Source: Shigella phage vB_SflS-ISF001. Taken from it: a DNA stretch of 50,552 bases. The stretch lies in sequence record MG049919, one strand, 5' to 3'. Both the position numbers and the translations under genes were made by a program. Below the pieces are notes generated by a model that made no database searches, was not told the origin of the DNA, and was given only the letters and a program-made list of their open reading frames with translations. This document shows positions 1-50,552 of this stretch, in pieces. Position 1 is the first letter of the stretch; every line of letters begins with the position of its first letter.

Positions 1-206
1 GATGTTATCACTGAGATCGCAAAGAAGAATAAAGGGCGCGCTCCTATTCATAGCATCGTTGCAAAGTGCCGTAACGTTACTCCGTTCAACGGTCAACAGA
101 AAGTATCTGAGCGAATCGATAGTCTTCTTATCACGCTCGAAGAGATGAACTACACTTGCCGGATTGATGATATTGTTTTCATTAATCCTCGACTGATGGG
201 TTAATA
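1..206 (+). CDS. hypothetical protein, 3' fragment (5' end outside window)
   Basis: Frame-1 reading frame open from window start to TAA at 204-206; no start codon inside window. Confidence 0.4.
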
Positions 207-208
207 AT

Positions 209-616
209 ATGCTTCTTCTCTTAGATCTGTTCAGGTTCTGCGAAGGTTACGACAAATACACTCGACAGCACATAGCGAAATTTATATACGCCCACAAGGA
301 AAGTGAGCGATATGCTAAGGCCGCCGGAATGACTCGCCGTGAATTTACAAGCGCGCTATGTAAGGAGTTTTGCGCACGCTGCGTGACTGAGGGTTATCTT
401 GATTGCAAGGGTGGATTTTACTGGTGCAAGGGAAAGATCAACCGCCCGGTAATGATGAAGCTGATGTGTATTGTTGGCTACAACAATCGGTATACGTGGG
501 AAATGAAGCACATTGCAGAGATGAGTGATGAAGATTTGTTTGGCGAACGTAGAAACATTGATAGATCGGAACGTCGAATTGTGCTCAAGGCTCCAGCTTA
601 CGAAAGAAGAATTTGA
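209..616 (+). CDS. hypothetical Cys-rich protein (135 aa)
   Basis: ORF track; ATG 3 nt after stop of upstream fragment; no recognisable domain. Confidence 0.45.
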   Translation: MLLLLDLFRFCEGYDKYTRQHIAKFIYAHKESERYAKAAGMTRREFTSALCKEFCARCVTEGYLDCKGGFYWCKGKINRPVMMKLMCIVGYNNRYTWEMKHIAEMSDEDLFGERRNIDRSERRIVLKAPAYERRI

Positions 617-724
617 ACAAGGGTTGTTGAGTCTGTTACTCACTTCAATGAGGGCCAGTAACGAAAGCGAGCATAATCTTTGCGACAAGGAGGGGGAGTT
701 ACTCCTTCACGTAAAAAGGTACAA

Positions 725-744
725 ATAGCACTTTTTGTTAAAAC
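725..744 (+). promoter_or_regulatory. 20-mer motif copy (ATAGCACTTTTTGTTAAAAC)
   Basis: Followed by hairpin CCCGAT/ATCGGG and TATATT 22 bp after TTGTTA; upstream of gene 806-1021. Confidence 0.55.
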
Positions 745-805
745 ACCCGATCTCGTATCGGGTATATTTGTTTCATCGAAACGAAGCGACCCGAAGGAAA
801 GCATT

Positions 806-1021
806 ATGTCTAACATATTTTTAGTAGTTCGCGTTTACATCCACTATAACGGTACTAGCAGTGAGATTCCTACTCTTTACAGTAAAGCTGATGGATGGAC
901 CGAAGTATCAGCGGTAGCTATTGAGAAGAAGATTGCTGAGATGTACGGTGACACTTGCGAGTTTGAAGTTCGAGAATATGGAAAACTCACTAACGAGAGT
1001 TACAGGTGGGCAGATGTATAA
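806..1021 (+). CDS. hypothetical protein (71 aa)
   Basis: Internal ATG of ORF 680-1021 preceded by GGAAAG RBS; 20-mer motif at 725-744 upstream; bidirectional terminator downstream. Confidence 0.45.
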   Translation: MSNIFLVVRVYIHYNGTSSEIPTLYSKADGWTEVSAVAIEKKIAEMYGDTCEFEVREYGKLTNESYRWADV

Positions 1022-1023
1022 AA

Positions 1024-1051
1024 GAAAAGGAGGCTTAGCCTCCTTTTATTT
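1024..1051. terminator. bidirectional rho-independent terminator
   Basis: GGAGGC-TTA-GCCTCC hairpin flanked by A-run and T-run between convergent genes. Confidence 0.6.
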
Positions 1052-1439
1052 CGTCCTTACGAATTGAAAAATAAACCAGCAATAGGCCAATGAAAACGAG
1101 AGTCCATCCTGCAATTGCACCGTACCAGTTTTCTGGCTTTGTTACTGTGATGCTTTCAGCGTTAACCGTGTTAGCCTTAATGGTTGACACTTCAATTAAC
1201 TTCTTCAAGGAAGAGTCAATCTTTCCTACATTGGACTCCACAACTTTAACATCTCGCTTATCTTCGGATTTTGCGCTTACTCCTGCTAATTGCTTTGTGT
1301 TCACCTCTCCGCTTTGTGCTGTAACTTCCGGTTTAGATCCGATTAAACCGCTCAGGGCAGATGCCGTAGAGCAACCGGATAGAGAAATAACACCATCAGC
1401 CACTGTAATCGCAATGCACGTTATCTTCAGTTTCATCAT
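1035..1439 (-). CDS. unimolecular spanin (lipoprotein with C-terminal TMD)
   Basis: N-terminal signal with lipobox LSGC, C-terminal hydrophobic helix [20 protein letters not shown]; ATGA overlap with endolysin stop; architecture of T1 gp11-type u-spanin. Confidence 0.7.
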
Positions 1440-1924
1440 AATTCCTTATCGCAATACGCGGATTCTTCAGCGCGACGGTTCTTGAGTCCTCTAGACACTT
1501 CTCGCTTAAATGTAAATGGGTTGTAGTACGGTACCCATCGCCATGGCTGATTGCACGCTTCCTTGTGCTTACTCTGATTTTTTAGCTTAAGCATTGTAGA
1601 AGATCCGAACGCGCCAGTTCCAACGTTGTAAGTGAAGCTGTACAGTGACGCGCGCATCGTTACCGGAATTTCAACATTCACCTTTTTGTCAACGTATCGC
1701 TGAGCGACGCCGATTTGTCGTGTCAGCAATGCCGCGCATTCTCGCGGAGTGTATTTCTTACCTGGTATGACGTCCGGCCCGGTTATTCCGCTGCATACGG
1801 TAGGGACTCCGGCTATATCGTAATACACCTCGTATTCTATACCTTCGATTCGTTCCAGTAGGGTTGGAGTCAACGTCAAAGCGGCCCCGATCGATGCGCC
1901 TTTAACGTTATTTTTTAAGCTCAT
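1436..1924 (-). CDS. endolysin, GH24 phage lysozyme (P22 gp19-like)
   Basis: [23 protein letters not shown] and [12 protein letters not shown] match catalytic E-x8-D-x5-T region and C-lobe of phage lysozyme family; sits between holin and spanin. Confidence 0.85.
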
Positions 1925-2139
1925 TATATCCCCCTGATCTTAAGCACCTTATTTAGATCGCCATCGATTAACGCTTCCTGAATTGCCTTACTATCACGAT
2001 ACTTCCAGTATGCACCCCAGGCACCAAAAAGCAGATAGCAAATGAATGTAGCGCCAGCAATATAAAGTAGCCCTGTCGCCGCCTCTACCAACGAAGCACC
2101 GCCCGTGCTTAACGTAGCTGCTGTTAAAAATTCTATCAT
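1924..2139 (-). CDS. holin (two predicted TMDs)
   Basis: Small protein with two hydrophobic segments and charged C-terminus directly upstream of endolysin; start placed at internal ATG with GGTGAG RBS (track ORF extends to a TTG at 2202). Confidence 0.6.
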
Positions 2140-2257
2140 AATCTCACCATATATTTTTTGAACAAGTGAGTCGATTTTAACCTTCAAATTTACTTGATAC
2201 AACGCAAAAAGGCCAGCATGTAAATCATGCCAGCCTGTAAGGTGATGAATGATATTG

Positions 2258-2434
2258 TTAATCTAGCTCAATAAATTCCAGGTAATGACCGTTCAGAGGG
2301 GCTTGGATTGTTGAACCTCTACCATCGTAAATCTCAAACAATCCACCTCCGAAATCATAACCAACACTATAGATCTGATTTACGCGGAATGGAAGCGTTT
2401 TGGAATCATTTCGGATGCACTTAACTCGTTTCAT
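2258..2434 (-). CDS. hypothetical small protein (58 aa)
   Basis: Not in ORF track (<60 aa); ATG preceded by AGAGGG RBS at 7 nt; fills gap between holin and phosphoesterase gene. Confidence 0.35.
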   Translation of the reverse strand: MKRVKCIRNDSKTLPFRVNQIYSVGYDFGGGLFEIYDGRGSTIQAPLNGHYLEFIELD

Positions 2435-2497
2435 GAAATACCCTCTTTGTTTTCTATGTGGTCAATATACCCGAATCCCTTCGGGCGTTTTTATCAA

Positions 2498-3649
2498 TTA
2501 GTGCGATCCTGTCTTTTCTGGACGATAGATGAAGCGACCGTTTTCCCCAAACTGCTTATCGTAACCAATTACAGCCGCCCGGCGATATGAGCGCCACTCT
2601 CCGCGTGCTGCGTATGCGACTTTCGCGCCTAACTGACCGTGTACTTCATCAATACCAAGCGAGTGCTCAGTGATTGTCTGGTGATGCCAGTGACCAGTAT
2701 GAGTATACACATACTTGCTCTCACCGAAGTCTGATCGGAAATCTGCCACCATTGCTGCAAGTCGCGTGTCTGCCTTTTTCATAGTGTGCCCGTGAGTGTA
2801 TCCCAACAAGGTATTTGCCCAACGAGTCTTATGCAGAATCATAGGACTAACGTCAACGAATACTAGCGGCTCGTCTTCATAATATGCCGACATTGCAGCT
2901 CGCAGCCAAATCTTCCCAGACTGATCGTGGTTCCCTTCGATAACCTGGACCTCTACTTCTATGTGTTTCATAAGCATTTTGTCGATGGCTCGGCGTACCG
3001 AACGAATCCCAACATGCACTAATTTTGCGTATCGTGAATCCTGATCAAGAACGTGATCACTTGCCGGGGTAACTGCATCAAGGCCGTCAGAGTGAAGGAA
3101 GTCGTCGCCGATTAACAGAACGGCCTTCTCTGCGTTCGGTGCGATATCGATCACGTAATTAAAGAAGTCGCTAAGCACTTTTACCGCTACGTCGGTGGAA
3201 TAGTTCTCACCGCATTCATGCTTATGAGCAAGCCCGCCAATATGGAGATCGAATACCGGATAGAGTGCCAGCTTACCCATCGCTATCGTAAGCCCTTGCG
3301 AGGTTAGTAGCTCGGTTGGCTTTGCTCGTGGCAGGACTTCACAGAATGCAATACGCGCAGCTTCCATCATTGCCGCAATCTTCTCAGGGTCCTGATCGGT
3401 CTTAACCCATCGCACTACCTCGGTACCATCGCCGCGACTCATCGTTGATGTGCCTTTTACCATGAATCCTTCCGGTACGTTCTTAGCATCATGCTCGTTA
3501 CCGTGGAAGTGACCTTCTTTTGCAAGTTTGGCGTGACGCCCTTCAACTGTGCGGATGTGCATACCGTACTTTTCCGCGATCTCGCGAAGTCTTAGGCCAT
3601 TCATGCGCTCTTCGACAAGTTGTTCGGTAGTGATTTTAGCTAGTGACAT
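2498..3649 (-). CDS. HTH-domain / calcineurin-like metallophosphoesterase fusion protein
   Basis: N-terminal 50 aa helix-turn-helix-like segment (LRLREIAEKYGMHIRTVEGR); then phosphoesterase motifs DLHIGG, GDDFLHSDG, GNHD, GHTH, GHWHH; AGGA RBS. Confidence 0.7.
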   Translation of the reverse strand: MSLAKITTEQLVEERMNGLRLREIAEKYGMHIRTVEGRHAKLAKEGHFHGNEHDAKNVPEGFMVKGTSTMSRGDGTEVVRWVKTDQDPEKIAAMMEAARIAFCEVLPRAKPTELLTSQGLTIAMGKLALYPVFDLHIGGLAHKHECGENYSTDVAVKVLSDFFNYVIDIAPNAEKAVLLIGDDFLHSDGLDAVTPASDHVLDQDSRYAKLVHVGIRSVRRAIDKMLMKHIEVEVQVIEGNHDQSGKIWLRAAMSAYYEDEPLVFVDVSPMILHKTRWANTLLGYTHGHTMKKADTRLAAMVADFRSDFGESKYVYTHTGHWHHQTITEHSLGIDEVHGQLGAKVAYAARGEWRSYRRAAVIGYDKQFGENGRFIYRPEKTGSH

Positions 3650-3727
3650 ATTTTAATCCTTACATGATAATGAAATACATTACTAAAAATGAAATTAGCG
3701 GTGTCAATACTACAGCAAAATAAAGAT

Positions 3728-4129
3728 TCATACCACAGCCTTTAACCAGAATCCTAGATCTGACCATTTAAACTCAACCAGCTTTGCGTCAACCTCAAGC
3801 ATCATACTGTTTATACCAGGTGAGTAATAACCTATATGCAACACCTGATCGATCCCTATGCTACACAGCACGTTTGCGAAGTCAGGAGGCAACCAAACAG
3901 AGAAAGGTGTTTTCTTAACCTGCTTCTTTCCGATCCATATGGTCTGGTAAGCGTCTCCGTTAATGTTTAAGCCTGGAAGGCTTGTTGTTCTTTGCTGCTT
4001 TTCGCTCTCTCTCATTTCTCTTTCCCTCTTCACGATAAAACTCAAGTGACGGAGTTGCTGGCACTCTATGCATTTTTCTCGGCATATCTTCCATAAATGA
4101 AATCTTGCCGTTTGAAATAATGCTAACAT
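3728..4129 (-). CDS. hypothetical protein (start uncertain; alternative internal start near 4018)
   Basis: ORF track; ATG at 4129 has poor RBS spacing, internal ATG at about 4018 has AGGGAAAGAG RBS; no domain recognised. Confidence 0.4.
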   Translation of the reverse strand: MLALFQTARFHLWKICREKCIECQQLRHLSFIVKREREMRESEKQQRTTSLPGLNINGDAYQTIWIGKKQVKKTPFSVWLPPDFANVLCSIGIDQVLHIGYYSPGINSMMLEVDAKLVEFKWSDLGFWLKAVV

Positions 4130-4209
4130 CCTTTATATCGAAGTATTTAGCAATTAATGCTATATCGCCTGAGATCCCGCATTCCTTTGCGTGCTCCCAC
4201 ACTTCGCGC

Positions 4210-4419
4210 TTACCTTGCTATTTTATCAGCATTAGTTTTTTTCTCCACGTCAGAGATAAAGCCTTCGACTTCTCCAACCGAGCAAAGGTAATAAGACATT
4301 TTAAGGAAGTTCATAGCAATATCCCAACCGAAGATGCCGCCTTGCTTGTTCGTAATATGAACGGCCATTTTTGCAGACTGCCGGGCGATATTGAAAAAGT
4401 TTACGTTAATGCGTGCCAT
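4210..4419 (-). CDS. hypothetical protein (69 aa)
   Basis: ORF track 4210-4434; second ATG at 4419 preceded by GAGGAA RBS. Confidence 0.45.
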   Translation of the reverse strand: MARINVNFFNIARQSAKMAVHITNKQGGIFGWDIAMNFLKMSYYLCSVGEVEGFISDVEKKTNADKIAR

Positions 4420-4476
4420 CTTCAGATTCCTCATTTCGTTTCCATGAAATAACTATACCCGACTTTCGCCGGGTAG

Positions 4477-4495
4477 TTTTAGCAATTAGAGCTGT
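4477..4495 (-). promoter_or_regulatory. degenerate 20-mer motif copy
   Basis: Minus-strand ACAGCTCTAATTGCTAAAA; upstream of gene 4210-4419. Confidence 0.3.
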
Positions 4496-4734
4496 GTGAT
4501 TATCTCAGAAGAAAGTTCTTCTACGTCTTTTCGGATGATTAATCGCCAATTCTCAATGTATTCATTCCTTATCTCTTCGAAAGACATATCAAGAGAAGTA
4601 GTGAACTCCCACAGATCGCAACCAGTAACATCCTTAGTCAATCCATTTCGCACCTTAATCTCGCAGCACGTAGCTCGATAAAGTAGCCATAAACCTTGCT
4701 CAGTTAATATAACAGGAACCCTTTTTTCGCTCAT
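4486..4734 (-). CDS. hypothetical protein (82 aa)
   Basis: ORF track; ATG 7 nt after stop of methylase gene (operon coupling). Confidence 0.45.
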   Translation of the reverse strand: MSEKRVPVILTEQGLWLLYRATCCEIKVRNGLTKDVTGCDLWEFTTSLDMSFEEIRNEYIENWRLIIRKDVEELSSEIITQL

Positions 4735-4741
4735 AAATTTT

Positions 4742-5455
4742 TCATTCTTTCCTCACCTTTGCTCGTTTGTTTTTCACCGAACGGCAAATGCTTGTGCTTG
4801 GGATGTAGTGAGTCTGTTGCACCACACCTTCTTTAAGTTCGCGCTTATTAAAAATTACCGAACCTTTGTTATTACCGACTACGGCCTTTCCAGTTTCAGC
4901 GGATGTGAAAGCCAGACGACCGGATCGTGCGTATTCATTGCCGTCAATAGCCTCAGTCAAATCAGCTTCAATCCAGATGATTTCAGCCGCGTGCTGTCGA
5001 ACCTCAGTATACCACCCAGTCGAGTTATCGGCAGGTAAAAGAATATCGATCCGGTTGTTGCGCTCCTTTTGCTCAATCGCTTTCTTGACGAATGTATCAG
5101 GTTGAATGTAAGGAGGGTTTAACCATACGTGCTTATTTTTACCCCACCAAGGTATTAAGCAGTTTGTTTCCTGGGAATAAAACTTCTCGCAAACTATATT
5201 TTCTACGCTTGCCGCAGCGTCGAGATCATATTTTCCGTAGGGACCCTCAAGGTATACGATAACCTCGCGTGGGGTTGACCATAAAACACGAACTGCGTCA
5301 GGTGTACTGGTTCCCTTGTATCGACGTCCTAAAATCTCTTTGCAGGTTGGCGTTTTCTGTGCTTGATAATAACCGTCTGATGCTATTGCTTCACGAGTGA
5401 ATGAGCACGCAGTTTCTGCATAGTCGATTGTTTCGATATCGTTAAAGTCTATCAT
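4742..5455 (-). CDS. DNA N6-adenine methyltransferase (phage Dam family)
   Basis: Catalytic NPPY motif (WLNPPYIQPD), size about 237 aa typical of phage Dam family; GAGAGGA RBS; 20-mer motif 50 nt upstream. Confidence 0.75.
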   Translation of the reverse strand: MIDFNDIETIDYAETACSFTREAIASDGYYQAQKTPTCKEILGRRYKGTSTPDAVRVLWSTPREVIVYLEGPYGKYDLDAAASVENIVCEKFYSQETNCLIPWWGKNKHVWLNPPYIQPDTFVKKAIEQKERNNRIDILLPADNSTGWYTEVRQHAAEIIWIEADLTEAIDGNEYARSGRLAFTSAETGKAVVGNNKGSVIFNKRELKEGVVQQTHYIPSTSICRSVKNKRAKVRKE

Positions 5456-5506
5456 TTTTAATCCTCTCGTTTCGGTGAGATAATAATGCCAGATTCCATT
5501 CCGGCG

Positions 5507-5526
5507 GTTTTAACAAAAAGTGCTAT
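5507..5526 (-). promoter_or_regulatory. 20-mer motif copy upstream of Dam methylase gene
   Basis: Minus-strand ATAGCACTTTTTGTTAAAAC; CATTAT 22 bp downstream. Confidence 0.55.
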
Positions 5527-5939
5527 TTCGTTAAATCGTATATTGCCAGCTTGAATTGCTCAAATCCGTATGCAACGGCAGAGAATCCACCGCGATCCCG
5601 AACCTTTTTGAGAAACTCCCTTTGCTTATCGCTGACTGGTGACGCCTTTCCCTTGCCGGACTTATTAACCCGTTTGAGTTCGATAGCTGCGAACGGGTAA
5701 CGTGAGTTTACACCAATCAGGATAACGAAATCTGACACACCTTTAAGTAATCCAGCCTGCTCATCCCTGAGTGCTGAAGTGATTGTTTTTTCACCTTCAT
5801 TTACAGTGTGCCAAAATAGAAGGTGTGGGAAGTTGTATTTCAGCCAGGAAACGCAATCTACCTGATGAGCGTCCTCCTTTCTCGTGTCGCTAGGATCTCT
5901 CTCGTAAAATTCTAAATAATCACCTTTGTCTGTAATCAT
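5523..5939 (-). CDS. VRR-NUC domain nuclease (PD-(D/E)xK)
   Basis: GVSDFVILIG...AAIELKRVNKSGKGKASPVSDKQREFL matches VRR-NUC D/E-x-K core; start placed at ATG overlapping helicase stop (ATGA); track ORF extends to 6083. Confidence 0.7.
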   Translation of the reverse strand: MITDKGDYLEFYERDPSDTRKEDAHQVDCVSWLKYNFPHLLFWHTVNEGEKTITSALRDEQAGLLKGVSDFVILIGVNSRYPFAAIELKRVNKSGKGKASPVSDKQREFLKKVRDRGGFSAVAYGFEQFKLAIYDLTK

Positions 5940-7954
5940 TCCGGGATATCCTCCATACCAAAGTCTTTTCGTGAGATAATATCTTCTTTCTTCTGGTTGC
6001 GACGATGAGTTACGCGCACCCGGTGAGCAATATGATGTGAGTATTGCAAAATCTTGATGGCGTTCTTCATTCCGATAAAGCATCGGCGCATTTTAGGATC
6101 CGATACGTGTAGCAATACAGCTTTAGTTTTCCATAGCGTACCGCAAATCTTAGAGTCAGACTCGGGGAAGCATTTTTCATACCCCTTGAACTCATCACCA
6201 TCATCGTTAATAAGAGTGTATTTGAATATTATGCCTTTCTGGTTTTTGGTTAGCGTAACCTCAAAATTCTTTACTTCATACCAGTCATTCTTAGTGTACG
6301 CCTTACCGGATAACTTCAGGTTAGGATCGACAAGCGAAACATCACAGCAACGACAGACTCGGGCCACAACGTCATTCTCTGCACCACATCCTTTAACAAG
6401 GATTTTTCCGGTGCGCTCGTCAACCTGGTCCTCACAAATCTGAGAAGTCCAGAAATGATCGCAGCGTTCACCATCAATGACATTAACGCATCGTCGAGCA
6501 TAGAAGCTATTTACGCAACCGCATTTCGGACATGTTTTCGGATCTTTGCCGTTTTCAAAACGCTTTTGGAATTGTGCCTGCTCAAGTATCGGATCGAAAT
6601 AAAGCTGACCCAATTCATCCATCGTACCTGCGAAATCCCATACCAGATGGTCCTGCTTAACCATTCCCTCAGCAACCTGCCAGGGTATAAGCAGACGCAT
6701 ACCCCTACCCAAAAGTTGAATCAACAGTGTGAGCGACCCTATCTTGCGGAGTTTGACACTGTAATCCCAATTTGGAACGTTACCGCCAGTAGTGAGTGCC
6801 ATTACCTGAAAGGTGTATTTAATTTTCCCAGCCCTCACATCGTCCAAGATTTTCTTGCGCGTTATGGTGTCTGTGTCGCCAGTAATGATTGCATAGGTGC
6901 TTCCTGGTGGAAGCGCTGCCGCCGCCTCCTTGCAGTGACGCACCCCGGCGCATGTAATCAGTACCGCGTTACGCTCTTCAGCCTTTTTGGCAACCATTTG
7001 CATGATTCGCTGCGTAAGAGATTTATCATGAAGGATCTCATCTACCATTGCCTTCATATCTTTCTCTGTAAAGTCCTGCACTCCGTCCTCGCTCGACGCC
7101 TTGAACTTATCCAGATCGTAGTGTACGCCGTCAGTTGAATCGAATATCGTCGGAACGACAGAGCCGAACTCAATCAGATAGTTTGTGTCGATATCAGTTA
7201 CTCGCTCACGCCAGAATCCCAATGCTTTCGGATTCACTACCAGAATAGGAACTACGCCACGAAATTCAGATCCAGTCATACCAAATATTCTGAGATCGTG
7301 ACCGTGAACCTTTTTACAGCGCCGCATCATTTCCATGATTACGATCGTGTACTGACTGCGCTTAGTTCCAAGCAAAGGCTTTCCATCATTACCAATCAGG
7401 GGAATATCTCCATCCATGATGATTTTTCCCTTCTCGCCCGTCATTTGTTCCATTGTTTCCTTGCCCTCAATGGCTTGCGCAAGGTCTTCCCAATCCTCCT
7501 GGTGACATTCGTCGATCCCAATTACATGCGGGACGAAATCAGCAAGCTCATTGTCGAGGCCATTTGCAACAGTACCCTCTGAGCCTACCACGATAGGAAA
7601 ATAGCAGGACTTAATACCTAATGAGGCTGAGTATATGGAGATAGTTACCCCAAAGTTGTCAATCTCCTCGCTATCCTGATCGACAATCTCACCCTGGCGA
7701 GCCTGAACGAGCTTTTTTAAGCCCATTTTCTGACACTGCTTTACAACCATAGCATAAATGATGCTCTTAACCGCAGATACTGACGCTTTAACAAAGAATG
7801 GATGCTCGTAAATTGATAGGCGTATCGCGATCTCAGCATAAGCAACAACCTGATACGGATAAGGAACAACCTCACCGACAGTGAATTGCTCCTGAGTTCG
7901 CTTTATACAGTCCTCGCCACGTCCTACAATCAGCTTTTTAATGTTCATTGTCAC
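5936..7954 (-). CDS. SF2 (DEAD/SNF2-like) helicase with Cys-rich C-terminal zinc-ribbon region
   Basis: Motif II GIDECHQ, motif VI QLLGRGMRL, C-terminal CPKCGC...CDH and CRCC clusters; GTG start with AAAGGA RBS at 9 nt. Confidence 0.7.
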   Translation of the reverse strand: MTMNIKKLIVGRGEDCIKRTQEQFTVGEVVPYPYQVVAYAEIAIRLSIYEHPFFVKASVSAVKSIIYAMVVKQCQKMGLKKLVQARQGEIVDQDSEEIDNFGVTISIYSASLGIKSCYFPIVVGSEGTVANGLDNELADFVPHVIGIDECHQEDWEDLAQAIEGKETMEQMTGEKGKIIMDGDIPLIGNDGKPLLGTKRSQYTIVIMEMMRRCKKVHGHDLRIFGMTGSEFRGVVPILVVNPKALGFWRERVTDIDTNYLIEFGSVVPTIFDSTDGVHYDLDKFKASSEDGVQDFTEKDMKAMVDEILHDKSLTQRIMQMVAKKAEERNAVLITCAGVRHCKEAAAALPPGSTYAIITGDTDTITRKKILDDVRAGKIKYTFQVMALTTGGNVPNWDYSVKLRKIGSLTLLIQLLGRGMRLLIPWQVAEGMVKQDHLVWDFAGTMDELGQLYFDPILEQAQFQKRFENGKDPKTCPKCGCVNSFYARRCVNVIDGERCDHFWTSQICEDQVDERTGKILVKGCGAENDVVARVCRCCDVSLVDPNLKLSGKAYTKNDWYEVKNFEVTLTKNQKGIIFKYTLINDDGDEFKGYEKCFPESDSKICGTLWKTKAVLLHVSDPKMRRCFIGMKNAIKILQYSHHIAHRVRVTHRRNQKKEDIISRKDFGMEDIPE

Positions 7955-7967
7955 GTCTATTAATCCT

Positions 7968-7996
7968 TTGAATCGTTGTAACGTTTACGCTATAAT
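7968..7996 (+). promoter_or_regulatory. sigma70-type promoter for HTH regulator gene
   Basis: TTGAAT - 17 bp - TATAAT, about 50 nt upstream of ATG 8048; overlaps divergent helicase promoter region. Confidence 0.55.
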
Positions 7997-8014
7997 ACAC
8001 GGCATACAGTAAAC

Positions 8015-8035
8015 GTTTTTAGCAAAAAGTGCTAT
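8015..8035 (-). promoter_or_regulatory. 20-mer motif copy upstream of helicase gene
   Basis: Minus-strand ATAGCACTTTTTGCTAAAAAC; TATTAT 22 bp downstream inside hairpin AACGTTTAC/GTAAACGTT. Confidence 0.55.
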
Positions 8036-8047
8036 AGGAGAATTAAG

Positions 8048-8500
8048 ATGAATATTCAACGTATCGCAGAGTCAACTGGTGAAATCGATACACGTCACAA
8101 CAATGGTAACAACGGAACACGACGCGGTAAAGATAAAATGCCTCGACTGCGCTGCGGCTTCTATATTCATATAGAAGAAACACGCGCCGGATTGCCAGCG
8201 CGACTTGATGCGCTTATCGTATATTATGGTGGCCCTGCGGCCTCCGCAAAAGCTCTAAAGGTTAGCATTCAGACGGTGCAAGGCTGGAAAGTACGCAACA
8301 TGATTTCGTGGCAAGCTGCTGAAGCTGCGCATCGTGCTTCCCGACGACAGGGGTGTAAAGGGTTTCGTGCCGCATGGTTGCGATTCGCCCTGAAGTTTGA
8401 CGGTAACGGCAAGTGCCTTGAGAAGCGATGCAAGATCAAGAAATTTATGCGCGTCGTGAAGAAGGAAGATATCGGGACGACCAATAGCATTTTTAGTTAA
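8048..8500 (+). CDS. HTH DNA-binding regulator (Cro/YdaS-like)
   Basis: HTH segment GGPAASAKALKVSIQTVQGWK; AGGAGAA RBS; canonical sigma70 promoter upstream; rho-independent terminator downstream. Confidence 0.55.
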   Translation: MNIQRIAESTGEIDTRHNNGNNGTRRGKDKMPRLRCGFYIHIEETRAGLPARLDALIVYYGGPAASAKALKVSIQTVQGWKVRNMISWQAAEAAHRASRRQGCKGFRAAWLRFALKFDGNGKCLEKRCKIKKFMRVVKKEDIGTTNSIFS

Positions 8501-8507
8501 AACAAAC

Positions 8508-8549
8508 GACGCGTAGCGGGTTAACATCCTTCTACGCGTTTTTTATTTT
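8508..8549 (+). terminator. rho-independent terminator after HTH regulator gene
   Basis: CGCGTAG...CTACGCG stem followed by TTTTTTATTTT. Confidence 0.55.
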
Positions 8550-8561
8550 GGAGATCTGGAA

Positions 8562-9497
8562 GTGAACGAAGAATTTATGATGTATCAGAAAGAGGACGTT
8601 TTGCCGTACATGAAGGGGTTATGGCGCGAGGTTTTCCAGTCAGTCTGCGGGTTGCAGAATGAGGTGTTTAATAAGAAGCCCCAACCTTGCCCCAACTGCG
8701 GCGGTAAAGACCGCTTTCGATGGACCGTTAACTTAAACACTCCGGGCGACGGCGGCGCGATCTGCAACTCATGCGCGAACGACTCCGGGATCGGGTGGCT
8801 AATGAAATTAACTGGTATGCCGTTCAGTGAATGTATAAACATCCTGGGGAGATTTCTCGGAAAAGTTCCGCCGGAATATATCGTCAAGGCGAACAAGAAA
8901 GCGCGCCGGACTCCGGTAGGTGGCGTCAATGTCATGATGGCAGATCATGAAGCGGTGATGAAAGTCAAGGAGCGCACAGAGAAGCGCGTAAACACACCAC
9001 TAAGCATGTTTGAGTGGCTACCTACTGAATCATTCGACGTTGGCGTAAAACGTCGCGATGATGCCGGGGAGAGCGTATTTCACACTATCCCGTGTCAACT
9101 TGTGCATGAGGTCGGGCTTGATGACGAGTTTTGCAATATTTTGATTATTGACGAGGAAGAAAGGGAGTCATTTTACGCTAAGAAATACACAAGTTGCTCG
9201 GTTGCCGAGACTGGTAAAACTGAGAAGGCGATCTACTTGTGTCTAAACTGGATTGTCGCTCAGCACATAGCCTTTCACACAAAACAGGAAGTGTGGGCCT
9301 GCTACACTCCTGAAAACCTAGAAATGGTTGCGTACAGATACAAGGGAGAGCAGGAGGTAAGGGTTGCGTGCGAACCATCTGATAAAGAAACTTTATACAA
9401 GGCAGACGACAGACAATTAAAAATAATCATCCCGAATCCTGGAGGATTCCGCTCAGGAATGCAACCCATATATTTCTTAGTAAGTGACCTACTCTAA
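8562..9497 (+). CDS. putative DNA primase (N-terminal primase zinc-ribbon)
   Basis: CPNCGGKDRFRW...CNSC matches primase-helicase zinc-binding ribbon signature; GGAG RBS; followed by terminator. Confidence 0.5.
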   Translation: MNEEFMMYQKEDVLPYMKGLWREVFQSVCGLQNEVFNKKPQPCPNCGGKDRFRWTVNLNTPGDGGAICNSCANDSGIGWLMKLTGMPFSECINILGRFLGKVPPEYIVKANKKARRTPVGGVNVMMADHEAVMKVKERTEKRVNTPLSMFEWLPTESFDVGVKRRDDAGESVFHTIPCQLVHEVGLDDEFCNILIIDEEERESFYAKKYTSCSVAETGKTEKAIYLCLNWIVAQHIAFHTKQEVWACYTPENLEMVAYRYKGEQEVRVACEPSDKETLYKADDRQLKIIIPNPGGFRSGMQPIYFLVSDLL

Positions 9498-9520
9498 CCG
9501 CCTTCGGGCGGTTTTTTATT
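9496..9520 (+). terminator. rho-independent terminator after primase-like gene
   Basis: CCGCC-TTCG-GGCGG followed by TTTTTTATT. Confidence 0.65.
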
Positions 9521-9526
9521 GCCCAT

Positions 9527-9555
9527 TGCAAGGCAGGTGGCACAATGATAAAATC
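9527..9555 (+). promoter_or_regulatory. sigma70-type promoter for tail fibre gene
   Basis: TTGCAA - 17 bp - TAAAAT just downstream of terminator. Confidence 0.5.
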
Positions 9556-9559
9556 TGTG

Positions 9560-9579
9560 CTTAGCAATTCGTGCTATTT
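9560..9579 (+). promoter_or_regulatory. 20-mer motif copy in leader of tail fibre gene (inverted orientation)
   Basis: CTTAGCAATTCGTGCTATTT between sigma70-like promoter and RBS. Confidence 0.5.
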
Positions 9580-9597
9580 ACTTAAGGAGTTTATACT

Positions 9598-11382
9598 ATG
9601 GCTTTATATAGACGCGGCAATGGATCAATGGATGCAGACGGCACGGTTCACGGAACCGATACAAAATCGATAGATCTACTTGCTCTGATTCGAGTCGGTG
9701 CAACTATCGTATTCCTGGAGCAACCAATTAAGCTGGCGGTGATTAGCGATATCGTTAGCGACACAGAGTTAAAGGCTATCTCTACGGATGGTCAGACTGC
9801 CGCTGACGGTAAGTATGTGAACCAGCCTAACGATTCGTTGACTGGTAACGGATTAGCTCTAAACGATGCTGTGAAGCTTCGATACTATCAAAGCAAAGAG
9901 ACTGAGATCGCGGCAGCTAAAGATCTGATAAATCAGCTTGATATGAATAAACTTGAGCAAATAGTTGCTGATGTGAATCAGGCGAAATCTGATTCTCAAG
10001 CTGCGCAAAATCAGGCTGAATTAGCGCGTGACGCAGCCAACGCTGCACGCGATGAAACTAACTCAATCAAGAATCAGACGCAACAGATTGTTGACGGTGC
10101 TGTCGGTAGCATCAATGCGGCTAAGGATCAGGCTATAACCGATGTGCTGCCAATAGTAACTTCATCCATCACTCACATTGACTCAGAAGAAGCGGAGGTG
10201 AATCGGGGAATTAATGACGCAAAAGGCGATCTGTCAGGTTACGTTAATGACGCTCAGACGGCAGCACAAACGGCGACCTCTGCAAAAAACGACGCTCAGG
10301 CAGCGCGTGACGATGCGGTAAGCTCAAAAGATGCGGCTGCGGTAAGTGCTCAAGAAGCAAAAGACGCAGCTAACAGCATCAATGCTGAAAATCTTTTAAC
10401 TAAGGATGGCAATCTAGCTGGTCTTGAGGATAAAAAAGAGTCAAGAAAAAATATTGGGTTAGGTGAAAATGATGCTGTTAACTTTCTTACTATTAACACC
10501 ACTGGCGCTATAGGTGCAGGAAGGAATTCATGGGACGGTTCTAGCTGGGGTAGTCAGTCCATATTGTCATCATTGATGATTATGTCACCTGATGGAATAT
10601 CTACGCCAGGTATTTACGTCAGAAAAGAACGTAGCGATAATGGTTATGCTGGGACTTTATTATTTTATGAAGGGGCAAACTACTTCGAGACTAACAATAG
10701 ATTTAGAGCCAATCAGTTTTTATGCCAGAAAACATCTATGGGTTACAACCAGATGTGGTCTGCTTCATGCTTCCAGGGTAATTCTTACACCGCCGATAGT
10801 GGCGCTGAAAACTATCAATCACTTGTTGCTGGATCGTGTGATATAAGGGGGCAAGGGTATGTTGGCGGCGTAGCATTTGGCATGATGACTACGGGTAATG
10901 CTGAATGGCCCAGAGCACAAATATCAGTAGGCACTCAAGATAGGGATGTAGCAGGCAATATTGGTCTGCAAATGCATTTCAGGTTTATGGCTTCAGGGCA
11001 AATATCTTACGCTGGACCGCAAGGGGCTGGAAGTTTCCAACAGGTTCCGGCATCTGACAAAATTAAAACGCTCAGCATAAAGGATGATGAATTAAACACC
11101 GGATTCATCAACATAAAGTCAATGAGATTTAGGAACTTTATATTTAACGACGATGAGCAAGAAAGGGTAAGGCGAGGTGTTATAGCTCAGGAGATAGAAG
11201 AGATCGACAATCTATATGTTAAGAGAAAGGTGTATGTGAGCCACGAGCAAATCGCGCGAAAAGATGCAAGACTTGAGCTTGATACAACTCCTTTATTGCT
11301 TGACACTATGAGAGCTTTACAGGATACAATAAAGATAGTTGAAGAGTTACAAGAAGAGATAAAAATGTTGAAGTCCAAATGA
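9598..11382 (+). CDS. tail fibre protein with C-terminal intramolecular chaperone (S74-like) domain
   Basis: Long Ala/Gln-rich coiled-coil repeats, then C-terminal RFRNFIFNDDEQERVRRGVIAQEIEE block typical of autoproteolytic chaperone domains of tail fibres; AAGGAG RBS. Confidence 0.7.
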   Translation: MALYRRGNGSMDADGTVHGTDTKSIDLLALIRVGATIVFLEQPIKLAVISDIVSDTELKAISTDGQTAADGKYVNQPNDSLTGNGLALNDAVKLRYYQSKETEIAAAKDLINQLDMNKLEQIVADVNQAKSDSQAAQNQAELARDAANAARDETNSIKNQTQQIVDGAVGSINAAKDQAITDVLPIVTSSITHIDSEEAEVNRGINDAKGDLSGYVNDAQTAAQTATSAKNDAQAARDDAVSSKDAAAVSAQEAKDAANSINAENLLTKDGNLAGLEDKKESRKNIGLGENDAVNFLTINTTGAIGAGRNSWDGSSWGSQSILSSLMIMSPDGISTPGIYVRKERSDNGYAGTLLFYEGANYFETNNRFRANQFLCQKTSMGYNQMWSASCFQGNSYTADSGAENYQSLVAGSCDIRGQGYVGGVAFGMMTTGNAEWPRAQISVGTQDRDVAGNIGLQMHFRFMASGQISYAGPQGAGSFQQVPASDKIKTLSIKDDELNTGFINIKSMRFRNFIFNDDEQERVRRGVIAQEIEEIDNLYVKRKVYVSHEQIARKDARLELDTTPLLLDTMRALQDTIKIVEELQEEIKMLKSK

Positions 11383-11412
11383 TAAAATCCCCGCATTGCG
11401 GGGATTTTTGTT
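11383..11412. terminator. bidirectional terminator between tail fibre and SSB genes
   Basis: AAAATCCCCGC-ATTG-CGGGGATTTTT. Confidence 0.65.
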
Positions 11413-11824
11413 AGAACGGGTTATCATCATCGAAAGTTGATTGAGGATTTGGCTGTGGCTGTGATTGAATTCGCTGTTGTTGCTGCGGTGCTCGTTGTTG
11501 ATTGCTTTGTCCTCGTAGACTAAATACCAACTTCGGGAAGTCAGCGGCCTGCAATGAATTGTAAGCCGTTCCATTGTGTTCACGGGATGAGATCTTCAAT
11601 GTCTCGCATGATTCTGATACGACGCGACCAACCTGGAACGCTTCACGATACCAATCAGCATGGCCAGGCTTTCCACCATCGCTAAAAAAGAATGTGTAGT
11701 TTGTGTATACTCGATCGCCATCACGAGGCTTATAGCTTTCTGCCAGTTCGATGATAAAACTAATCCCACCCTTTCGTTCAAGAATCTTAGGTTCTTTGCG
11801 GTTCACGGCAATGTTAATATGCAT
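11411..11824 (-). CDS. single-stranded DNA-binding protein
   Basis: C-terminus QSTFDDDNPF resembles the acidic SSB tail (E. coli DDDIPF); Gln/Pro-rich linker; downstream of annealing protein and exonuclease. Confidence 0.6.
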   Translation of the reverse strand: MHINIAVNRKEPKILERKGGISFIIELAESYKPRDGDRVYTNYTFFFSDGGKPGHADWYREAFQVGRVVSESCETLKISSREHNGTAYNSLQAADFPKLVFSLRGQSNQQRAPQQQQRIQSQPQPNPQSTFDDDNPF

Positions 11825-11869
11825 TATTTCTCTCCTAAAATTTATGGGCGACCGAAGCCGCCCTGATGA

Positions 11870-12517
11870 TTATTCGTAGTTGGTGATTGATTGAGATTGT
11901 ACAGGCTTCGCGCTAGTTGCTTCATCCAGTATTATCAGTCCCCGTAGCGCCGGGCGAATACCGCGAGCCTTTCCGACCTCAAACTTCGCCTTAAGTGCGT
12001 TATAATGATCCTGAATGATTGATTTGCTCGCCGTGTCACTCTGACGGTAGGCGCTGGCCCACACATCCTTCAGTGATTCTATATCTACGCACGCATCAAG
12101 TTCTTTTTTCCAGTCCTTGACAGATTTCACTGCATGCTGAGCATCGTCATCACTCTGGCTAATCCCCAGCGCTGCGGCTAATGAGTAAGGTCGAGCATAC
12201 GTCTTTGCGGAACCTACGCCTTGCGGATCGCGCTTTGCAATCGGCATCATCATGAAGAATTTGGCCCACTGCCCGGATTTGTGAATCAGCATAGTTTCAA
12301 GGTGGAAGGTTGTTTCCGTGCTTGTATCCAGCATTGATTGCAGGATCATGATATCGTTGTCGGTCAACGCAGGACTAACTCCCGCCATCATTGCGCCAAG
12401 AGTTGCGTATAAGTTTTTCAGATGAATGTTTTTAGCGTCCTTCTTTGCTATCGCGAATTTATTGCGAGCGTTAAACAGACCCGGAAGGATTTCGTTGGTT
12501 TCTGGTGATAATTGCAT
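11870..12517 (-). CDS. single-strand annealing protein (Erf-like recombinase)
   Basis: Position between exonuclease and SSB; start at internal ATG with AGGAGAAG RBS (track ORF to 12550); family assignment from memory, not verified. Confidence 0.5.
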   Translation of the reverse strand: MQLSPETNEILPGLFNARNKFAIAKKDAKNIHLKNLYATLGAMMAGVSPALTDNDIMILQSMLDTSTETTFHLETMLIHKSGQWAKFFMMMPIAKRDPQGVGSAKTYARPYSLAAALGISQSDDDAQHAVKSVKDWKKELDACVDIESLKDVWASAYRQSDTASKSIIQDHYNALKAKFEVGKARGIRPALRGLIILDEATSAKPVQSQSITNYE

Positions 12518-12573
12518 CTTAACTTCTCCTGATTGGTGTATGAGGTGCATTATAACACCTCATTAATTATTTG

Positions 12574-12595
12574 TTTAGCTATTTGTGCCGTTTAC
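12574..12595 (-). promoter_or_regulatory. degenerate 20-mer motif copy upstream of annealing-protein gene
   Basis: Plus-strand TTTAGCTATTTGTGCCGTTTAC; TATAAT in hairpin TGAGGTG/CACCTCA downstream on minus strand. Confidence 0.4.
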
Positions 12596-13656
12596 TTGAT
12601 TTGATATCGTACCCATGACGGCGTTTCAAGTTCAATCTCGCTTGCATCGCCAGCGTATCCAGGCCAAACATCCATTTCAGAGCAAGCCTTGTAAGTGTGG
12701 ACTACGCTAATGTACTGGTTACGACCGATCCTGATTTGCTCCATAATCATACGGTAAGCTAGTGCGATATAAGGTTCTTTTTTCTCCTGCGCAAGCAATC
12801 TAACCACGTTCGGGATATCTTCCGGGAAGTTTCCTTCAAAAGCGCCAGCCTGGATTGCGCGTCGTTGCAGGTCATGCTGTAAGGCCATTTTCAGATAATA
12901 CGCGAGAGTGCATCCCGGTCGCGGGAACTCTAACGGGATGGCGCTCATCGTAGTTTTGAAGTCAGTAATAATCAGCGCTTCCGGGAAATTTACGTCTTCA
13001 TACACCGGATCGCCATTCTCATCATAACCAGTCAGGACACGACCTGGAACATTCTCCTTGTAATCAAGGTGGTCAAGTCGAACATTAACCTTGACGCCGG
13101 ATATCTCACCGAAGATTGAAATCAAACGCTGCGCCGTTTCGCTGTTGATACACGCTTCATGATCCGGATTTTGCTCAAGTATGGCTCTCATCTTCATGCA
13201 GGCGTCGTATTTATCAGCGTCAACGGGTTTCTTTCCTTCAGCGCGCGCCTCAGCTTCTGCGATCAGTTCAATCTGGTATTGAACGTTGAGTTCTTCACCG
13301 CAATCAACCATCATTTTGATGAGGTCAGGGTACTGCTTCCCGGATGTACCTTTCAGGCCAAATGATCTTAATTTTGCCGCTAGTGCAGCTTGCGAAGTAA
13401 TGAGATCTTTAAACTCTGCCGGAGCCGGGCAACGGGCATACGATGCAGTAAACAGATCTCGGTTCTCAAAGTTGGTGTGCGACTGAGTACCAAACTCCAG
13501 CGCTTTAGTCGTCTCGTTCTTCTTGAATGGCCAGTTAGCCGGGCAAGTCTGATAAATTTCTGCAAGGCTCGAACCGCTTTCATACTCTGCCGCCCAACCT
13601 TCGTTACTATGATACCCGACATTAGAAAGCTGAGTTGATGTGAATACTTGGAACAT
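12592..13656 (-). CDS. recombination exonuclease (lambda Exo/RecE-like, PD-(D/E)xK)
   Basis: IITDFKTT (D-x-K) core; first gene of leftward unit behind TTGACT-16-TATAAT promoter; AAGGAG RBS. Confidence 0.6.
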   Translation of the reverse strand: MFQVFTSTQLSNVGYHSNEGWAAEYESGSSLAEIYQTCPANWPFKKNETTKALEFGTQSHTNFENRDLFTASYARCPAPAEFKDLITSQAALAAKLRSFGLKGTSGKQYPDLIKMMVDCGEELNVQYQIELIAEAEARAEGKKPVDADKYDACMKMRAILEQNPDHEACINSETAQRLISIFGEISGVKVNVRLDHLDYKENVPGRVLTGYDENGDPVYEDVNFPEALIITDFKTTMSAIPLEFPRPGCTLAYYLKMALQHDLQRRAIQAGAFEGNFPEDIPNVVRLLAQEKKEPYIALAYRMIMEQIRIGRNQYISVVHTYKACSEMDVWPGYAGDASEIELETPSWVRYQIK

Positions 13657-13687
13657 TGCGTTTATCTCCTTCGTTTACGATGAATCC

Positions 13688-13715
13688 ATTATAGCCATTA
13701 ACGGCGTTTAGTCAA
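13688..13715 (-). promoter_or_regulatory. sigma70-type promoter for exonuclease-Erf-SSB unit
   Basis: Minus-strand TTGACT - 16 bp - TATAAT, about 30 nt upstream of exonuclease ATG. Confidence 0.6.
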
Positions 13716-14125
13716 TCGAATACATGTAATTGGTGTGTAATAGCGTGTCTATATCGCTCAAGTTACAACCAGCATTAACGGAATCAATTGCTTAAGTCTA
13801 TTTTTATGTGATGTCTACTGTGTAATACTTGTAACCGCTTTTTCTTAGAAATACAGAGATAGCTACAAGTAGAATCCATATTGATTAAATTTTGAACATA
13901 TATGATAGAAATTTGACGAATCAATCAAATCACCAGTTACACGATAGACAACTGTTACACAACAATAATTATATATATAAAGCTAAAATTAAATATTATC
14001 TATCTATATATATTATATAGAGTTTTTATCATATCCCTCTGCTGTCGGGTGGGGTGGATTTTGTAACACCCGCTCCGGTTACAAAAATAGACACCCGTTA
14101 CACGAAAAAAACTGTAATCGTGCTA

Positions 14126-14154
14126 TTGCAATAAAAGTAAATGCGACATACAAT
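14126..14154 (+). promoter_or_regulatory. sigma70-type promoter for 14184-15373 unit
   Basis: TTGCAA - 17 bp - TACAAT; partial 20-mer motif (CGTGCTATT) abuts the -35. Confidence 0.55.
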
Positions 14155-14183
14155 GCAATCACACTAACGACGAGGACATACAA

Positions 14184-14414
14184 ATGATAAAGTTAATCAC
14201 CATTATTGCTGCGGCATTCATCCTGACTGGTTTTGCTCAGAATCATAAAAATGGCGACTGCGTTACTTTCGCGTACGGCTCTTGCATGATGCGATTCGTT
14301 GATGGTAAAAGGGTTCCGGCTGGCGAAATTGGCACGCCATTCAAAGGTCTGTGGTCCGACGACGATCAGGGCAACTTTAGCGCCAAGGTAAGAATCATAA
14401 CTAAAGAGTGGTAA
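14184..14414 (+). CDS. small secreted protein (76 aa, signal peptide)
   Basis: N-terminal signal MIKLITIIAAAFILTGFA; 2 Cys in mature part; GAGGA RBS; sigma70 promoter TTGCAA-17-TACAAT upstream. Confidence 0.55.
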   Translation: MIKLITIIAAAFILTGFAQNHKNGDCVTFAYGSCMMRFVDGKRVPAGEIGTPFKGLWSDDDQGNFSAKVRIITKEW

Positions 14415-14416
14415 TT

Positions 14417-15373
14417 ATGGGGCAAGGAATATACATAAATCTAAATGACGGTCGCCCGGCAATGGAGATAATTTCAGGGCTTCGCGCCCCGTCATGGTGC
14501 GGACCTATACAGGCTGACGCGGTTGATTCATCTGGATCGGTTTTTGATTTTGGTTTGCAAATGAGTCGAGGGTCTACTGCTTTTTGCCTTCCATCTCAGG
14601 CTATCTACATAGACGTTAAGCATTACATCCCGGAGGTGTATTATTTGACCAGTTTTCAGAAGGTCAATGTTTCAACCGGACGAATAACGGTAGGTAATTT
14701 AAACGGGCATGGTGGAACGAGGATGAGATTTTATGGAAACTGCTACGAAATCCTCCCCGCTCAGGATGGAAATCAGGGGATACTTGTTAACGATTCAACG
14801 AACTTCGCAGCGATCCCTAATAACGCAAGATTGATGAGCGCAAAATTTGTTGGCGGGATTCAAGTTAACGGTCAGGCTCAGTTGCCAGTACAGGGCGTTC
14901 CTTTCGGTATCTGGGATAATCCAAACGTAACACTTGAATCTGACGGCAATACAATATCATGCAGGGATGCAAACTATAACGGGATTGATGACGTTGGCGC
15001 TAGCGTTTACGTGCAACTCGTAATATTTAATAATACTCCACCACCTCCTGGGCCTGGAATAACTATGAGTAACCCTGCTGGGCAGATCGTTTTCTCAAGC
15101 GTCAGACGCCCCTTCGTTCTTGGCGGGACGATGGCGATAAATGATGGTTGCCAGTGGTGCGGTGGATTTTTCCCAATCCTGAGAACAGGTACGATATGCA
15201 GAGTTACAGGTGGATATAATAACATTCGATACAAGGGCGTTTGCATCAGCGGCGGTAACGTGAGAAGCGCACCCGGAACAAGGGTAGGTAACTATTTTAC
15301 TCAGAGCGGCGCTCAATTTCCCTTCAATATAAACATTTCAATGCCTATTCCTTTCACTCCAAACATGTATTAA
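14417..15373 (+). CDS. hypothetical Pro/Cys-rich protein (318 aa), possible receptor-interaction or exclusion factor
   Basis: ATG overlapping upstream stop; PPPPPGPG linker; Cys-rich C-terminus; ends at bidirectional terminator shared with J. Confidence 0.5.
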   Translation: MGQGIYINLNDGRPAMEIISGLRAPSWCGPIQADAVDSSGSVFDFGLQMSRGSTAFCLPSQAIYIDVKHYIPEVYYLTSFQKVNVSTGRITVGNLNGHGGTRMRFYGNCYEILPAQDGNQGILVNDSTNFAAIPNNARLMSAKFVGGIQVNGQAQLPVQGVPFGIWDNPNVTLESDGNTISCRDANYNGIDDVGASVYVQLVIFNNTPPPPGPGITMSNPAGQIVFSSVRRPFVLGGTMAINDGCQWCGGFFPILRTGTICRVTGGYNNIRYKGVCISGGNVRSAPGTRVGNYFTQSGAQFPFNINISMPIPFTPNMY

Positions 15374-15400
15374 AAAAAAGGGGCCAATCAGCCCCTTTCT
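15371..15400. terminator. bidirectional terminator between 14417-15373 gene and J
   Basis: A8 - GGGGC CAATCA GCCCC - TTTCT. Confidence 0.6.
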
Positions 15401-15467
15401 GTTACCAGACATCTACATCCTCTGGGTCCCCGGTTGGTTGGATATCCGTGATTTCGTTATTGATTAT

Positions 15468-18400
15468 CTAAACCGAGTTAATAGTTCCGATAAATCCAAA
15501 CGATTCGTTATCCGCATACAGAGCACCCGTTACGGTAGCATTCATGAAGTACGCAGCACCATTCTTGTTAATATGCAACCCTTGATTTCCATCCCAATTG
15601 TTAGACTGAATACCGTTACCAATCTTTGCGTTAGTAATAAATCCATCCTTGATGATCGCGCTACTTAGAATAGCCTGACCATTCTCAACAACGAATGGAT
15701 ACTGAGTCTGACCGTTCATGGCTGTGATCATCGCAAATCGAGATGCCTCAAAAAGAATCTGAGCCTTAACACCCCCAGCTGAACCAATCAGAGACATAGC
15801 CATACCTGCGCTGTATTCCTGACCATTATACTTAAGGCCCAGCTTGACGCCGTACATTGCACCAGTCGAATCGGCGTTACTCCACGAGTCAAGTTTTTGA
15901 GAAAGTGCTGCCTCGTTATTCCCAAGTCGCGCGCTTAACGTTAAGTCAGCTTGCGTTCTCGCCACAGTCTCGTTCGCGATGGCTTCACGGATATCGGTCA
16001 AACTTGCCTGATTATCATCACCAATCTCTGCCTTGAGTTGGTCAATCTCACGAGATAGCTCCCCTGTCTCAGTTGCGATAACTTCACGCAATTCACTATT
16101 GCTTGCGTAAATCTGATCGCCAAAACTTGCTTTCAATTGCTCGATCGCCGTCACTCTTGCCTGCGTCTCATCAGCAATAAGTTTCAGTGATTTCGTGTAC
16201 TCAGGCTTTCGTTTTCCGTTCTCCTTCTTCATATAGATCGCGTCTTTGTCATGAGCTAACGCGTTCTCAATTGACGCTTCCGCGTTCGCTGCGTTCTGCG
16301 ACGCGTTGCCTGTTGCGTTATCAACAAGCCACTTGTAGCCAGGCGAGATTTCTATATCGACAGAAATCTCTCCGATGATATCGTCAACGTTTGTTAATGC
16401 CATACCTCTGACAAAATCAGTCCACTGAGACACATTACCGATCGTGTCAACCGTCCTTACCCGATACCACACAATATTCCCGCCCGGCATCTGTGAATGA
16501 TAATACTCATGCTGCGGATACGGGATCAGAGAGAGTAAACTCGCATTGTCAACCGTTCCATCCGGTGACTGTTGCAACTCTGTATAGGCCGTATCTCCAG
16601 AACCATCAGAGAACCCCCATTTTGTACGGATACCAAAAACAACATCATCAGTAGCCGTAAGGTTAATCGGTCTGCCCGGCTCACCTTGTTTGCCAGTCAG
16701 CGTCGCAGCTACGATATTTGACCATCCTGAAGTCGTACCGGAACCAGCTACGGAGCGAACGCGAACCTGATAGTTGCCAGCGTAAATACCCTCAACGTAA
16801 ACCTCTTTGTTTGCTGTCTGCGGAACGTTTTGCCAGTTGCCGTTATCCTTTCTCCACTGTACGTCATAGAAAACTGCGTACGGCACTTTATCCCAGCTAA
16901 CAATCATCGTTTCTACGCTCATCCCCTGGACGATTCTCGACTCTGAGGACACTTGCACGTTTTCCGGTCTAGGGATCTGATCTGGTTCAACGATGCTCGT
17001 CGGTCGGTCGTCGATGTTAACTCCGTAATCAATCTCGTCGTACTTGTTAGGATCGTACTCCACCGCCGTGATTTTGTAGGTAAATTCCTCGTCATCATCG
17101 CCCTTATCGATTTTTGTCACGACGTACTGTTGTAGCGCAATGTCGGTGCGGTCGATAGCGAATACCGTGTTAGGCTTCACAGGAAAGCCAAAGCCAATGT
17201 TAACCTCTATAGTCTTACCATCCGCACTAACACTTGAGATTGTGCGCTTCACGGGCTTGCCGTCGGGCTTATTTACGATAATAAAGTCACCTGCGCGCGC
17301 ATCCACACGGAACGGCAAGAAAATCTGGCTTCCAGACACTTCAAGCAAGCGCCCTGATAGGTTCATAGTCAAGTTGCTTGACCAGAAGTTGTCGGCTATT
17401 GCCACAACATCACCTATTGTCGGGATCATACCTTCAAGCCCGGTAGCGAAGTTTACCGTAGTGCTGCGGAGGTTAGTTTTCAGAATCCATCTCCCGCGTC
17501 GGTTTGCCTCACTTCGACGTGTGCAGCCGATCGCTGTAATGCTCGTTACGTTGTTCCCGAACCGTAGAGTAGCCTCACGATCGAATACTGGCTCAACGTC
17601 CTGCTGATACATGTTTTGCTCGTCATCAAACATCACATTACACGTCGTGTACATACTCTTTTCGCTTGCGAACGTGTAGGAGAAGTCACCATTAACAACG
17701 TTGTCGTTAGTGAAGATGTACGCAGGTTCACGCGGCCTGTCGATGATTACCGAAATGCTTTCGCCATTCCAAAAGCTCATACCTCGAAAGATTGAGCAAA
17801 TATCTCGAATAACCTTGTAAGCGTCAGTCTGAGACTGGATTATCACGTCGCAAAGGTATCGAGGCTCCGTCCCTCCCTTCCCATCAGGAACCATCTGATC
17901 GCAATATTGCGCGGCCTCGTAGAGCGCCCATTTATCGACGGAGATCCCAAGCTCCTTCTGATCCAGTCCGTAGCGCTGATTAATCATCAGGTCGTATAGA
18001 ACCCATGCCGGGTTGTTAGTCCAAGCCTTCTTGAAAGTCCCATCCCAATTTCCGTTGTAGGTTCGAGACTCAGGGTCGTAATTAGATGGAACGTTAATAA
18101 TCTTCCAGCGCTTACGAATTGAGATCGTAGGCAGCTGGTTTGGGAACATTTTCGAATCAAACTCGACAAAAAGAAGACCAGTCAGAGGATAACGGAATTT
18201 GGCATCAATCACCTCGGCATAGCTTTTCACCTGAATTGCATCAACGACATTCGAGTCACTTGAGTCAGGAGTCTTTCGAACAACTCTGAATATTACCTGG
18301 TTGTTGAAGTTCGGCAGGTTTACGCGACGGCTTCGATCATAACCCGACATTGTTTTGCCTTCGATTACATCAGTAAGAACAGTCTCAAACGAACCGCCAT

Positions 18401-18851
18401 CAACCGCTTGCTGCACCTCGTACTCAACGCGAACGCCGTTTTTATCGCCGTTACTTTCAATTCGTACGCCGCGAGGCATGAACATTTTGATACGGATTGC
18501 CGACAGCGTTTTGTTGGTTACTGAGATCGTGTATGGGTTATCGGTAGTAACCTCACGATTTACAGTTACCTCGCTGGAGCTATCTTCCATGCCCTTGATG
18601 TATTCCTGCGTCTGAGTTCCCGACCTGTACCCACCCCTTCCCTCGGCGAAGATGTACCATGCAACCTCGTTTTGCACCAAAACTGAGTTAAACATCAACT
18701 GCTTTAGGCTGAATGTTTCGTCAATTTCACCATCAGATACAGCTAACAGGTTTATGTTTATGATGTTTAAGTTATGTATCCCAACCATCTCAACTGGGTT
18801 ATGAGGCTTCTGTGACCCACCCTTAGATGAATTTATCACTTTTTGAATCAT
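15468..18851 (-). CDS. central tail fibre / host specificity protein (lambda J-like)
   Basis: 1127 aa, last gene of the M-L-K-I-J module; size and position as in lambda gpJ. Confidence 0.8.
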   Translation of the reverse strand: MIQKVINSSKGGSQKPHNPVEMVGIHNLNIININLLAVSDGEIDETFSLKQLMFNSVLVQNEVAWYIFAEGRGGYRSGTQTQEYIKGMEDSSSEVTVNREVTTDNPYTISVTNKTLSAIRIKMFMPRGVRIESNGDKNGVRVEYEVQQAVDGGSFETVLTDVIEGKTMSGYDRSRRVNLPNFNNQVIFRVVRKTPDSSDSNVVDAIQVKSYAEVIDAKFRYPLTGLLFVEFDSKMFPNQLPTISIRKRWKIINVPSNYDPESRTYNGNWDGTFKKAWTNNPAWVLYDLMINQRYGLDQKELGISVDKWALYEAAQYCDQMVPDGKGGTEPRYLCDVIIQSQTDAYKVIRDICSIFRGMSFWNGESISVIIDRPREPAYIFTNDNVVNGDFSYTFASEKSMYTTCNVMFDDEQNMYQQDVEPVFDREATLRFGNNVTSITAIGCTRRSEANRRGRWILKTNLRSTTVNFATGLEGMIPTIGDVVAIADNFWSSNLTMNLSGRLLEVSGSQIFLPFRVDARAGDFIIVNKPDGKPVKRTISSVSADGKTIEVNIGFGFPVKPNTVFAIDRTDIALQQYVVTKIDKGDDDEEFTYKITAVEYDPNKYDEIDYGVNIDDRPTSIVEPDQIPRPENVQVSSESRIVQGMSVETMIVSWDKVPYAVFYDVQWRKDNGNWQNVPQTANKEVYVEGIYAGNYQVRVRSVAGSGTTSGWSNIVAATLTGKQGEPGRPINLTATDDVVFGIRTKWGFSDGSGDTAYTELQQSPDGTVDNASLLSLIPYPQHEYYHSQMPGGNIVWYRVRTVDTIGNVSQWTDFVRGMALTNVDDIIGEISVDIEISPGYKWLVDNATGNASQNAANAEASIENALAHDKDAIYMKKENGKRKPEYTKSLKLIADETQARVTAIEQLKASFGDQIYASNSELREVIATETGELSREIDQLKAEIGDDNQASLTDIREAIANETVARTQADLTLSARLGNNEAALSQKLDSWSNADSTGAMYGVKLGLKYNGQEYSAGMAMSLIGSAGGVKAQILFEASRFAMITAMNGQTQYPFVVENGQAILSSAIIKDGFITNAKIGNGIQSNNWDGNQGLHINKNGAAYFMNATVTGALYADNESFGFIGTINSV

Positions 18852-18898
18852 GATGTTTACCTTTTTGTGCTATTTATCGGTGGACTCATTATACAGGC

Positions 18899-18923
18899 GA
18901 AAAAAAACCCGCGCAAGGCGGGT
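18899..18923 (-). terminator. intrinsic terminator-like hairpin between I and J
   Basis: Plus AAAAAAAACCCGCGCAAGGCGGG = minus-strand hairpin + U8; identical to element at 21080-21101. Confidence 0.5.
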
Positions 18924-18928
18924 TAATT

Positions 18929-19528
18929 TTAACTCATATCCTCGGCATAAGAACCTGCTGAGAAAGTTGCGCCACCTCCGGCGCGATATCCATACGGGAC
19001 CGGGAGAGGGTATCCCGCCGCCGTCGTATTGACAGCACCGCCGAACACGTACGAAGGTTTATTCTTGCTTGATTGAACTTCAAAGTTTGCGCCACCCGGC
19101 TGCGGTGAAATCATCTGCATCACGCCGCCCAGCACCATAGCGCCGCCCATCATAAACAGAGACGAGGACATTGTGCCCATTAAAGCCAGAGACGCGCCGC
19201 CAGTATAGAATGCTGCAACCATTATTGCCGCGCCCAATACAACCTGGAATAGACCTCCTGTCTTAGAGCCAGTAGGGATCGGTACGATTCTTATCTCTTT
19301 CGCGCACTTGATTTTTTCCTCTTCATGGTGTCCAACGTTAACGCCATCCACATATATTGCAAATTTGCTACGAGATCCTTTCTCGCTTAGCTTGTATTCT
19401 TTGAATCCATCTACCTGACTGGATAGCGCCAGGATAGCTTCCGGGTAAGAGTCAACGGCGAATCTGTGAAAGACGCCGTAGCGCCTTCCAAGTGAACCTG
19501 ATAATTTGATTACTTTTACATCATTCAT
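18929..19528 (-). CDS. tail assembly protein (lambda I-like)
   Basis: 199 aa with C-terminal hydrophobic Gly-rich segment; position between K-like and J-like genes. Confidence 0.65.
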   Translation of the reverse strand: MNDVKVIKLSGSLGRRYGVFHRFAVDSYPEAILALSSQVDGFKEYKLSEKGSRSKFAIYVDGVNVGHHEEEKIKCAKEIRIVPIPTGSKTGGLFQVVLGAAIMVAAFYTGGASLALMGTMSSSLFMMGGAMVLGGVMQMISPQPGGANFEVQSSKNKPSYVFGGAVNTTAAGYPLPVPYGYRAGGGATFSAGSYAEDMS

Positions 19529-20259
19529 AATTTAAGATCCTTATGGCGAACAATTAAAACAGTATGATCCTGATACCAGCCGGAATAGATATCACGTCGC
19601 GAAAGTTTGCCAAAGGCGTGATGCAAGATCTGATTATCACCCAGGTAAATGCCTGCGTGGTTCCATACCGGAACATTTTGCCCTATCTGCATGATTACCA
19701 TATCCCCGGATGATGGGTTATTCTGATCTGGAATCTCAACGAATCCATCTTGCTTGTAATAATCCTGATAGAGATTAATTCCGTACTCCGGTTTCCACCA
19801 TTCAAAATTCAATCGGCGATCGCGTAACTCTACGCCGTGCTCTTTGTGCCACGCCATAACAAGACCGTAACAGTCGAATGATCCTAATGACCACGGACGA
19901 CCAATCAGAGGTAATTTCTCTGGCTTCACAAATCGCATATCCCCTTCAGGCACGCTAACAATGATCCAGGTAACTTCCATCTCGTTGCACATGCACGTAT
20001 CGTGAGCGCTTGGTAGAGTTGTAGCCCCGTCTCCTGTATGACTATGAACAATTGCGATCGTAGTTGATTCCGCATCGTCCTCAATGCAAGCGTATTGTAC
20101 AGCATCCATCATGAAATGATTCTCGGGATCACGATGCACATTATCAATGCGATGGTATTTTTGCACTCGGCCCTTTTGGGTGACTACCCCGCAGCATTCG
20201 CGTGGGTATTCTTCTTGAGCGTGAGTCATAATTTCAAGTTTAATTTTTGCACTAATCAT
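19525..20259 (-). CDS. tail assembly protein (lambda K-like; MPN/JAB + NlpC/P60)
   Basis: JAMM-like HSHTGDGATTLPSAHD and C-terminal Cys/His peptidase-like region; start at ATG with AGAGGAAAAATCA RBS overlapping L stop (track ORF to 20292, TTG). Confidence 0.7.
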   Translation of the reverse strand: MISAKIKLEIMTHAQEEYPRECCGVVTQKGRVQKYHRIDNVHRDPENHFMMDAVQYACIEDDAESTTIAIVHSHTGDGATTLPSAHDTCMCNEMEVTWIIVSVPEGDMRFVKPEKLPLIGRPWSLGSFDCYGLVMAWHKEHGVELRDRRLNFEWWKPEYGINLYQDYYKQDGFVEIPDQNNPSSGDMVIMQIGQNVPVWNHAGIYLGDNQILHHAFGKLSRRDIYSGWYQDHTVLIVRHKDLKL

Positions 20260-21038
20260 TGATTTTTCCTCTGTAGTAAAGCGACAGCGCAACCACCAAA
20301 ATCCAATTCATTGTTTGCAGCGAATCTCAGGCGGCAGGCCGTTACCGTACCCGGGCAAAAGTCCAGTGAAGGATCAGCTACCGGATTATTGTCTTTATCA
20401 AAGTAACCGTTTTGCCCGTTATATACGGAGCCCTTCCCGGTTTTATACCATCCACGCTGCGCCCAATAGCATACGATTTGCGTGAGTCGAGACGGAATCA
20501 TGATGCCGTCCATATCGTAAGGTGATGTGAGATCGAACCGCGCAACGCTTTTATCAACATAGTTCGGACGCTCGATATAGTATACCAGTTTGCGGTAAGC
20601 TCCATCAGCGATTGAGCCATCGGAGTTAATAAGCTCACGCTGAGTTATCCAGATAGTCACCTTAGCTTGCATTAGACCGTTATATGCACGAATCAACGCA
20701 GATACGCGACTATCAATGTTTGCCACAGTTAATTCTGGTTTTGTTGCCTTGCCTGAACTGTCAAATGAGATCCCGGATATACCGGAAGGTCGCGCCCCGA
20801 ATTTCTCGCCACGGAATGTAATTTCCTTCAGCGGTAGCGTTCCAGTTTGCTGGGCCTGCATGATTTCTTCTGGAGTGTACTGGATATTCTCACCGTGGAA
20901 TCGGGACACCTGAGCGCCGAACTTACTACCATCAACTACGATGATAATGATTATCACTCCCGGATATAGTGATTGTAGGCAGTTGTGAAACAGGCTTCTT
21001 CCGCTTAATTGATCATTAAGTATTATGGTTGCGCTCAT
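20256..21038 (-). CDS. minor tail protein (lambda L-like)
   Basis: Position; C-terminal Cys cluster CPGTVTAC...GGC; start at internal ATG with AGAGGAAAAATCA RBS (track ORF to 21095). Confidence 0.65.
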   Translation of the reverse strand: MSATIILNDQLSGRSLFHNCLQSLYPGVIIIIIVVDGSKFGAQVSRFHGENIQYTPEEIMQAQQTGTLPLKEITFRGEKFGARPSGISGISFDSSGKATKPELTVANIDSRVSALIRAYNGLMQAKVTIWITQRELINSDGSIADGAYRKLVYYIERPNYVDKSVARFDLTSPYDMDGIMIPSRLTQIVCYWAQRGWYKTGKGSVYNGQNGYFDKDNNPVADPSLDFCPGTVTACRLRFAANNELDFGGCAVALLQRKNQ

Positions 21039-21079
21039 TGATTTTTCCTCTTGTTTACCTGCAACCATTCTACAGCTAC

Positions 21080-21105
21080 AAAAAAACCCGCGCAAGGCGG
21101 GCTTT
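21080..21105 (-). terminator. intrinsic terminator-like hairpin between M and L
   Basis: Plus AAAAAAACCCGCGCAAGGCGGGCTTTTG; exact 22-nt repeat of 18901-18922. Confidence 0.5.
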
Positions 21106-21117
21106 TGTTATGTGGCG

Positions 21118-21471
21118 TTAATCCATAGATGTAAACTGCTCCATATACGTGTCGTTAATCTCTATCACGTCGCGTGATACTGGCTTCTCGCCCAGGCTGT
21201 TAGGCTTAACAACCCATATCCCGCTCTTTCCGTCCGGCGGCGTCCATGCGAACGGTTTAATGCGGTGAGAATCACAGAAGTCGTAAACAGCCATGAAATC
21301 TTCCCCGGCATAGATAACCTTACACTCGCGTTTCGTGGTGTTACATCCAGATGATGCAAGCTGCATGTAGCCGTTTCCAAACTGTATGGATCTGTCATTG
21401 TTGGTAGTGGTAAGGGAACCGCTGCCCCCTTGATCCTGCGTGCACCAACTGAAAGTATCAAGTGCCGCCAT
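21118..21471 (-). CDS. minor tail protein (lambda M-like)
   Basis: 117 aa immediately downstream of tape measure gene, as lambda gpM. Confidence 0.6.
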   Translation of the reverse strand: MAALDTFSWCTQDQGGSGSLTTTNNDRSIQFGNGYMQLASSGCNTTKRECKVIYAGEDFMAVYDFCDSHRIKPFAWTPPDGKSGIWVVKPNSLGEKPVSRDVIEINDTYMEQFTSMD

Positions 21472-21473
21472 TA

Positions 21474-24347
21474 TTAGCCTACTGTTTTTTCCTGAATATA
21501 ATTATAAACCACACCGACCTGCGAACAAGACTCTCGAATCATTTTTTTGAACATCATTTCTACGCCCTGAGAAATTCCTATCGGATCTGAACCGTTGTCA
21601 ACTTTAACCTCCATACCCCTAACATCAACGACCGTCCCGCCTGCTGATTGGTTTACTGCCTTCGGCGCTGATTTAGAAGCGTTAAATCCAGAGGTTGCAA
21701 CACTACCCGCAGCGGCGGCAAGCGAGGTAACAACGACACCCGAAGATAAAGACCTAAAACCAGAGGCGGCAGGCGTAGGAGTTGCCTGTGATGCCGCAGA
21801 AGCACCAGGAGACACCCCTCCAGCAAAACTCCACGTCTTACCGCCCATCATGCCTGAGATCGTAATAAATATTACCATCTGAGCAATCATCTTGATAATC
21901 ATGCTAATGATGTTTTTCGCAAAGTCCTCAAAGTTTGCCTTACCTGTAGTGAGGAATTGGGTCATCATATCACTCATTCCATTAAGTGAACTTGACGCGA
22001 TATCATATACGTTACCATACATATCCATTGCAGAATCGCCGTAATCTGCAAATGCGCTTTCAGCACCAGCTAACCAGTCAGCGCGTTTGGCATCTTCCGC
22101 AGCGTAGTAATCATTTTGCGCCTTAATCATGTTCTGGAGTTTTTCGTCTCCCTCACTACCTCCAGAGTTGATGTAATCAGTGGTTATTTTAGCCAGTTCC
22201 GCTGGTCGTTCCATCGCGCGCGTGCTAAGACCGGGTGACGCGTTAAGCTGTTCTGTCGCCGCCGTCATCTCATTGACAAACTTCAGAGATTTATCGGTAA
22301 GAGCATTCAACTGTTGTTGCTTAACAATCTGATCGCCAATCTCGGCCTTCTGTTTTGCAAGCTCAATAACTCTCTCCTGACTTGCCAGCAACGCTTTCTC
22401 TTCCGCAGACAACTGACGCTTAGAACTGGCTTCACGAAGAACAGCAATCGTTGCCTCGGTCGTAAACAGCGCTTTTCTCTGTGCGGAAAGTTTTTGCCCG
22501 ATCTCCTTGTGCTCCTGCAATACCTTAAGTTGAGCCTTGAGTGAAATTAACTCCTTGTCGAATTGCTCTGTCGGTGAGCGTACAATTTTCGACTGCTTAT
22601 TTCGTTCTCGGTTTCGCTTCTCGATCTCTTCTGCTTCTTTCCTTATTGCTTCCTTAGTTTCCTCGCTGTACTGCTTTTCAAGAGTGCGACGCTGCCTCAT
22701 TGCTTCAATGTATCCCATCTCGCCTTTTTCTACTCGAGCGTTAATAGCGTCAAGCTCTGAAGCCAACTGGTCTAAGTTGTCGCGAGAACTTTTTACGATG
22801 TTCTCCTGCTCCTTCAGTACATCAGCGCCGAAATCACTCATTCCAGGCAGGGACTGAGTTGCCGTTATGGCTGAGGCGATAAAGTTTGAGATGTACTCAT
22901 CACCCTTCGCTAGAGTCATTTTGACCAGAATCACTGTACCCTGAACAAAGTCGATAATCAGGTTTAGCGCCCCGAGTGTATGATCACCAACCCATCCCCA
23001 CGCGTCCGAAGCCCATTGTTTAATATCGCTCCACATCTTTTCCAGAGGAGTAGCGTTATCCGCGATCGATTTCATTCGCTTTTCCATTACGTCTGCGAAT
23101 AGTTTGGTAGCCCCTGATACAGCCTCAGTTTCTCCTTTCGTCCGGCTTAATGTATCGATATAGGTAAGCTGCCCTCTTTCAAGGCAATTATATCGCTCGT
23201 TTAACCTCTTCAGACCTCTTACCGGATCGCTTGCGATTTTGTCGAACTCAGAAATAATTTGACTTGCTGACTTTCCTGTTGACGCTGACCACTCTGCGGT
23301 AGCCTTAGTGATGTTCTGGATCTGCTCGCGGGTGTACTTACCAGAACTTGCCAACTCCGTTACAATCTCGCGAATACTCCCAATGGTTGAGTTGCTTGTC
23401 TGAGCCACCTTTTTAGCAACAGAATCAAGCTCTTCAGCCGTGACTCCTGCATAACCTCCAGTCTCAACAAGAGCCTTCTGCATATCAGTTATTGACTTGT
23501 AAGAGTCATAACCAGCTTTCGCAAGAAGACCTAAAGAGCCGACAAGAACACCAACACCAACTGTGACCGGATTAATATAGCTGAGCAATACCTTAAATGT
23601 ATTCCCGATCCCGCCGAACGAGTCCTTGATTTGACCGCCTTGCTGGATGGCAACCATCCAAACTGGCATACCTGACGCAAGAGATGTAACGACGTCGGTA
23701 ATCTGCGCGGGAAGCATTCGCATTGCCTGCCTATATTGCCCAGCGCTAATACCTGCGGCATTCATAGCTCGACCCTGCTCTTTCAGTTTTGCGATCAGTG
23801 GCGCTGCTTCATTTGATAGTCCAAGCTGAGCCGCTTTCAGTTCCATTAACTCTGCGTGAGTTTTGCCAATAGCGTTAACCTGACTGTTCAGGGAATCCAT
23901 GAACGCTTTGTTTTTCGCTGCTGCCTGATCTTTTGCTTTCGCTTCCTGCAATGCTGCCTGACCCTCTTCAGTAAGCATGGCTCGGCTGCGAGCAAGTTTT
24001 GCATTTTGCATGTCCAGCATTTCACCCAAACGGAAAAATGTTTCATCTGGAACAACGCCCTTTCGCCAGAGTTTATCAAGCTGCTGAGATGCAATCTTCA
24101 GCCTTTCCATTTTTGATACTGTAGGATCGATTGCCTTTTCTACAGCCTCGTACTCTCTGCGCTGGCGCTTAAGTTGCTCAGCGTGTTCTTTAGCCTTCTG
24201 TTTTGCAACCTCGGCCTCATTGATTAAACACCCCATAGAGTCAGCGGCTTGGTCGTTAGCTCTTGAACACTCTTTCAATGATTTGACGGCGCGCTGCACT
24301 GTCGACACATCAACGTCAAGCGATAGACCTTCTCCTTTTTCATCCAT
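21474..24347 (-). CDS. tail tape measure protein
   Basis: 957 aa, coiled-coil-rich with hydrophobic Gly-rich segments; between G/T chaperone genes and M; AAGGGGG RBS. Confidence 0.85.
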
Positions 24348-24364
24348 ACAACCCCCTTATATAC

Positions 24365-24386
24365 AAAAAAACCGCCAGACGGCGGC
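24365..24386 (-). terminator. intrinsic terminator-like hairpin between T and tape measure gene
   Basis: Plus AAAAAAACCGCCAGACGGCGG = minus hairpin + U7. Confidence 0.5.
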
Positions 24387-24656
24387 TTAGATATTCTGCT
24401 TAGCAATCATTTCAAGCGCTTTCGCTTCCATGATCATAATGTCCTGCAATGCCAGTTCTACATCTTCTATTTTATAGATTTTAAACAACATAGGCAAAAC
24501 ATTATAGTCAAGAGCATAAGCGGCAGCGCCTGAACTTCTCCACTGAATGAGCATTGATGTAAAAACATTCCAACCCTTCACCATTTCAGCGTCGCCAATT
24601 ATCGTTTCAAATTCCTCGTCTTCATAGTCTGAAAGACTTGAACCAACCGATCGCAT
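24387..24656 (-). CDS. tail assembly chaperone T segment (candidate G-T frameshift product)
   Basis: ORF in -1 frame relative to G, open back through the 3' end of G; own ATG with GAGGAA RBS also present. Confidence 0.5.
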   Translation of the reverse strand: MRSVGSSLSDYEDEEFETIIGDAEMVKGWNVFTSMLIQWRSSGAAAYALDYNVLPMLFKIYKIEDVELALQDIMIMEAKALEMIAKQNI

Positions 24657-24703
24657 TTGTTCCTCTGTTGGCGGCTTCTGATATAACAGATAGACCGCCT
24701 TTT

Positions 24704-25021
24704 TTAGATTTTTGCGCGGTGTCCGGCAAGAGCCTTGATGTAAGTCGCTGTCAAGTTGTACGCTGCTGAAGGATAATACTGAACCAGTTTTAGCGCATTT
24801 TCTTCGTTAAATTCTTCTACAAGGTTCCATCCTGACGCGATCTTGGTATTGAACTCGCTGTCGTTCATTTCTCCCCGGTTGGCAGACATATCCTGAACTT
24901 CTTTACTGGAAAGGTGGCGTACAGTGAAAATGATCGTTGCATCTTCACCGTTAGGCTTGGCGAAGGTAACTGGAAGTTTGCAGTCTGGACGTTGACCAAG
25001 AATAAAATTAAATCTACCCAT
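24704..25021 (-). CDS. tail assembly chaperone (lambda G-like)
   Basis: 105 aa between major tail and tape measure genes; CAGGAG RBS; A-rich tract at 3' end. Confidence 0.65.
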   Translation of the reverse strand: MGRFNFILGQRPDCKLPVTFAKPNGEDATIIFTVRHLSSKEVQDMSANRGEMNDSEFNTKIASGWNLVEEFNEENALKLVQYYPSAAYNLTATYIKALAGHRAKI

Positions 25022-25042
25022 GATATTTCTCCTGATTGGTTA

Positions 25043-25062
25043 ATGGCACTTTTTGTTAAAAG
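25043..25062 (-). promoter_or_regulatory. 20-mer motif copy immediately upstream of G gene RBS
   Basis: Plus-strand ATGGCACTTTTTGTTAAAAG; inverted relative to early cassettes. Confidence 0.45.
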
Positions 25063-25102
25063 AGAATAGTGCAAACTTGATACGATGATTTTACAGAAAT
25101 GA

Positions 25103-25123
25103 ATAAGGGGGCGCAAGCCCCCT
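25103..25123 (-). terminator. hairpin downstream of major tail gene (weak terminator/attenuator)
   Basis: GGGGGC-GCAA-GCCCCC; minus strand followed by TTATTCATTT. Confidence 0.4.
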
Positions 25124-25135
25124 TGTGGATATGAT

Positions 25136-25801
25136 TTAGGCACCAGGTCGTGCCAGAGCGGATGAAACGAAAGTGAAATCACCCTTCTGGGATACGGCGA
25201 GTTGTACCGTTTCCATTTCGTTTACTTGCGTAGATGGAATGTCGTTAAAAGACCAGATACCAGCCCACATGCGCATCTTGTTCGCTTTTGGAACATACAT
25301 CCGAACCGCAGTTACCTGACCAGAAGAATCCTGCTTACGCAGAATAGGGTAGATCGGGTTATCAAATTCGTGCGCGAATGTGTAAGTTAGCGAGATCCCA
25401 GATTTAAACGTTGGGATCTGCTTTTCTTTATCATCGGACAAGCACTGATAAGTATAATTCTGCTGCTCGCCGCGGTCCTGACCAATCTCCTGTACGCAAG
25501 GAATCTCAGTCCAGCCAGTAATCTTTGCAAAGCTCATCGTGCCGCCAGCCGGGAAAACAAGAGTATCAGAGGTGTCAATCCCAGCGAGAGTGATGCTTGT
25601 TTCCGGAGCGGCAGTAACAATCAGCCCTCGACTGACCATCTTGGCCCAGGTTGACTGAGTTACAATAACGTAAACGCCTTTTACTAAGTCGCCCTTAGAT
25701 GCAACTGTAGCAACAAGATTTCCTGCGTTAGTAATAGCGGTTGCCTCACTATCTTCTCCGCGAGAGGTTTCCACGAAAATTTGCGCGCCATTTGGTAAGA
25801 G
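25136..25801 (-). CDS. major tail protein (lambda V-like)
   Basis: Position upstream of G/T; start at ATG with AAGGAG RBS (track ORF to 25858); hairpin downstream. Confidence 0.65.
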   Translation of the reverse strand, partial: LLPNGAQIFVETSRGEDSEATAITNAGNLVATVASKGDLVKGVYVIVTQSTWAKMVSRGLIVTAAPETSITLAGIDTSDTLVFPAGGTMSFAKITGWTEIPCVQEIGQDRGEQQNYTYQCLSDDKEKQIPTFKSGISLTYTFAHEFDNPIYPILRKQDSSGQVTAVRMYVPKANKMRMWAGIWSFNDIPSTQVNEMETVQLAVSQKGDFTFVSSALARPGA

Positions 25802-25806
25802 CATAA

Positions 25807-26205
25807 TTAAATCTCCTTTGTGTCTACTCGTACTGTAAAGCGAACCGGAGTCATCCACTCGCTTTCATGTTTAACAATTTGATGCACGATTACACCCTCG
25901 GAAATATTACCAACGTTAAGCATTTTACCATCTTTGAAAAAATCAGCAATGTCTTTTGTTCTGAATCTTGCTTCGTCAACGCCGGATCCTGGAGGAAACA
26001 CTACTCCGATCCGAACGATTGCGATGGAAGATTTACACTTTCTGTCAATGGATAGATAACGCCTATCCTCTTCAATGTAGTTGAACCTCAGCAACATCCC
26101 GCCATCCTTCGGCGGTATGAAATTTCTGTTTTCCATGTAGTGAGGAAAGTCTCTGTACTTTGACTGAAAGGCGGATCGCGCCGCCGCTGATAACTCATAG
26201 TGCAT
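25807..26205 (-). CDS. tail completion / tail terminator-like protein
   Basis: 132 aa directly upstream of major tail gene; AAGGAGA RBS. Confidence 0.45.
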   Translation of the reverse strand: MHYELSAAARSAFQSKYRDFPHYMENRNFIPPKDGGMLLRFNYIEEDRRYLSIDRKCKSSIAIVRIGVVFPPGSGVDEARFRTKDIADFFKDGKMLNVGNISEGVIVHQIVKHESEWMTPVRFTVRVDTKEI

Positions 26206-26638
26206 TTTGTTGTCTCCTTGCTTGCTTTATTGCGTCTGCCATATACGATAGCAATCTCAATGCAACCAGCCCGACGACGCCGTTTGGTGCTAATTGTGAA
26301 TGACCGTACTCAAGAGAGCCTGCATAAATTAACATGTTTGAGAAGTGAACGGATGTTATAACGCCCCCACGGCTGAACATGGCATAAGATTTGGCTTGCT
26401 CCTCACTACGGACAACGACGCCAGTTCTATCGTATCGATTTAATGCGTAGTTAGGGATTTCGTTAAAAGTTAACTGCCAGTTACCCAAAAAGCGCCCCGT
26501 GTCGACGGGAGAAAGGCTAACGAGCGCGTCGTGAACATCCCTTACAAAAATCTCAATGGAATGTTCTAACGTGCTTTCAGCGGCCTTAATCCACGCATCA
26601 ATCTCACCTTGAAATCTACGAATCTGATAATTAGCCAT
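26195..26638 (-). CDS. HK97 gp10-like neck/tail component
   Basis: PVDTGRFLGNW resembles the VDTGRLRNSW signature of HK97 gp10 family. Confidence 0.55.
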   Translation of the reverse strand: MANYQIRRFQGEIDAWIKAAESTLEHSIEIFVRDVHDALVSLSPVDTGRFLGNWQLTFNEIPNYALNRYDRTGVVVRSEEQAKSYAMFSRGGVITSVHFSNMLIYAGSLEYGHSQLAPNGVVGLVALRLLSYMADAIKQARRQQNAL

Positions 26639-27002
26639 CTACTGATACCCTCCGCAATACTGGGCGATAGGCGACTGGTTTCAGTGACGCCTGAACCGGG
26701 CGAGCATCAACGACAACATGACGAACGCCGTCAATCTCTATATAGTCACCTTCGTTTATTTCATGGTCGTTATTGAAGATCCCCCAAAGGTCTGAGGCGC
26801 GGTTAGTCTCCCCGTCAATCTCACGCGCGTTCGGTCTTCGCGTCGCGCCGGATATTGGAATAACCTTTTCCATCGGTGGGATCTCGAATCCGATTTCATT
26901 ATATCCGTATTCACCTTGCTTTATCAGGTTCATAGGTCTTGATGCATCGGTGAAGAAAGCCACGCCTTTGCGAGCCATCCTTTCGATCTGTGAGTAGTTC
27001 AT
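26631..27002 (-). CDS. head-tail connector (head closure-like) protein
   Basis: Position; start at second ATG with GGAGG RBS, ATGA overlap with upstream gene. Confidence 0.45.
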   Translation of the reverse strand: MNYSQIERMARKGVAFFTDASRPMNLIKQGEYGYNEIGFEIPPMEKVIPISGATRRPNAREIDGETNRASDLWGIFNNDHEINEGDYIEIDGVRHVVVDARPVQASLKPVAYRPVLRRVSVDG

Positions 27003-27412
27003 TGGTGGCATCCTCCACGGAGTCCTGTCATTAATGCGAATCGACCACGGTGTCGCGCTTTAAGCTGTTCGAACATCTTACCCCACGGCGTCGAAAGCAT
27101 CTTGTTCTCTGACTGGTTCTTCGTCACCTCTCCAGAAATGTGGCTAAATTTACCGCTCAGGGAGAATGACGTAACGAGTCGTGAGTACGATTCAGGATCC
27201 TTATCTTCACCTTTTAGCGCCCCATCAAGGAAAGCAAGGGGCAATGCATAATGAGCAAGCGCCTTGACGTATGCAGCTTTAAAGGTCTTCTGGCATACAT
27301 ATAGCTCAGCCATTTCTACCCATGCATAAAGCGTTTCGTCTGGAACCTTGCGAAGTGCCGGAACCTGCTTTCTCATTTGCTCGACCACTTTGTTTAATGT
27401 TTCTTGATCCAT
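26999..27412 (-). CDS. head-tail adaptor-like protein
   Basis: Position; start at ATG with AGGTGG RBS (track ORF begins at GTG 27421). Confidence 0.45.
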   Translation of the reverse strand: MDQETLNKVVEQMRKQVPALRKVPDETLYAWVEMAELYVCQKTFKAAYVKALAHYALPLAFLDGALKGEDKDPESYSRLVTSFSLSGKFSHISGEVTKNQSENKMLSTPWGKMFEQLKARHRGRFALMTGLRGGCHQ

Positions 27413-27424
27413 AATTTCCACCTA

Positions 27425-27448
27425 TAAAAAAAGGCGCATTAAGCGCCT
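27425..27448 (-). terminator. intrinsic terminator-like hairpin
   Basis: Plus AAAAAAAGGCGCATTAAGCGCCTT = minus hairpin + U7. Confidence 0.5.
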
Positions 27449-27454
27449 TGTTGA

Positions 27455-27745
27455 TTAATAGTATTCGCCGCCGTCTTCAAGCTCTGTTACGCTCATCTTA
27501 TCCCACGGATCAGGTTTTTTAAGTTTAGCCATCGCTGCGCGGATTTCCCGGTTGGTGCCACTGCCGTCTTTTCCTTCGATTTCTACGCGAGCAATCAAGC
27601 AAGGCAGCCCGGGCAATACAAGTGCGGATGCTGGGAGTGTCACCTCTGCATCCGGGAGAGCCTTTGCGAATGAGACATCTTCAAGAAGGAACATCTGAAG
27701 CGCTACACCAACGGTTACGATAACAACAGTTTTTTCTTTAGCCAT
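27455..27745 (-). CDS. hypothetical protein (96 aa) bracketed by two terminators
   Basis: Start at internal ATG with GGAGAAA RBS (track ORF to 27817); lies between terminator hairpins at about 27767-27787 and 27431-27447. Confidence 0.45.
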   Translation of the reverse strand: MAKEKTVVIVTVGVALQMFLLEDVSFAKALPDAEVTLPASALVLPGLPCLIARVEIEGKDGSGTNREIRAAMAKLKKPDPWDKMSVTELEDGGEYY

Positions 27746-27760
27746 TTTGATTTCTCCAAT

Positions 27761-27788
27761 AAAAAAGGGACCAACTAAGTTAGTCCCT
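27761..27788 (-). terminator. intrinsic terminator after major capsid gene
   Basis: Plus AAAAAAGGGACCAACTAAGTTAGTCCC = minus hairpin + U6. Confidence 0.55.
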
Positions 27789-27794
27789 ATAATA

Positions 27795-28754
27795 TTACAC
27801 GCCAGTGATTGAGACAATAGTCATCGGACGATAAATTGTAAGGCCAGTACACTTGGAGGTGCAAGGCACTTTATAGTGAAGGTCTTTCGGCTGCGCTGGC
27901 AGCATGTTAAATGCTTCCGGGATCTCGATGGACTTTTTCATCGGATTTTTTTCGTACACCAGTACGCCTTTAGTACCCGCACCGTTGATATCTTCAAGCT
28001 CTTCGATAGAGTCGATTTCGATACCAGCATTCTGAGACTTGAAAAAGTCCAGGTAAGACATGGTAGTTTCAGGCATACGGATCGCCAGAACCTTACGCAT
28101 GGACGGCGGGATCAGAATGTTGGTTGCACGATGCTGACCGCGAGTAATCGTCTCGATGGTTTCAATCGCCTGAGTCAATTCCGCTTCAGCCGTTTCCGGC
28201 TTCGGAGTTGAGACATTCATCCACTTACCGGAGGTAATTTTGGTGATGTTCGGATGGTTGAACACGGACACGATCTTGTGCGGCGCGGAACCTTTGAACA
28301 CCAGACGGTTAACCAGTTGGTCATGCGCTAACTGACACGCGCTTGCCTTGCGGGTTGACAGCGGTCGACCAGTTGCCTGACCTGCTTTGATTTCGTCGAT
28401 TGAAATCAGGTACGCGTTACCCAAGCGGAACACCTTACCGAACTCAGAAGTACCAAGCGCATCACCCAGAGGCAGGTCATCTGTATAGTCAGCGATAATC
28501 TGCGCACTACCACCCTTATCAAAGGTCATATACACAAACATCTTGTCGGTCGGAGATAGATCGGTAGTAAACGGGAATACTCGAAGTGCGGAGCCTACCG
28601 GGTAGTCTTCTACATAGGACTGGCTTTTGATGCGGTGTAGTTCCTGAGCGGGCCAGATAGCCATCGTTGCGGCTGCATCCTGTGTTACGCCAGCCTGGAT
28701 CAGAGACATTTCAACATTGCTCTTAGCTGCTTCATCAAATTTTTTAGTAGTCAT
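27795..28754 (-). CDS. major capsid protein (putative)
   Basis: 319 aa, downstream of scaffold and decoration genes and followed by a strong terminator; TAAGGAG RBS; no motif-level confirmation. Confidence 0.6.
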   Translation of the reverse strand: MTTKKFDEAAKSNVEMSLIQAGVTQDAAATMAIWPAQELHRIKSQSYVEDYPVGSALRVFPFTTDLSPTDKMFVYMTFDKGGSAQIIADYTDDLPLGDALGTSEFGKVFRLGNAYLISIDEIKAGQATGRPLSTRKASACQLAHDQLVNRLVFKGSAPHKIVSVFNHPNITKITSGKWMNVSTPKPETAEAELTQAIETIETITRGQHRATNILIPPSMRKVLAIRMPETTMSYLDFFKSQNAGIEIDSIEELEDINGAGTKGVLVYEKNPMKKSIEIPEAFNMLPAQPKDLHYKVPCTSKCTGLTIYRPMTIVSITGV

Positions 28755-28774
28755 GATTACTTCTCCTTAGTTAA

Positions 28775-28804
28775 TAAAAAAAGCCGTGATTATGTTCACG
28801 GCTT
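28775..28804 (-). terminator. intrinsic terminator-like hairpin between decoration and capsid genes
   Basis: Plus AAAAAAAGCCGTGATTATGTTCACGGCT = minus hairpin + U7. Confidence 0.5.
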
Positions 28805-28809
28805 CAATA

Positions 28810-28828
28810 ATAGCACTTTTTGTTAAAG
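28810..28828 (-). promoter_or_regulatory. 20-mer motif copy upstream of major capsid gene
   Basis: Plus-strand ATAGCACTTTTTGTTAAAG; followed on minus strand by hairpin plus U-run and RBS. Confidence 0.45.
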
Positions 28829-28846
28829 CGTCAAAGTATTTTTGTG

Positions 28847-29614
28847 TTATGACTCTTCTTCTACGGCTGGCGCAGCATCAAAAACATAAGTGATCGATTC
28901 TTTAGTTTTGCTGGCATCGTTAGCCGTCCAATTTACGATTACGCTACCTGCCGCATCTCCACCAATTGGAGTAAGAACGCCAGATTTTGGATCTATTGTC
29001 GCAATATTTTCAGCATCAACAGACCACACGCCATTTTCATCGGTGGCATTGTCAGGTTTTACAGCAACGTTAAATTGCACAGGTGCAGTGTTTGGCTGAG
29101 GAATCTCCTTGTTAGTTGTAATCGTCGCAGTCCCAGCAAGAACCACGGGAGGGGGTGGAGGTGGAACAATAAAGGCATTTCGCTTAACCTGAACCTCAAT
29201 AATGTACCCGTCCTCGTGCTTAACAAATCCACCAGCAAAAGTCCAACCTACGGAACCAGAGCTACCAGTAACAACACCAGCAGATCCAAATTGTAACTTT
29301 GAGAACAAGGCCGGAGCTTCATTACGAGAAGTTAGCGTCCACTCGCGACCATGAGAAACGACGTTGCAAACTCCACCGTCGAGGATTTTAACGCTCAGGT
29401 GTTCATATTGGGAACGGATAGCGATTCCGTAAGGTGTTTCACCATCAGTAAGCGTGGAAACAACCTTAACGCCGTCAACAATACCGATAACTTTAACAGC
29501 GGAGCCGAACTCAATATCGCCTTGAGCAACACAAGATCCATCAATATTGTAGGTTGAAGTATTCGAAAGATTACCAGGGCACGCCGGGCGTAACATTAAA
29601 TTTACGTAAGGCAT
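28847..29614 (-). CDS. head decoration-like protein with C-terminal Ig-like (BIG2-type) domain
   Basis: N-terminal 150 aa paralogous to product of 29674-30150; poly-Pro linker; C-terminal Ig-like segment. Confidence 0.5.
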   Translation of the reverse strand: MPYVNLMLRPACPGNLSNTSTYNIDGSCVAQGDIEFGSAVKVIGIVDGVKVVSTLTDGETPYGIAIRSQYEHLSVKILDGGVCNVVSHGREWTLTSRNEAPALFSKLQFGSAGVVTGSSGSVGWTFAGGFVKHEDGYIIEVQVKRNAFIVPPPPPPVVLAGTATITTNKEIPQPNTAPVQFNVAVKPDNATDENGVWSVDAENIATIDPKSGVLTPIGGDAAGSVIVNWTANDASKTKESITYVFDAAPAVEEES

Positions 29615-29628
29615 AGTATTTTCTCCAT

Positions 29629-29656
29629 AAAAAAAGGACTACCCAAAAGGATAGTC
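29629..29656 (-). terminator. intrinsic terminator-like hairpin between the two decoration paralogs
   Basis: Plus AAAAAAAGGACTACCCAAAAGGATAGTCC = minus hairpin + U7. Confidence 0.5.
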
Positions 29657-29673
29657 CCCATATTAAACACTAA

Positions 29674-30150
29674 TTACTGTTGATGCAACTGAACTTCAAC
29701 AGGCTGAATGTCTCTATATTTGGTCCAGCCGCCAACGTAGGTCCAAGTTGTTTCGATCGTACCATCAGATTTCTCTTGACCGTCAACGTCAAGTTTTGCA
29801 GCGGTCCCGAAGGTTGGTGCTTTTTCTGATTTGGAAAGCATCCAGACTCGCCCGGAGGTCATGACGTTGTTAGCACCGACATCTTCGTAAATCATCTGAT
29901 TATCTCTGTTCACAGTCTGCCAGTGAGATCGAATAGCTACGGCATACGGCACTTTAGACGATTCCATAGCCTTAACCAATTTATGGCCGTCAACGGCTTG
30001 GCCTTGAACAACCTGTACGGCAGCGCCAACAAAAACATCACCTTCGTTACCGACGCAAGCGTCATCAATAATATACTTCGAAGTAGCCGCAACCATACCC
30101 GGAAGCGCATTAGCCATGACTCGCTGATAAGATGCATTAATCTGTGCCAT
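29674..30150 (-). CDS. head decoration-like protein (paralog of 28847-29614 N-domain)
   Basis: Shared blocks PYAVAIRS / PYGIAIRS and WTYVGGWTKY / WTFAGGFVKH; AGGGGA RBS. Confidence 0.5.
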   Translation of the reverse strand: MAQINASYQRVMANALPGMVAATSKYIIDDACVGNEGDVFVGAAVQVVQGQAVDGHKLVKAMESSKVPYAVAIRSHWQTVNRDNQMIYEDVGANNVMTSGRVWMLSKSEKAPTFGTAAKLDVDGQEKSDGTIETTWTYVGGWTKYRDIQPVEVQLHQQ

Positions 30151-30161
30151 GATATTTCCCC

Positions 30162-31274
30162 TTACATTACTTTGCTTGAACGTGAATTTGGCGTAACAGG
30201 TGCGGCGTCGTTTTTCTCTTCCGGCTTACCGCCTTCGATAGAATCGCCTTTTACCGCCTTACGCTGAATAGCCTTAATATCAGAATCCTGAGCAACATCA
30301 AACATAGCGACGATATATGCGTCTGATTTTTCGCTAAGATCTTTATCAAGCATAGCTATGACAACAGCGACCTTAACGTCTTTGAGATCAAGACCCTCAT
30401 GTTTAACGCCTGCGGTTTCCGCTACTGCGGTGACTTCAGCACGCGCTGCGGCGTCAGCTTTTTGCTTCTCTACTTCGGCCTTCACCACTTCCGGCCGGGA
30501 GTCAACCTTAACCTTCAGCGCATCGCGCTCAACTTCTAAGCCATCAGCTTTCCCCTGAATGTTGGCAATCTGCGCGGTTAATTTTTCCATACGGTTCACA
30601 ACATCTTCGGTCACTTCCACATCAACTGAGTCGATCTTAATTTTTTTCATTTGCTTGTCCTCGTTAGTTAATTGAACGTTATTATCATACGGGAACTCCT
30701 GCTCGTCATCAAGGTTTAATTTAGCAATTCCAGCGCGACCCTTGAAAACAAGTGCAATGTGGTTTACCTTGATGTTTGTTTGAACAGCATCGAATTTAAC
30801 CCAACCTTCAGGCGGCGCTTCGTCCTGTTTCATATCCTCTTCGAAGATATATTCTCCAGTCTCATTTGAACCCCATCCCGGCTTATCAATATCTACTGAC
30901 GTGTAGCCAACAGATAATTCACCAGCTTCTTTTGCTTTAGCCTTGCTGATCGCGTAGTCGCTGTAAATGCTCAAAGGGACTACAACTCCAACGCCTGAAG
31001 CAATACCAGGGCCAGCGCACGATCCTACAACAACGTCCTTAGCATTTTGCGGAGTCACCGTTACGTGACCTACTGTGATCGGCTTGCCTGCAAAACTTTG
31101 CAAGGAATCTTGCTTCAAAACTTCGAACGCCGGACGGTACTCAACGCGATCGCGGTGGGGAGTCTTGTAAACCTGAGCACCGATTCGCGCCACGATGGGA
31201 CGGTCAACCAACAAACCATTAACATCAAAGTGCGCCTTGATTTTTACCGGGTCGAATCTCTGCTTTGCCTTCAT
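30162..31274 (-). CDS. capsid scaffolding protein (possibly protease-scaffold)
   Basis: Coiled-coil, Lys/Glu/Ala-rich C-terminal half; between MuF-like and decoration genes; start at ATG with AGGAG RBS (track ORF to 31319). Confidence 0.5.
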   Translation of the reverse strand: MKAKQRFDPVKIKAHFDVNGLLVDRPIVARIGAQVYKTPHRDRVEYRPAFEVLKQDSLQSFAGKPITVGHVTVTPQNAKDVVVGSCAGPGIASGVGVVVPLSIYSDYAISKAKAKEAGELSVGYTSVDIDKPGWGSNETGEYIFEEDMKQDEAPPEGWVKFDAVQTNIKVNHIALVFKGRAGIAKLNLDDEQEFPYDNNVQLTNEDKQMKKIKIDSVDVEVTEDVVNRMEKLTAQIANIQGKADGLEVERDALKVKVDSRPEVVKAEVEKQKADAAARAEVTAVAETAGVKHEGLDLKDVKVAVVIAMLDKDLSEKSDAYIVAMFDVAQDSDIKAIQRKAVKGDSIEGGKPEEKNDAAPVTPNSRSSKVM

Positions 31275-31276
31275 TT

Positions 31277-32038
31277 TTAATCTCCTGTATAAAAGACTGG
31301 AACAGCCCAACAGGGGCAATTGTCTTCTTCACCAGGGAATACGAGATCGGAATCTACCGCTATCCGCTTACCTTCCCATCTTACATGTTTTTCACGTTCG
31401 CGTAAATCCATCACCCCGCCCCAGAAATAGTAATAGACTTCAGCGTCTTTTATGCGCGGCCGCATCCGTCTACTGTTCCAGGTTCCGACAATTCCCGACG
31501 CTCTATTTTTGGCCCAATTCCGGTTAATACCAAATCGCTCCTTAGCAAGATCAACAACAAAATCATTGCTTTTACCCTGACCGAATGCCGCACGAAGTTT
31601 AGCAGTGAAATCAGTAACCATGTTGGCGGCAAATTTCCTGATAGAAGTAGTCACCTGCGATCGCCACAGATTATATTGTCCTGAGTACCAGTTTTCGGCA
31701 GCGGTAGGACCAATCAGGGCAAGTAGCATTACGGCTTGATTCTTCTTACCTCCAGCATTTCGAGCTATTCGCAACCACTGCTTAGAGTTGAATTTATAGA
31801 TAGTTAGCGCGTCGGATGATAGAGATCCGATAATCGGCGCGATTAGAGATCCGACGTAATCAAGCAATGACATTTCCGCTTTGTCTATCTCTTCGTCGGT
31901 AGCGTCAATTTTCATCGGCTTTAATTCGTCACGCATTGTTTCAGTTAGTTTGTCTGCAACATCCTGTAGGGAGCGCGACATTGCGCGCTCGCTCATTTCA
32001 GGATAGCGCCACTGTGTTGCAACGCCATTAATCTTCAT
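31277..32038 (-). CDS. head morphogenesis protein (Mu F / SPP1 gp7-like)
   Basis: 253 aa immediately downstream of and overlapping portal gene, the usual place for MuF-like minor head protein. Confidence 0.55.
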   Translation of the reverse strand: MKINGVATQWRYPEMSERAMSRSLQDVADKLTETMRDELKPMKIDATDEEIDKAEMSLLDYVGSLIAPIIGSLSSDALTIYKFNSKQWLRIARNAGGKKNQAVMLLALIGPTAAENWYSGQYNLWRSQVTTSIRKFAANMVTDFTAKLRAAFGQGKSNDFVVDLAKERFGINRNWAKNRASGIVGTWNSRRMRPRIKDAEVYYYFWGGVMDLREREKHVRWEGKRIAVDSDLVFPGEEDNCPCWAVPVFYTGD

Positions 32039-33311
32039 CTTCTAACTTCTCCCCTGATCCCGGCTCCGGCCCTGTTGTTTCTTCCGGTTCGCGAAAGTTG
32101 ATGTTATTACCATCCTTGAGTTTGAACTCAGGCGCAATGGATAGCAACGTGTCGCGAGCTTCTTCCAGATCGATGATTTGCTCGGTGATGGCTTTCGTTG
32201 CCGACTCAATGTTGCTCTTCGTGATCTCGGATTCTTCTTTCTTGCTCGGGACCGACAGCGGCTCAAACTCGATGGACCACTCTTCTGAGTCAACAATGAA
32301 TGGCAAAATAAACTCAAGAAGCGGCCTGTAATCCTCTTCTCGTTTACGATCGATTAACTTATAGAAAGTCTCAAGCGCTGTGTTCTGACTGGCTGATACG
32401 CCACCAACGTTCTTATTCTTGATGATAATCTCATGAATACCAGAAAGCGAGACAATGCGGTCCATCTTGCTTGATAGGAACTCAGGAACTCCGCTGATAT
32501 CAGAGTTTAGAACGTCGTATTCTTCCGTCTCGGCATCGATACCGATCGCACGGCCAACACCTGAATTATCGTCAAACTGAGCCAGTCTCAAGCGCGCTCC
32601 ATACTGAGCATCATCATCATCACACATTTCAGCAAGACCTTTGACTTTCCATACCGCCTTCTGCTTACGCCACAGGATCTGAGTCGCTAGAGATTCGCAG
32701 TAGTCGTAATCGCAGATCGCATCAATCAGTGACTTGTTCAAAACTGAAGCACCCCTCCCTTGATTCTGCTTTCGAATCTGAGGTGTTACTCGCTCACCAT
32801 CAGCAATAAAAATTCTTGTGTGGTGGATTAAGTAAGGTTGAAGATTATCTCCAGGAGATACCATGTATATCGCAGGCTCACCATAGCGAGGCGATTGAGC
32901 ATTGGTTACTCTTTTTTCGATTGTAATTGCGAATCTATCATAAACACGCACACCTTCAAGTTTAGCTCCAGGTTTAACAGGGCTGGTTAACATTCTGTTG
33001 TCATTAATGATCGCTACAATAGCCGCTCCACCGTATAGGCTCGCCCAGCAAAGAACATCAACCAAGCTAGGATCAATTTTGTAACTATCCCACAGAGATT
33101 TGAACTCCTTTTCATCCTTGACTCCTGATATTTTAAAACCAGCCGTAACCATCTCTTCAGGGATCACGTCGACAATTCTTTTCTCTGTCGCGTTATCGTT
33201 ATAGAATGGGCCGACGTTATATGACGCATCAACCATAAAAAATGGTTTAGGTGAGCCGTCCGCGCCGCCGCTAAAGTTATCGTTATAACCATCATGCTTA
33301 ACAATTTTCAT
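32028..33311 (-). CDS. portal protein
   Basis: 427 aa directly downstream of large terminase; acidic C-terminus; GGAGG RBS. Confidence 0.75.
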   Translation of the reverse strand: MKIVKHDGYNDNFSGGADGSPKPFFMVDASYNVGPFYNDNATEKRIVDVIPEEMVTAGFKISGVKDEKEFKSLWDSYKIDPSLVDVLCWASLYGGAAIVAIINDNRMLTSPVKPGAKLEGVRVYDRFAITIEKRVTNAQSPRYGEPAIYMVSPGDNLQPYLIHHTRIFIADGERVTPQIRKQNQGRGASVLNKSLIDAICDYDYCESLATQILWRKQKAVWKVKGLAEMCDDDDAQYGARLRLAQFDDNSGVGRAIGIDAETEEYDVLNSDISGVPEFLSSKMDRIVSLSGIHEIIIKNKNVGGVSASQNTALETFYKLIDRKREEDYRPLLEFILPFIVDSEEWSIEFEPLSVPSKKEESEITKSNIESATKAITEQIIDLEEARDTLLSIAPEFKLKDGNNINFREPEETTGPEPGSGEKLEDED

Positions 33312-33324
33312 ACTTTCCCTCCAA

Positions 33325-33350
33325 TAAAAAAGGCCGTCAATTGACAGCCT
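33325..33350 (-). terminator. imperfect terminator-like hairpin between TerL and portal
   Basis: Plus AAAAAAGGCCGTCAATTGACAGCCTT; one mismatch in stem. Confidence 0.4.
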
Positions 33351-33367
33351 TGATTATATCTCATTTA

Positions 33368-34936
33368 TTACCGCTTAACCATCCCAGCGAGTCGCTTCAT
33401 TCTCTCGATAGGATCATCAATGGTCAGCAATTCGATGTTCGCCGCATCCATGAAGCTATCGACGATATCATCATGCGGATGGGTGTCATCGTAAGTGAAG
33501 GAGCTATGTTCTGCGATGATTTCCGCAAGCATAGGGTGCTCTTCTGGAAGAACCACGCGCCCTGCCTTAATTACTGGCTGAGCAGCCATAGCTCGGGTAA
33601 CTTTATCTTTGTTACGCTGCAATGGTGTGATTGAGATCGGAGTCTTTTTCCTTAAGTTCTGAATCAAGCCCGTCCCGCTCGCCTTATCTTCCACGTAGAT
33701 TTTGCGAAGCACGCCCATTGATTTATTGGGCCTCCATGCCTGACTCACAAAGGCGGTAAATTGTATCTCCATATCAGGCGCTTCCCACTTGCCGCGAATG
33801 CCGTCGATAAAGTAAACCTTATCGGTTTTCTTACCCCATAAACAAAAGACTGTGTAGTCGTTTAGCTCACCTGTCTTCTGAGCGGTATCAGCGGTGATAA
33901 AACGGTAATCATATTTACCCGGATCTGGCTCGTCAGCGTCAAGGCTGCTTCCGTAATAAGTCCACCACGCCGAGTTAAACACGGAGCCACCAAGCGCTAT
34001 CGGCATCTGCTGATACGGAGAGTCAAAGGTATACTGGTCCGCTTCTCGAAGAGCTAACAGGTCGTGAACGCTTTCCTTGCTGGGCCAGAATGAGTAATGC
34101 TTAACTCCATCCAATTCTACATACTCAGACGACAAAACGTCGCGCTCGAAGTATGGTTGTGACCAGTCAGGAAGCCTCTTTCCGTATTTCTCAGTTACTA
34201 GTGCCGGAATCGAGATCTGATCAAACTCAATACCCATACCTCCAATCATCATAAACCAAGTTGAATCCTGCGCGTGCAGTCGCTTCTGGATTGCGATAAT
34301 CGGCGTCTCGTTGTGCATACGACGGGATCGTATGGTGTTCTTTAATAGCATGTGAGTACGCTCACGCTTAACCTTTGAGATCATATCGACAGGCTTGTCT
34401 ATATCGTCGAGCATTACCATCCCGGAGAATCCTGGCGTCATGTAGCCGGCACGCGAACCTGTAATTCGACCGCCAGCCGCTGCGGAGATTAGTTCGAACC
34501 AGACCTTACCCTCGCTGTTAAGGATTTGCATCTCTTCGTCTTTTGATGTGCCGAACTTACAGGGCCATAGCTCCTGGAACACGTTGCTGCTGATAATCTC
34601 ACGCACTCGCTTACTGTTACGCTTAACCAGACTATCGGCAGACGACACGTTAAGGTTTCGCACCTTCTTACACTTGAGCATCGCGTAAACCGGAAGGTGG
34701 ATTGGGAACACCTCAGTCTTACCGAAACCGGGCGTGGCGTTAAAGATAGTATTCCCGCGTCGGCTTGCAATAATTTCCTCCACTTCGTGGCATAGGTAAA
34801 GGTGATGCCAGTTAGGCTGGAACTGCTGCGCCTGCATAAGCTGGAACCAGATCCGAATCATTTTTTCGAAATTGGCCTCGCTCATTTTCTTGATCCCTAA
34901 CTTCTGAGTTGCGTCGAGTTCTTCCCATTGAATCAT
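33368..34936 (-). CDS. terminase large subunit
   Basis: Walker A NATPGFGKTE; C-terminal nuclease-like region; start at ATG with CAGGAG RBS (track ORF begins at GTG 34969). Confidence 0.85.
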   Translation of the reverse strand: MIQWEELDATQKLGIKKMSEANFEKMIRIWFQLMQAQQFQPNWHHLYLCHEVEEIIASRRGNTIFNATPGFGKTEVFPIHLPVYAMLKCKKVRNLNVSSADSLVKRNSKRVREIISSNVFQELWPCKFGTSKDEEMQILNSEGKVWFELISAAAGGRITGSRAGYMTPGFSGMVMLDDIDKPVDMISKVKRERTHMLLKNTIRSRRMHNETPIIAIQKRLHAQDSTWFMMIGGMGIEFDQISIPALVTEKYGKRLPDWSQPYFERDVLSSEYVELDGVKHYSFWPSKESVHDLLALREADQYTFDSPYQQMPIALGGSVFNSAWWTYYGSSLDADEPDPGKYDYRFITADTAQKTGELNDYTVFCLWGKKTDKVYFIDGIRGKWEAPDMEIQFTAFVSQAWRPNKSMGVLRKIYVEDKASGTGLIQNLRKKTPISITPLQRNKDKVTRAMAAQPVIKAGRVVLPEEHPMLAEIIAEHSSFTYDDTHPHDDIVDSFMDAANIELLTIDDPIERMKRLAGMVKR

Positions 34937-34974
34937 ATCAATTCTCCTGTATGGGCGCTTGCGCGCCACTAACG

Positions 34975-35499
34975 TTAATGCATATCAAGAATGATGTTTA
35001 CTGCCTCTTTCATTGCATCCTCAGTAGTGGCGACTACTGTCGATGCGGAAGCTGACGAGTTTTCGATACTGATTGAGGCTGGCTTATCGATTCCCAAATC
35101 CTTACCGATAAAGGAGGCGTTATTCACACCGTTGGCAGCAAGCTGGAATTTTTGCTCGTTGATTACAGATTCCACGAACTCCATAACCTCACTGTACTCT
35201 TCCTCGCGTTTCCATTTATTGATTGCGGCCTCGCATGCTCCTATGAATAGTCGGTATCCGCTCCAAGTGAAGACGCGCGGCTGATGAACAAGTGACTCGT
35301 AAACGCCACCCTGGAAGCTGGCTGATTCTGACGCCTTGATCGCATTATCTTCGGCCCATTCATAATACTTAACTGACAGATCGAATAATTGCTCAGGAGT
35401 CATTCCCTGATTCTTCGCAAGAACAGAGCCAAACTTTTTCTTGTATAGCTCTCTGAAATTACCTCCCTGAACTACAGGGGCGTTCTTAGGTTCACTCAT
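34975..35499 (-). CDS. terminase small subunit (putative)
   Basis: 174 aa immediately upstream of TerL; AAGAGGA RBS; 20-mer motif just upstream. Confidence 0.55.
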   Translation of the reverse strand: MSEPKNAPVVQGGNFRELYKKKFGSVLAKNQGMTPEQLFDLSVKYYEWAEDNAIKASESASFQGGVYESLVHQPRVFTWSGYRLFIGACEAAINKWKREEEYSEVMEFVESVINEQKFQLAANGVNNASFIGKDLGIDKPASISIENSSASASTVVATTEDAMKEAVNIILDMH

Positions 35500-35513
35500 A
35501 AATCAATCCTCTT

Positions 35514-35534
35514 CGTTTAACATTTAGTGCTATT
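35514..35534 (-). promoter_or_regulatory. 20-mer motif copy upstream of TerS
   Basis: Minus-strand ATAGCACTAAATGTTAAAC about 15 nt upstream of RBS, after a terminator hairpin. Confidence 0.45.
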
Positions 35535-35552
35535 TTACCATATTGCAGGCAT

Positions 35553-35574
35553 AAAAAAACCCGCCGTAGCGGGT
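35553..35574 (-). terminator. intrinsic terminator between early gene block and TerS
   Basis: Plus AAAAAAACCCGCCGTAGCGGG = minus hairpin + U7, followed by 20-mer motif and TerS RBS. Confidence 0.55.
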
Positions 35575-35583
35575 TATTGATTA

Positions 35584-35811
35584 TCACGATAATCGTGGTT
35601 TAATGCCTTTATGGTGTAGCCGTGCTTTAGAAAAGCAGTGAGCAAGATCACCATTCATTTCCCACTGGTCCTTCTTAGGTGAGTAGGTCAGCCATACGCC
35701 AGTTTTATCTTTTGCTTGCATAGCCAACATGAACGCTTGAAGAACGAAGGCAGAAATTAAACCAGCACCAAAAAAAACGATACATGCGATAATCCATAAA
35801 AAAATTTCCAT
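35584..35811 (-). CDS. small membrane protein (75 aa)
   Basis: N-terminal TM helix IIACIVFFGAGLISAFVLQAF; AAGGAG RBS. Confidence 0.5.
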   Translation of the reverse strand: MEIFLWIIACIVFFGAGLISAFVLQAFMLAMQAKDKTGVWLTYSPKKDQWEMNGDLAHCFSKARLHHKGIKPRLS

Positions 35812-35812
35812 G

Positions 35813-35998
35813 TTAAAACTCCTTATTTAATTCAATGATTATTTTGTGACTGTCAAGGTTAGCGCCGGAAAGTTTTTTTCCTTTCGTGAAGGCTTCATCC
35901 TGTCGGGTTGCTGATAATTCAGTCTCGAAAGATTGTATGCATGATTGGCAAAAGTTCCCCGTCTTTCGAATCATTATTTTAACTTTGAATCGCTTCAT
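35813..35998 (-). CDS. hypothetical protein (61 aa)
   Basis: ORF track; weak RBS. Confidence 0.35.
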   Translation of the reverse strand: MKRFKVKIMIRKTGNFCQSCIQSFETELSATRQDEAFTKGKKLSGANLDSHKIIIELNKEF

Positions 35999-36140
35999 CT
36001 TCTTGCGCCTTAATCATAACGCCATCGATGCGACCAGTAACGGCCTCTTCAGTATTTAACCGTTTTTTATGAGGAGTCGTTTTGCCGGTGCGAGTTCCTT
36101 TAATTACGATTTTGACTGATTCGTCTTTGATATTTTGCAT
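35979..36140 (-). CDS. hypothetical small protein (53 aa)
   Basis: Not in ORF track; ATG preceded by AGAGGA RBS. Confidence 0.35.
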   Translation of the reverse strand: MQNIKDESVKIVIKGTRTGKTTPHKKRLNTEEAVTGRIDGVMIKAQEDEAIQS

Positions 36141-36304
36141 TATGCAATCCTCTGGAATTGTTGCCGCTTACGGGTCTGCGGCGTTGCTTAACCACTATGC
36201 AACCGAGCTTGTTAGCTGGAAGTGTGAGAATCGTCTCACGCGTTGCGCTTCTTTGCGCCTCGTCTGTCTACGGGATTAATACTATCACCGCTCAGCGATT
36301 CAGG

Positions 36305-36508
36305 TCAATCATTAATTTCGAATTGTCCCATAGTCATAACCTGCGGGAAATCAATCTCATGCAAGTTTCCATCGTCGCCTGACACATTTACGAGTCTTTT
36401 TGCTTTACCAACCTTTTCCGCATCGTGAGAGCATCCCGCTGGGAAAGCATCACTATTGCGTGCTGTAATGCATGGAACCTGATCGCCTTTCTTCGGTAAG
36501 TTAGCCAT
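36305..36508 (-). CDS. hypothetical protein (67 aa)
   Basis: ORF track; TAATG overlap with upstream gene. Confidence 0.45.
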   Translation of the reverse strand: MANLPKKGDQVPCITARNSDAFPAGCSHDAEKVGKAKRLVNVSGDDGNLHEIDFPQVMTMGQFEIND

Positions 36509-36738
36509 TATTCGTAATCCCCCTCTATGTTACCTACACGCCATGCGATAAACCCGGCAGTCGAGACAAACTTGGATCGGTCAATCAGTAGCTGAACCTT
36601 TTTGTGATGAGTTGAGATCACATCAATCATAATCTTTTCGTTTTTGCGAACTTCTTTCTTCATTCCGCTAACAAATTTATTCAATTCCTTCGCTGCGCGC
36701 TTTACTACGTTCCATACCGCTTCAGTTAAACCGAACAT
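36508..36738 (-). CDS. hypothetical protein (76 aa)
   Basis: ORF track; TAATG overlap with upstream gene. Confidence 0.45.
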   Translation of the reverse strand: MFGLTEAVWNVVKRAAKELNKFVSGMKKEVRKNEKIMIDVISTHHKKVQLLIDRSKFVSTAGFIAWRVGNIEGDYE

Positions 36739-37082
36739 TATTTACCTCTCCCAAATGAATAATTAACACCTATAACCTGATTGTAAACTGATACCATGTA
36801 TCGCAACTGATATTGAGCAACCTTTGAAGGGCTTAATTCATCAGTAAATTGGTCATCAACTTTGATTTCTTTTATATGCTTGGGCTTCCATGCCTTGATG
36901 ATATTTGGCAGGATTCGCTCGCTTTTCCAGGCTGCATACTCAGCTTGCTTCGTTGACACAGGAGTAAGTTGTATTTCGATCTGGTTTAGCAACTCGGCGG
37001 CTGCTCCTTTTGTATGCAACTGGTCGCCGATCACATCAAGGAGTACACGAGCTTGCTTCTCTGACAGGTTAATCGTAATCAT
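36738..37082 (-). CDS. hypothetical protein (114 aa)
   Basis: ORF track; ATGA overlap with upstream gene. Confidence 0.45.
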   Translation of the reverse strand: MITINLSEKQARVLLDVIGDQLHTKGAAAELLNQIEIQLTPVSTKQAEYAAWKSERILPNIIKAWKPKHIKEIKVDDQFTDELSPSKVAQYQLRYMVSVYNQVIGVNYSFGRGK

Positions 37083-37288
37083 GCCTCTTCCGCCTCATCT
37101 GCGATCGGTGTAAAAGACTGAGTGTACACTGCCAGGTTGTAATAAACCCAGTCATCATAGTCGCTATCTTTCACTTCAATGAACACGTCGCAACCGTCAT
37201 GCATGAAATCAGCGTTATCAGTATGAACGCGTTCGAATACTTCAGAACTTTTATTGCAAGTGAAAAACTTATCAACTGACACCATCAT
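37079..37288 (-). CDS. small acidic protein (69 aa)
   Basis: ORF track; first gene behind promoter cassette at 37345-37364; Asp/Glu-rich. Confidence 0.45.
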   Translation of the reverse strand: MMVSVDKFFTCNKSSEVFERVHTDNADFMHDGCDVFIEVKDSDYDDWVYYNLAVYTQSFTPIADEAEEA

Positions 37289-37344
37289 TTCGATTTTCTC
37301 TCTTCGTTGTCGATGAGGTGACTATATCAAATCACCCCACCGAC

Positions 37345-37364
37345 GTTTTAGCAATTAGTGCTAT
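37345..37364 (-). promoter_or_regulatory. early promoter cassette (20-mer + 22 bp + TATAGT in hairpin)
   Basis: Minus-strand ATAGCACTAATTGCTAAAAC; TATAGT within GGTGA/TCACC hairpin; leader CATCGACAACGAA. Confidence 0.6.
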
Positions 37365-37933
37365 TTGTTGATGAACGTAGCGGCTATGTGCAGAGCGGTA
37401 ATTTCAGGATGAACCTCAACAGAGAAGAAATCACATTCCTGATAACCGTTAACCCCGATCATATCGTCCAGGTAGATATAATCGCGACTGTCGTTATCGA
37501 AGTTGCAAACGTTGCGATGTATGCGGCATAGCTTGACCTGGATATCGCCTTCAATCATTTGCAAGATTTCGTCTTTGAATGCCCCGTCAGTAAATCCCGA
37601 AAGTAAGTGCGACTCTTTAACCTTACTTGCCGCTCGCATACCGCAGAATCGATATCCGTACTGCGGCTTGATGACTGCCTCGCTAATCCAGATCATAAAC
37701 TGGCGCGGGCTTTTACCGTTCAGGATTGACGCTGGCTCTTCTTTGTAACGACGGTCCTCATACAAGAACATGAAATACTCGTAGTTACTCCCACCCGAGA
37801 TTTCCCGAGCAATCTCAAACGTTGGTGCTTTGAAGCTGCGGAGCGCTACGTGATCGTAAGTGTCAGCCGGGATGCATCCGATAGTGTCTTTTCCCGCTCC
37901 AGGTGCGCCGTTTAAAATGATAGCTGTTTTCAT
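37361..37933 (-). CDS. P-loop nucleotide/polynucleotide kinase (dNMP kinase-like)
   Basis: Walker A GAPGAGKDT at residues 9-17, size about 190 aa. Confidence 0.6.
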   Translation of the reverse strand: MKTAIILNGAPGAGKDTIGCIPADTYDHVALRSFKAPTFEIAREISGGSNYEYFMFLYEDRRYKEEPASILNGKSPRQFMIWISEAVIKPQYGYRFCGMRAASKVKESHLLSGFTDGAFKDEILQMIEGDIQVKLCRIHRNVCNFDNDSRDYIYLDDMIGVNGYQECDFFSVEVHPEITALHIAATFINK

Positions 37934-38049
37934 GTTAGTATCTCCCTAAAAATAACTTTGCCACATTGATGATAGTGTGATTGATGATTAACAGGATGAT
38001 AACCGTCAATACCGGATGTGCTGCAATAAATTCGTATAGGTTCATTCAT
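37930..38049 (-). CDS. hypothetical small protein (39 aa)
   Basis: Not in ORF track; overlaps HAD stop and kinase start; weak RBS. Confidence 0.2.
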   Translation of the reverse strand: MNEPIRIYCSTSGIDGYHPVNHQSHYHQCGKVIFREILT

Positions 38050-38575
38050 CCACCCCGTGAGATTTTAAATGATCGTGAACGTTATCGCCATAGACAACTA
38101 CAGCGTAAGTGGTTATTGCAAGCGAGCGGAATAATGGAATAATTTGCGGTGAGTCATCCCAGGCCGCCAGAATGTTATCAATCCCGATCACGCGCACCGC
38201 CTCTTCTTTCATTGCTGTGTCTTTCCGGCTATCGGTGTGTGGTCGCATAATCAGGTAATCATATCGAGCGCCGTGATGCTTAAGCAACAACTCATATGCG
38301 TAACGCACCTCATCACTTCGCCCGGTCAAAATGATCACATGATAACCAGCGGAAAACGTAGAGTTCATCACACCGATCGTGCTTTGGATAGGGTTGTCAA
38401 ATATTGCCGCGCGGTTAAACTCGGACCAGATTTCAGTCAAGTGCAAATCTTTTGTCGGCAGCAAATGACGTCTACCGGATCCGTCATTAAGTGTCCCGTC
38501 AGAGTCAAAGATTGCGCCGCGGCGCAGACCGAGATACAGGTTGATTGTCTGGCCCCAAATGGTGATTTTATCCAT
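38042..38575 (-). CDS. HAD-superfamily phosphatase (polynucleotide 3'-phosphatase-like)
   Basis: HAD motif I FDSDGTL near N-terminus; CAGAGGAA RBS; promoter cassette upstream. Confidence 0.6.
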   Translation of the reverse strand: MDKITIWGQTINLYLGLRRGAIFDSDGTLNDGSGRRHLLPTKDLHLTEIWSEFNRAAIFDNPIQSTIGVMNSTFSAGYHVIILTGRSDEVRYAYELLLKHHGARYDYLIMRPHTDSRKDTAMKEEAVRVIGIDNILAAWDDSPQIIPLFRSLAITTYAVVVYGDNVHDHLKSHGVDE

Positions 38576-38640
38576 GATTTATTCCTCTGATTGGTTGCTT
38601 AACTCAACGAAGGGCATTCTAACAAATGCCCTTGAGCAAG

Positions 38641-38660
38641 TTTTAGCAATTCGTGCTATT
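38641..38660 (-). promoter_or_regulatory. early promoter cassette
   Basis: Minus-strand AATAGCACGAATTGCTAAAA; TAGAAT 22 bp downstream in AGGGCATT/AATGCCCT hairpin. Confidence 0.6.
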
Positions 38661-39105
38661 ACCAGCATCTGATCTCGTATTCAGCCGAATCGTCAAAATC
38701 ACTTCGGCAGTATGTGCCACTATAATTTTCCATCATTTTATCGATCAGGAAGTAGCGCAACTCACCGTTACAATAGAAGTATGAATCAGCAACGTTACGC
38801 GCCCAGTGCCCAGCCTCCTTCTTGCTCATCTTCCAGTGCTTCATTGCACTCTTCTTGAATGCACGCACGACGCGCTTGGGGATCTTAATGTGCTTGTACA
38901 CCTCGTTGCATCCGTAGGCCATATATTCGTTATCGCCAAGATTCCGCATAATGTACGGATTTAATTCTTTTGACGTAATCATCAGATCGCCACCGCCGTG
39001 ACGAGCATCATAAATACCTGCTGTCATGTAGTGACCTTTGAACATACCAATGCCGTGCAAAGTGTACTCAGCGTTAGGCGTTTCAATGCAAATTAAGTGT
39101 TTCAT
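38659..39105 (-). CDS. hypothetical protein (148 aa)
   Basis: Start at internal ATG with GAGGAAG RBS (track ORF to 39147); promoter cassette upstream. Confidence 0.45.
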   Translation of the reverse strand: MKHLICIETPNAEYTLHGIGMFKGHYMTAGIYDARHGGGDLMITSKELNPYIMRNLGDNEYMAYGCNEVYKHIKIPKRVVRAFKKSAMKHWKMSKKEAGHWARNVADSYFYCNGELRYFLIDKMMENYSGTYCRSDFDDSAEYEIRCW

Positions 39106-39160
39106 GAGTGCTTCCTCGTTTGTTGGTGTAGGGGAATCATAGCGCATTCCCCTTGATAGG

Positions 39161-39180
39161 TTTTAGCAATTCGTGCTATT
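39161..39180 (-). promoter_or_regulatory. early promoter cassette
   Basis: Minus-strand AATAGCACGAATTGCTAAAA; TATGAT 22 bp downstream in AGGGGAAT/ATTCCCCT hairpin. Confidence 0.6.
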
Positions 39181-39381
39181 CGTTATAATAGTGATGGAAA
39201 AATAATTTTTAAAGCACGTCACCCCTCGCGCTAAATCGACTTGTGGGAGCCTTGAAATTTCGTGGGCCAATTCCACTGCCGACACGTCAGATTTGTAGTA
39301 GAGTGCGATTCTGCAGGTATTTGGGGGCATTCCTTCCACTGCGTCAGGCGCTGCATCTTCTGCTGTCATGATAGTAGCCAT
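39163..39381 (-). CDS. hypothetical protein (72 aa)
   Basis: ORF track; C-terminal codons NSTNC-stop are encoded by the 20-mer motif. Confidence 0.4.
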   Translation of the reverse strand: MATIMTAEDAAPDAVEGMPPNTCRIALYYKSDVSAVELAHEISRLPQVDLARGVTCFKNYFSITIITNSTNC

Positions 39382-39496
39382 AAAACCCCCTTAAGAGATA
39401 ATGTCAGGACCAGGAGGCAGAATAGCAACTCCTGAAATGATGGCGGCTCGTTATTCCAGTTAGAAAAGTCTGGCATAGTGTTTTCTCCAAAAGAAA

Positions 39497-39532
39497 GGGG
39501 AACCGCTCAGAGTCGATTCCCCGTTAAAATTA
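39497..39532 (-). terminator. terminator-like hairpin after gene 39530-40168
   Basis: GGGGAA...TTCCCC stem with T-rich tail on minus strand. Confidence 0.4.
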
Positions 39533-40168
39533 CATGATGAACATCAGCGAAATCGAAGCGACCAGGAGAACAAGAGCGATAGCTAGGCCAGACAAGTCTG
39601 CTTTCTCTTCAAACTTCATTGCTGGCTTGCGGTCAACATTAATAGGCTTGACGTTGCTAATCTTGCTGGTGTTGATCTTGCCAATGACGCGGGAGGAGCG
39701 CTTGCGGTTCTTGCCGAACGTTGCGAACTTAGTGCCTGCACTGTTCCAACGAAGTCCTTCGCCATTATGCGTTACGGTACCGATGCGGTGACGGCCCGTG
39801 TCGTGAGTAAGCGCTACAGTGTGCTTTGCCTGCTCAGTAGGAACGTCGTAGTTTTTTCCAACACTAAATATTTTGGTGATATCGCTGATACATTCAAATT
39901 TCAAAAATTTTACCTCTTTATTATGCAGTTGTTTGATTGCTTCCATTACGTCTCTAAATATAACACCATCCACGATTCGATGGAAGATATATTTTGAACT
40001 ACCGCAATACGGCTGGAAAATTTCCTGGTTCTCGTGAGGACGGATGATGTTAACGTTGCTACCGTGCTCATCCACGACAACGAAGCTCTCGTCATTGACG
40101 TGAGCGCCTTCGTAGATTTTTCCCCACTTATAGCCCGATCCGTTACTTGATACGCATTCAAATTTCAT
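39530..40168 (-). CDS. tail-anchored membrane protein (212 aa)
   Basis: C-terminal TM LSGLAIALVLLVASISLMFIM; internal KFEC repeat; terminator downstream. Confidence 0.45.
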   Translation of the reverse strand: MKFECVSSNGSGYKWGKIYEGAHVNDESFVVVDEHGSNVNIIRPHENQEIFQPYCGSSKYIFHRIVDGVIFRDVMEAIKQLHNKEVKFLKFECISDITKIFSVGKNYDVPTEQAKHTVALTHDTGRHRIGTVTHNGEGLRWNSAGTKFATFGKNRKRSSRVIGKINTSKISNVKPINVDRKPAMKFEEKADLSGLAIALVLLVASISLMFIM

Positions 40169-40172
40169 TTTT

Positions 40173-40460
40173 CTATGGTCTAACCTTCCTATAAGGCATG
40201 ATTGATAACATCACGAATTGCGTGAAGTCGCATTCCTGATCGTCATTCCCGCGATTGATGTATGGAGTCTCGTCTGTAACATCGCATACCCTGGCGTGAA
40301 CTTCCCACCCGCTAAACTCACCCCGATGGAACTCTCGTAGCTGCAAGATATCGCCAATGTGGAAGTTGCGGTCATTGTTGCGGAACTCTGCCGTTATGGT
40401 TCCCTTCTTTACTCCAATGAAAGGTACCGGGTTAATTTTTAACTTATGACTCTTGCTCAT
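40173..40460 (-). CDS. ASCH/PUA-like domain protein (95 aa)
   Basis: GVKKGTITAEFR...GDILQLRE resembles ASCH-type fold signature; promoter cassette upstream. Confidence 0.4.
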   Translation of the reverse strand: MSKSHKLKINPVPFIGVKKGTITAEFRNNDRNFHIGDILQLREFHRGEFSGWEVHARVCDVTDETPYINRGNDDQECDFTQFVMLSIMPYRKVRP

Positions 40461-40523
40461 GATGCCTCACTGATTGGTTGCCATTCTTCAATAAGGCCAC
40501 TATATCAAATGGCCTTGCGGAAG

Positions 40524-40541
40524 GTTTAGCAATTCGTGCTA
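40524..40541 (-). promoter_or_regulatory. early promoter cassette
   Basis: Minus-strand ATAGCACGAATTGCTAAA; TATAGT 22 bp downstream in GGCCA/TGGCC hairpin. Confidence 0.6.
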
Positions 40542-40687
40542 TCGTTTAACGCACATAGTTTTTACTTCTTGTCCGAACGGTTTGTTTTCTGCAATCACCT
40601 CCCGACCTCTTTCGCATCGTTGCTGACTTTCCATGTATACGTGATCCGGCCCGGTGCTCATCAAGATAATCAAGACCCATGCAGCCA

Positions 40688-41194
40688 TTATTTCACCTGA
40701 TAGGGGACGAGCGTTCCGCGCGTAGTGCTGATTACACCTGATACGGTCTTGTTCTTGAAGCCGCCGTGAAGCAATAGAATCCTGATGATATGGTCGTGCA
40801 CCTCAATAGTTTTTGGTGTCGCGGTAGTCTCAATCCAAGAATGGCTGTTAATCTGGACACCTTTTTGCGTTGCGCTAAGTGGCACGTTCTCGATCTGAGT
40901 ACACTGTAGCGATGGCTTGATTTCTAGCTTTCCAGCTTTGAATATTGAGCCTTCAATCTTCCAGCTATCATACAAGCTGTAAGTATTCTGATTGACGCTC
41001 ATATTGTAGTAGTAGTCCTTATCTGGTGAATTTTCTTTATTCACTCCGTTATGTCTGGCAATAAACGACTCCAGCATAAGCTGCGATACCTCATCAGTGG
41101 CGCACGTTCCCTTATCATCACTGGTGAACGTAATTACACCACATCCCATGCTGATAAATTTGATCGGGAATATGACTTCTTCTCGTTTCAACAT
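40688..41194 (-). CDS. hypothetical protein (168 aa)
   Basis: ORF track; AAGAGGAA RBS; promoter cassette upstream. Confidence 0.5.
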   Translation of the reverse strand: MLKREEVIFPIKFISMGCGVITFTSDDKGTCATDEVSQLMLESFIARHNGVNKENSPDKDYYYNMSVNQNTYSLYDSWKIEGSIFKAGKLEIKPSLQCTQIENVPLSATQKGVQINSHSWIETTATPKTIEVHDHIIRILLLHGGFKNKTVSGVISTTRGTLVPYQVK

Positions 41195-41249
41195 AATGAT
41201 TTCCTCTTAGTGGTTGATATGGGGATTGTACCAGTCAGGCCAAATCCCC

Positions 41250-41269
41250 TTTTAACAATTCGTGCTTAG
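41250..41269 (-). promoter_or_regulatory. early promoter cassette
   Basis: Minus-strand CTAAGCACGAATTGTTAAAA; TACAAT 22 bp downstream in GGGGATT/AATCCCC hairpin; upstream gene stop TAA embedded. Confidence 0.6.
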
Positions 41270-41754
41270 TAAACCAACTCGCACTCAATATCGAACGGCT
41301 CGCCGTTCCAGACGAAGAAGCAAAGTGCCTCTATATTCATCCCGCCGATAAATCCAACGGCTTTCAACTGCTCATCGTTAACGTATGCCAGGTTGCTAGT
41401 AATTCTTTCAAAGTCAACGATAACCGGGAACGTGGGATTCTCATACTCCCAGCGCATCGGGTAGCCGCCATTACTGAGAAGTCGAACCTTGGGCGGCTTA
41501 GGATTTGCTTGGACTTCCCATTCAAAGAACGACATCGTTCCGTCATTCTCGTTTTTGTCAGCCGGACCAAATACATGGCTAACCGAAAGTCCATAGTCCA
41601 GATCGTACACGCCAGCAAAAACCAGATCGTCAACCTTAACGCGGTAGCCTGTAGTGCTGGAATCACACTTCACCGCATCAACCACGATAGGGTCAGCTTC
41701 CAGGTCGCGAGTAAAGCCTTTGTAACCGCCAGTGCACAGTAATTTAATTTTCAT
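41266..41754 (-). CDS. hypothetical protein (162 aa)
   Basis: ORF track; GAGGA RBS; promoter cassette upstream; stop codon embedded in next 20-mer. Confidence 0.5.
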   Translation of the reverse strand: MKIKLLCTGGYKGFTRDLEADPIVVDAVKCDSSTTGYRVKVDDLVFAGVYDLDYGLSVSHVFGPADKNENDGTMSFFEWEVQANPKPPKVRLLSNGGYPMRWEYENPTFPVIVDFERITSNLAYVNDEQLKAVGFIGGMNIEALCFFVWNGEPFDIECELVY

Positions 41755-41809
41755 GTTATCGTCCTCGTTCGTTGTCGATGTGGTTACTATATCGCAACCA
41801 CATGATCGC

Positions 41810-41831
41810 GTTTTAACAAAAAGTGCTATTC
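41810..41831 (-). promoter_or_regulatory. early promoter cassette
   Basis: Minus-strand ATAGCACTTTTTGTTAAAAC; TATAGT in GTGGTT/AACCAC hairpin; leader CATCGACAACGAA. Confidence 0.6.
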
Positions 41832-42017
41832 TTTAATTTCGAAGCAAAGCGTATCTTCATCGAATTCCCAGGGATCGCCATTATCATCAAGCAATGAGAT
41901 GTTACCGAAGCTGGTTAGCGAACGGTTATAAGGCTTGTCGACAGTATTCCAGTCCTTTACTTCCTCATCTTTGCTACCAAAGAATACTGCAATCATTTGG
42001 TGCATAAAATCAGCCAT
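41826..42017 (-). CDS. small acidic protein (63 aa)
   Basis: ORF track; AGGA RBS; hairpin upstream. Confidence 0.4.
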   Translation of the reverse strand: MADFMHQMIAVFFGSKDEEVKDWNTVDKPYNRSLTSFGNISLLDDNGDPWEFDEDTLCFEIKE

Positions 42018-42026
42018 TTTTAAATC

Positions 42027-42200
42027 CTATTCGCAAGTGATCTCATTTGATGAGATTGGTAGCTTAACAAAGCCAACCATCACTTTCGTAGTAACCTGGC
42101 TGGGGGTCTTGTGACAGCTATCAGTGACCTCTCCGCAGCCTGATTCTATCAGGATAGCCAGAGCGACCGACACCATCATGCAAATCTTTATTCGCATCAT
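42027..42200 (-). CDS. small exported/lipoprotein-like protein (57 aa)
   Basis: Start at internal Met of ORF 42027-42284; N-terminal hydrophobic segment ending ESGC (non-canonical lipobox). Confidence 0.35.
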   Translation of the reverse strand: MMRIKICMMVSVALAILIESGCGEVTDSCHKTPSQVTTKVMVGFVKLPISSNEITCE

Positions 42201-42307
42201 TCGAACGCCCCAGCACACAAGAGCAACATTACCACGATGCCAACCATGACGTGACCCATGCAGAAGAACCAGACGGCAGACCATAAAGCAATTGTATTGA
42301 AGTTCAT
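42197..42307 (-). CDS. small membrane peptide (36 aa)
   Basis: Internal ATG of ORF 42197-42412 with AGGTG RBS; single TM WSAVWFFCMGHVMVGIVVMLLLCAGAF. Confidence 0.35.
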   Translation of the reverse strand: MNFNTIALWSAVWFFCMGHVMVGIVVMLLLCAGAFE

Positions 42308-42531
42308 TTTAGCACCTCGATCTTGTTGTTGGGGATTGAGTTCACTACGATCGCTTGCGAGTTTTCTCCCGTGATTCGTATGTAGAAGTTGCCAATCGCC
42401 GCCAAGAACCACTGACCGCGAAATTTCAAATAAATTCCGTGCTTTGCAGGCATAGCGTAGTGAGTGGATTTTGCCGGAATCATGTACCCGTTTACGTGGG
42501 TGAGTTTAGTCTGAAAATTGTAACGTGGCAT
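42304..42531 (-). CDS. hypothetical protein (75 aa)
   Basis: ORF track; GAGGAA RBS. Confidence 0.4.
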   Translation of the reverse strand: MPRYNFQTKLTHVNGYMIPAKSTHYAMPAKHGIYLKFRGQWFLAAIGNFYIRITGENSQAIVVNSIPNNKIEVLK

Positions 42532-42537
42532 AATTAT

Positions 42538-42768
42538 TTATTCCTCAATTAAGGTGCTGATATCATCTTTGCCCTGGAGCAGTGCATTCCAGTCTAGGAA
42601 GTTTGCAAGGTTTTCGCACCACACGGACTTTCCGTTATCTTCCTTGTAGGTTTTGTATCCACCCGGCACGGCTTTGACTGCAAAGCGGTGAACTATCGAT
42701 GTGATGAAAATAGCAAAGCGGTTGTTATTCCTTGAATCGATGGCTAGCTGGTTCTTGACGATTGACAT
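42538..42768 (-). CDS. hypothetical protein (76 aa)
   Basis: ORF track; AACCAATCAGAGGA leader and promoter cassette upstream. Confidence 0.5.
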   Translation of the reverse strand: MSIVKNQLAIDSRNNNRFAIFITSIVHRFAVKAVPGGYKTYKEDNGKSVWCENLANFLDWNALLQGKDDISTLIEE

Positions 42769-42829
42769 GGTTAATCCTCTGATTGGTATCTCGTTTCGAT
42801 GGGGTAACTATAGCAAGATGCCCCGATCC

Positions 42830-42851
42830 GGTTTTAACAATTCGTGCTATT
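42830..42851 (-). promoter_or_regulatory. early promoter cassette
   Basis: Minus-strand ATAGCACGAATTGTTAAAAC; TATAGT 22 bp downstream; leader ATCGAAACGAGA. Confidence 0.55.
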
Positions 42852-43317
42852 TAGTGAGATACTTTACGCCTGTTCCGGCAACCTCATTCCAGACATCCTC
42901 AAAGTGTACGCTATAGCAAGTTGCAGAACGCAGGCGTTCCTTCGACACAGTGCGCCACACCTTACGTCCCGAGTAACCAGTCAGTACTCGGATCCCTGGC
43001 AACAACGCACCCGACTTTCTCACCTTAATGGCAACAGCTGAACCAAGCCCGAACGACTCAAGGTCAACTGGGTCAATCATATCGCACATGCGGCGATCTT
43101 CGTTCTCGTCTGCCCATTCACAGCCATCTCTACACTTCATAACTTCAATAATACATACCAATTTCTCAGTTAGTGAGTTTGAACCATATGTGTCTATATC
43201 AATAACCGTGCAGTGACTGTACATATGGGAATGCGATCCGGTAAAATGCTCAAACGCGAAGAATGACATTTCATCATCAAGCACATCTTTAGCCAGAAAT
43301 ACGGTAATGGTTGTCAT
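42847..43317 (-). CDS. hypothetical Cys/His-rich protein (156 aa)
   Basis: Start at internal ATG overlapping upstream stop (track ORF to 43389). Confidence 0.45.
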   Translation of the reverse strand: MTTITVFLAKDVLDDEMSFFAFEHFTGSHSHMYSHCTVIDIDTYGSNSLTEKLVCIIEVMKCRDGCEWADENEDRRMCDMIDPVDLESFGLGSAVAIKVRKSGALLPGIRVLTGYSGRKVWRTVSKERLRSATCYSVHFEDVWNEVAGTGVKYLTK

Positions 43318-43319
43318 GA

Positions 43320-43514
43320 TTAAGCCTCTGCAAAGTAAGTGATAAAGCCTTTGAGAAAGTAGTCGCTTCCAACTCGCTCCACGACCCATGTCAGAGGCGA
43401 GTGATACGCAACCATATCCTCATGGTCGATCGTGATTTCGGTTCCTTTCTTGTACAGACCCTTCCCGTGAGTAGAGTCGCGCAGAACAACCACTACGTCA
43501 ATTTGCGTTTCCAT
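43320..43514 (-). CDS. hypothetical protein (64 aa)
   Basis: ORF track; GAGGAAACAAAG RBS; promoter cassette upstream. Confidence 0.5.
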   Translation of the reverse strand: METQIDVVVVLRDSTHGKGLYKKGTEITIDHEDMVAYHSPLTWVVERVGSDYFLKGFITYFAEA

Positions 43515-43569
43515 CTTTGTTTCCTCATTCGTTGTCGATGGGATAACTATACCAGGTTATCCCGATCCG

Positions 43570-43591
43570 GTTTTAACAAAAAGTGCTATTC
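43570..43591 (-). promoter_or_regulatory. early promoter cassette
   Basis: Minus-strand ATAGCACTTTTTGTTAAAAC; TATAGT in GGGATAAC/GTTATCCC hairpin; leader CATCGACAACGAA. Confidence 0.6.
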
Positions 43592-43915
43592 TACAATGAA
43601 CACGACGTCGGTGTTTTCGGACCCTTCCGGTTTCGTAATGTTCATAAGCTCACAGTGCGGAACCTCAAGGCTTTTCATCTTGAGGGTTATCTTGTACCCA
43701 TTCAAGATTTCGTGAATAAGTCTAAGAACCTTCTCTGACGCCTCTTTCTTGCTAAGACCCCTTACGTCGTACGTTGGGCCAATAGTATTAAGGTTTACTG
43801 AGATTAAAACTTTACCAGTCACGGCATCAGCTATCTTGTTGTTGTTCTCTTCCTGCTTCTCGCTATCCAGCGTTCGTCTATCCATCACCTTCGTATCAAA
43901 CATGTTAGTAAACAT
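43586..43915 (-). CDS. hypothetical protein (109 aa)
   Basis: ATG with AAGGGGG RBS at 7 nt (track ORF begins at GTG 43921). Confidence 0.45.
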   Translation of the reverse strand: MFTNMFDTKVMDRRTLDSEKQEENNNKIADAVTGKVLISVNLNTIGPTYDVRGLSKKEASEKVLRLIHEILNGYKITLKMKSLEVPHCELMNITKPEGSENTDVVFIVE

Positions 43916-43927
43916 AATCACTCCCCC

Positions 43928-44503
43928 TTACAGTCCGCACTTTTCTTTATGCGCACTCATCTGGCGAACCAGGTCGCGCACGGCACTTACAGTTATGTCG
44001 CCTTTCTCAATGTCATCATTATCAGGAACAAACCAGTCAAGGTAGTCAGCCGGGCTAACTCTTTTCCGGGTGAGGCGCTTCTTCACCGGAACCTCTTCGT
44101 CACTCACGGAAATAGTAACGACTCGCAACTTCTCATCGATCATGGTCACGCTCACCTTGACCCACTTGCCGATTTTGGAGAAGTGTCGCGATACGATCGG
44201 GGTGATTTCTGAGGATTTAAACTTCTCGATAATCTCTTCGGTCCGCCCAAGCAACCAGGACCCGGCGCACTCGACAACATCATAATCGTCGACGTCTGGC
44301 ATTGACTTCCTCACACAGGCCTCAGCCATCTGAGTAGCGTCGAATGTGAACTCAGTATTCACGCCATCACCATAAAGCTGATCGCAAGCGGCCCGGATAA
44401 CATCAGACACCTTAACCTCCTGGCGCTGCTCAACCGTTACCCCAGCCTTCTCGGAACCTGCCTGCATTGCTGCCTGAACCGCATCTGATTGGTAAGAACT
44501 CAT
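43928..44503 (-). CDS. hypothetical protein (191 aa), first gene of leftward early unit
   Basis: Start at internal ATG with AAGGAG RBS (track ORF to 44593); adjacent to control region B. Confidence 0.5.
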   Translation of the reverse strand: MSSYQSDAVQAAMQAGSEKAGVTVEQRQEVKVSDVIRAACDQLYGDGVNTEFTFDATQMAEACVRKSMPDVDDYDVVECAGSWLLGRTEEIIEKFKSSEITPIVSRHFSKIGKWVKVSVTMIDEKLRVVTISVSDEEVPVKKRLTRKRVSPADYLDWFVPDNDDIEKGDITVSAVRDLVRQMSAHKEKCGL

Positions 44504-44920
44504 AGGTTTCTCCTTAGTTTCAATATACACAATGATTAACGCGTAACAGCGCGTCTCTAATTGCAGTGTTACACGACGACCCGCCTGCGTCAAGGCTTGC
44601 AGGTCGATTTTAAGTGTGGTTAATCGTGTTAATCGTGTTAATCGCTTTCCCCATATAAATATGAGCCGATAAAACTACTGTATATATAAACATGAATACA
44701 ATAATCAGAGCATCCAACGATTAACATAGTAGACACGCTATACAACCATATTACAGATAATAGTATCTATATATATAAATAAAAAAAATACTTATATATT
44801 ATATATATACATATAGATATATGTATATTATAAGGCGTAATTTGGTGTAATTTTGTCTACTATTGAGATTCAGGCAAATTGTAGACAACTGTTAACACAC
44901 GGTCAAGTGTAACCGTAATC

Positions 44921-44940
44921 GATAGCACGTTTTGCTAAAA
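44921..44940 (+). promoter_or_regulatory. 20-mer motif copy inside control region B (no obvious -10 or gene)
   Basis: ATAGCACGTTTTGCTAAAAA; about 265 nt upstream of first rightward gene. Confidence 0.4.
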
Positions 44941-45125
44941 ATGGAGATAACCACCAGGCGAACCGGGTAACACCAGATCCTCCCTCTCACAATCATTGCA
45001 TTCTAAGCAACAAATAAACCAACTGTTGCACACCGTGCAATAATCACGTTTCATCATTCGTAATCAATAACAATCAAGGTTATTACACCTATTCCAGTAT
45101 TGATGGAATAATGAGCAATTATTGG

Positions 45126-45145
45126 AATAGCATTTTTTGCTAACG
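45126..45145 (+). promoter_or_regulatory. early promoter cassette for rightward unit
   Basis: ATAGCATTTTTTGCTAACG; tandem GGTCGGGTA x2 then GTATAG 22 bp downstream; leader AACCAATCAGAAGAGGAAG. Confidence 0.55.
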
Positions 45146-45205
45146 ACTCGGTCGGGTAGGTCGGGTATAGTCCGGCCCATAAACCAATCAGAAGAGGAAG
45201 CAACA

Positions 45206-45910
45206 ATGAAATTAATCTGGTCACTATACGACGGTTCTGGTCTTGCAAATCTTGAGCTAGCAAAGCAAGGCCATAAGGTGATGTGCTTCAACTGGGACGG
45301 AGCCGATCACGGAGTTTACGCAAAGTACAACGCCAGGGTTGAGCGTCATAACATTGAGTATGTGAACGTCTTTATTAATGAGAAGTTCGAACGTGATGCT
45401 ACCGCGCCTGTGTATGGCAAGCCTGATTTAATCAGGGCATTTCCTCAATGCACTGACCTGGCTGTTAGTGGCGCTGGTCACTTCGTAAGAAAGCGTGAGC
45501 GAGATCCGTTATTCCAGGAGAAGGCTGTTGCTACCGCCGGGATTGCTGCGAATATTGGCGACTCTCTTGGCGTGACTTACATATTTGAGAATCCGGTGAG
45601 TGTCCTGTCATCTGCCTGGAGAAAACCAAATCACTCCTTCAACCCCTGGGAGTATGGCGGCTATCTTCCTGAGAATGACGCACACCCCAAGTTCCCTATG
45701 TATATTGCGCCGCGCGATCGTTATCCGAAGAAAACTTGTCTTTGGACCTCGGACGATTTTGTCACACCGGAGAAAAAAAAAGTAAGCCTGCCTGACGGGT
45801 ACTCTACGCATCACAGCAAGCAGGGCAGCAAGTCGGTAAAGACGAAGCTGATACGATCCCTGTCGCAGCGTGGATTTTTCCCGGCGATCGCAAATAGCAC
45901 TTTTTGTTAA
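45206..45910 (+). CDS. putative DNA methyltransferase (weak C5-cytosine-like motifs)
   Basis: LYDGSG (motif I-like), FPQCTDLAVSGAG (PC-motif-like), IFENPV (ENV-like); ATG with AGAGGAAG RBS (track ORF from 45137); assignment tentative. Confidence 0.4.
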   Translation: MKLIWSLYDGSGLANLELAKQGHKVMCFNWDGADHGVYAKYNARVERHNIEYVNVFINEKFERDATAPVYGKPDLIRAFPQCTDLAVSGAGHFVRKRERDPLFQEKAVATAGIAANIGDSLGVTYIFENPVSVLSSAWRKPNHSFNPWEYGGYLPENDAHPKFPMYIAPRDRYPKKTCLWTSDDFVTPEKKKVSLPDGYSTHHSKQGSKSVKTKLIRSLSQRGFFPAIANSTFC

Positions 45911-45913
45911 AAC
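45894..45913 (+). promoter_or_regulatory. early promoter cassette
   Basis: ATAGCACTTTTTGTTAAAAC overlapping last codons and stop of methyltransferase-like gene; CATAAT 22 bp downstream. Confidence 0.55.
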
Positions 45914-45970
45914 TCGATCGGTGCGATTTGGCATAATTACCTCATCGAAACGAGATTGAGGAAAAACAAA

Positions 45971-46156
45971 ATGGCACGTCGCATCACTAATGACCTTAAA
46001 GTTCTGAACAAAGTTAACGTAGTTATTATCCAGGTTATTTGGGGATACAACGAAGTGTCAGTAAAGCAGAAGCTAGAGGCTCCTTATGACTTGGCTGTCA
46101 AGGCAATGCCTTCCGACGATCGCAATTTCATTGCAAACTATGTAGCATTCTTCTAA
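45971..46156 (+). CDS. hypothetical protein (61 aa)
   Basis: ATG with GAGGAAAAA RBS (track ORF from TTG 45956); promoter cassette upstream. Confidence 0.45.
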   Translation: MARRITNDLKVLNKVNVVIIQVIWGYNEVSVKQKLEAPYDLAVKAMPSDDRNFIANYVAFF

Positions 46157-46171
46157 TTAACGGGCTAACAA

Positions 46172-46357
46172 ATGAAAACGAAATTAGTGAACAAATCAGA
46201 AATCAAGAACGGCGATACTCTGATTGTCAACGGAGAGTTAAGGACGGTTGATAAGCAGTCAATAGTCAGAGATGAATTTTTGGGTCTGTTGTTGTTCGCC
46301 GACTCATATTGCCTAGGATACTTAAAAGTCGAGCTTGTTGTGGATGTAAAATTCTAA
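46172..46357 (+). CDS. hypothetical protein (61 aa)
   Basis: ORF track; stop immediately followed by 20-mer motif. Confidence 0.4.
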   Translation: MKTKLVNKSEIKNGDTLIVNGELRTVDKQSIVRDEFLGLLLFADSYCLGYLKVELVVDVKF

Positions 46358-46377
46358 ATAGCACTTTTTGTTAAAAC
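46358..46377 (+). promoter_or_regulatory. early promoter cassette
   Basis: ATAGCACTTTTTGTTAAAAC directly after stop codon; TATAAC 22 bp downstream; leader AACCAATCAGGAG. Confidence 0.55.
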
Positions 46378-46432
46378 ACGCCCGGTTAATCAGGGTATAA
46401 CTCCAACATAAACCAATCAGGAGAATGACTAG

Positions 46433-46813
46433 ATGACAGATTCAAATCTTCGGGCAGCAATTGACCGCGCAAATGACAAGCTATTCACAGATGAGTTTTG
46501 CAATCGCCTGCTGGGCGGGATAATGCACCCCAGCAACCGGGTTGTTATCACGCAACGCGATACCGGGATCAGTATCACGGATATCAATACCATTGAAGAG
46601 CATAAAAGCATGATTTCTTATATCTTGCGTTACGACGGATCGGTTGAGTTCGGAAAGCTGGACGGTGACGAGAAGGAGGCTGTCATTGACTTCCTTCTCG
46701 AAAACGTGAGTCTCGTGTTCGAACAGCGACTGGATTACCCAACGACTCGTTGGGATTGCGACATGATGGACGCAAACAACCGTATCCCTGAAATCCTGGA
46801 GGAAAGATTATGA
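46433..46813 (+). CDS. hypothetical protein (126 aa)
   Basis: ORF track; AACCAATCAGGAG leader; promoter cassette upstream. Confidence 0.5.
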   Translation: MTDSNLRAAIDRANDKLFTDEFCNRLLGGIMHPSNRVVITQRDTGISITDINTIEEHKSMISYILRYDGSVEFGKLDGDEKEAVIDFLLENVSLVFEQRLDYPTTRWDCDMMDANNRIPEILEERL

Positions 46814-46983
46814 TCGTATATATCGTTATGGGCGGCGAAACATATGAGGGTCAATATCGAGATACTGTTCACGTTGATTTTAAGAAGGCGAAGCAGTACA
46901 CAAACAGAAACAAGCAACAGATTCGCGGGGGATTTAGCATGTACGACTTAACGACGAATGTTGTGAAGGAAATTACCGAATAG
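46810..46983 (+). CDS. hypothetical small protein (57 aa)
   Basis: Not in ORF track; ATG overlapping upstream stop (ATGA), GGAGGAAAG RBS 6 nt upstream. Confidence 0.45.
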   Translation: MIVYIVMGGETYEGQYRDTVHVDFKKAKQYTNRNKQQIRGGFSMYDLTTNVVKEITE

Positions 46984-46998
46984 CACTTTTTGCTAAAC
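46979..46998 (+). promoter_or_regulatory. early promoter cassette
   Basis: ATAGCACTTTTTGCTAAACG (perfect TAGCA-N5-TGCTA); TATAGT in GGGATGACT/AGTCATCCC hairpin. Confidence 0.6.
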
Positions 46999-47054
46999 GC
47001 TCATCCGGGATGACTGGTATAGTCATCCCATCAACAGCAAGCGAGGAAAGAGTT

Positions 47055-47426
47055 ATGTTTAAGCATTTCACAGATCTGGACAACTCAGCCAGCTTAGCAA
47101 TCCTGACTGCCGAGAAAGAAAGCGAAGCGATCGAGTTCAACGAGCGCAAGACTTACAACACGCAAGAGAAGGTCGTGAGAGCACCTCTAACCGCCTCTTA
47201 TGGTGTGACTGATGCAATCGAGTGCGTTAACCTCGTAACGTGCGTGGTGGACCGTTCGGGCGTGTCTACTTTCGTCGATCCCGACACTGGAGAGAAAATC
47301 ATCCAGCTAAACAACCCATCTATGCGTACTGAGTTAGGCAATATTGCACTGTGGGGAGTTGCTTCCTATTCAATCACCGTCAACACATGTGTAGCGGATC
47401 GTGTTATGGAGGCATTGTATGAATGA
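47055..47426 (+). CDS. hypothetical protein (124 aa)
   Basis: ATG with GAGGAAAGAG RBS (track ORF from 47010); promoter cassette upstream. Confidence 0.5.
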   Translation: MFKHFTDLDNSASLAILTAEKESEAIEFNERKTYNTQEKVVRAPLTASYGVTDAIECVNLVTCVVDRSGVSTFVDPDTGEKIIQLNNPSMRTELGNIALWGVASYSITVNTCVADRVMEALYE

Positions 47427-47619
47427 TAATATTTACCGCGTAGTTGGCATCTCACGCATAACGCAATGGACTGTGATCACTTACATGGGTAGTAGCGCCA
47501 TTGAACGTACGGATGCCACCGAATTATTGAAGAACAACGAGGCAAATATGAACACGTTGCGCGTTCGACTTGAACGCCTCGAGCCTGTTATCAATGATGA
47601 AGCGCGAAAGCTATCCTGA
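47419..47619 (+). CDS. hypothetical protein (66 aa)
   Basis: ATG with GGAGG RBS overlapping upstream stop (track ORF from GTG 47401). Confidence 0.45.
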   Translation: MNDNIYRVVGISRITQWTVITYMGSSAIERTDATELLKNNEANMNTLRVRLERLEPVINDEARKLS

Positions 47620-47636
47620 CTGGTTAAGGGGGAGCA

Positions 47637-47957
47637 ATGAAACACACTTACAAAATCAGAACGAAGTACCCGAAGTTTAACGGAACCACGGATGCGGCAC
47701 TGAATAACGCCGCGGCAATTCACGAAAAAAAGATCACGGAGCCCGTGAAGGCGGTGGTAGGTAGATTCTACGGGATCAATGCCGACATTGCCGACAGCAA
47801 GCGACTGTTCAAATACGTTCCAGGTCTACCATATGGCAGGATGATTAGTATCAAGCATGAAAAAGTATTGGTTCGAATCGGATCCCTAAGCTATGATGAG
47901 TTCGATCATAAACTTTGTCTGCTGACGGCGTATCAAACTTGGGACGGTAAAAAATGA
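47637..47957 (+). CDS. hypothetical protein (106 aa)
   Basis: ORF track; AAGGGGGAG RBS. Confidence 0.5.
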   Translation: MKHTYKIRTKYPKFNGTTDAALNNAAAIHEKKITEPVKAVVGRFYGINADIADSKRLFKYVPGLPYGRMISIKHEKVLVRIGSLSYDEFDHKLCLLTAYQTWDGKK

Positions 47958-48097
47958 TTTATATTCACACTTTCTATACTGGCAAATTTAACAGCGTAAA
48001 AAATGTTCGCGTTTACGATAGCCACCAAACAGCAATGATGCAGAGAGTAGTTCTAGGCGGCACAATCAAAGAGTGCAAAGTAATTTCTGAGTACTGA
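47954..48097 (+). CDS. hypothetical small protein (47 aa)
   Basis: Not in ORF track; ATGA overlap with upstream stop; stop followed by 20-mer motif. Confidence 0.3.
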   Translation: MIYIHTFYTGKFNSVKNVRVYDSHQTAMMQRVVLGGTIKECKVISEY

Positions 48098-48116
48098 TAG
48101 CACGAATAGCTAAAGA
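48098..48116 (+). promoter_or_regulatory. early promoter cassette
   Basis: ATAGCACGAATAGCTAAAG; TATATT in GGGAGTA/TACTCCC hairpin. Confidence 0.55.
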
Positions 48117-48173
48117 CAATCAGCAGGGAGTAAGGTATATTACTCCCACACCAAACAAACAAAGGAATTAAAA

Positions 48174-48398
48174 ATGAGCATTAAAGTTGAGATTATCATC
48201 AAGCTCCTGAACGCGTTAGGCCGTGTAGTTATCAAATTGGATAAGTCTTCCGGTTTTATTTCAATGACGGTAACTAAGACTCGTAACGGTAATAACCTTA
48301 TCGGCACCACGCCAGGCTCCCGCTTAATAAATGCAACAGATGCTGATGCGCGCGCTACGCTTGAGGCTAACACAATTCACATTAATTCATGGAGTTAA
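48174..48398 (+). CDS. hypothetical protein (74 aa)
   Basis: ORF track; AAAGGAA RBS; promoter cassette upstream. Confidence 0.5.
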   Translation: MSIKVEIIIKLLNALGRVVIKLDKSSGFISMTVTKTRNGNNLIGTTPGSRLINATDADARATLEANTIHINSWS

Positions 48399-48401
48399 TT
48401 G

Positions 48402-48614
48402 ATGGAACGGGATAATTTCTCCACTCGTTATAAAGCCGCTCTTGATCGGGGGCTTAGTGCGGAATGGTGTATCAAGGTTGCATATAAAGAAATTACGCAA
48501 CACGTAGAGCTAGGGAATATGGATATGGACGCAGAAAGTGAATATAATCCCGACTCCGAGGTGCCAGACGATGATGTTGGTGATAATGACGACGACGATT
48601 ATATTCCCTGGTAA
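48402..48614 (+). CDS. small acidic protein with SSB-tail-like C-terminus (70 aa)
   Basis: ATG with GGAG RBS (track ORF from TTG 48399); C-terminus PDDDVGDNDDDDYIPW resembles SSB C-terminal DDDIPF. Confidence 0.5.
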   Translation: MERDNFSTRYKAALDRGLSAEWCIKVAYKEITQHVELGNMDMDAESEYNPDSEVPDDDVGDNDDDDYIPW

Positions 48615-48631
48615 ATAGCACGATTTGTTAA
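48615..48631 (+). promoter_or_regulatory. early promoter cassette
   Basis: ATAGCACGATTTGTTAA; TAAAGT 22 bp downstream in AAGGTCA/TGACCTT hairpin; leader AACCAATCAGGAG. Confidence 0.55.
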
Positions 48632-48694
48632 TATTGCCGTAAGGTCATTTGATAAAGTGACCTTATTCAAGATAACCAATCAGGAGTTAACGAA

Positions 48695-49057
48695 ATGAAA
48701 TCCATCAAACTGAAATGCACTTACGCAAATAAAAACTTACCATTTGAAGTAAACAACCTATACAAGGGTCGTGAGCGCTATGATGGCACTCGCGAAGTAA
48801 AATTAAAATGCGGCAAGTATTTAAAACTTGAAAAGCATGATGTTTTACAGATTCACGGATCTGATGAAATCTTCTTCGCGAAGTTCTTTGAGTGGACACG
48901 GAAGACGCTCAAGTGTACCGGGCTTGACCATCGCAACCCAATGAAAAAATCATTCAAAGTTGGCAAGCGTTACCAGGTTGAAAGCGGTCGCGCTCTCGGT
49001 GGCGTAGCTGGTTACATCTTTGATGAAGATGGTTGTCGCTCGCCCCTATTTATCTAA
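48695..49057 (+). CDS. hypothetical protein (120 aa)
   Basis: ORF track; AACCAATCAGGAG leader; promoter cassette upstream. Confidence 0.5.
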   Translation: MKSIKLKCTYANKNLPFEVNNLYKGRERYDGTREVKLKCGKYLKLEKHDVLQIHGSDEIFFAKFFEWTRKTLKCTGLDHRNPMKKSFKVGKRYQVESGRALGGVAGYIFDEDGCRSPLFI

Positions 49058-49114
49058 GAGGTTGGTTTTAGTATCGGAGACGGCACAACCTTTGAGGCCA
49101 AATACTTATAACCA

Positions 49115-49133
49115 ATAGCACTTTTTGCAAAAC
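49115..49133 (+). promoter_or_regulatory. early promoter cassette
   Basis: ATAGCACTTTTTGCAAAAC; TATCAT 22 bp downstream in GGCGGTGTA/TACACCGTC hairpin. Confidence 0.55.
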
Positions 49134-49187
49134 GCGTGTACCATTGGCGGTGTATCATTTACACCGTCAACTAAGGAGTTTATTGTG

Positions 49188-50009
49188 ATGTTTAATATTA
49201 AGCCAAAACTGTTTTACCAACAGATTATTGAGATCGCCAATAGCACTGGAGTTAATCCGGTGGCGATCGCAATTCGTGAAAACAGCTATGGTGACTCAGT
49301 TTCATTTTGGCAAGATCCGATCGATATCAATAGCGGCAACGATAAGTTTCCTCTGATTTCGTTAGGTGGCGATAACCTGGTATTCGAATATGCAAAAGCA
49401 AAGGCCGAGTCTGTACAGTTCCCTGTTTCGTCTGCGTACGCTCATTTCATTGGGTGCATCTCAGCCGCGATGCTCGGGAAGTTTTGGGTGCAATATCACG
49501 GAGAAGAGCAACCTACCGCTCTTTACATGGTAATCAGCCAGCCACCTTCAACAGGTAAATCTGCGATTAACTCCGCAGCGATTACGCCTATGCGCGCAGA
49601 GATTCAGCGACTGAATGAAGAGCGAAAAAAGGAACGTATCCGTTTAACCAGTCAGCTACGTCAGGTCGAGAAGGAAATTAAAAACGACCCGAAGGGTAAC
49701 ACGACGGCGGCGCTGTACGAGGACAAAGAAAAACTGGAAGAAAAGATCAAGAAGATGGCTGATATTGTTTTCGCGGTATCAGATCCTACACCTGAAGGTC
49801 TTGCGAAGGTGGCGGCTGTTCAAGGTCACTTCTCAGTAATCTCTGATGAGGCGACAGCAATCAATACATTGCTCGGACTGAATTATGGCGGTTCTGATAA
49901 GAAATCAAACAGCGAACTTATCCTTAAGGCGTGGGATAAAAACCATATGGAGGTCGCGCGTTCAAACCAAGACAACAACTTACTTCTATCCCCGAACGGT
50001 TCGATCTAG
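49188..50009 (+). CDS. hypothetical protein with degenerate P-loop-like segment
   Basis: ATG with AAGGAG RBS (track ORF from 49125); QPPSTGKSA resembles a degenerate Walker A; coiled-coil Lys/Glu-rich middle. Confidence 0.5.
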   Translation: MFNIKPKLFYQQIIEIANSTGVNPVAIAIRENSYGDSVSFWQDPIDINSGNDKFPLISLGGDNLVFEYAKAKAESVQFPVSSAYAHFIGCISAAMLGKFWVQYHGEEQPTALYMVISQPPSTGKSAINSAAITPMRAEIQRLNEERKKERIRLTSQLRQVEKEIKNDPKGNTTAALYEDKEKLEEKIKKMADIVFAVSDPTPEGLAKVAAVQGHFSVISDEATAINTLLGLNYGGSDKKSNSELILKAWDKNHMEVARSNQDNNLLLSPNGSI

Positions 50010-50020
50010 ACCATTGCGCA

Positions 50021-50552
50021 GGATGAAACAATGTTGGGTATCATGGACGCAGGCCTAAGAGGCATCGGCGTATCTGAGCGTTTCCTTTTAGTTCGTGAGG
50101 AACCACTTTTAGGTACTCGTATTCTTTGTGATGAAAATGGTGATGCGCTGTTTAAGGAAGTCGATCGAGGATTGGTGAGTAAATATTATCGACTCGTACA
50201 CAACATCATGAAAGAGGATAACGTTGTTTTATCTGTAAGCCGTAATGCTATGCGTGAATTAAACCTTGCGCGTCAGGCGATGGAACCGGATTTCGCCGCA
50301 GGTGGGAAATACTCTCACTCAATGCTACGCGGTCATCTCAGCAAGTTCGATAAGCACGCCTTGCGTATTGCTTCAGTTCTCCTAACGATAATGAGTTCGA
50401 GGAGTGAATCACCGAACCGTTCCAACCGTGAGATTGACCATGGAACAATGCAGGAAGCAAAAACCATCTTTAATGAGCTTTCCAGGACTTATCTGTCGCT
50501 TAAAAGCGCTTCCGGGTATGCTGGTGATGATGCTGTATCTCGTAAGCTGATT
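50021..50552 (+). CDS. hypothetical protein, 5' fragment (runs off window end)
   Basis: ATG at 50021, 11 nt after upstream TAG; open to window end. Confidence 0.4.

Follow-up and report, generated by a model that had tools for sequence, protein, structure and literature searches.

The locus at positions 45206–45910 of Shigella phage vB_SflS-ISF001 raises the question of whether this phage carries two DNA-modifying enzymes. The preliminary description, made from the sequence of the 50,552-nucleotide stretch analysed here (the window), had proposed a C5-cytosine-type DNA methyltransferase at this locus in addition to a Dam-type enzyme, and had considered a diverged or non-methylase protein as the alternative. 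The proposal of a second, C5-cytosine-type enzyme beside the Dam-type one is upheld by PHROG 757, by family-level matches to PF00145, by the predicted fold, and by the conserved residues. The gene is annotated in the record and its family has been characterised experimentally, so the feature is already known. Orphan methylases of both the Dam and the C5 type have likewise been described before in T1-like phages.

Reading frame, surroundings and the Dam-type companion

The compact C5-cytosine DNA methyltransferase-like coding sequence (45206..45910, + strand) begins with an ATG at 45206, finishes with a stop codon whose last base is 45910, and encodes 234 amino acids. Its product matches the NCBI entry "DNA methyltransferase [Shigella phage vB_SflS-ISF001]" at 100% identity. 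The ISF001 genome paper gives identical coordinates and names the gene ORF67, "DNA methylase" (PMC6667099). ISF001 is a T1-like phage, and its closest relatives belong to the same genus, Tunavirus, in the family Drexlerviridae. The ATG at 45206 is taken as the start codon because homologues share the same N-terminus, which also rules out the upstream TTG at 45137. A Shine–Dalgarno-like GAGGA, read from the sequence, lies 7 nt 5' of the ATG (45194..45198, + strand). Among the escape mutants of phage K42, to which we return below, a single-base change lies 9 bp ahead of the start codon of the homologue (10.1101/2023.08.16.553469); the parallel with the GAGGA of ORF67 is one of analogy only.

ORF67 leads the rightward block, as had been described before: it is the first + strand gene past a non-coding gap of ~700 bp, and the leftward block ends at 44503. 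Its neighbours are small hypothetical ORFs. Since no restriction endonuclease gene adjoins it, ORF67 is regarded as an orphan methylase. The gap between the divergent blocks (44504–45205) is 100% identical to that of phage ISF002 across the 600 nt checked. It contains an AT-rich alternating tract, tatatatatacatatagatatatgtatatta, notably at 44800–44832, and promoter-like sites on the − strand at 44906–44878 and 44827–44798. No sigma-70-like site was found on the + strand upstream of ORF67, and the promoter/terminator scan never rose above the shuffled expectation.

The companion gene (4742..5455, − strand), listed as ORF10 in the ISF001 genome paper (PMC6667099), encodes a Dam-type N6-adenine DNA methyltransferase of 237 amino acids. 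The NPPY motif that had been reported for it is present, and the ORF matches Pfam PF05869 (Dam) with an E-value of 2.7e-56. The score of this match is 190 bits for ISF001 versus 232 bits for the ISF002 allele, from which the ISF001 gene differs by 33.5 nonsynonymous and 0.5 synonymous changes. The presence of two DNA methylases in phage ISF001 is supported.

Family, fold and conserved residues

Residues 1–231 of the ORF67 protein match PHROG 757, "DNA methyltransferase", with an E-value of 5.8e-72. The family is large and made up of compact, stand-alone proteins of ~210–260 amino acids, with 1,596 matches at 90% clustering and 1,905 clusters at 50% identity (E ≤ 1e-3); the best 150 of the latter that were listed are mostly ~205–260 amino acids long. 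Homologues occur in 1,498 phage records, many of them named "DNA methyltransferase", "cytosine DNA methylase" or "Dcm-like C5 cytosine methyltransferase". They are found in Drexlerviridae, Dhillonvirus, Kagunavirus, Webervirus-type Klebsiella phages, rV5-like and RB49-like myoviruses, N15/phiKO2-type phages, and others.

The outcome of other profile searches depends on the query. With ORF67 alone, Pfam returned no methyltransferase match, only noise (Abhydrolase_4, E-value 0.12), and neither NCBIfam nor phmmer against PDB sequences gave anything informative; hmmsearch with the family profile against PDB sequences found no match either. When 40 family representatives were compared with PF00145, "C-5 cytosine-specific DNA methylase", 25 matched at E ≤ 1, and two of them (28.5 and 25.4 bits) passed the gathering score of 22 bits. 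These matches are limited to profile positions 4–92, i.e., to motifs I–IV in the N-terminal third. The profile check suggested in the preliminary description has a divided outcome: in its single-sequence Pfam form it gives no match and would lead to a false refutation, whereas the family-level search with PF00145 is positive. This family can escape Pfam or HHpred-style checks run with one sequence, and family-level profiles or structure are therefore needed.

From the family alignment, AlphaFold gave a confident model, with a pLDDT of 89.1 and a pTM of 0.87. In a Foldseek search against the PDB, the catalytic domains of DNMT3A and DNMT3B ranked first (E 4.5e-7), placing the model in the C5-methyltransferase fold, and the viral predicted structures agree with this assignment. 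DNA methyltransferases ranked above Dnmt2 in both fold searches.

The three sequence blocks noted earlier, LYDGSG, FPQCTDLAVSGAG and IFENPV, are all present in ORF67 and lie on the most conserved columns of the family, so they are not chance matches. The motif I-like LYDGSG (residues 7–12; 45224..45241, + strand) forms the loop after strand β1 (residues 3–7) and is predicted to bind AdoMet. It falls inside the PF00145-aligned segment, profile positions 4–92 corresponding to residues ~5–104 of the family members. The family consensus of this block is F/Y-D-x-S/T-G, and the ISF001 sequence fits it as an AdoMet loop of the C5-methyltransferase kind. Tyr8 is replaced by Phe in all seven Tunavirus relatives, yet Tyr occurs here in 15 of 45 distant family members.

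Motif IV, FPQCTDLAVSGAG (residues 79–91; 45440..45478, + strand), contains the predicted catalytic Cys82 (45449–45451), preceded by Gln81 (45446–45448). Cys82 is invariant in 84 representatives (39 closer and 45 distant), and the sole segment aligned by hhalign pairs it with E. coli Dcm Cys177. The family version of the motif reads F-P-P-C-T-D-L-A-V-S-G, with Thr rather than the canonical Gln after the Cys. The nucleophilic Cys is kept in ISF001, and the Pro-Cys dipeptide is absent from this allele. Motif VI, IFENPV (residues 126–131; 45581..45598, + strand), is located on strand 124–130 of the model and includes Glu128 (codon 45587–45589), the counterpart of the glutamate in ENV-type motifs. 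Glu128 and Pro130 are invariant and Asn129 is found in 43 of 45 members, making this motif an ENP variant of ENV. Across two family alignments, Cys82, Glu128 and Pro130 are invariant, and Pro80, Thr83, Asn129, Arg139 and Lys175 nearly so. Arg139, which was looked at as a candidate for the motif VIII arginine, is present in 41 of 45 members within W-R-K-P-D after the ENP strand.

Towards the C-terminus, Lys175-Lys176 (45728..45733, + strand) is a predicted DNA- or substrate-binding pair, in register with the K175/K176 mutated in K42 Dcm. Lys175 is conserved in 44 of 45 distant members and Lys176 in 24 of 45, with Arg in eight more. The stretch of residues ~184–207 (45755..45826, + strand), which links the last core strand to the C-terminal helices, is the most variable in both family alignments and has a pLDDT of 73–84. 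This loop is a candidate target-recognition region, and ~75 residues in all span the distance from the ENP strand to the C-terminal helices. Two discrete forms of the loop exist: GYSxQHxKLGGKS in ISF001 and in most of the Tunavirus and rV5-like members, and G/S-D-N-P-G-W-x-K-L-G-G-K-S in KarlJaspers, aaroes and others. The two subtypes may reflect different target recognition. It is followed by a conserved block, TKLIRSLSQRGF (residues 213–224; 45842..45877, + strand), with the family consensus TKxIRSLTPRGF, which presumably resembles motif IX of C5-methyltransferases. Arg217, Ser218, Pro221, Gly223 and Phe224 are each at least 90% conserved in the family. ISF001 has Gln221 where 43 of 45 members have Pro and none has Gln.

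For ORF67, the homology, the fold and the conserved catalytic residues are established. The profile matches, the fold, the register-exact presence of the residues mutated in the active K42 homologue, and the separate Dam match lead to the reading of ORF67 as a second methyltransferase of C5 type. It is probable that the gene belongs to a family of active-type phage C5-cytosine DNA methyltransferases. Points that weigh against this reading are the empty Pfam, NCBIfam and PDB-sequence searches with ORF67 alone, the private substitutions and lower PHROG 757 score of the ISF001 allele, the other loop subtype of the experimentally studied K42 enzyme, the in-frame stops in some relatives, and the BASEL results, the last four being described below.

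Private substitutions of the ISF001 record

The atypical order "PQC" had been taken as a possible sign of a non-methylase. This reading does not hold, as the Cys is correctly placed, the family motif is F-P-P-C-T, and Gln81 is private to the ISF001 record. It is absent from seven relatives and from 84 cluster representatives. Pro occupies position 81 in 7/7 close relatives and 39/39 closer representatives; the 45 distant representatives have Pro (35), Val (4), Glu (3), Asp (2) or Thr (1), never Gln. Judged from these sequences, position 81 is not strictly essential in the family, though Gln is unprecedented. Relative to ISF002, Gln81 results from a CCA>CAA change.

Gln81 is not an isolated case. 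Altogether, 24 residues of the ISF001 protein occur in none of seven Tunavirus relatives, which agree with one another at nearly all of those positions. The private changes at conserved columns include P81Q, H47R, I127F, L206Q, G208S and P221Q. At the nucleotide level, ORF67 differs from its ISF002 counterpart at 37 sites, 20 of them at codon position 2, and some codons are altered at two or three bases (e.g., P192, CCT>AAA; K226, AAA>CCG). The 600 nt upstream of ORF67 show no difference from ISF002. All four proteins compared match PHROG 757, but the score of the ISF001 protein is 242.7 bits, 37–46 bits below the 279–288 bits of its relatives (KarlJaspers, 288.5 bits).

The same pattern is seen throughout the genome. 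In a whole-genome alignment of the ISF001 window (1–50552) with ISF002 (MF093736), ISF001 and ISF002 differ by 1,472 mismatches, 58% of which are A<->T or G<->C. Coding sequence accounts for 1,461 mismatches in 43,682 nt and non-coding sequence for 11 in 6,289 nt (Fisher p 1e-69). The changes comprise 1,341 nonsynonymous and 118 synonymous ones (pN/pS 3.19). Most fall at codon position 2, premature stops number only two, and many genes combine 0 synonymous with 20–46 nonsynonymous differences. With phage SH6 as the outgroup, 546 nonsynonymous and 34 synonymous changes in 22 genes are private to ISF001, 433 of these 580 at codon position 2; those private to ISF002 number 10 in all. Essentially all changes sit on the ISF001 branch. 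As a natural control, SH6 differs from both phages by 223 nonsynonymous and 1,482 synonymous changes, 1,479 of 1,705 being at position 3.

Random substitutions simulated with the observed spectrum would be expected to produce 73±8 stops and 306±16 synonymous changes. Random sequencing error is ruled out by this simulation, given the two stops seen. Relaxed or positive selection acting on ORF67 was rejected as well, for the pattern spans nearly all genes, spares non-coding DNA, and avoids stops. The differences between ISF001 and ISF002 are neither natural divergence nor random error. The locus tags of the ISF002 record (MF093736) carry the prefix "ISF001_" (ISF001_001 to ISF001_0076), indicating that the two records share an annotation history, which may bear on the substitution anomaly. 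Since the differences are almost solely amino-acid-changing and lie inside ORFs, any motif-level inference from the ISF001 record, including that from "PQC", is unsafe, and the record is unfit for use as a natural sequence variant without re-sequencing.

The activity of the exact ISF001 allele is accordingly uncertain. One explanation, which overlaps with the C5-methyltransferase reading, is that the gene does belong to the methyltransferase family, and either the record is unreliable at these positions or private substitutions at conserved sites leave the protein hypomorphic or inactive. We rate its likelihood as appreciable, if somewhat short of even. It draws on the 24 private amino-acid changes set against seven concordant relatives, the 20 of 37 differences at codon position 2 next to an unchanged 600 nt upstream, and the genome-wide coding bias with its pN/pS of 3.19 and only two premature stops, as well as on Gln81, seen nowhere else, and Gln221 in place of the Pro of 43/45 members. 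Loss of function is nevertheless at odds with a full-length ORF in which Cys82, Glu128, Lys175 and Lys176 are intact, as are Pro80, Thr83, Asn129, Pro130 and Arg139. In addition, Val, Glu, Asp and Thr occur naturally at position 81, and Tyr8 is common in distant members.

Proposed mechanism, specificity and known systems

By comparison with the established mechanism of C5-methyltransferases, and in view of the conserved residues, ORF67 would act as follows. AdoMet would be bound in the Rossmann core by the motif I loop (residues 8–12) and by Asn29 and Asp31 at the end of strand 2. The target cytosine would be flipped out of double-stranded DNA, Cys82 would attack C6, with the ring activated by Glu128 in the E-N-P motif, and C5 would receive the methyl group. 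Lys175/Lys176 and the variable loop (~184–207) would touch the DNA. As an orphan methylase, the enzyme would mark replicating phage DNA, and it and the Dam enzyme would jointly hide sites from host restriction that is sensitive to methylation. Such an anti-restriction role is plausible; for the ISF001 allele itself, we infer activity, sequence specificity and an anti-restriction benefit.

The BASEL study found most Drexlerviridae to be very sensitive to restriction, with no simple link to their methylase genes, and our literature search turned up neither methylome nor restriction-digest data for T1-like phages. The ISF001 genome contains 83 CCWGG sites, compared with 55.5±7.3 in dinucleotide-preserving shuffles (1 of 100 shuffles reaches 83), and 255 GATC sites, slightly enriched over the 229±14 expected. 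This lack of avoidance of CCWGG and GATC hints at sites that are masked rather than counter-selected.

An experimental reference for this family is phage K42, a KarlJaspers-like Drexlerviridae phage whose escape mutants from retron Ec86 map to a 711-bp gene termed "dcm" (10.1101/2023.08.16.553469; according to a reference list, this preprint later appeared as Wang et al., Cell Rep 2024, 43:114857). Expression of K42 dcm is toxic solely when Ec86 is present and raises 5-methylcytosine in the msDNA in vivo, as measured by LC-MS, while a C82A/E128A/K175A/K176A quadruple mutant is inert (10.1101/2023.08.16.553469). By methylating the msDNA, the K42 homologue triggers retron Ec86 (Eco1), and the resulting abortive infection is a cost of carrying the methylase; 34 of 35 Ec86-sensitive phages have a dcm homologue (10.1101/2023.08.16.553469). 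The stem of the msDNA contains CCTGG, and changing either C abolishes defence against K42 (10.1101/2023.08.16.553469). The assignment of CCWGG to K42 Dcm was an assumption by analogy with the host Dcm, and the dcm+ host MG1655 without the phage enzyme gave only low 5mC on msDNA (10.1101/2023.08.16.553469).

The corresponding gene of phage KarlJaspers (Bas06) is also 711 bp long and annotated "Dcm-like C5 cytosine methyltransferase"; its relative in aaroes has 93% DNA identity. The aaroes and ISF001 proteins are 52% identical over their full length with no register shift through residue 182, and Cys82, Glu128, Lys175 and Lys176 are therefore the same positions in both. All four residues of the inert K42 mutant are present and in register in ISF001.

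The methylase gene seems to be dispensable, given that K42 escape mutants delete or frameshift dcm (10.1101/2023.08.16.553469) and that some relatives carry in-frame stops. In the DELF2 locus (601–1305), codon 62 is an in-frame stop and the annotation divides the gene into two CDS; the SA30RD locus (600–1304) starts with GTG and meets a stop at codon 27; and the ADB-2 gene (JX912252, 2450–3153) is annotated as a "potential frameshift". These disrupted Tunavirus copies reflect either dispensability or sequencing errors.

Three further explanations concern what the enzyme does and on which target. That ORF67 is no methyltransferase at all, but a generic Rossmann-fold protein with motifs arising by chance, is effectively refuted by the PF00145 matches of the family, the fold search and the activity of the K42 homologue, and its likelihood is negligible. 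A protein with the C5-methyltransferase fold might act on another substrate or by another chemistry, for instance as a tRNA m5C enzyme like Dnmt2, by carboxymethyl transfer like PDB 8yf3, or in a hypermodification step. This is highly improbable, as LC-MS detected 5-methylcytosine in DNA for the K42 homologue, DNA methyltransferases rank above Dnmt2 in the two fold searches, and no hypermodification partner genes are evident among the annotated neighbours. A third explanation accepts an active C5 methyltransferase and questions its site: the target would not be the inner C of CCWGG, and the enzyme would use a different or shorter motif or act as a DNMT3-like dimer. We consider this possible but rather unlikely. 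It would agree with the assumed nature of the CCWGG site of K42 Dcm, the low 5mC on msDNA in dcm+ MG1655 alone, and the lack of detectable similarity to E. coli Dcm beyond motif IV (hhalign probability 0.2%). Further points in its favour are that only ~75 residues, including a variable loop of two subtypes, separate the ENP strand from the C-terminal helices, and that the top structural matches are to DNMT3, whose recognition domains are the smallest among the matches. Against it stands the loss of defence against K42 when either cytosine of the stem CCTGG of the msDNA is mutated, and the occurrence of a homologue in 34/35 Ec86-sensitive phages fits a shared site overlapping CCTGG.

Extended to the family, the same idea leads to the tentative proposal, to which we would give a similarly limited chance, that these ~230-residue proteins are minimal C5-methyltransferases without a canonical TRD, recognising DNA through the loop or as DNMT3-like dimers, with a specificity differing from inner-C CCWGG. 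If this were true, a minimal, non-Dcm specificity would explain why a dcm+ host leaves Ec86 untriggered and the phage enzyme triggers it, and the GYSxQH and DNPGW loop subtypes might have different targets. In the literature, the specificity of this methylase family rests on the CCWGG assumption.

Among known systems, the nearest to ORF67 are its Tunavirus orthologues in ISF002, SH6 (gp82), Shfl1 (Shfl1p86) and LeonhardEuler (bas13_0055, annotated "Dcm-like C5 cytosine methyltransferase"), which have 83–95% DNA identity and the same length and position. They are the natural versions of ORF67 and differ from it in having F8, H47, P81, L206, G208 and P221 where ISF001 has Y, R, Q, Q, S and Q. 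K42/KarlJaspers Dcm shares with ORF67 its membership of PHROG 757, a similar length (236 versus 234 amino acids) and its origin in Drexlerviridae siphoviruses of E. coli or Shigella. The two differ in that K42 and KarlJaspers belong to Tempevirinae/Hanrivervirus and have the DNPGW loop, whereas ISF001 belongs to Tunavirinae/Tunavirus and has the GYSxQH loop. In KarlJaspers and aaroes, moreover, other same-strand ORFs precede the gene, while in ISF001 it is the first + strand gene.

More distant enzymes resemble ORF67 in particular respects. E. coli Dcm and M.EcoRII share its enzyme class, the catalytic Cys (C177 versus C82) and, by literature assumption, the CCWGG site, but E. coli Dcm has 472 amino acids compared with 234. 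An hhalign comparison of the family profile with the single sequence of E. coli K-12 Dcm gave a probability of 0.2% and aligned only 25 columns around motif IV. Orthology with Dcm or M.EcoRII was rejected on this result, there being no homology across the catalytic and recognition domains, so "Dcm-like" denotes presumed activity only. Compared with the M.HhaI/M.HaeIII-type enzymes of PF00145, ORF67 is ~100 residues shorter and without a recognisable large TRD, and its family has PPC-T in motif IV and ENP in motif VI in place of PC-Q and ENV. The catalytic domains of DNMT3A and DNMT3B (e.g., PDB 6u8p, 6brr) match the fold of the ORF67 model at 12–16% sequence identity, but they are eukaryotic, CpG-specific, oligomeric domains of ~285 amino acids, whereas ORF67 is a phage protein of 234.

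Follow-up and report, generated by a model that had tools for sequence, protein, structure and literature searches.

Introduction

The C-terminal tip of SSB is a central docking signal of bacterial genome maintenance, serving about 17–20 partner enzymes, and it is also an antibiotic target. Many eukaryotic viruses are documented to imitate short linear motifs of their hosts, and no description of viral mimicry of the bacterial SSB hub motif was found in the literature searched. The host SSB motif is DDDIPF (PMC5872125), and the pockets that read SSB-Ct hold both the side chain of the C-terminal Phe and its alpha-carboxylate (PMC3159472). According to PMC10143822, the acidic portion provides SSB-Ct with about 10–20-fold of its affinity, and a change of Ile to Leu, or the introduction of bulkier C-terminal aromatics (other than Trp), was tolerated or improved binding to ExoI and RecO. 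Phages also employ such signals. Their annealases read SSB tails and D-Y-x-P-aromatic variants of the tip work in phage SSB systems (PMC5928155, PMC6393309), and the tip NDYPPF of the SSB of phage HK620 is functional (PMC5928155).

Here we consider gp76 of the T1-like phage vB_SflS-ISF001, a small protein with an SSB-like C-terminus. The analysis covered the whole sequence record MG049919 of 50,552 nucleotides, which is referred to below as the window.

The gp76 Gene and Its Family

Translation of positions 48402–48614 (plus strand), which include the stop codon, yields MERDNFSTRYKAALDRGLSAEWCIKVAYKEITQHVELGNMDMDAESEYNPDSEVPDDDVGDNDDDDYIPW, a product of 70 aa that is 100% identical to HOS16_gp76 of phage vB_SflS-ISF001 and that confirms the 70-aa protein ending in DDDDYIPW on which the original prediction was based. 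The assigned start is well supported because a ribosome-binding site, GGAG, can be read from the sequence at 48391–48394 (plus strand), inside the last codons of gp75 and with a spacing of 7 nt to the ATG, and because the N-terminal start ME[QR]DNF is common to all homologs. Judged by sequence, gp76 is the direct ortholog of ST6 of phage T1 (YP_003939.1), the two sharing 70% identity across 70 aa (tblastn), and the phrog_9085 profile covers residues 1–70 with 69 profile positions (E = 1e-40). T1 ST6, phrog_9085 and phrog_9323 are all "hypothetical protein" families in which the conserved tip was previously unannotated, and neither a published account of gp76 or T1 ST6 nor expression data were found in the literature searched.

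Several small ORFs, gp76 among them, form a block that precedes a helicase gene. Its product is strongly acidic, with a net charge of −14 (family range −9 to −16) and a pI of about 4. One homolog (L022) carries an in-frame stop, a hint that genes of this type may be dispensable.

Conservation of the C-terminal Tip

The last five residues of gp76, D-Y-I-P-W-COOH (residues 66–70; 48597–48611, plus strand), are SSB-Ct-like and unchanged in all 56 of the close homologs from the Tunavirinae. Across about ten genera of the Drexlerviridae, 143 of 145 family clusters, produced by clustering full-length members at 90% identity, have the ending (I/F/L/M)-Pro-(Phe/Trp)-COOH, and when the matches of an exhaustive HMMER search were clustered at 50% identity, 18 of the 19 full-length representatives had the tip. 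Conservation of the C-terminus in orthologs had been set beforehand as the check on which the original prediction might fail, and it is conserved both in the close homologs and in the clusters. Because nearly all relatives in the phage family retain it, the tip of gp76 is, on sequence comparison, very probably a working docking motif.

Counting back from the C-terminal residue, position −1 is Pro in 143 of the 145 clusters, position −2 is Ile in 82, Phe in 58 and Leu in 3 (I68-P69 in gp76), and the C-terminal residue itself is Phe in 85 and Trp in 59. Variants of the tip, namely YIPW, CFPF, CIPF, EIPF and IPFW, are fixed within clades. The stop codon of gp76 directly follows Trp70, leaving a free alpha-carboxylate at the extreme C-terminus, and 143 of the 145 clusters likewise end at the tip while five clusters carry one additional Trp. 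Members of Webervirus terminate in IPFW, such that the Phe carboxylate would be displaced, and this counts against a model in which the tip fills an SSB pocket.

Constraint acts on the protein since the tip codons turn over across genera, with all four Pro codons and alternate Ile and Phe codons being used, and a nucleotide-level element underlying the conservation was ruled out because both the codons and the downstream DNA differ between genera. Estimates of dN/dS, obtained from 15 related loci found with an alignment of close homologs, were 0.06 for the tip, 0.08 for the N-terminal module and 0.17 for the intervening linker. Such an end is also rare, with [ILMVFYC]-P-[FWY] terminating a single one of 307 six-frame ORFs of at least 40 aa in the window. 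Six-frame scans for P-[FW] ends yielded only SSB and the gp76-like protein in the window and in phages ZX2 and F61, and these two together with a dNMP kinase and one spurious ORF in NBD2; among annotated proteins of four whole genomes, Pro-Phe/Trp ends were confined to SSB and gp76-like proteins, save for the NBD2 dNMP kinase.

The proposed likeness to the SSB tip holds for the anchor residues, which in the clade of the window are Ile-Pro-aromatic-COOH with Asp residues upstream, but not for the last residue, which is Trp in gp76 and in all Tunavirinae rather than the C-terminal Phe of SSB-Ct, nor for position −3, which is Tyr. The IPW of gp76 is preceded by D-D-D-D-Y, and positions −4 to −7 are acidic. 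For the family, the mean charge of the last 12 residues is −5.2 in the IPW class and about 0 in the FPF class, which carries Arg at −4. In the largest non-Tunavirus class C-x-R-C precedes the tip (e.g., C-x-R-C-FPF). The acidic portion to which SSB-Ct owes about 10–20-fold of its affinity (PMC10143822) is therefore missing from this class and this, like the Trp end and the −3 Tyr of gp76, speaks against occupation of an SSB pocket. The acidic run is absent from most non-Tunavirus clades and, thus, the family as a whole copies just the last three SSB residues. Some members nevertheless possess strikingly SSB-like tails (..FDFDQLPF, ..KFDDGIPF and ..DFDNNHLPF).

A similar tip occurs on dNMP-kinase-like P-loop proteins. 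It is lacking from the 190-aa protein of the window (37361–37933, minus strand; phrog_139, E = 1e-33), but homologs in other genera carry an appended [D/E][D/E]IPW tip, which is found in 67 of 120 dNMP-kinase-like clusters; the NBD2 enzyme ends in DDIPW, which is acidic and clearly SSB-like. Given its presence on this additional family, the hydrophobic-Pro-aromatic tip looks, from sequence, like a portable docking label, and its attachment to an enzyme of this kind points to recruitment rather than to a decoy. The dNMP-kinase tips suggest a reusable motif by which nucleotide supply would be physically linked to replication in these phages.

Predicted Structure of gp76

Alignments and AF2 predictions define a conserved N-terminal helical module (N-module; residues 1–46; 48402–48539, plus strand), with predicted helices at residues 6–15 and 20–32, followed by a variable acidic linker (residues 47–65, EYNPDSEVPDDDVGDNDDD; 48540–48596, plus strand) that leads to the tip. 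The signature of the N-module is ..F..R...A..AGLN.E...KVAY.E.TL.EALGDMDMD.ES. and residues A13, G17, L18, V26, A27, L37, G38, M40 and E45 are invariant in the family alignments. The linker is predicted to be disordered, with a pLDDT of about 50 and no secondary structure from residue ~47 onwards, and it constitutes the most variable region of gp76, where indels also occur. At the linker position Tunavirus carries an acidic run whereas other genera have a Cys4 knuckle (CxC-x6-7-CxxC), and the tip is kept in both.

The mean pLDDT in AF2 was 65 when a shallow alignment was supplied and 63 with a deeper one, corresponding to only moderate confidence, and the models are good enough to support a helical N-module with a floppy tail but too weak for a fold assignment. 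In the models, the layout of gp76 resembles that of SSB, with a fold, a low-confidence linker and then the tip. Docking of the tail on its own N-module received no support from AF2, at low confidence.

Searches of Pfam, NCBIfam, PADLOC, PDB profiles and Foldseek/PDB with gp76, its family and its neighbours produced no meaningful match, the best PDB profile match being a designed helical repeat (E = 0.12) and the best Foldseek match a UBA domain (E = 5.6). For gp75, gp76 and gp77, the models of PADLOC, NCBIfam and Pfam gave no match that would indicate a known defence-related or anti-defence protein, which is a weak test since PADLOC covers defence and not anti-defence systems. Membership of gp76 in the SSB family was rejected since no OB fold was found: there was no Pfam or NCBIfam match, and AF2 yielded two to three short helices and no beta barrel.

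The Phage SSB and Quality of the Record

The true phage SSB (137 aa; phrog_44, E = 3e-16) is encoded at 11411–11824 on the minus strand. The original prediction had listed this ORF, with no strand given, as a phage SSB-like protein ending in FDDDNPF; the ORF does exist, and the Asn proved to be private to this record. Relatives end in FDDDIPF, and the codon concerned is AAC (Asn) in the window versus ATC (Ile) in ISF002 and phiD2-2. By sequence comparison, DDDNPF results from a T>A change private to this record, whose substitution spectrum is abnormal. In five genera the phage SSB has the ending (M)DFDDDIPF or FDDDIPF, and the SSB tip of the phage relatives is identical to the host tip DDDIPF. 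Since the SSB of the lineage truly ends in DDDIPF, the resemblance of the gp76 tip to the SSB tip becomes closer. Other peculiarities of the record include an in-frame TAG in the helicase gene at 50007–50009, seen in this record only (TGC in ISF002), and private changes at seven conserved positions of the N-module, which are probably artefacts.

Co-variation of the gp76-like tip with the phage SSB tip was rejected because the gp76-like tip differs among these phages and that of SSB does not. The SSB gene is adjoined by that of an ERF-family single-strand annealing protein (11870–12550, minus strand; PF04404, E = 7e-18; phrog_155) and, by analogy with the annealases mentioned above, this protein is a candidate phage-encoded reader of SSB-type tips.

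Gene Neighbourhood

The conserved upstream partner, gp75 (74 aa; 48174–48398, plus strand; phrog_4344, E = 4e-33), has counterparts just 5' of the gp76-like gene, either adjacent or one ORF away, in eight of nine loci from other genera and also in locus L031, and the two genes probably form a two-gene cassette. In phage SA12KD the pair is flanked by predicted terminators. RNA folding revealed a 12-bp stem-loop directly 3' of gp76 (48639–48666, plus strand), with −21.7 kcal/mol and z = −4.7 for the region 48612–48700, and SA12KD has an annotated rho-independent terminator at the matching position. The predicted structure may be a terminator-like or an RNA-stabilising hairpin. It was missed by a simple terminator scan, and simple promoter and terminator scanning of the 45.5–50.5 kb region gave counts at or below the shuffle expectation and was uninformative.

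Downstream lie the conserved neighbour gp77 (120 aa; 48695–49057, plus strand; phrog_2684, with DUF7244 below threshold) and a DUF3987 helicase gene (PF13148, E = 1e-22) which starts at 49125, runs to 50552 and continues at 1–201 on the plus strand. The LeonhardEuler helicase matches 49185–50552 plus 1–201 (tblastn), and the gene spans the record ends. The conserved gene order is gp75 - gp76 - (MTase) - gp77 - DUF3987 helicase, and in six genera the gp76-like gene is located directly, or one small ORF, 5' of a C5-methyltransferase gene. The annotations of NBD2, ZX2 and F61 list no DNA polymerase.

Proposed Function and Alternative Explanations

Our favoured reading, which is put forward tentatively, is that gp76 would be a tip-addressed tether that plugs into the reader sites of SSB-Ct while its N-module holds a specific partner. 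The free C-terminus would enter the site at which SSB-interacting proteins read the SSB tip, where a hydrophobic pocket would accept the last aromatic side chain and a basic residue the alpha-carboxylate. The adjacent basic ridge of the reader would accommodate the Asp run of the Tunavirus clade. The conserved N-module would hold a partner, probably phage-encoded, for which the conserved neighbours gp75, gp77 and the DUF3987 helicase are candidates. This second partner is a guess from gene order because no N-module homolog of known function was detectable in the Pfam, PDB, NCBIfam, PADLOC and fold searches. In this way gp76 would become tethered at the machinery for replication or recombination in a phage for which no gene for a DNA polymerase is annotated. 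We infer, rather than observe, that the reader is an SSB-Ct pocket, and the same applies to the identity of the reader and to whether the net effect is recruitment or blockade. Should the gp76 tip occupy an SSB reader site, competition with SSB for that site would follow automatically, and the competition for the SSB interactome suggested by the original prediction is plausible; recruitment or tethering appears at least as well supported, counting the 67 of 120 tips on dNMP-kinase-like clusters, the strong conservation of the N-module, the conserved gene order and the lack of an annotated polymerase in the three genomes named above.

A pure decoy or inhibitor, the idea of the original prediction, which we consider rather unlikely, would employ an abundant gp76 tip to saturate host SSB-Ct pockets (e.g., those of ExoI, RecJ, RecQ, RecG, PriA and Ung) such that these enzymes are no longer recruited to SSB-coated phage ssDNA, with the N-module providing solubility, oligomerisation or extra affinity for a chosen target. 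There is a rationale for this, in that the host-type tip on the phage SSB would otherwise draw ExoI to the 3' tails required for ERF annealing, and gp76 is tiny, very acidic, devoid of an enzymatic domain and encoded amid small ORFs of unknown function. All of the evidence from tip conservation applies equally to a decoy. Moreover, small molecules and peptides that fill SSB-Ct pockets block the interactions (PMC3594151, PMC10143822), and a monovalent decoy would benefit from the higher ExoI affinity that bulkier C-terminal aromatics confer (PMC10143822). However, a monovalent tip would face the numerous tails of the tetrameric SSBs of host and phage as competitors, and a non-selective decoy would harm a phage that uses host replication proteins and has a host-type tip on its own SSB. 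The strong conservation of the N-module, including the exposed ALGDMDMDxES motif, is also unneeded for a simple decoy, and the tip on the dNMP kinase cannot be one.

The tip could instead be a peg for a phage-specific reader that is not of the SSB-Ct kind (gp75, gp77, the DUF3987 helicase or the C5-methyltransferase), or a part of a Zn-knuckle fold, with the likeness to SSB being convergent in the Tunavirus clade or coincidental; this, too, we regard as doubtful. The SSB tips of host and phage are constant whereas those of the gp76 family are fixed clade by clade, as would be expected if two phage proteins co-evolved at an interface; an invariant host pocket explains this pattern no better, and perhaps less well, than a co-evolving phage partner. 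Most clades have a non-acidic tip that comes directly after CxxC, hairpins flank the conserved gp75-gp76 pair, and there is the proximity of the C5-methyltransferase gene in six genera. Against this, the only other annotated bearers of the tip in the genomes examined are SSB and the NBD2 dNMP kinase, several members have the strikingly SSB-like tails given above, and AF2 leaves the tail undocked on the N-module. Mimicry of other host peptides is highly improbable. The beta-clamp-binding motif is QL[SD]LF / QLxLxL, and the FtsZ C-terminal peptide (DYLDIPAFLRKQ) contains I-P-x-F-L followed by a basic helix (FLRK). One family member (P0070) ends in QLPF, but the motif Gln is missing from the remaining 144 of the 145 and Pro at −1 in 143 of 145 is a misfit for the clamp, and the match of D-Y-..-I-P-.-F to D-Y-I-P-W is superficial, since the FtsZ peptide needs residues after the Phe and one between Pro and Phe whereas all family members stop at the aromatic. 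Both were rejected on motif geometry. Chance resemblance of a functionless tail has a still smaller, almost negligible, probability: short motifs such as this one, and the frequency of acidic tails of low complexity, would favour it, but retention of the tip in 143 of 145 clusters, despite complete linker replacement and synonymous codon turnover, and its rarity among the 307 ORFs of the window effectively refute it.

Returning to the tether, a more far-reaching version, which is speculative and distinctly unlikely as a whole, would see a small "address-label" system in the Drexlerviridae, derived from the host SSB tip, in which three unrelated phage proteins, SSB (DDDIPF), the dNMP-kinase-like enzyme and the ST6-family protein, share one reader pocket at the fork. 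The ST6-family protein would then be a replisome organiser, with its N-module on the DUF3987 helicase (or on gp75 or gp77) and its tip on a host protein that reads SSB-Ct, for example DnaG or the chi subunit of the Pol III clamp loader. If true, a foreign helicase would be coupled to a hijacked host polymerase, and the family would exemplify, in nature, a virus that encodes a short-linear-motif mimic of a bacterial hub protein. More generally, a non-SSB protein with such a tip would, if real, show how a phage that is polymerase-less by annotation connects to, or manipulates, the replisome and the repair network of its host. Such a protein would also provide a genetically encoded probe or inhibitor of SSB-partner interactions, with the natural variants IPW, LPF and FPF mapping pocket tolerance, and assign a testable function to a "hypothetical protein" of hundreds of T1-like phages. 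Many of the T1-like carriers are candidates for therapy of infections with Klebsiella, E. coli, Shigella and Salmonella.

Comparison with Known Systems

SSB-Ct itself (..DFDDDIPF-COOH) and the gp76 tip both form the extreme C-terminus of their proteins and follow an acidic segment that is disordered in SSB and predicted to be so in gp76. They differ in that the carrier of the latter is a predicted helical protein of 70 aa with no OB fold or detectable DNA-binding domain, and in the replacement of Asp by Tyr at −3 and of Phe by Trp at the end. Synthetic SSB-Ct peptides and small molecules occupy the IPF pocket in the mode proposed here for gp76 (PMC10143822, PMC3594151), but these are man-made; no description of a naturally encoded, free-standing SSB-Ct mimic was found in the literature searched.

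Phage recombination proteins also read SSB-type tips, as exemplified by the HK620 SSB (NDYPPF) with Sak4, and by the C-terminal domain of lambda Red-beta with the host SSB-Ct. In these systems the tips are carried by genuine ssDNA-bound SSBs whereas gp76 has no SSB domain, and its tip would consequently work either in free solution or while some other protein anchors it.

The T7 replisome provides a further comparison. Its gp4 helicase-primase and gp2.5 SSB have acidic, Phe-ended tails that bind the same basic patch on T7 DNA polymerase and, as cited in bioRxiv 10.1101/2025.03.07.642097, PDB 6P7E includes the gp4-tail peptide DTDF. The T7 motif is D[T/D]DF whereas that of the gp76 family is of the bacterial IP[F/W] type, and the T7 tail is carried by a large enzyme and read by the phage's own polymerase, in contrast to the tiny gp76 and to the T1-like genomes examined, which have no annotated polymerase gene. 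T7 gp4 nevertheless constitutes a precedent for a non-SSB phage protein that carries an SSB-type acidic tail and shares the docking site of an SSB.

Identity and layout of gp76

The ORF at 48402-48614 (+) in the window, a complete 50,552 bp genome of a T1-like Tunavirus (Drexlerviridae), is intact, with 70 codons and a stop, and translates as MERDNFSTRYKAALDRGLSAEWCIKVAYKEITQHVELGNMDMDAESEYNPDSEVPDDDVGDNDDDDYIPW. It corresponds to gp76 of vB_SflS-ISF001 (100% identity), and a ribosome-binding site, GGAG, can be read from the sequence 7 nt 5' of the ATG. The T1 ortholog, ST6 (YP_003939.1), is annotated as a hypothetical protein. Whereas phrog_9085 matches gp76 over its full length (E = 1e-40), phrog_9323 matches residues 1-48 only, and no match was found in Pfam, NCBIfam or PADLOC. 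AF2 models residues 6-37 as two or three short helices (pLDDT 70-82) and everything from about residue 47 as a structure-less, low-confidence tail; this predicted arrangement, in which a fold is followed by a flexible linker and then a C-terminal peg, matches the logic of SSB. In alignments, the best-conserved segment of the family outside the helices is ..ALGDMDMDxES. The ST6 family is acidic throughout (net charge -9 to -16, pI about 4), and an acidic run directly before the tip characterises the IPW class of Tunavirus; the large FPF class ends in C-x-R-C-FPF and its last 12 residues carry a charge of about 0.

Three metagenomic proteins of 162-217 aa (P0073, P0077 and P0078), one of them with a zinc-ribbon-like C-terminus (CPAC..CPAC), carry the N-module (gp76 residues 1-46) internally and lack the tip, and the module is therefore a domain in its own right, which can be joined to other segments. 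One Tunavirus homolog, at positions 977-1183 of locus L022 (IMGVR_UViG_2974611450), is interrupted in frame by a stop at codon 44 (MDMD*ESEY), reflecting either a sequence error or a pseudogene; the latter would hint at a dispensable gene.

Conservation of the C-terminal tip

Among the 307 ORFs of the window (six-frame, at least 40 aa) gp76 alone ends in [ILMVFYC]-P-[FWY], and P-[F/W] ends are confined to gp76 and the phage SSB. The original prediction had proposed conservation in orthologs as a check on the SSB-like tip, and it is borne out: DYIPW ends 56 of 56 close homologs, the acidic stretch preceding it varying in length and sequence. In homologs from nine further loci, spread over some eight additional genera (Webervirus, Tlsvirus, Vilniusvirus, Sertoctavirus, Warwickvirus, Kyungwonvirus, Sauletekiovirus and LF82-11), the first 46 or so residues correspond to those of gp76; the middle regions, usually CxC-x6-7-CxxC, are wholly different, and all the proteins end in CIPF, CFPF, EIPF, CMPF, CIPFW or DYIPW. 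An exhaustive HMMER search over 1.84 billion cluster representatives yielded 27 hits, and the tip is present in 18 of the 19 that are small and full-length, including such strikingly SSB-like tails as ..FDFDQLPF, ..KFDDGIPF and ..DFDNNHLPF. A profile search of a 90%-identity collection revealed a hydrophobic-P-[F/W](W) end in 143 of 145 full-length members.

The constraint acts on the protein, because both the tip codons (all four are used for Pro, and those for Ile and Phe alternate) and the DNA following the stop differ between genera. Within the Tunavirinae, dN/dS reaches 0.17 in the linker, against 0.08 in the N-module and 0.06 in the tip, the last value deriving from few sites. These sequence comparisons make it well supported that the C-terminal motif is functional.

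The Cys4 motif CxC-x6-7-CxxC, observed in loci L002-L010 and L031 and in proteins P0061-P0153, replaces the acidic linker in most members outside the Tunavirinae (81 of the 145 census clusters); it lies directly before the IPF or FPF tip and is probably a zinc knuckle. Webervirus members end in IPFW, and their codons, TTC TGG TGA, are compatible with a one-codon read-through extension.

Quality of the ISF001 record

Over 3.2 kb (46900-50110) the window differs from its nearest relative, ISF002, by 151 mismatches; complement-type transversions (A<->T, G<->C) account for 62% of them and frequently cluster in runs (TTT>AAA at 48432-34, GCC>CGG at 48447-49), whereas their share in other Tunavirus genomes is 7-16%. 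When polarised with five outgroups, 118 changes are private to the window, 73 of them complement-type, as against 3 for ISF002. All ten differences between the two gp76 proteins are private and non-synonymous, and seven fall at family-conserved positions of the N-module (W7S, F11K, A16R, L33Q, D34H, E35V and A36E). The DUF3987 helicase gene is broken at 50007-50009 by a TAG in frame (ISF002 reads TGC), such that the listed ORF encodes only 294 aa, versus 523 aa in relatives. Given the abnormal substitution spectrum and the private changes at conserved positions, the deposited sequence probably contains sequencing or assembly errors, and the true gp76 is likely to be ISF002-like; the tip is unaffected.

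The SSB-like ORF at 11411-11824 does exist, on the minus strand, which the original prediction omitted, and it adjoins the ERF annealase gene. Its reported end, FDDDNPF, is that of the record, but the Asn (position 11420) results from a T>A change confined to this record (GAT AAC, where relatives read GAT ATC), of the same kind as the helicase TAG and the gp76 substitutions, and ISF002 and phiD2-2 have FDDDIPF.

Tips on other phage proteins

The SSBs of ISF002, phiD2-2, NBD2, ZX2 and F61 end in ..FDDDIPF or ..MDFDDDIPF, with (M)DFDDDIPF in the last three. The host SSB hexapeptide is DDDIPF (PMC5872125), and the octapeptide is DFDDDIPF (PMC10143822); the tip of T1-like phage SSBs is thus identical to the host motif. 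No DNA polymerase was found in the annotations of any annotated genome examined, which fits with the replication of T1 by host Pol III, and for this reason the phage SSB would keep the host tip.

Whole-genome six-frame scans detected P-[F/W] ends only in the SSB and the gp76-like protein of ZX2 and F61, and additionally in gp15 and one spurious ORF of NBD2. This gp15 (L026 5708-6325) is a dNMP-kinase-like P-loop protein (phrog_139) ending in ..WSDDIPW. Extensions of 12-15 residues ending in [D/E][D/E]IPW occur in 67 of 120 listed dNMP-kinase-like homolog clusters, with tips including ADDIPW, DDDIPW and even ADYIPW, always with a last Trp; they are missing in the other 53, shorter clusters, and the window copy (37361-37933, minus strand) is among the tip-less shorter ones. 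Since both ST6 and the dNMP-kinase-like proteins bear it, the acidic IPW-COOH end is a portable module, found in no fewer than two unrelated families of non-SSB proteins. When carried by an enzyme, such an end can hardly signify anything but recruitment, and here it suggests that a nucleotide-metabolism enzyme is targeted in the manner of an SSB tip.

Gene neighbourhood

The order gp75, gp76, gp77 (phrog_2684) and DUF3987 helicase is kept across genera, and a metagenomic contig with a distant ST6-family member shows the same order. In the window, gp75 (48174-48398, +; 74 aa, phrog_4344, no known function) precedes gp76, and the helicase gene (49125-50552 plus 1-201, +) spans the ends of the linear record. 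Predicted rho-independent terminators flank the gp75-gp76 pair in SA12KD, and at 48639-48666 the window can form a stable hairpin of 12 bp (z = -4.7); the pair looks like a two-gene cassette bracketed by terminator-like hairpins, with gp75 a candidate partner of gp76. In almost every genus examined gp75 lies just 5' of the gp76-like gene, next to it or with a single ORF between them.

In non-Tunavirus genera this order is broken after the gp76-like gene by a C5-methyltransferase gene. In six of them (L002, L004, L006, L008, L009 and L010) it is Dcm-like, cytosine-specific and either a direct neighbour or separated by one small ORF, and the annotated CDSs of tunzivis overlap; Tunavirus has the methyltransferase gene about 1.8 kb upstream instead. 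No expression data bearing on the 'early' timing given in the original prediction were found in the literature searched.

Possible functions and precedents

Proteins that read the SSB C-terminus provide a hydrophobic pocket for the last Phe, a basic residue for the alpha-carboxylate and a basic ridge for Asp (PMC3159472). The DIPF peptide by itself has an affinity of 45-100 uM for ExoI and RecO, compared with about 4.5 uM for the octapeptide; Ile>Leu improves ExoI binding, and a larger aromatic group in the final position is accepted or even favoured (PMC10143822). By analogy, the best-supported step of a mechanism is that the free Ile-Pro-Trp carboxylate of gp76 would dock in a pocket of this type.

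What docking would achieve can be read in several ways. Slightly favoured, though tentatively, is that gp76 acts as a tether or address label, because the N-module is strongly constrained, the helicase block accompanies the gene, and an enzyme is delivered by the same kind of tip. The pure decoy of the original prediction, which would keep ExoI, RecJ or RecQ off SSB-coated phage ssDNA, is less favoured but plausible. Of equal standing is the reading that the tip docks on a partner specific to the phage and distinct from SSB readers, which is in line with tip variants fixed clade by clade, with the Cys4-FPF class that lacks acidity and with IPFW at the end of Webervirus members. Mimicry of beta-clamp or FtsZ motifs was rejected since the motif geometry does not fit.

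No description of a free-standing SSB-tip mimic or of the ST6 family was found in the literature searched, a search that was not exhaustive. Related docking is known from phage replication and recombination proteins: the HK620 SSB needs its tip, NDYPPF, to bind its annealase (PMC5928155) and in T7 the polymerase is the docking site for the acidic tails of both the SSB gp2.5 and the helicase-primase gp4, each with a terminal Phe (bioRxiv 10.1101/2025.03.07.642097, citing PDB 6P7E). Beside these systems, gp76, judged from its sequence, is a new carrier for a known hub motif: it is not an SSB, and it has been retained throughout a phage family.
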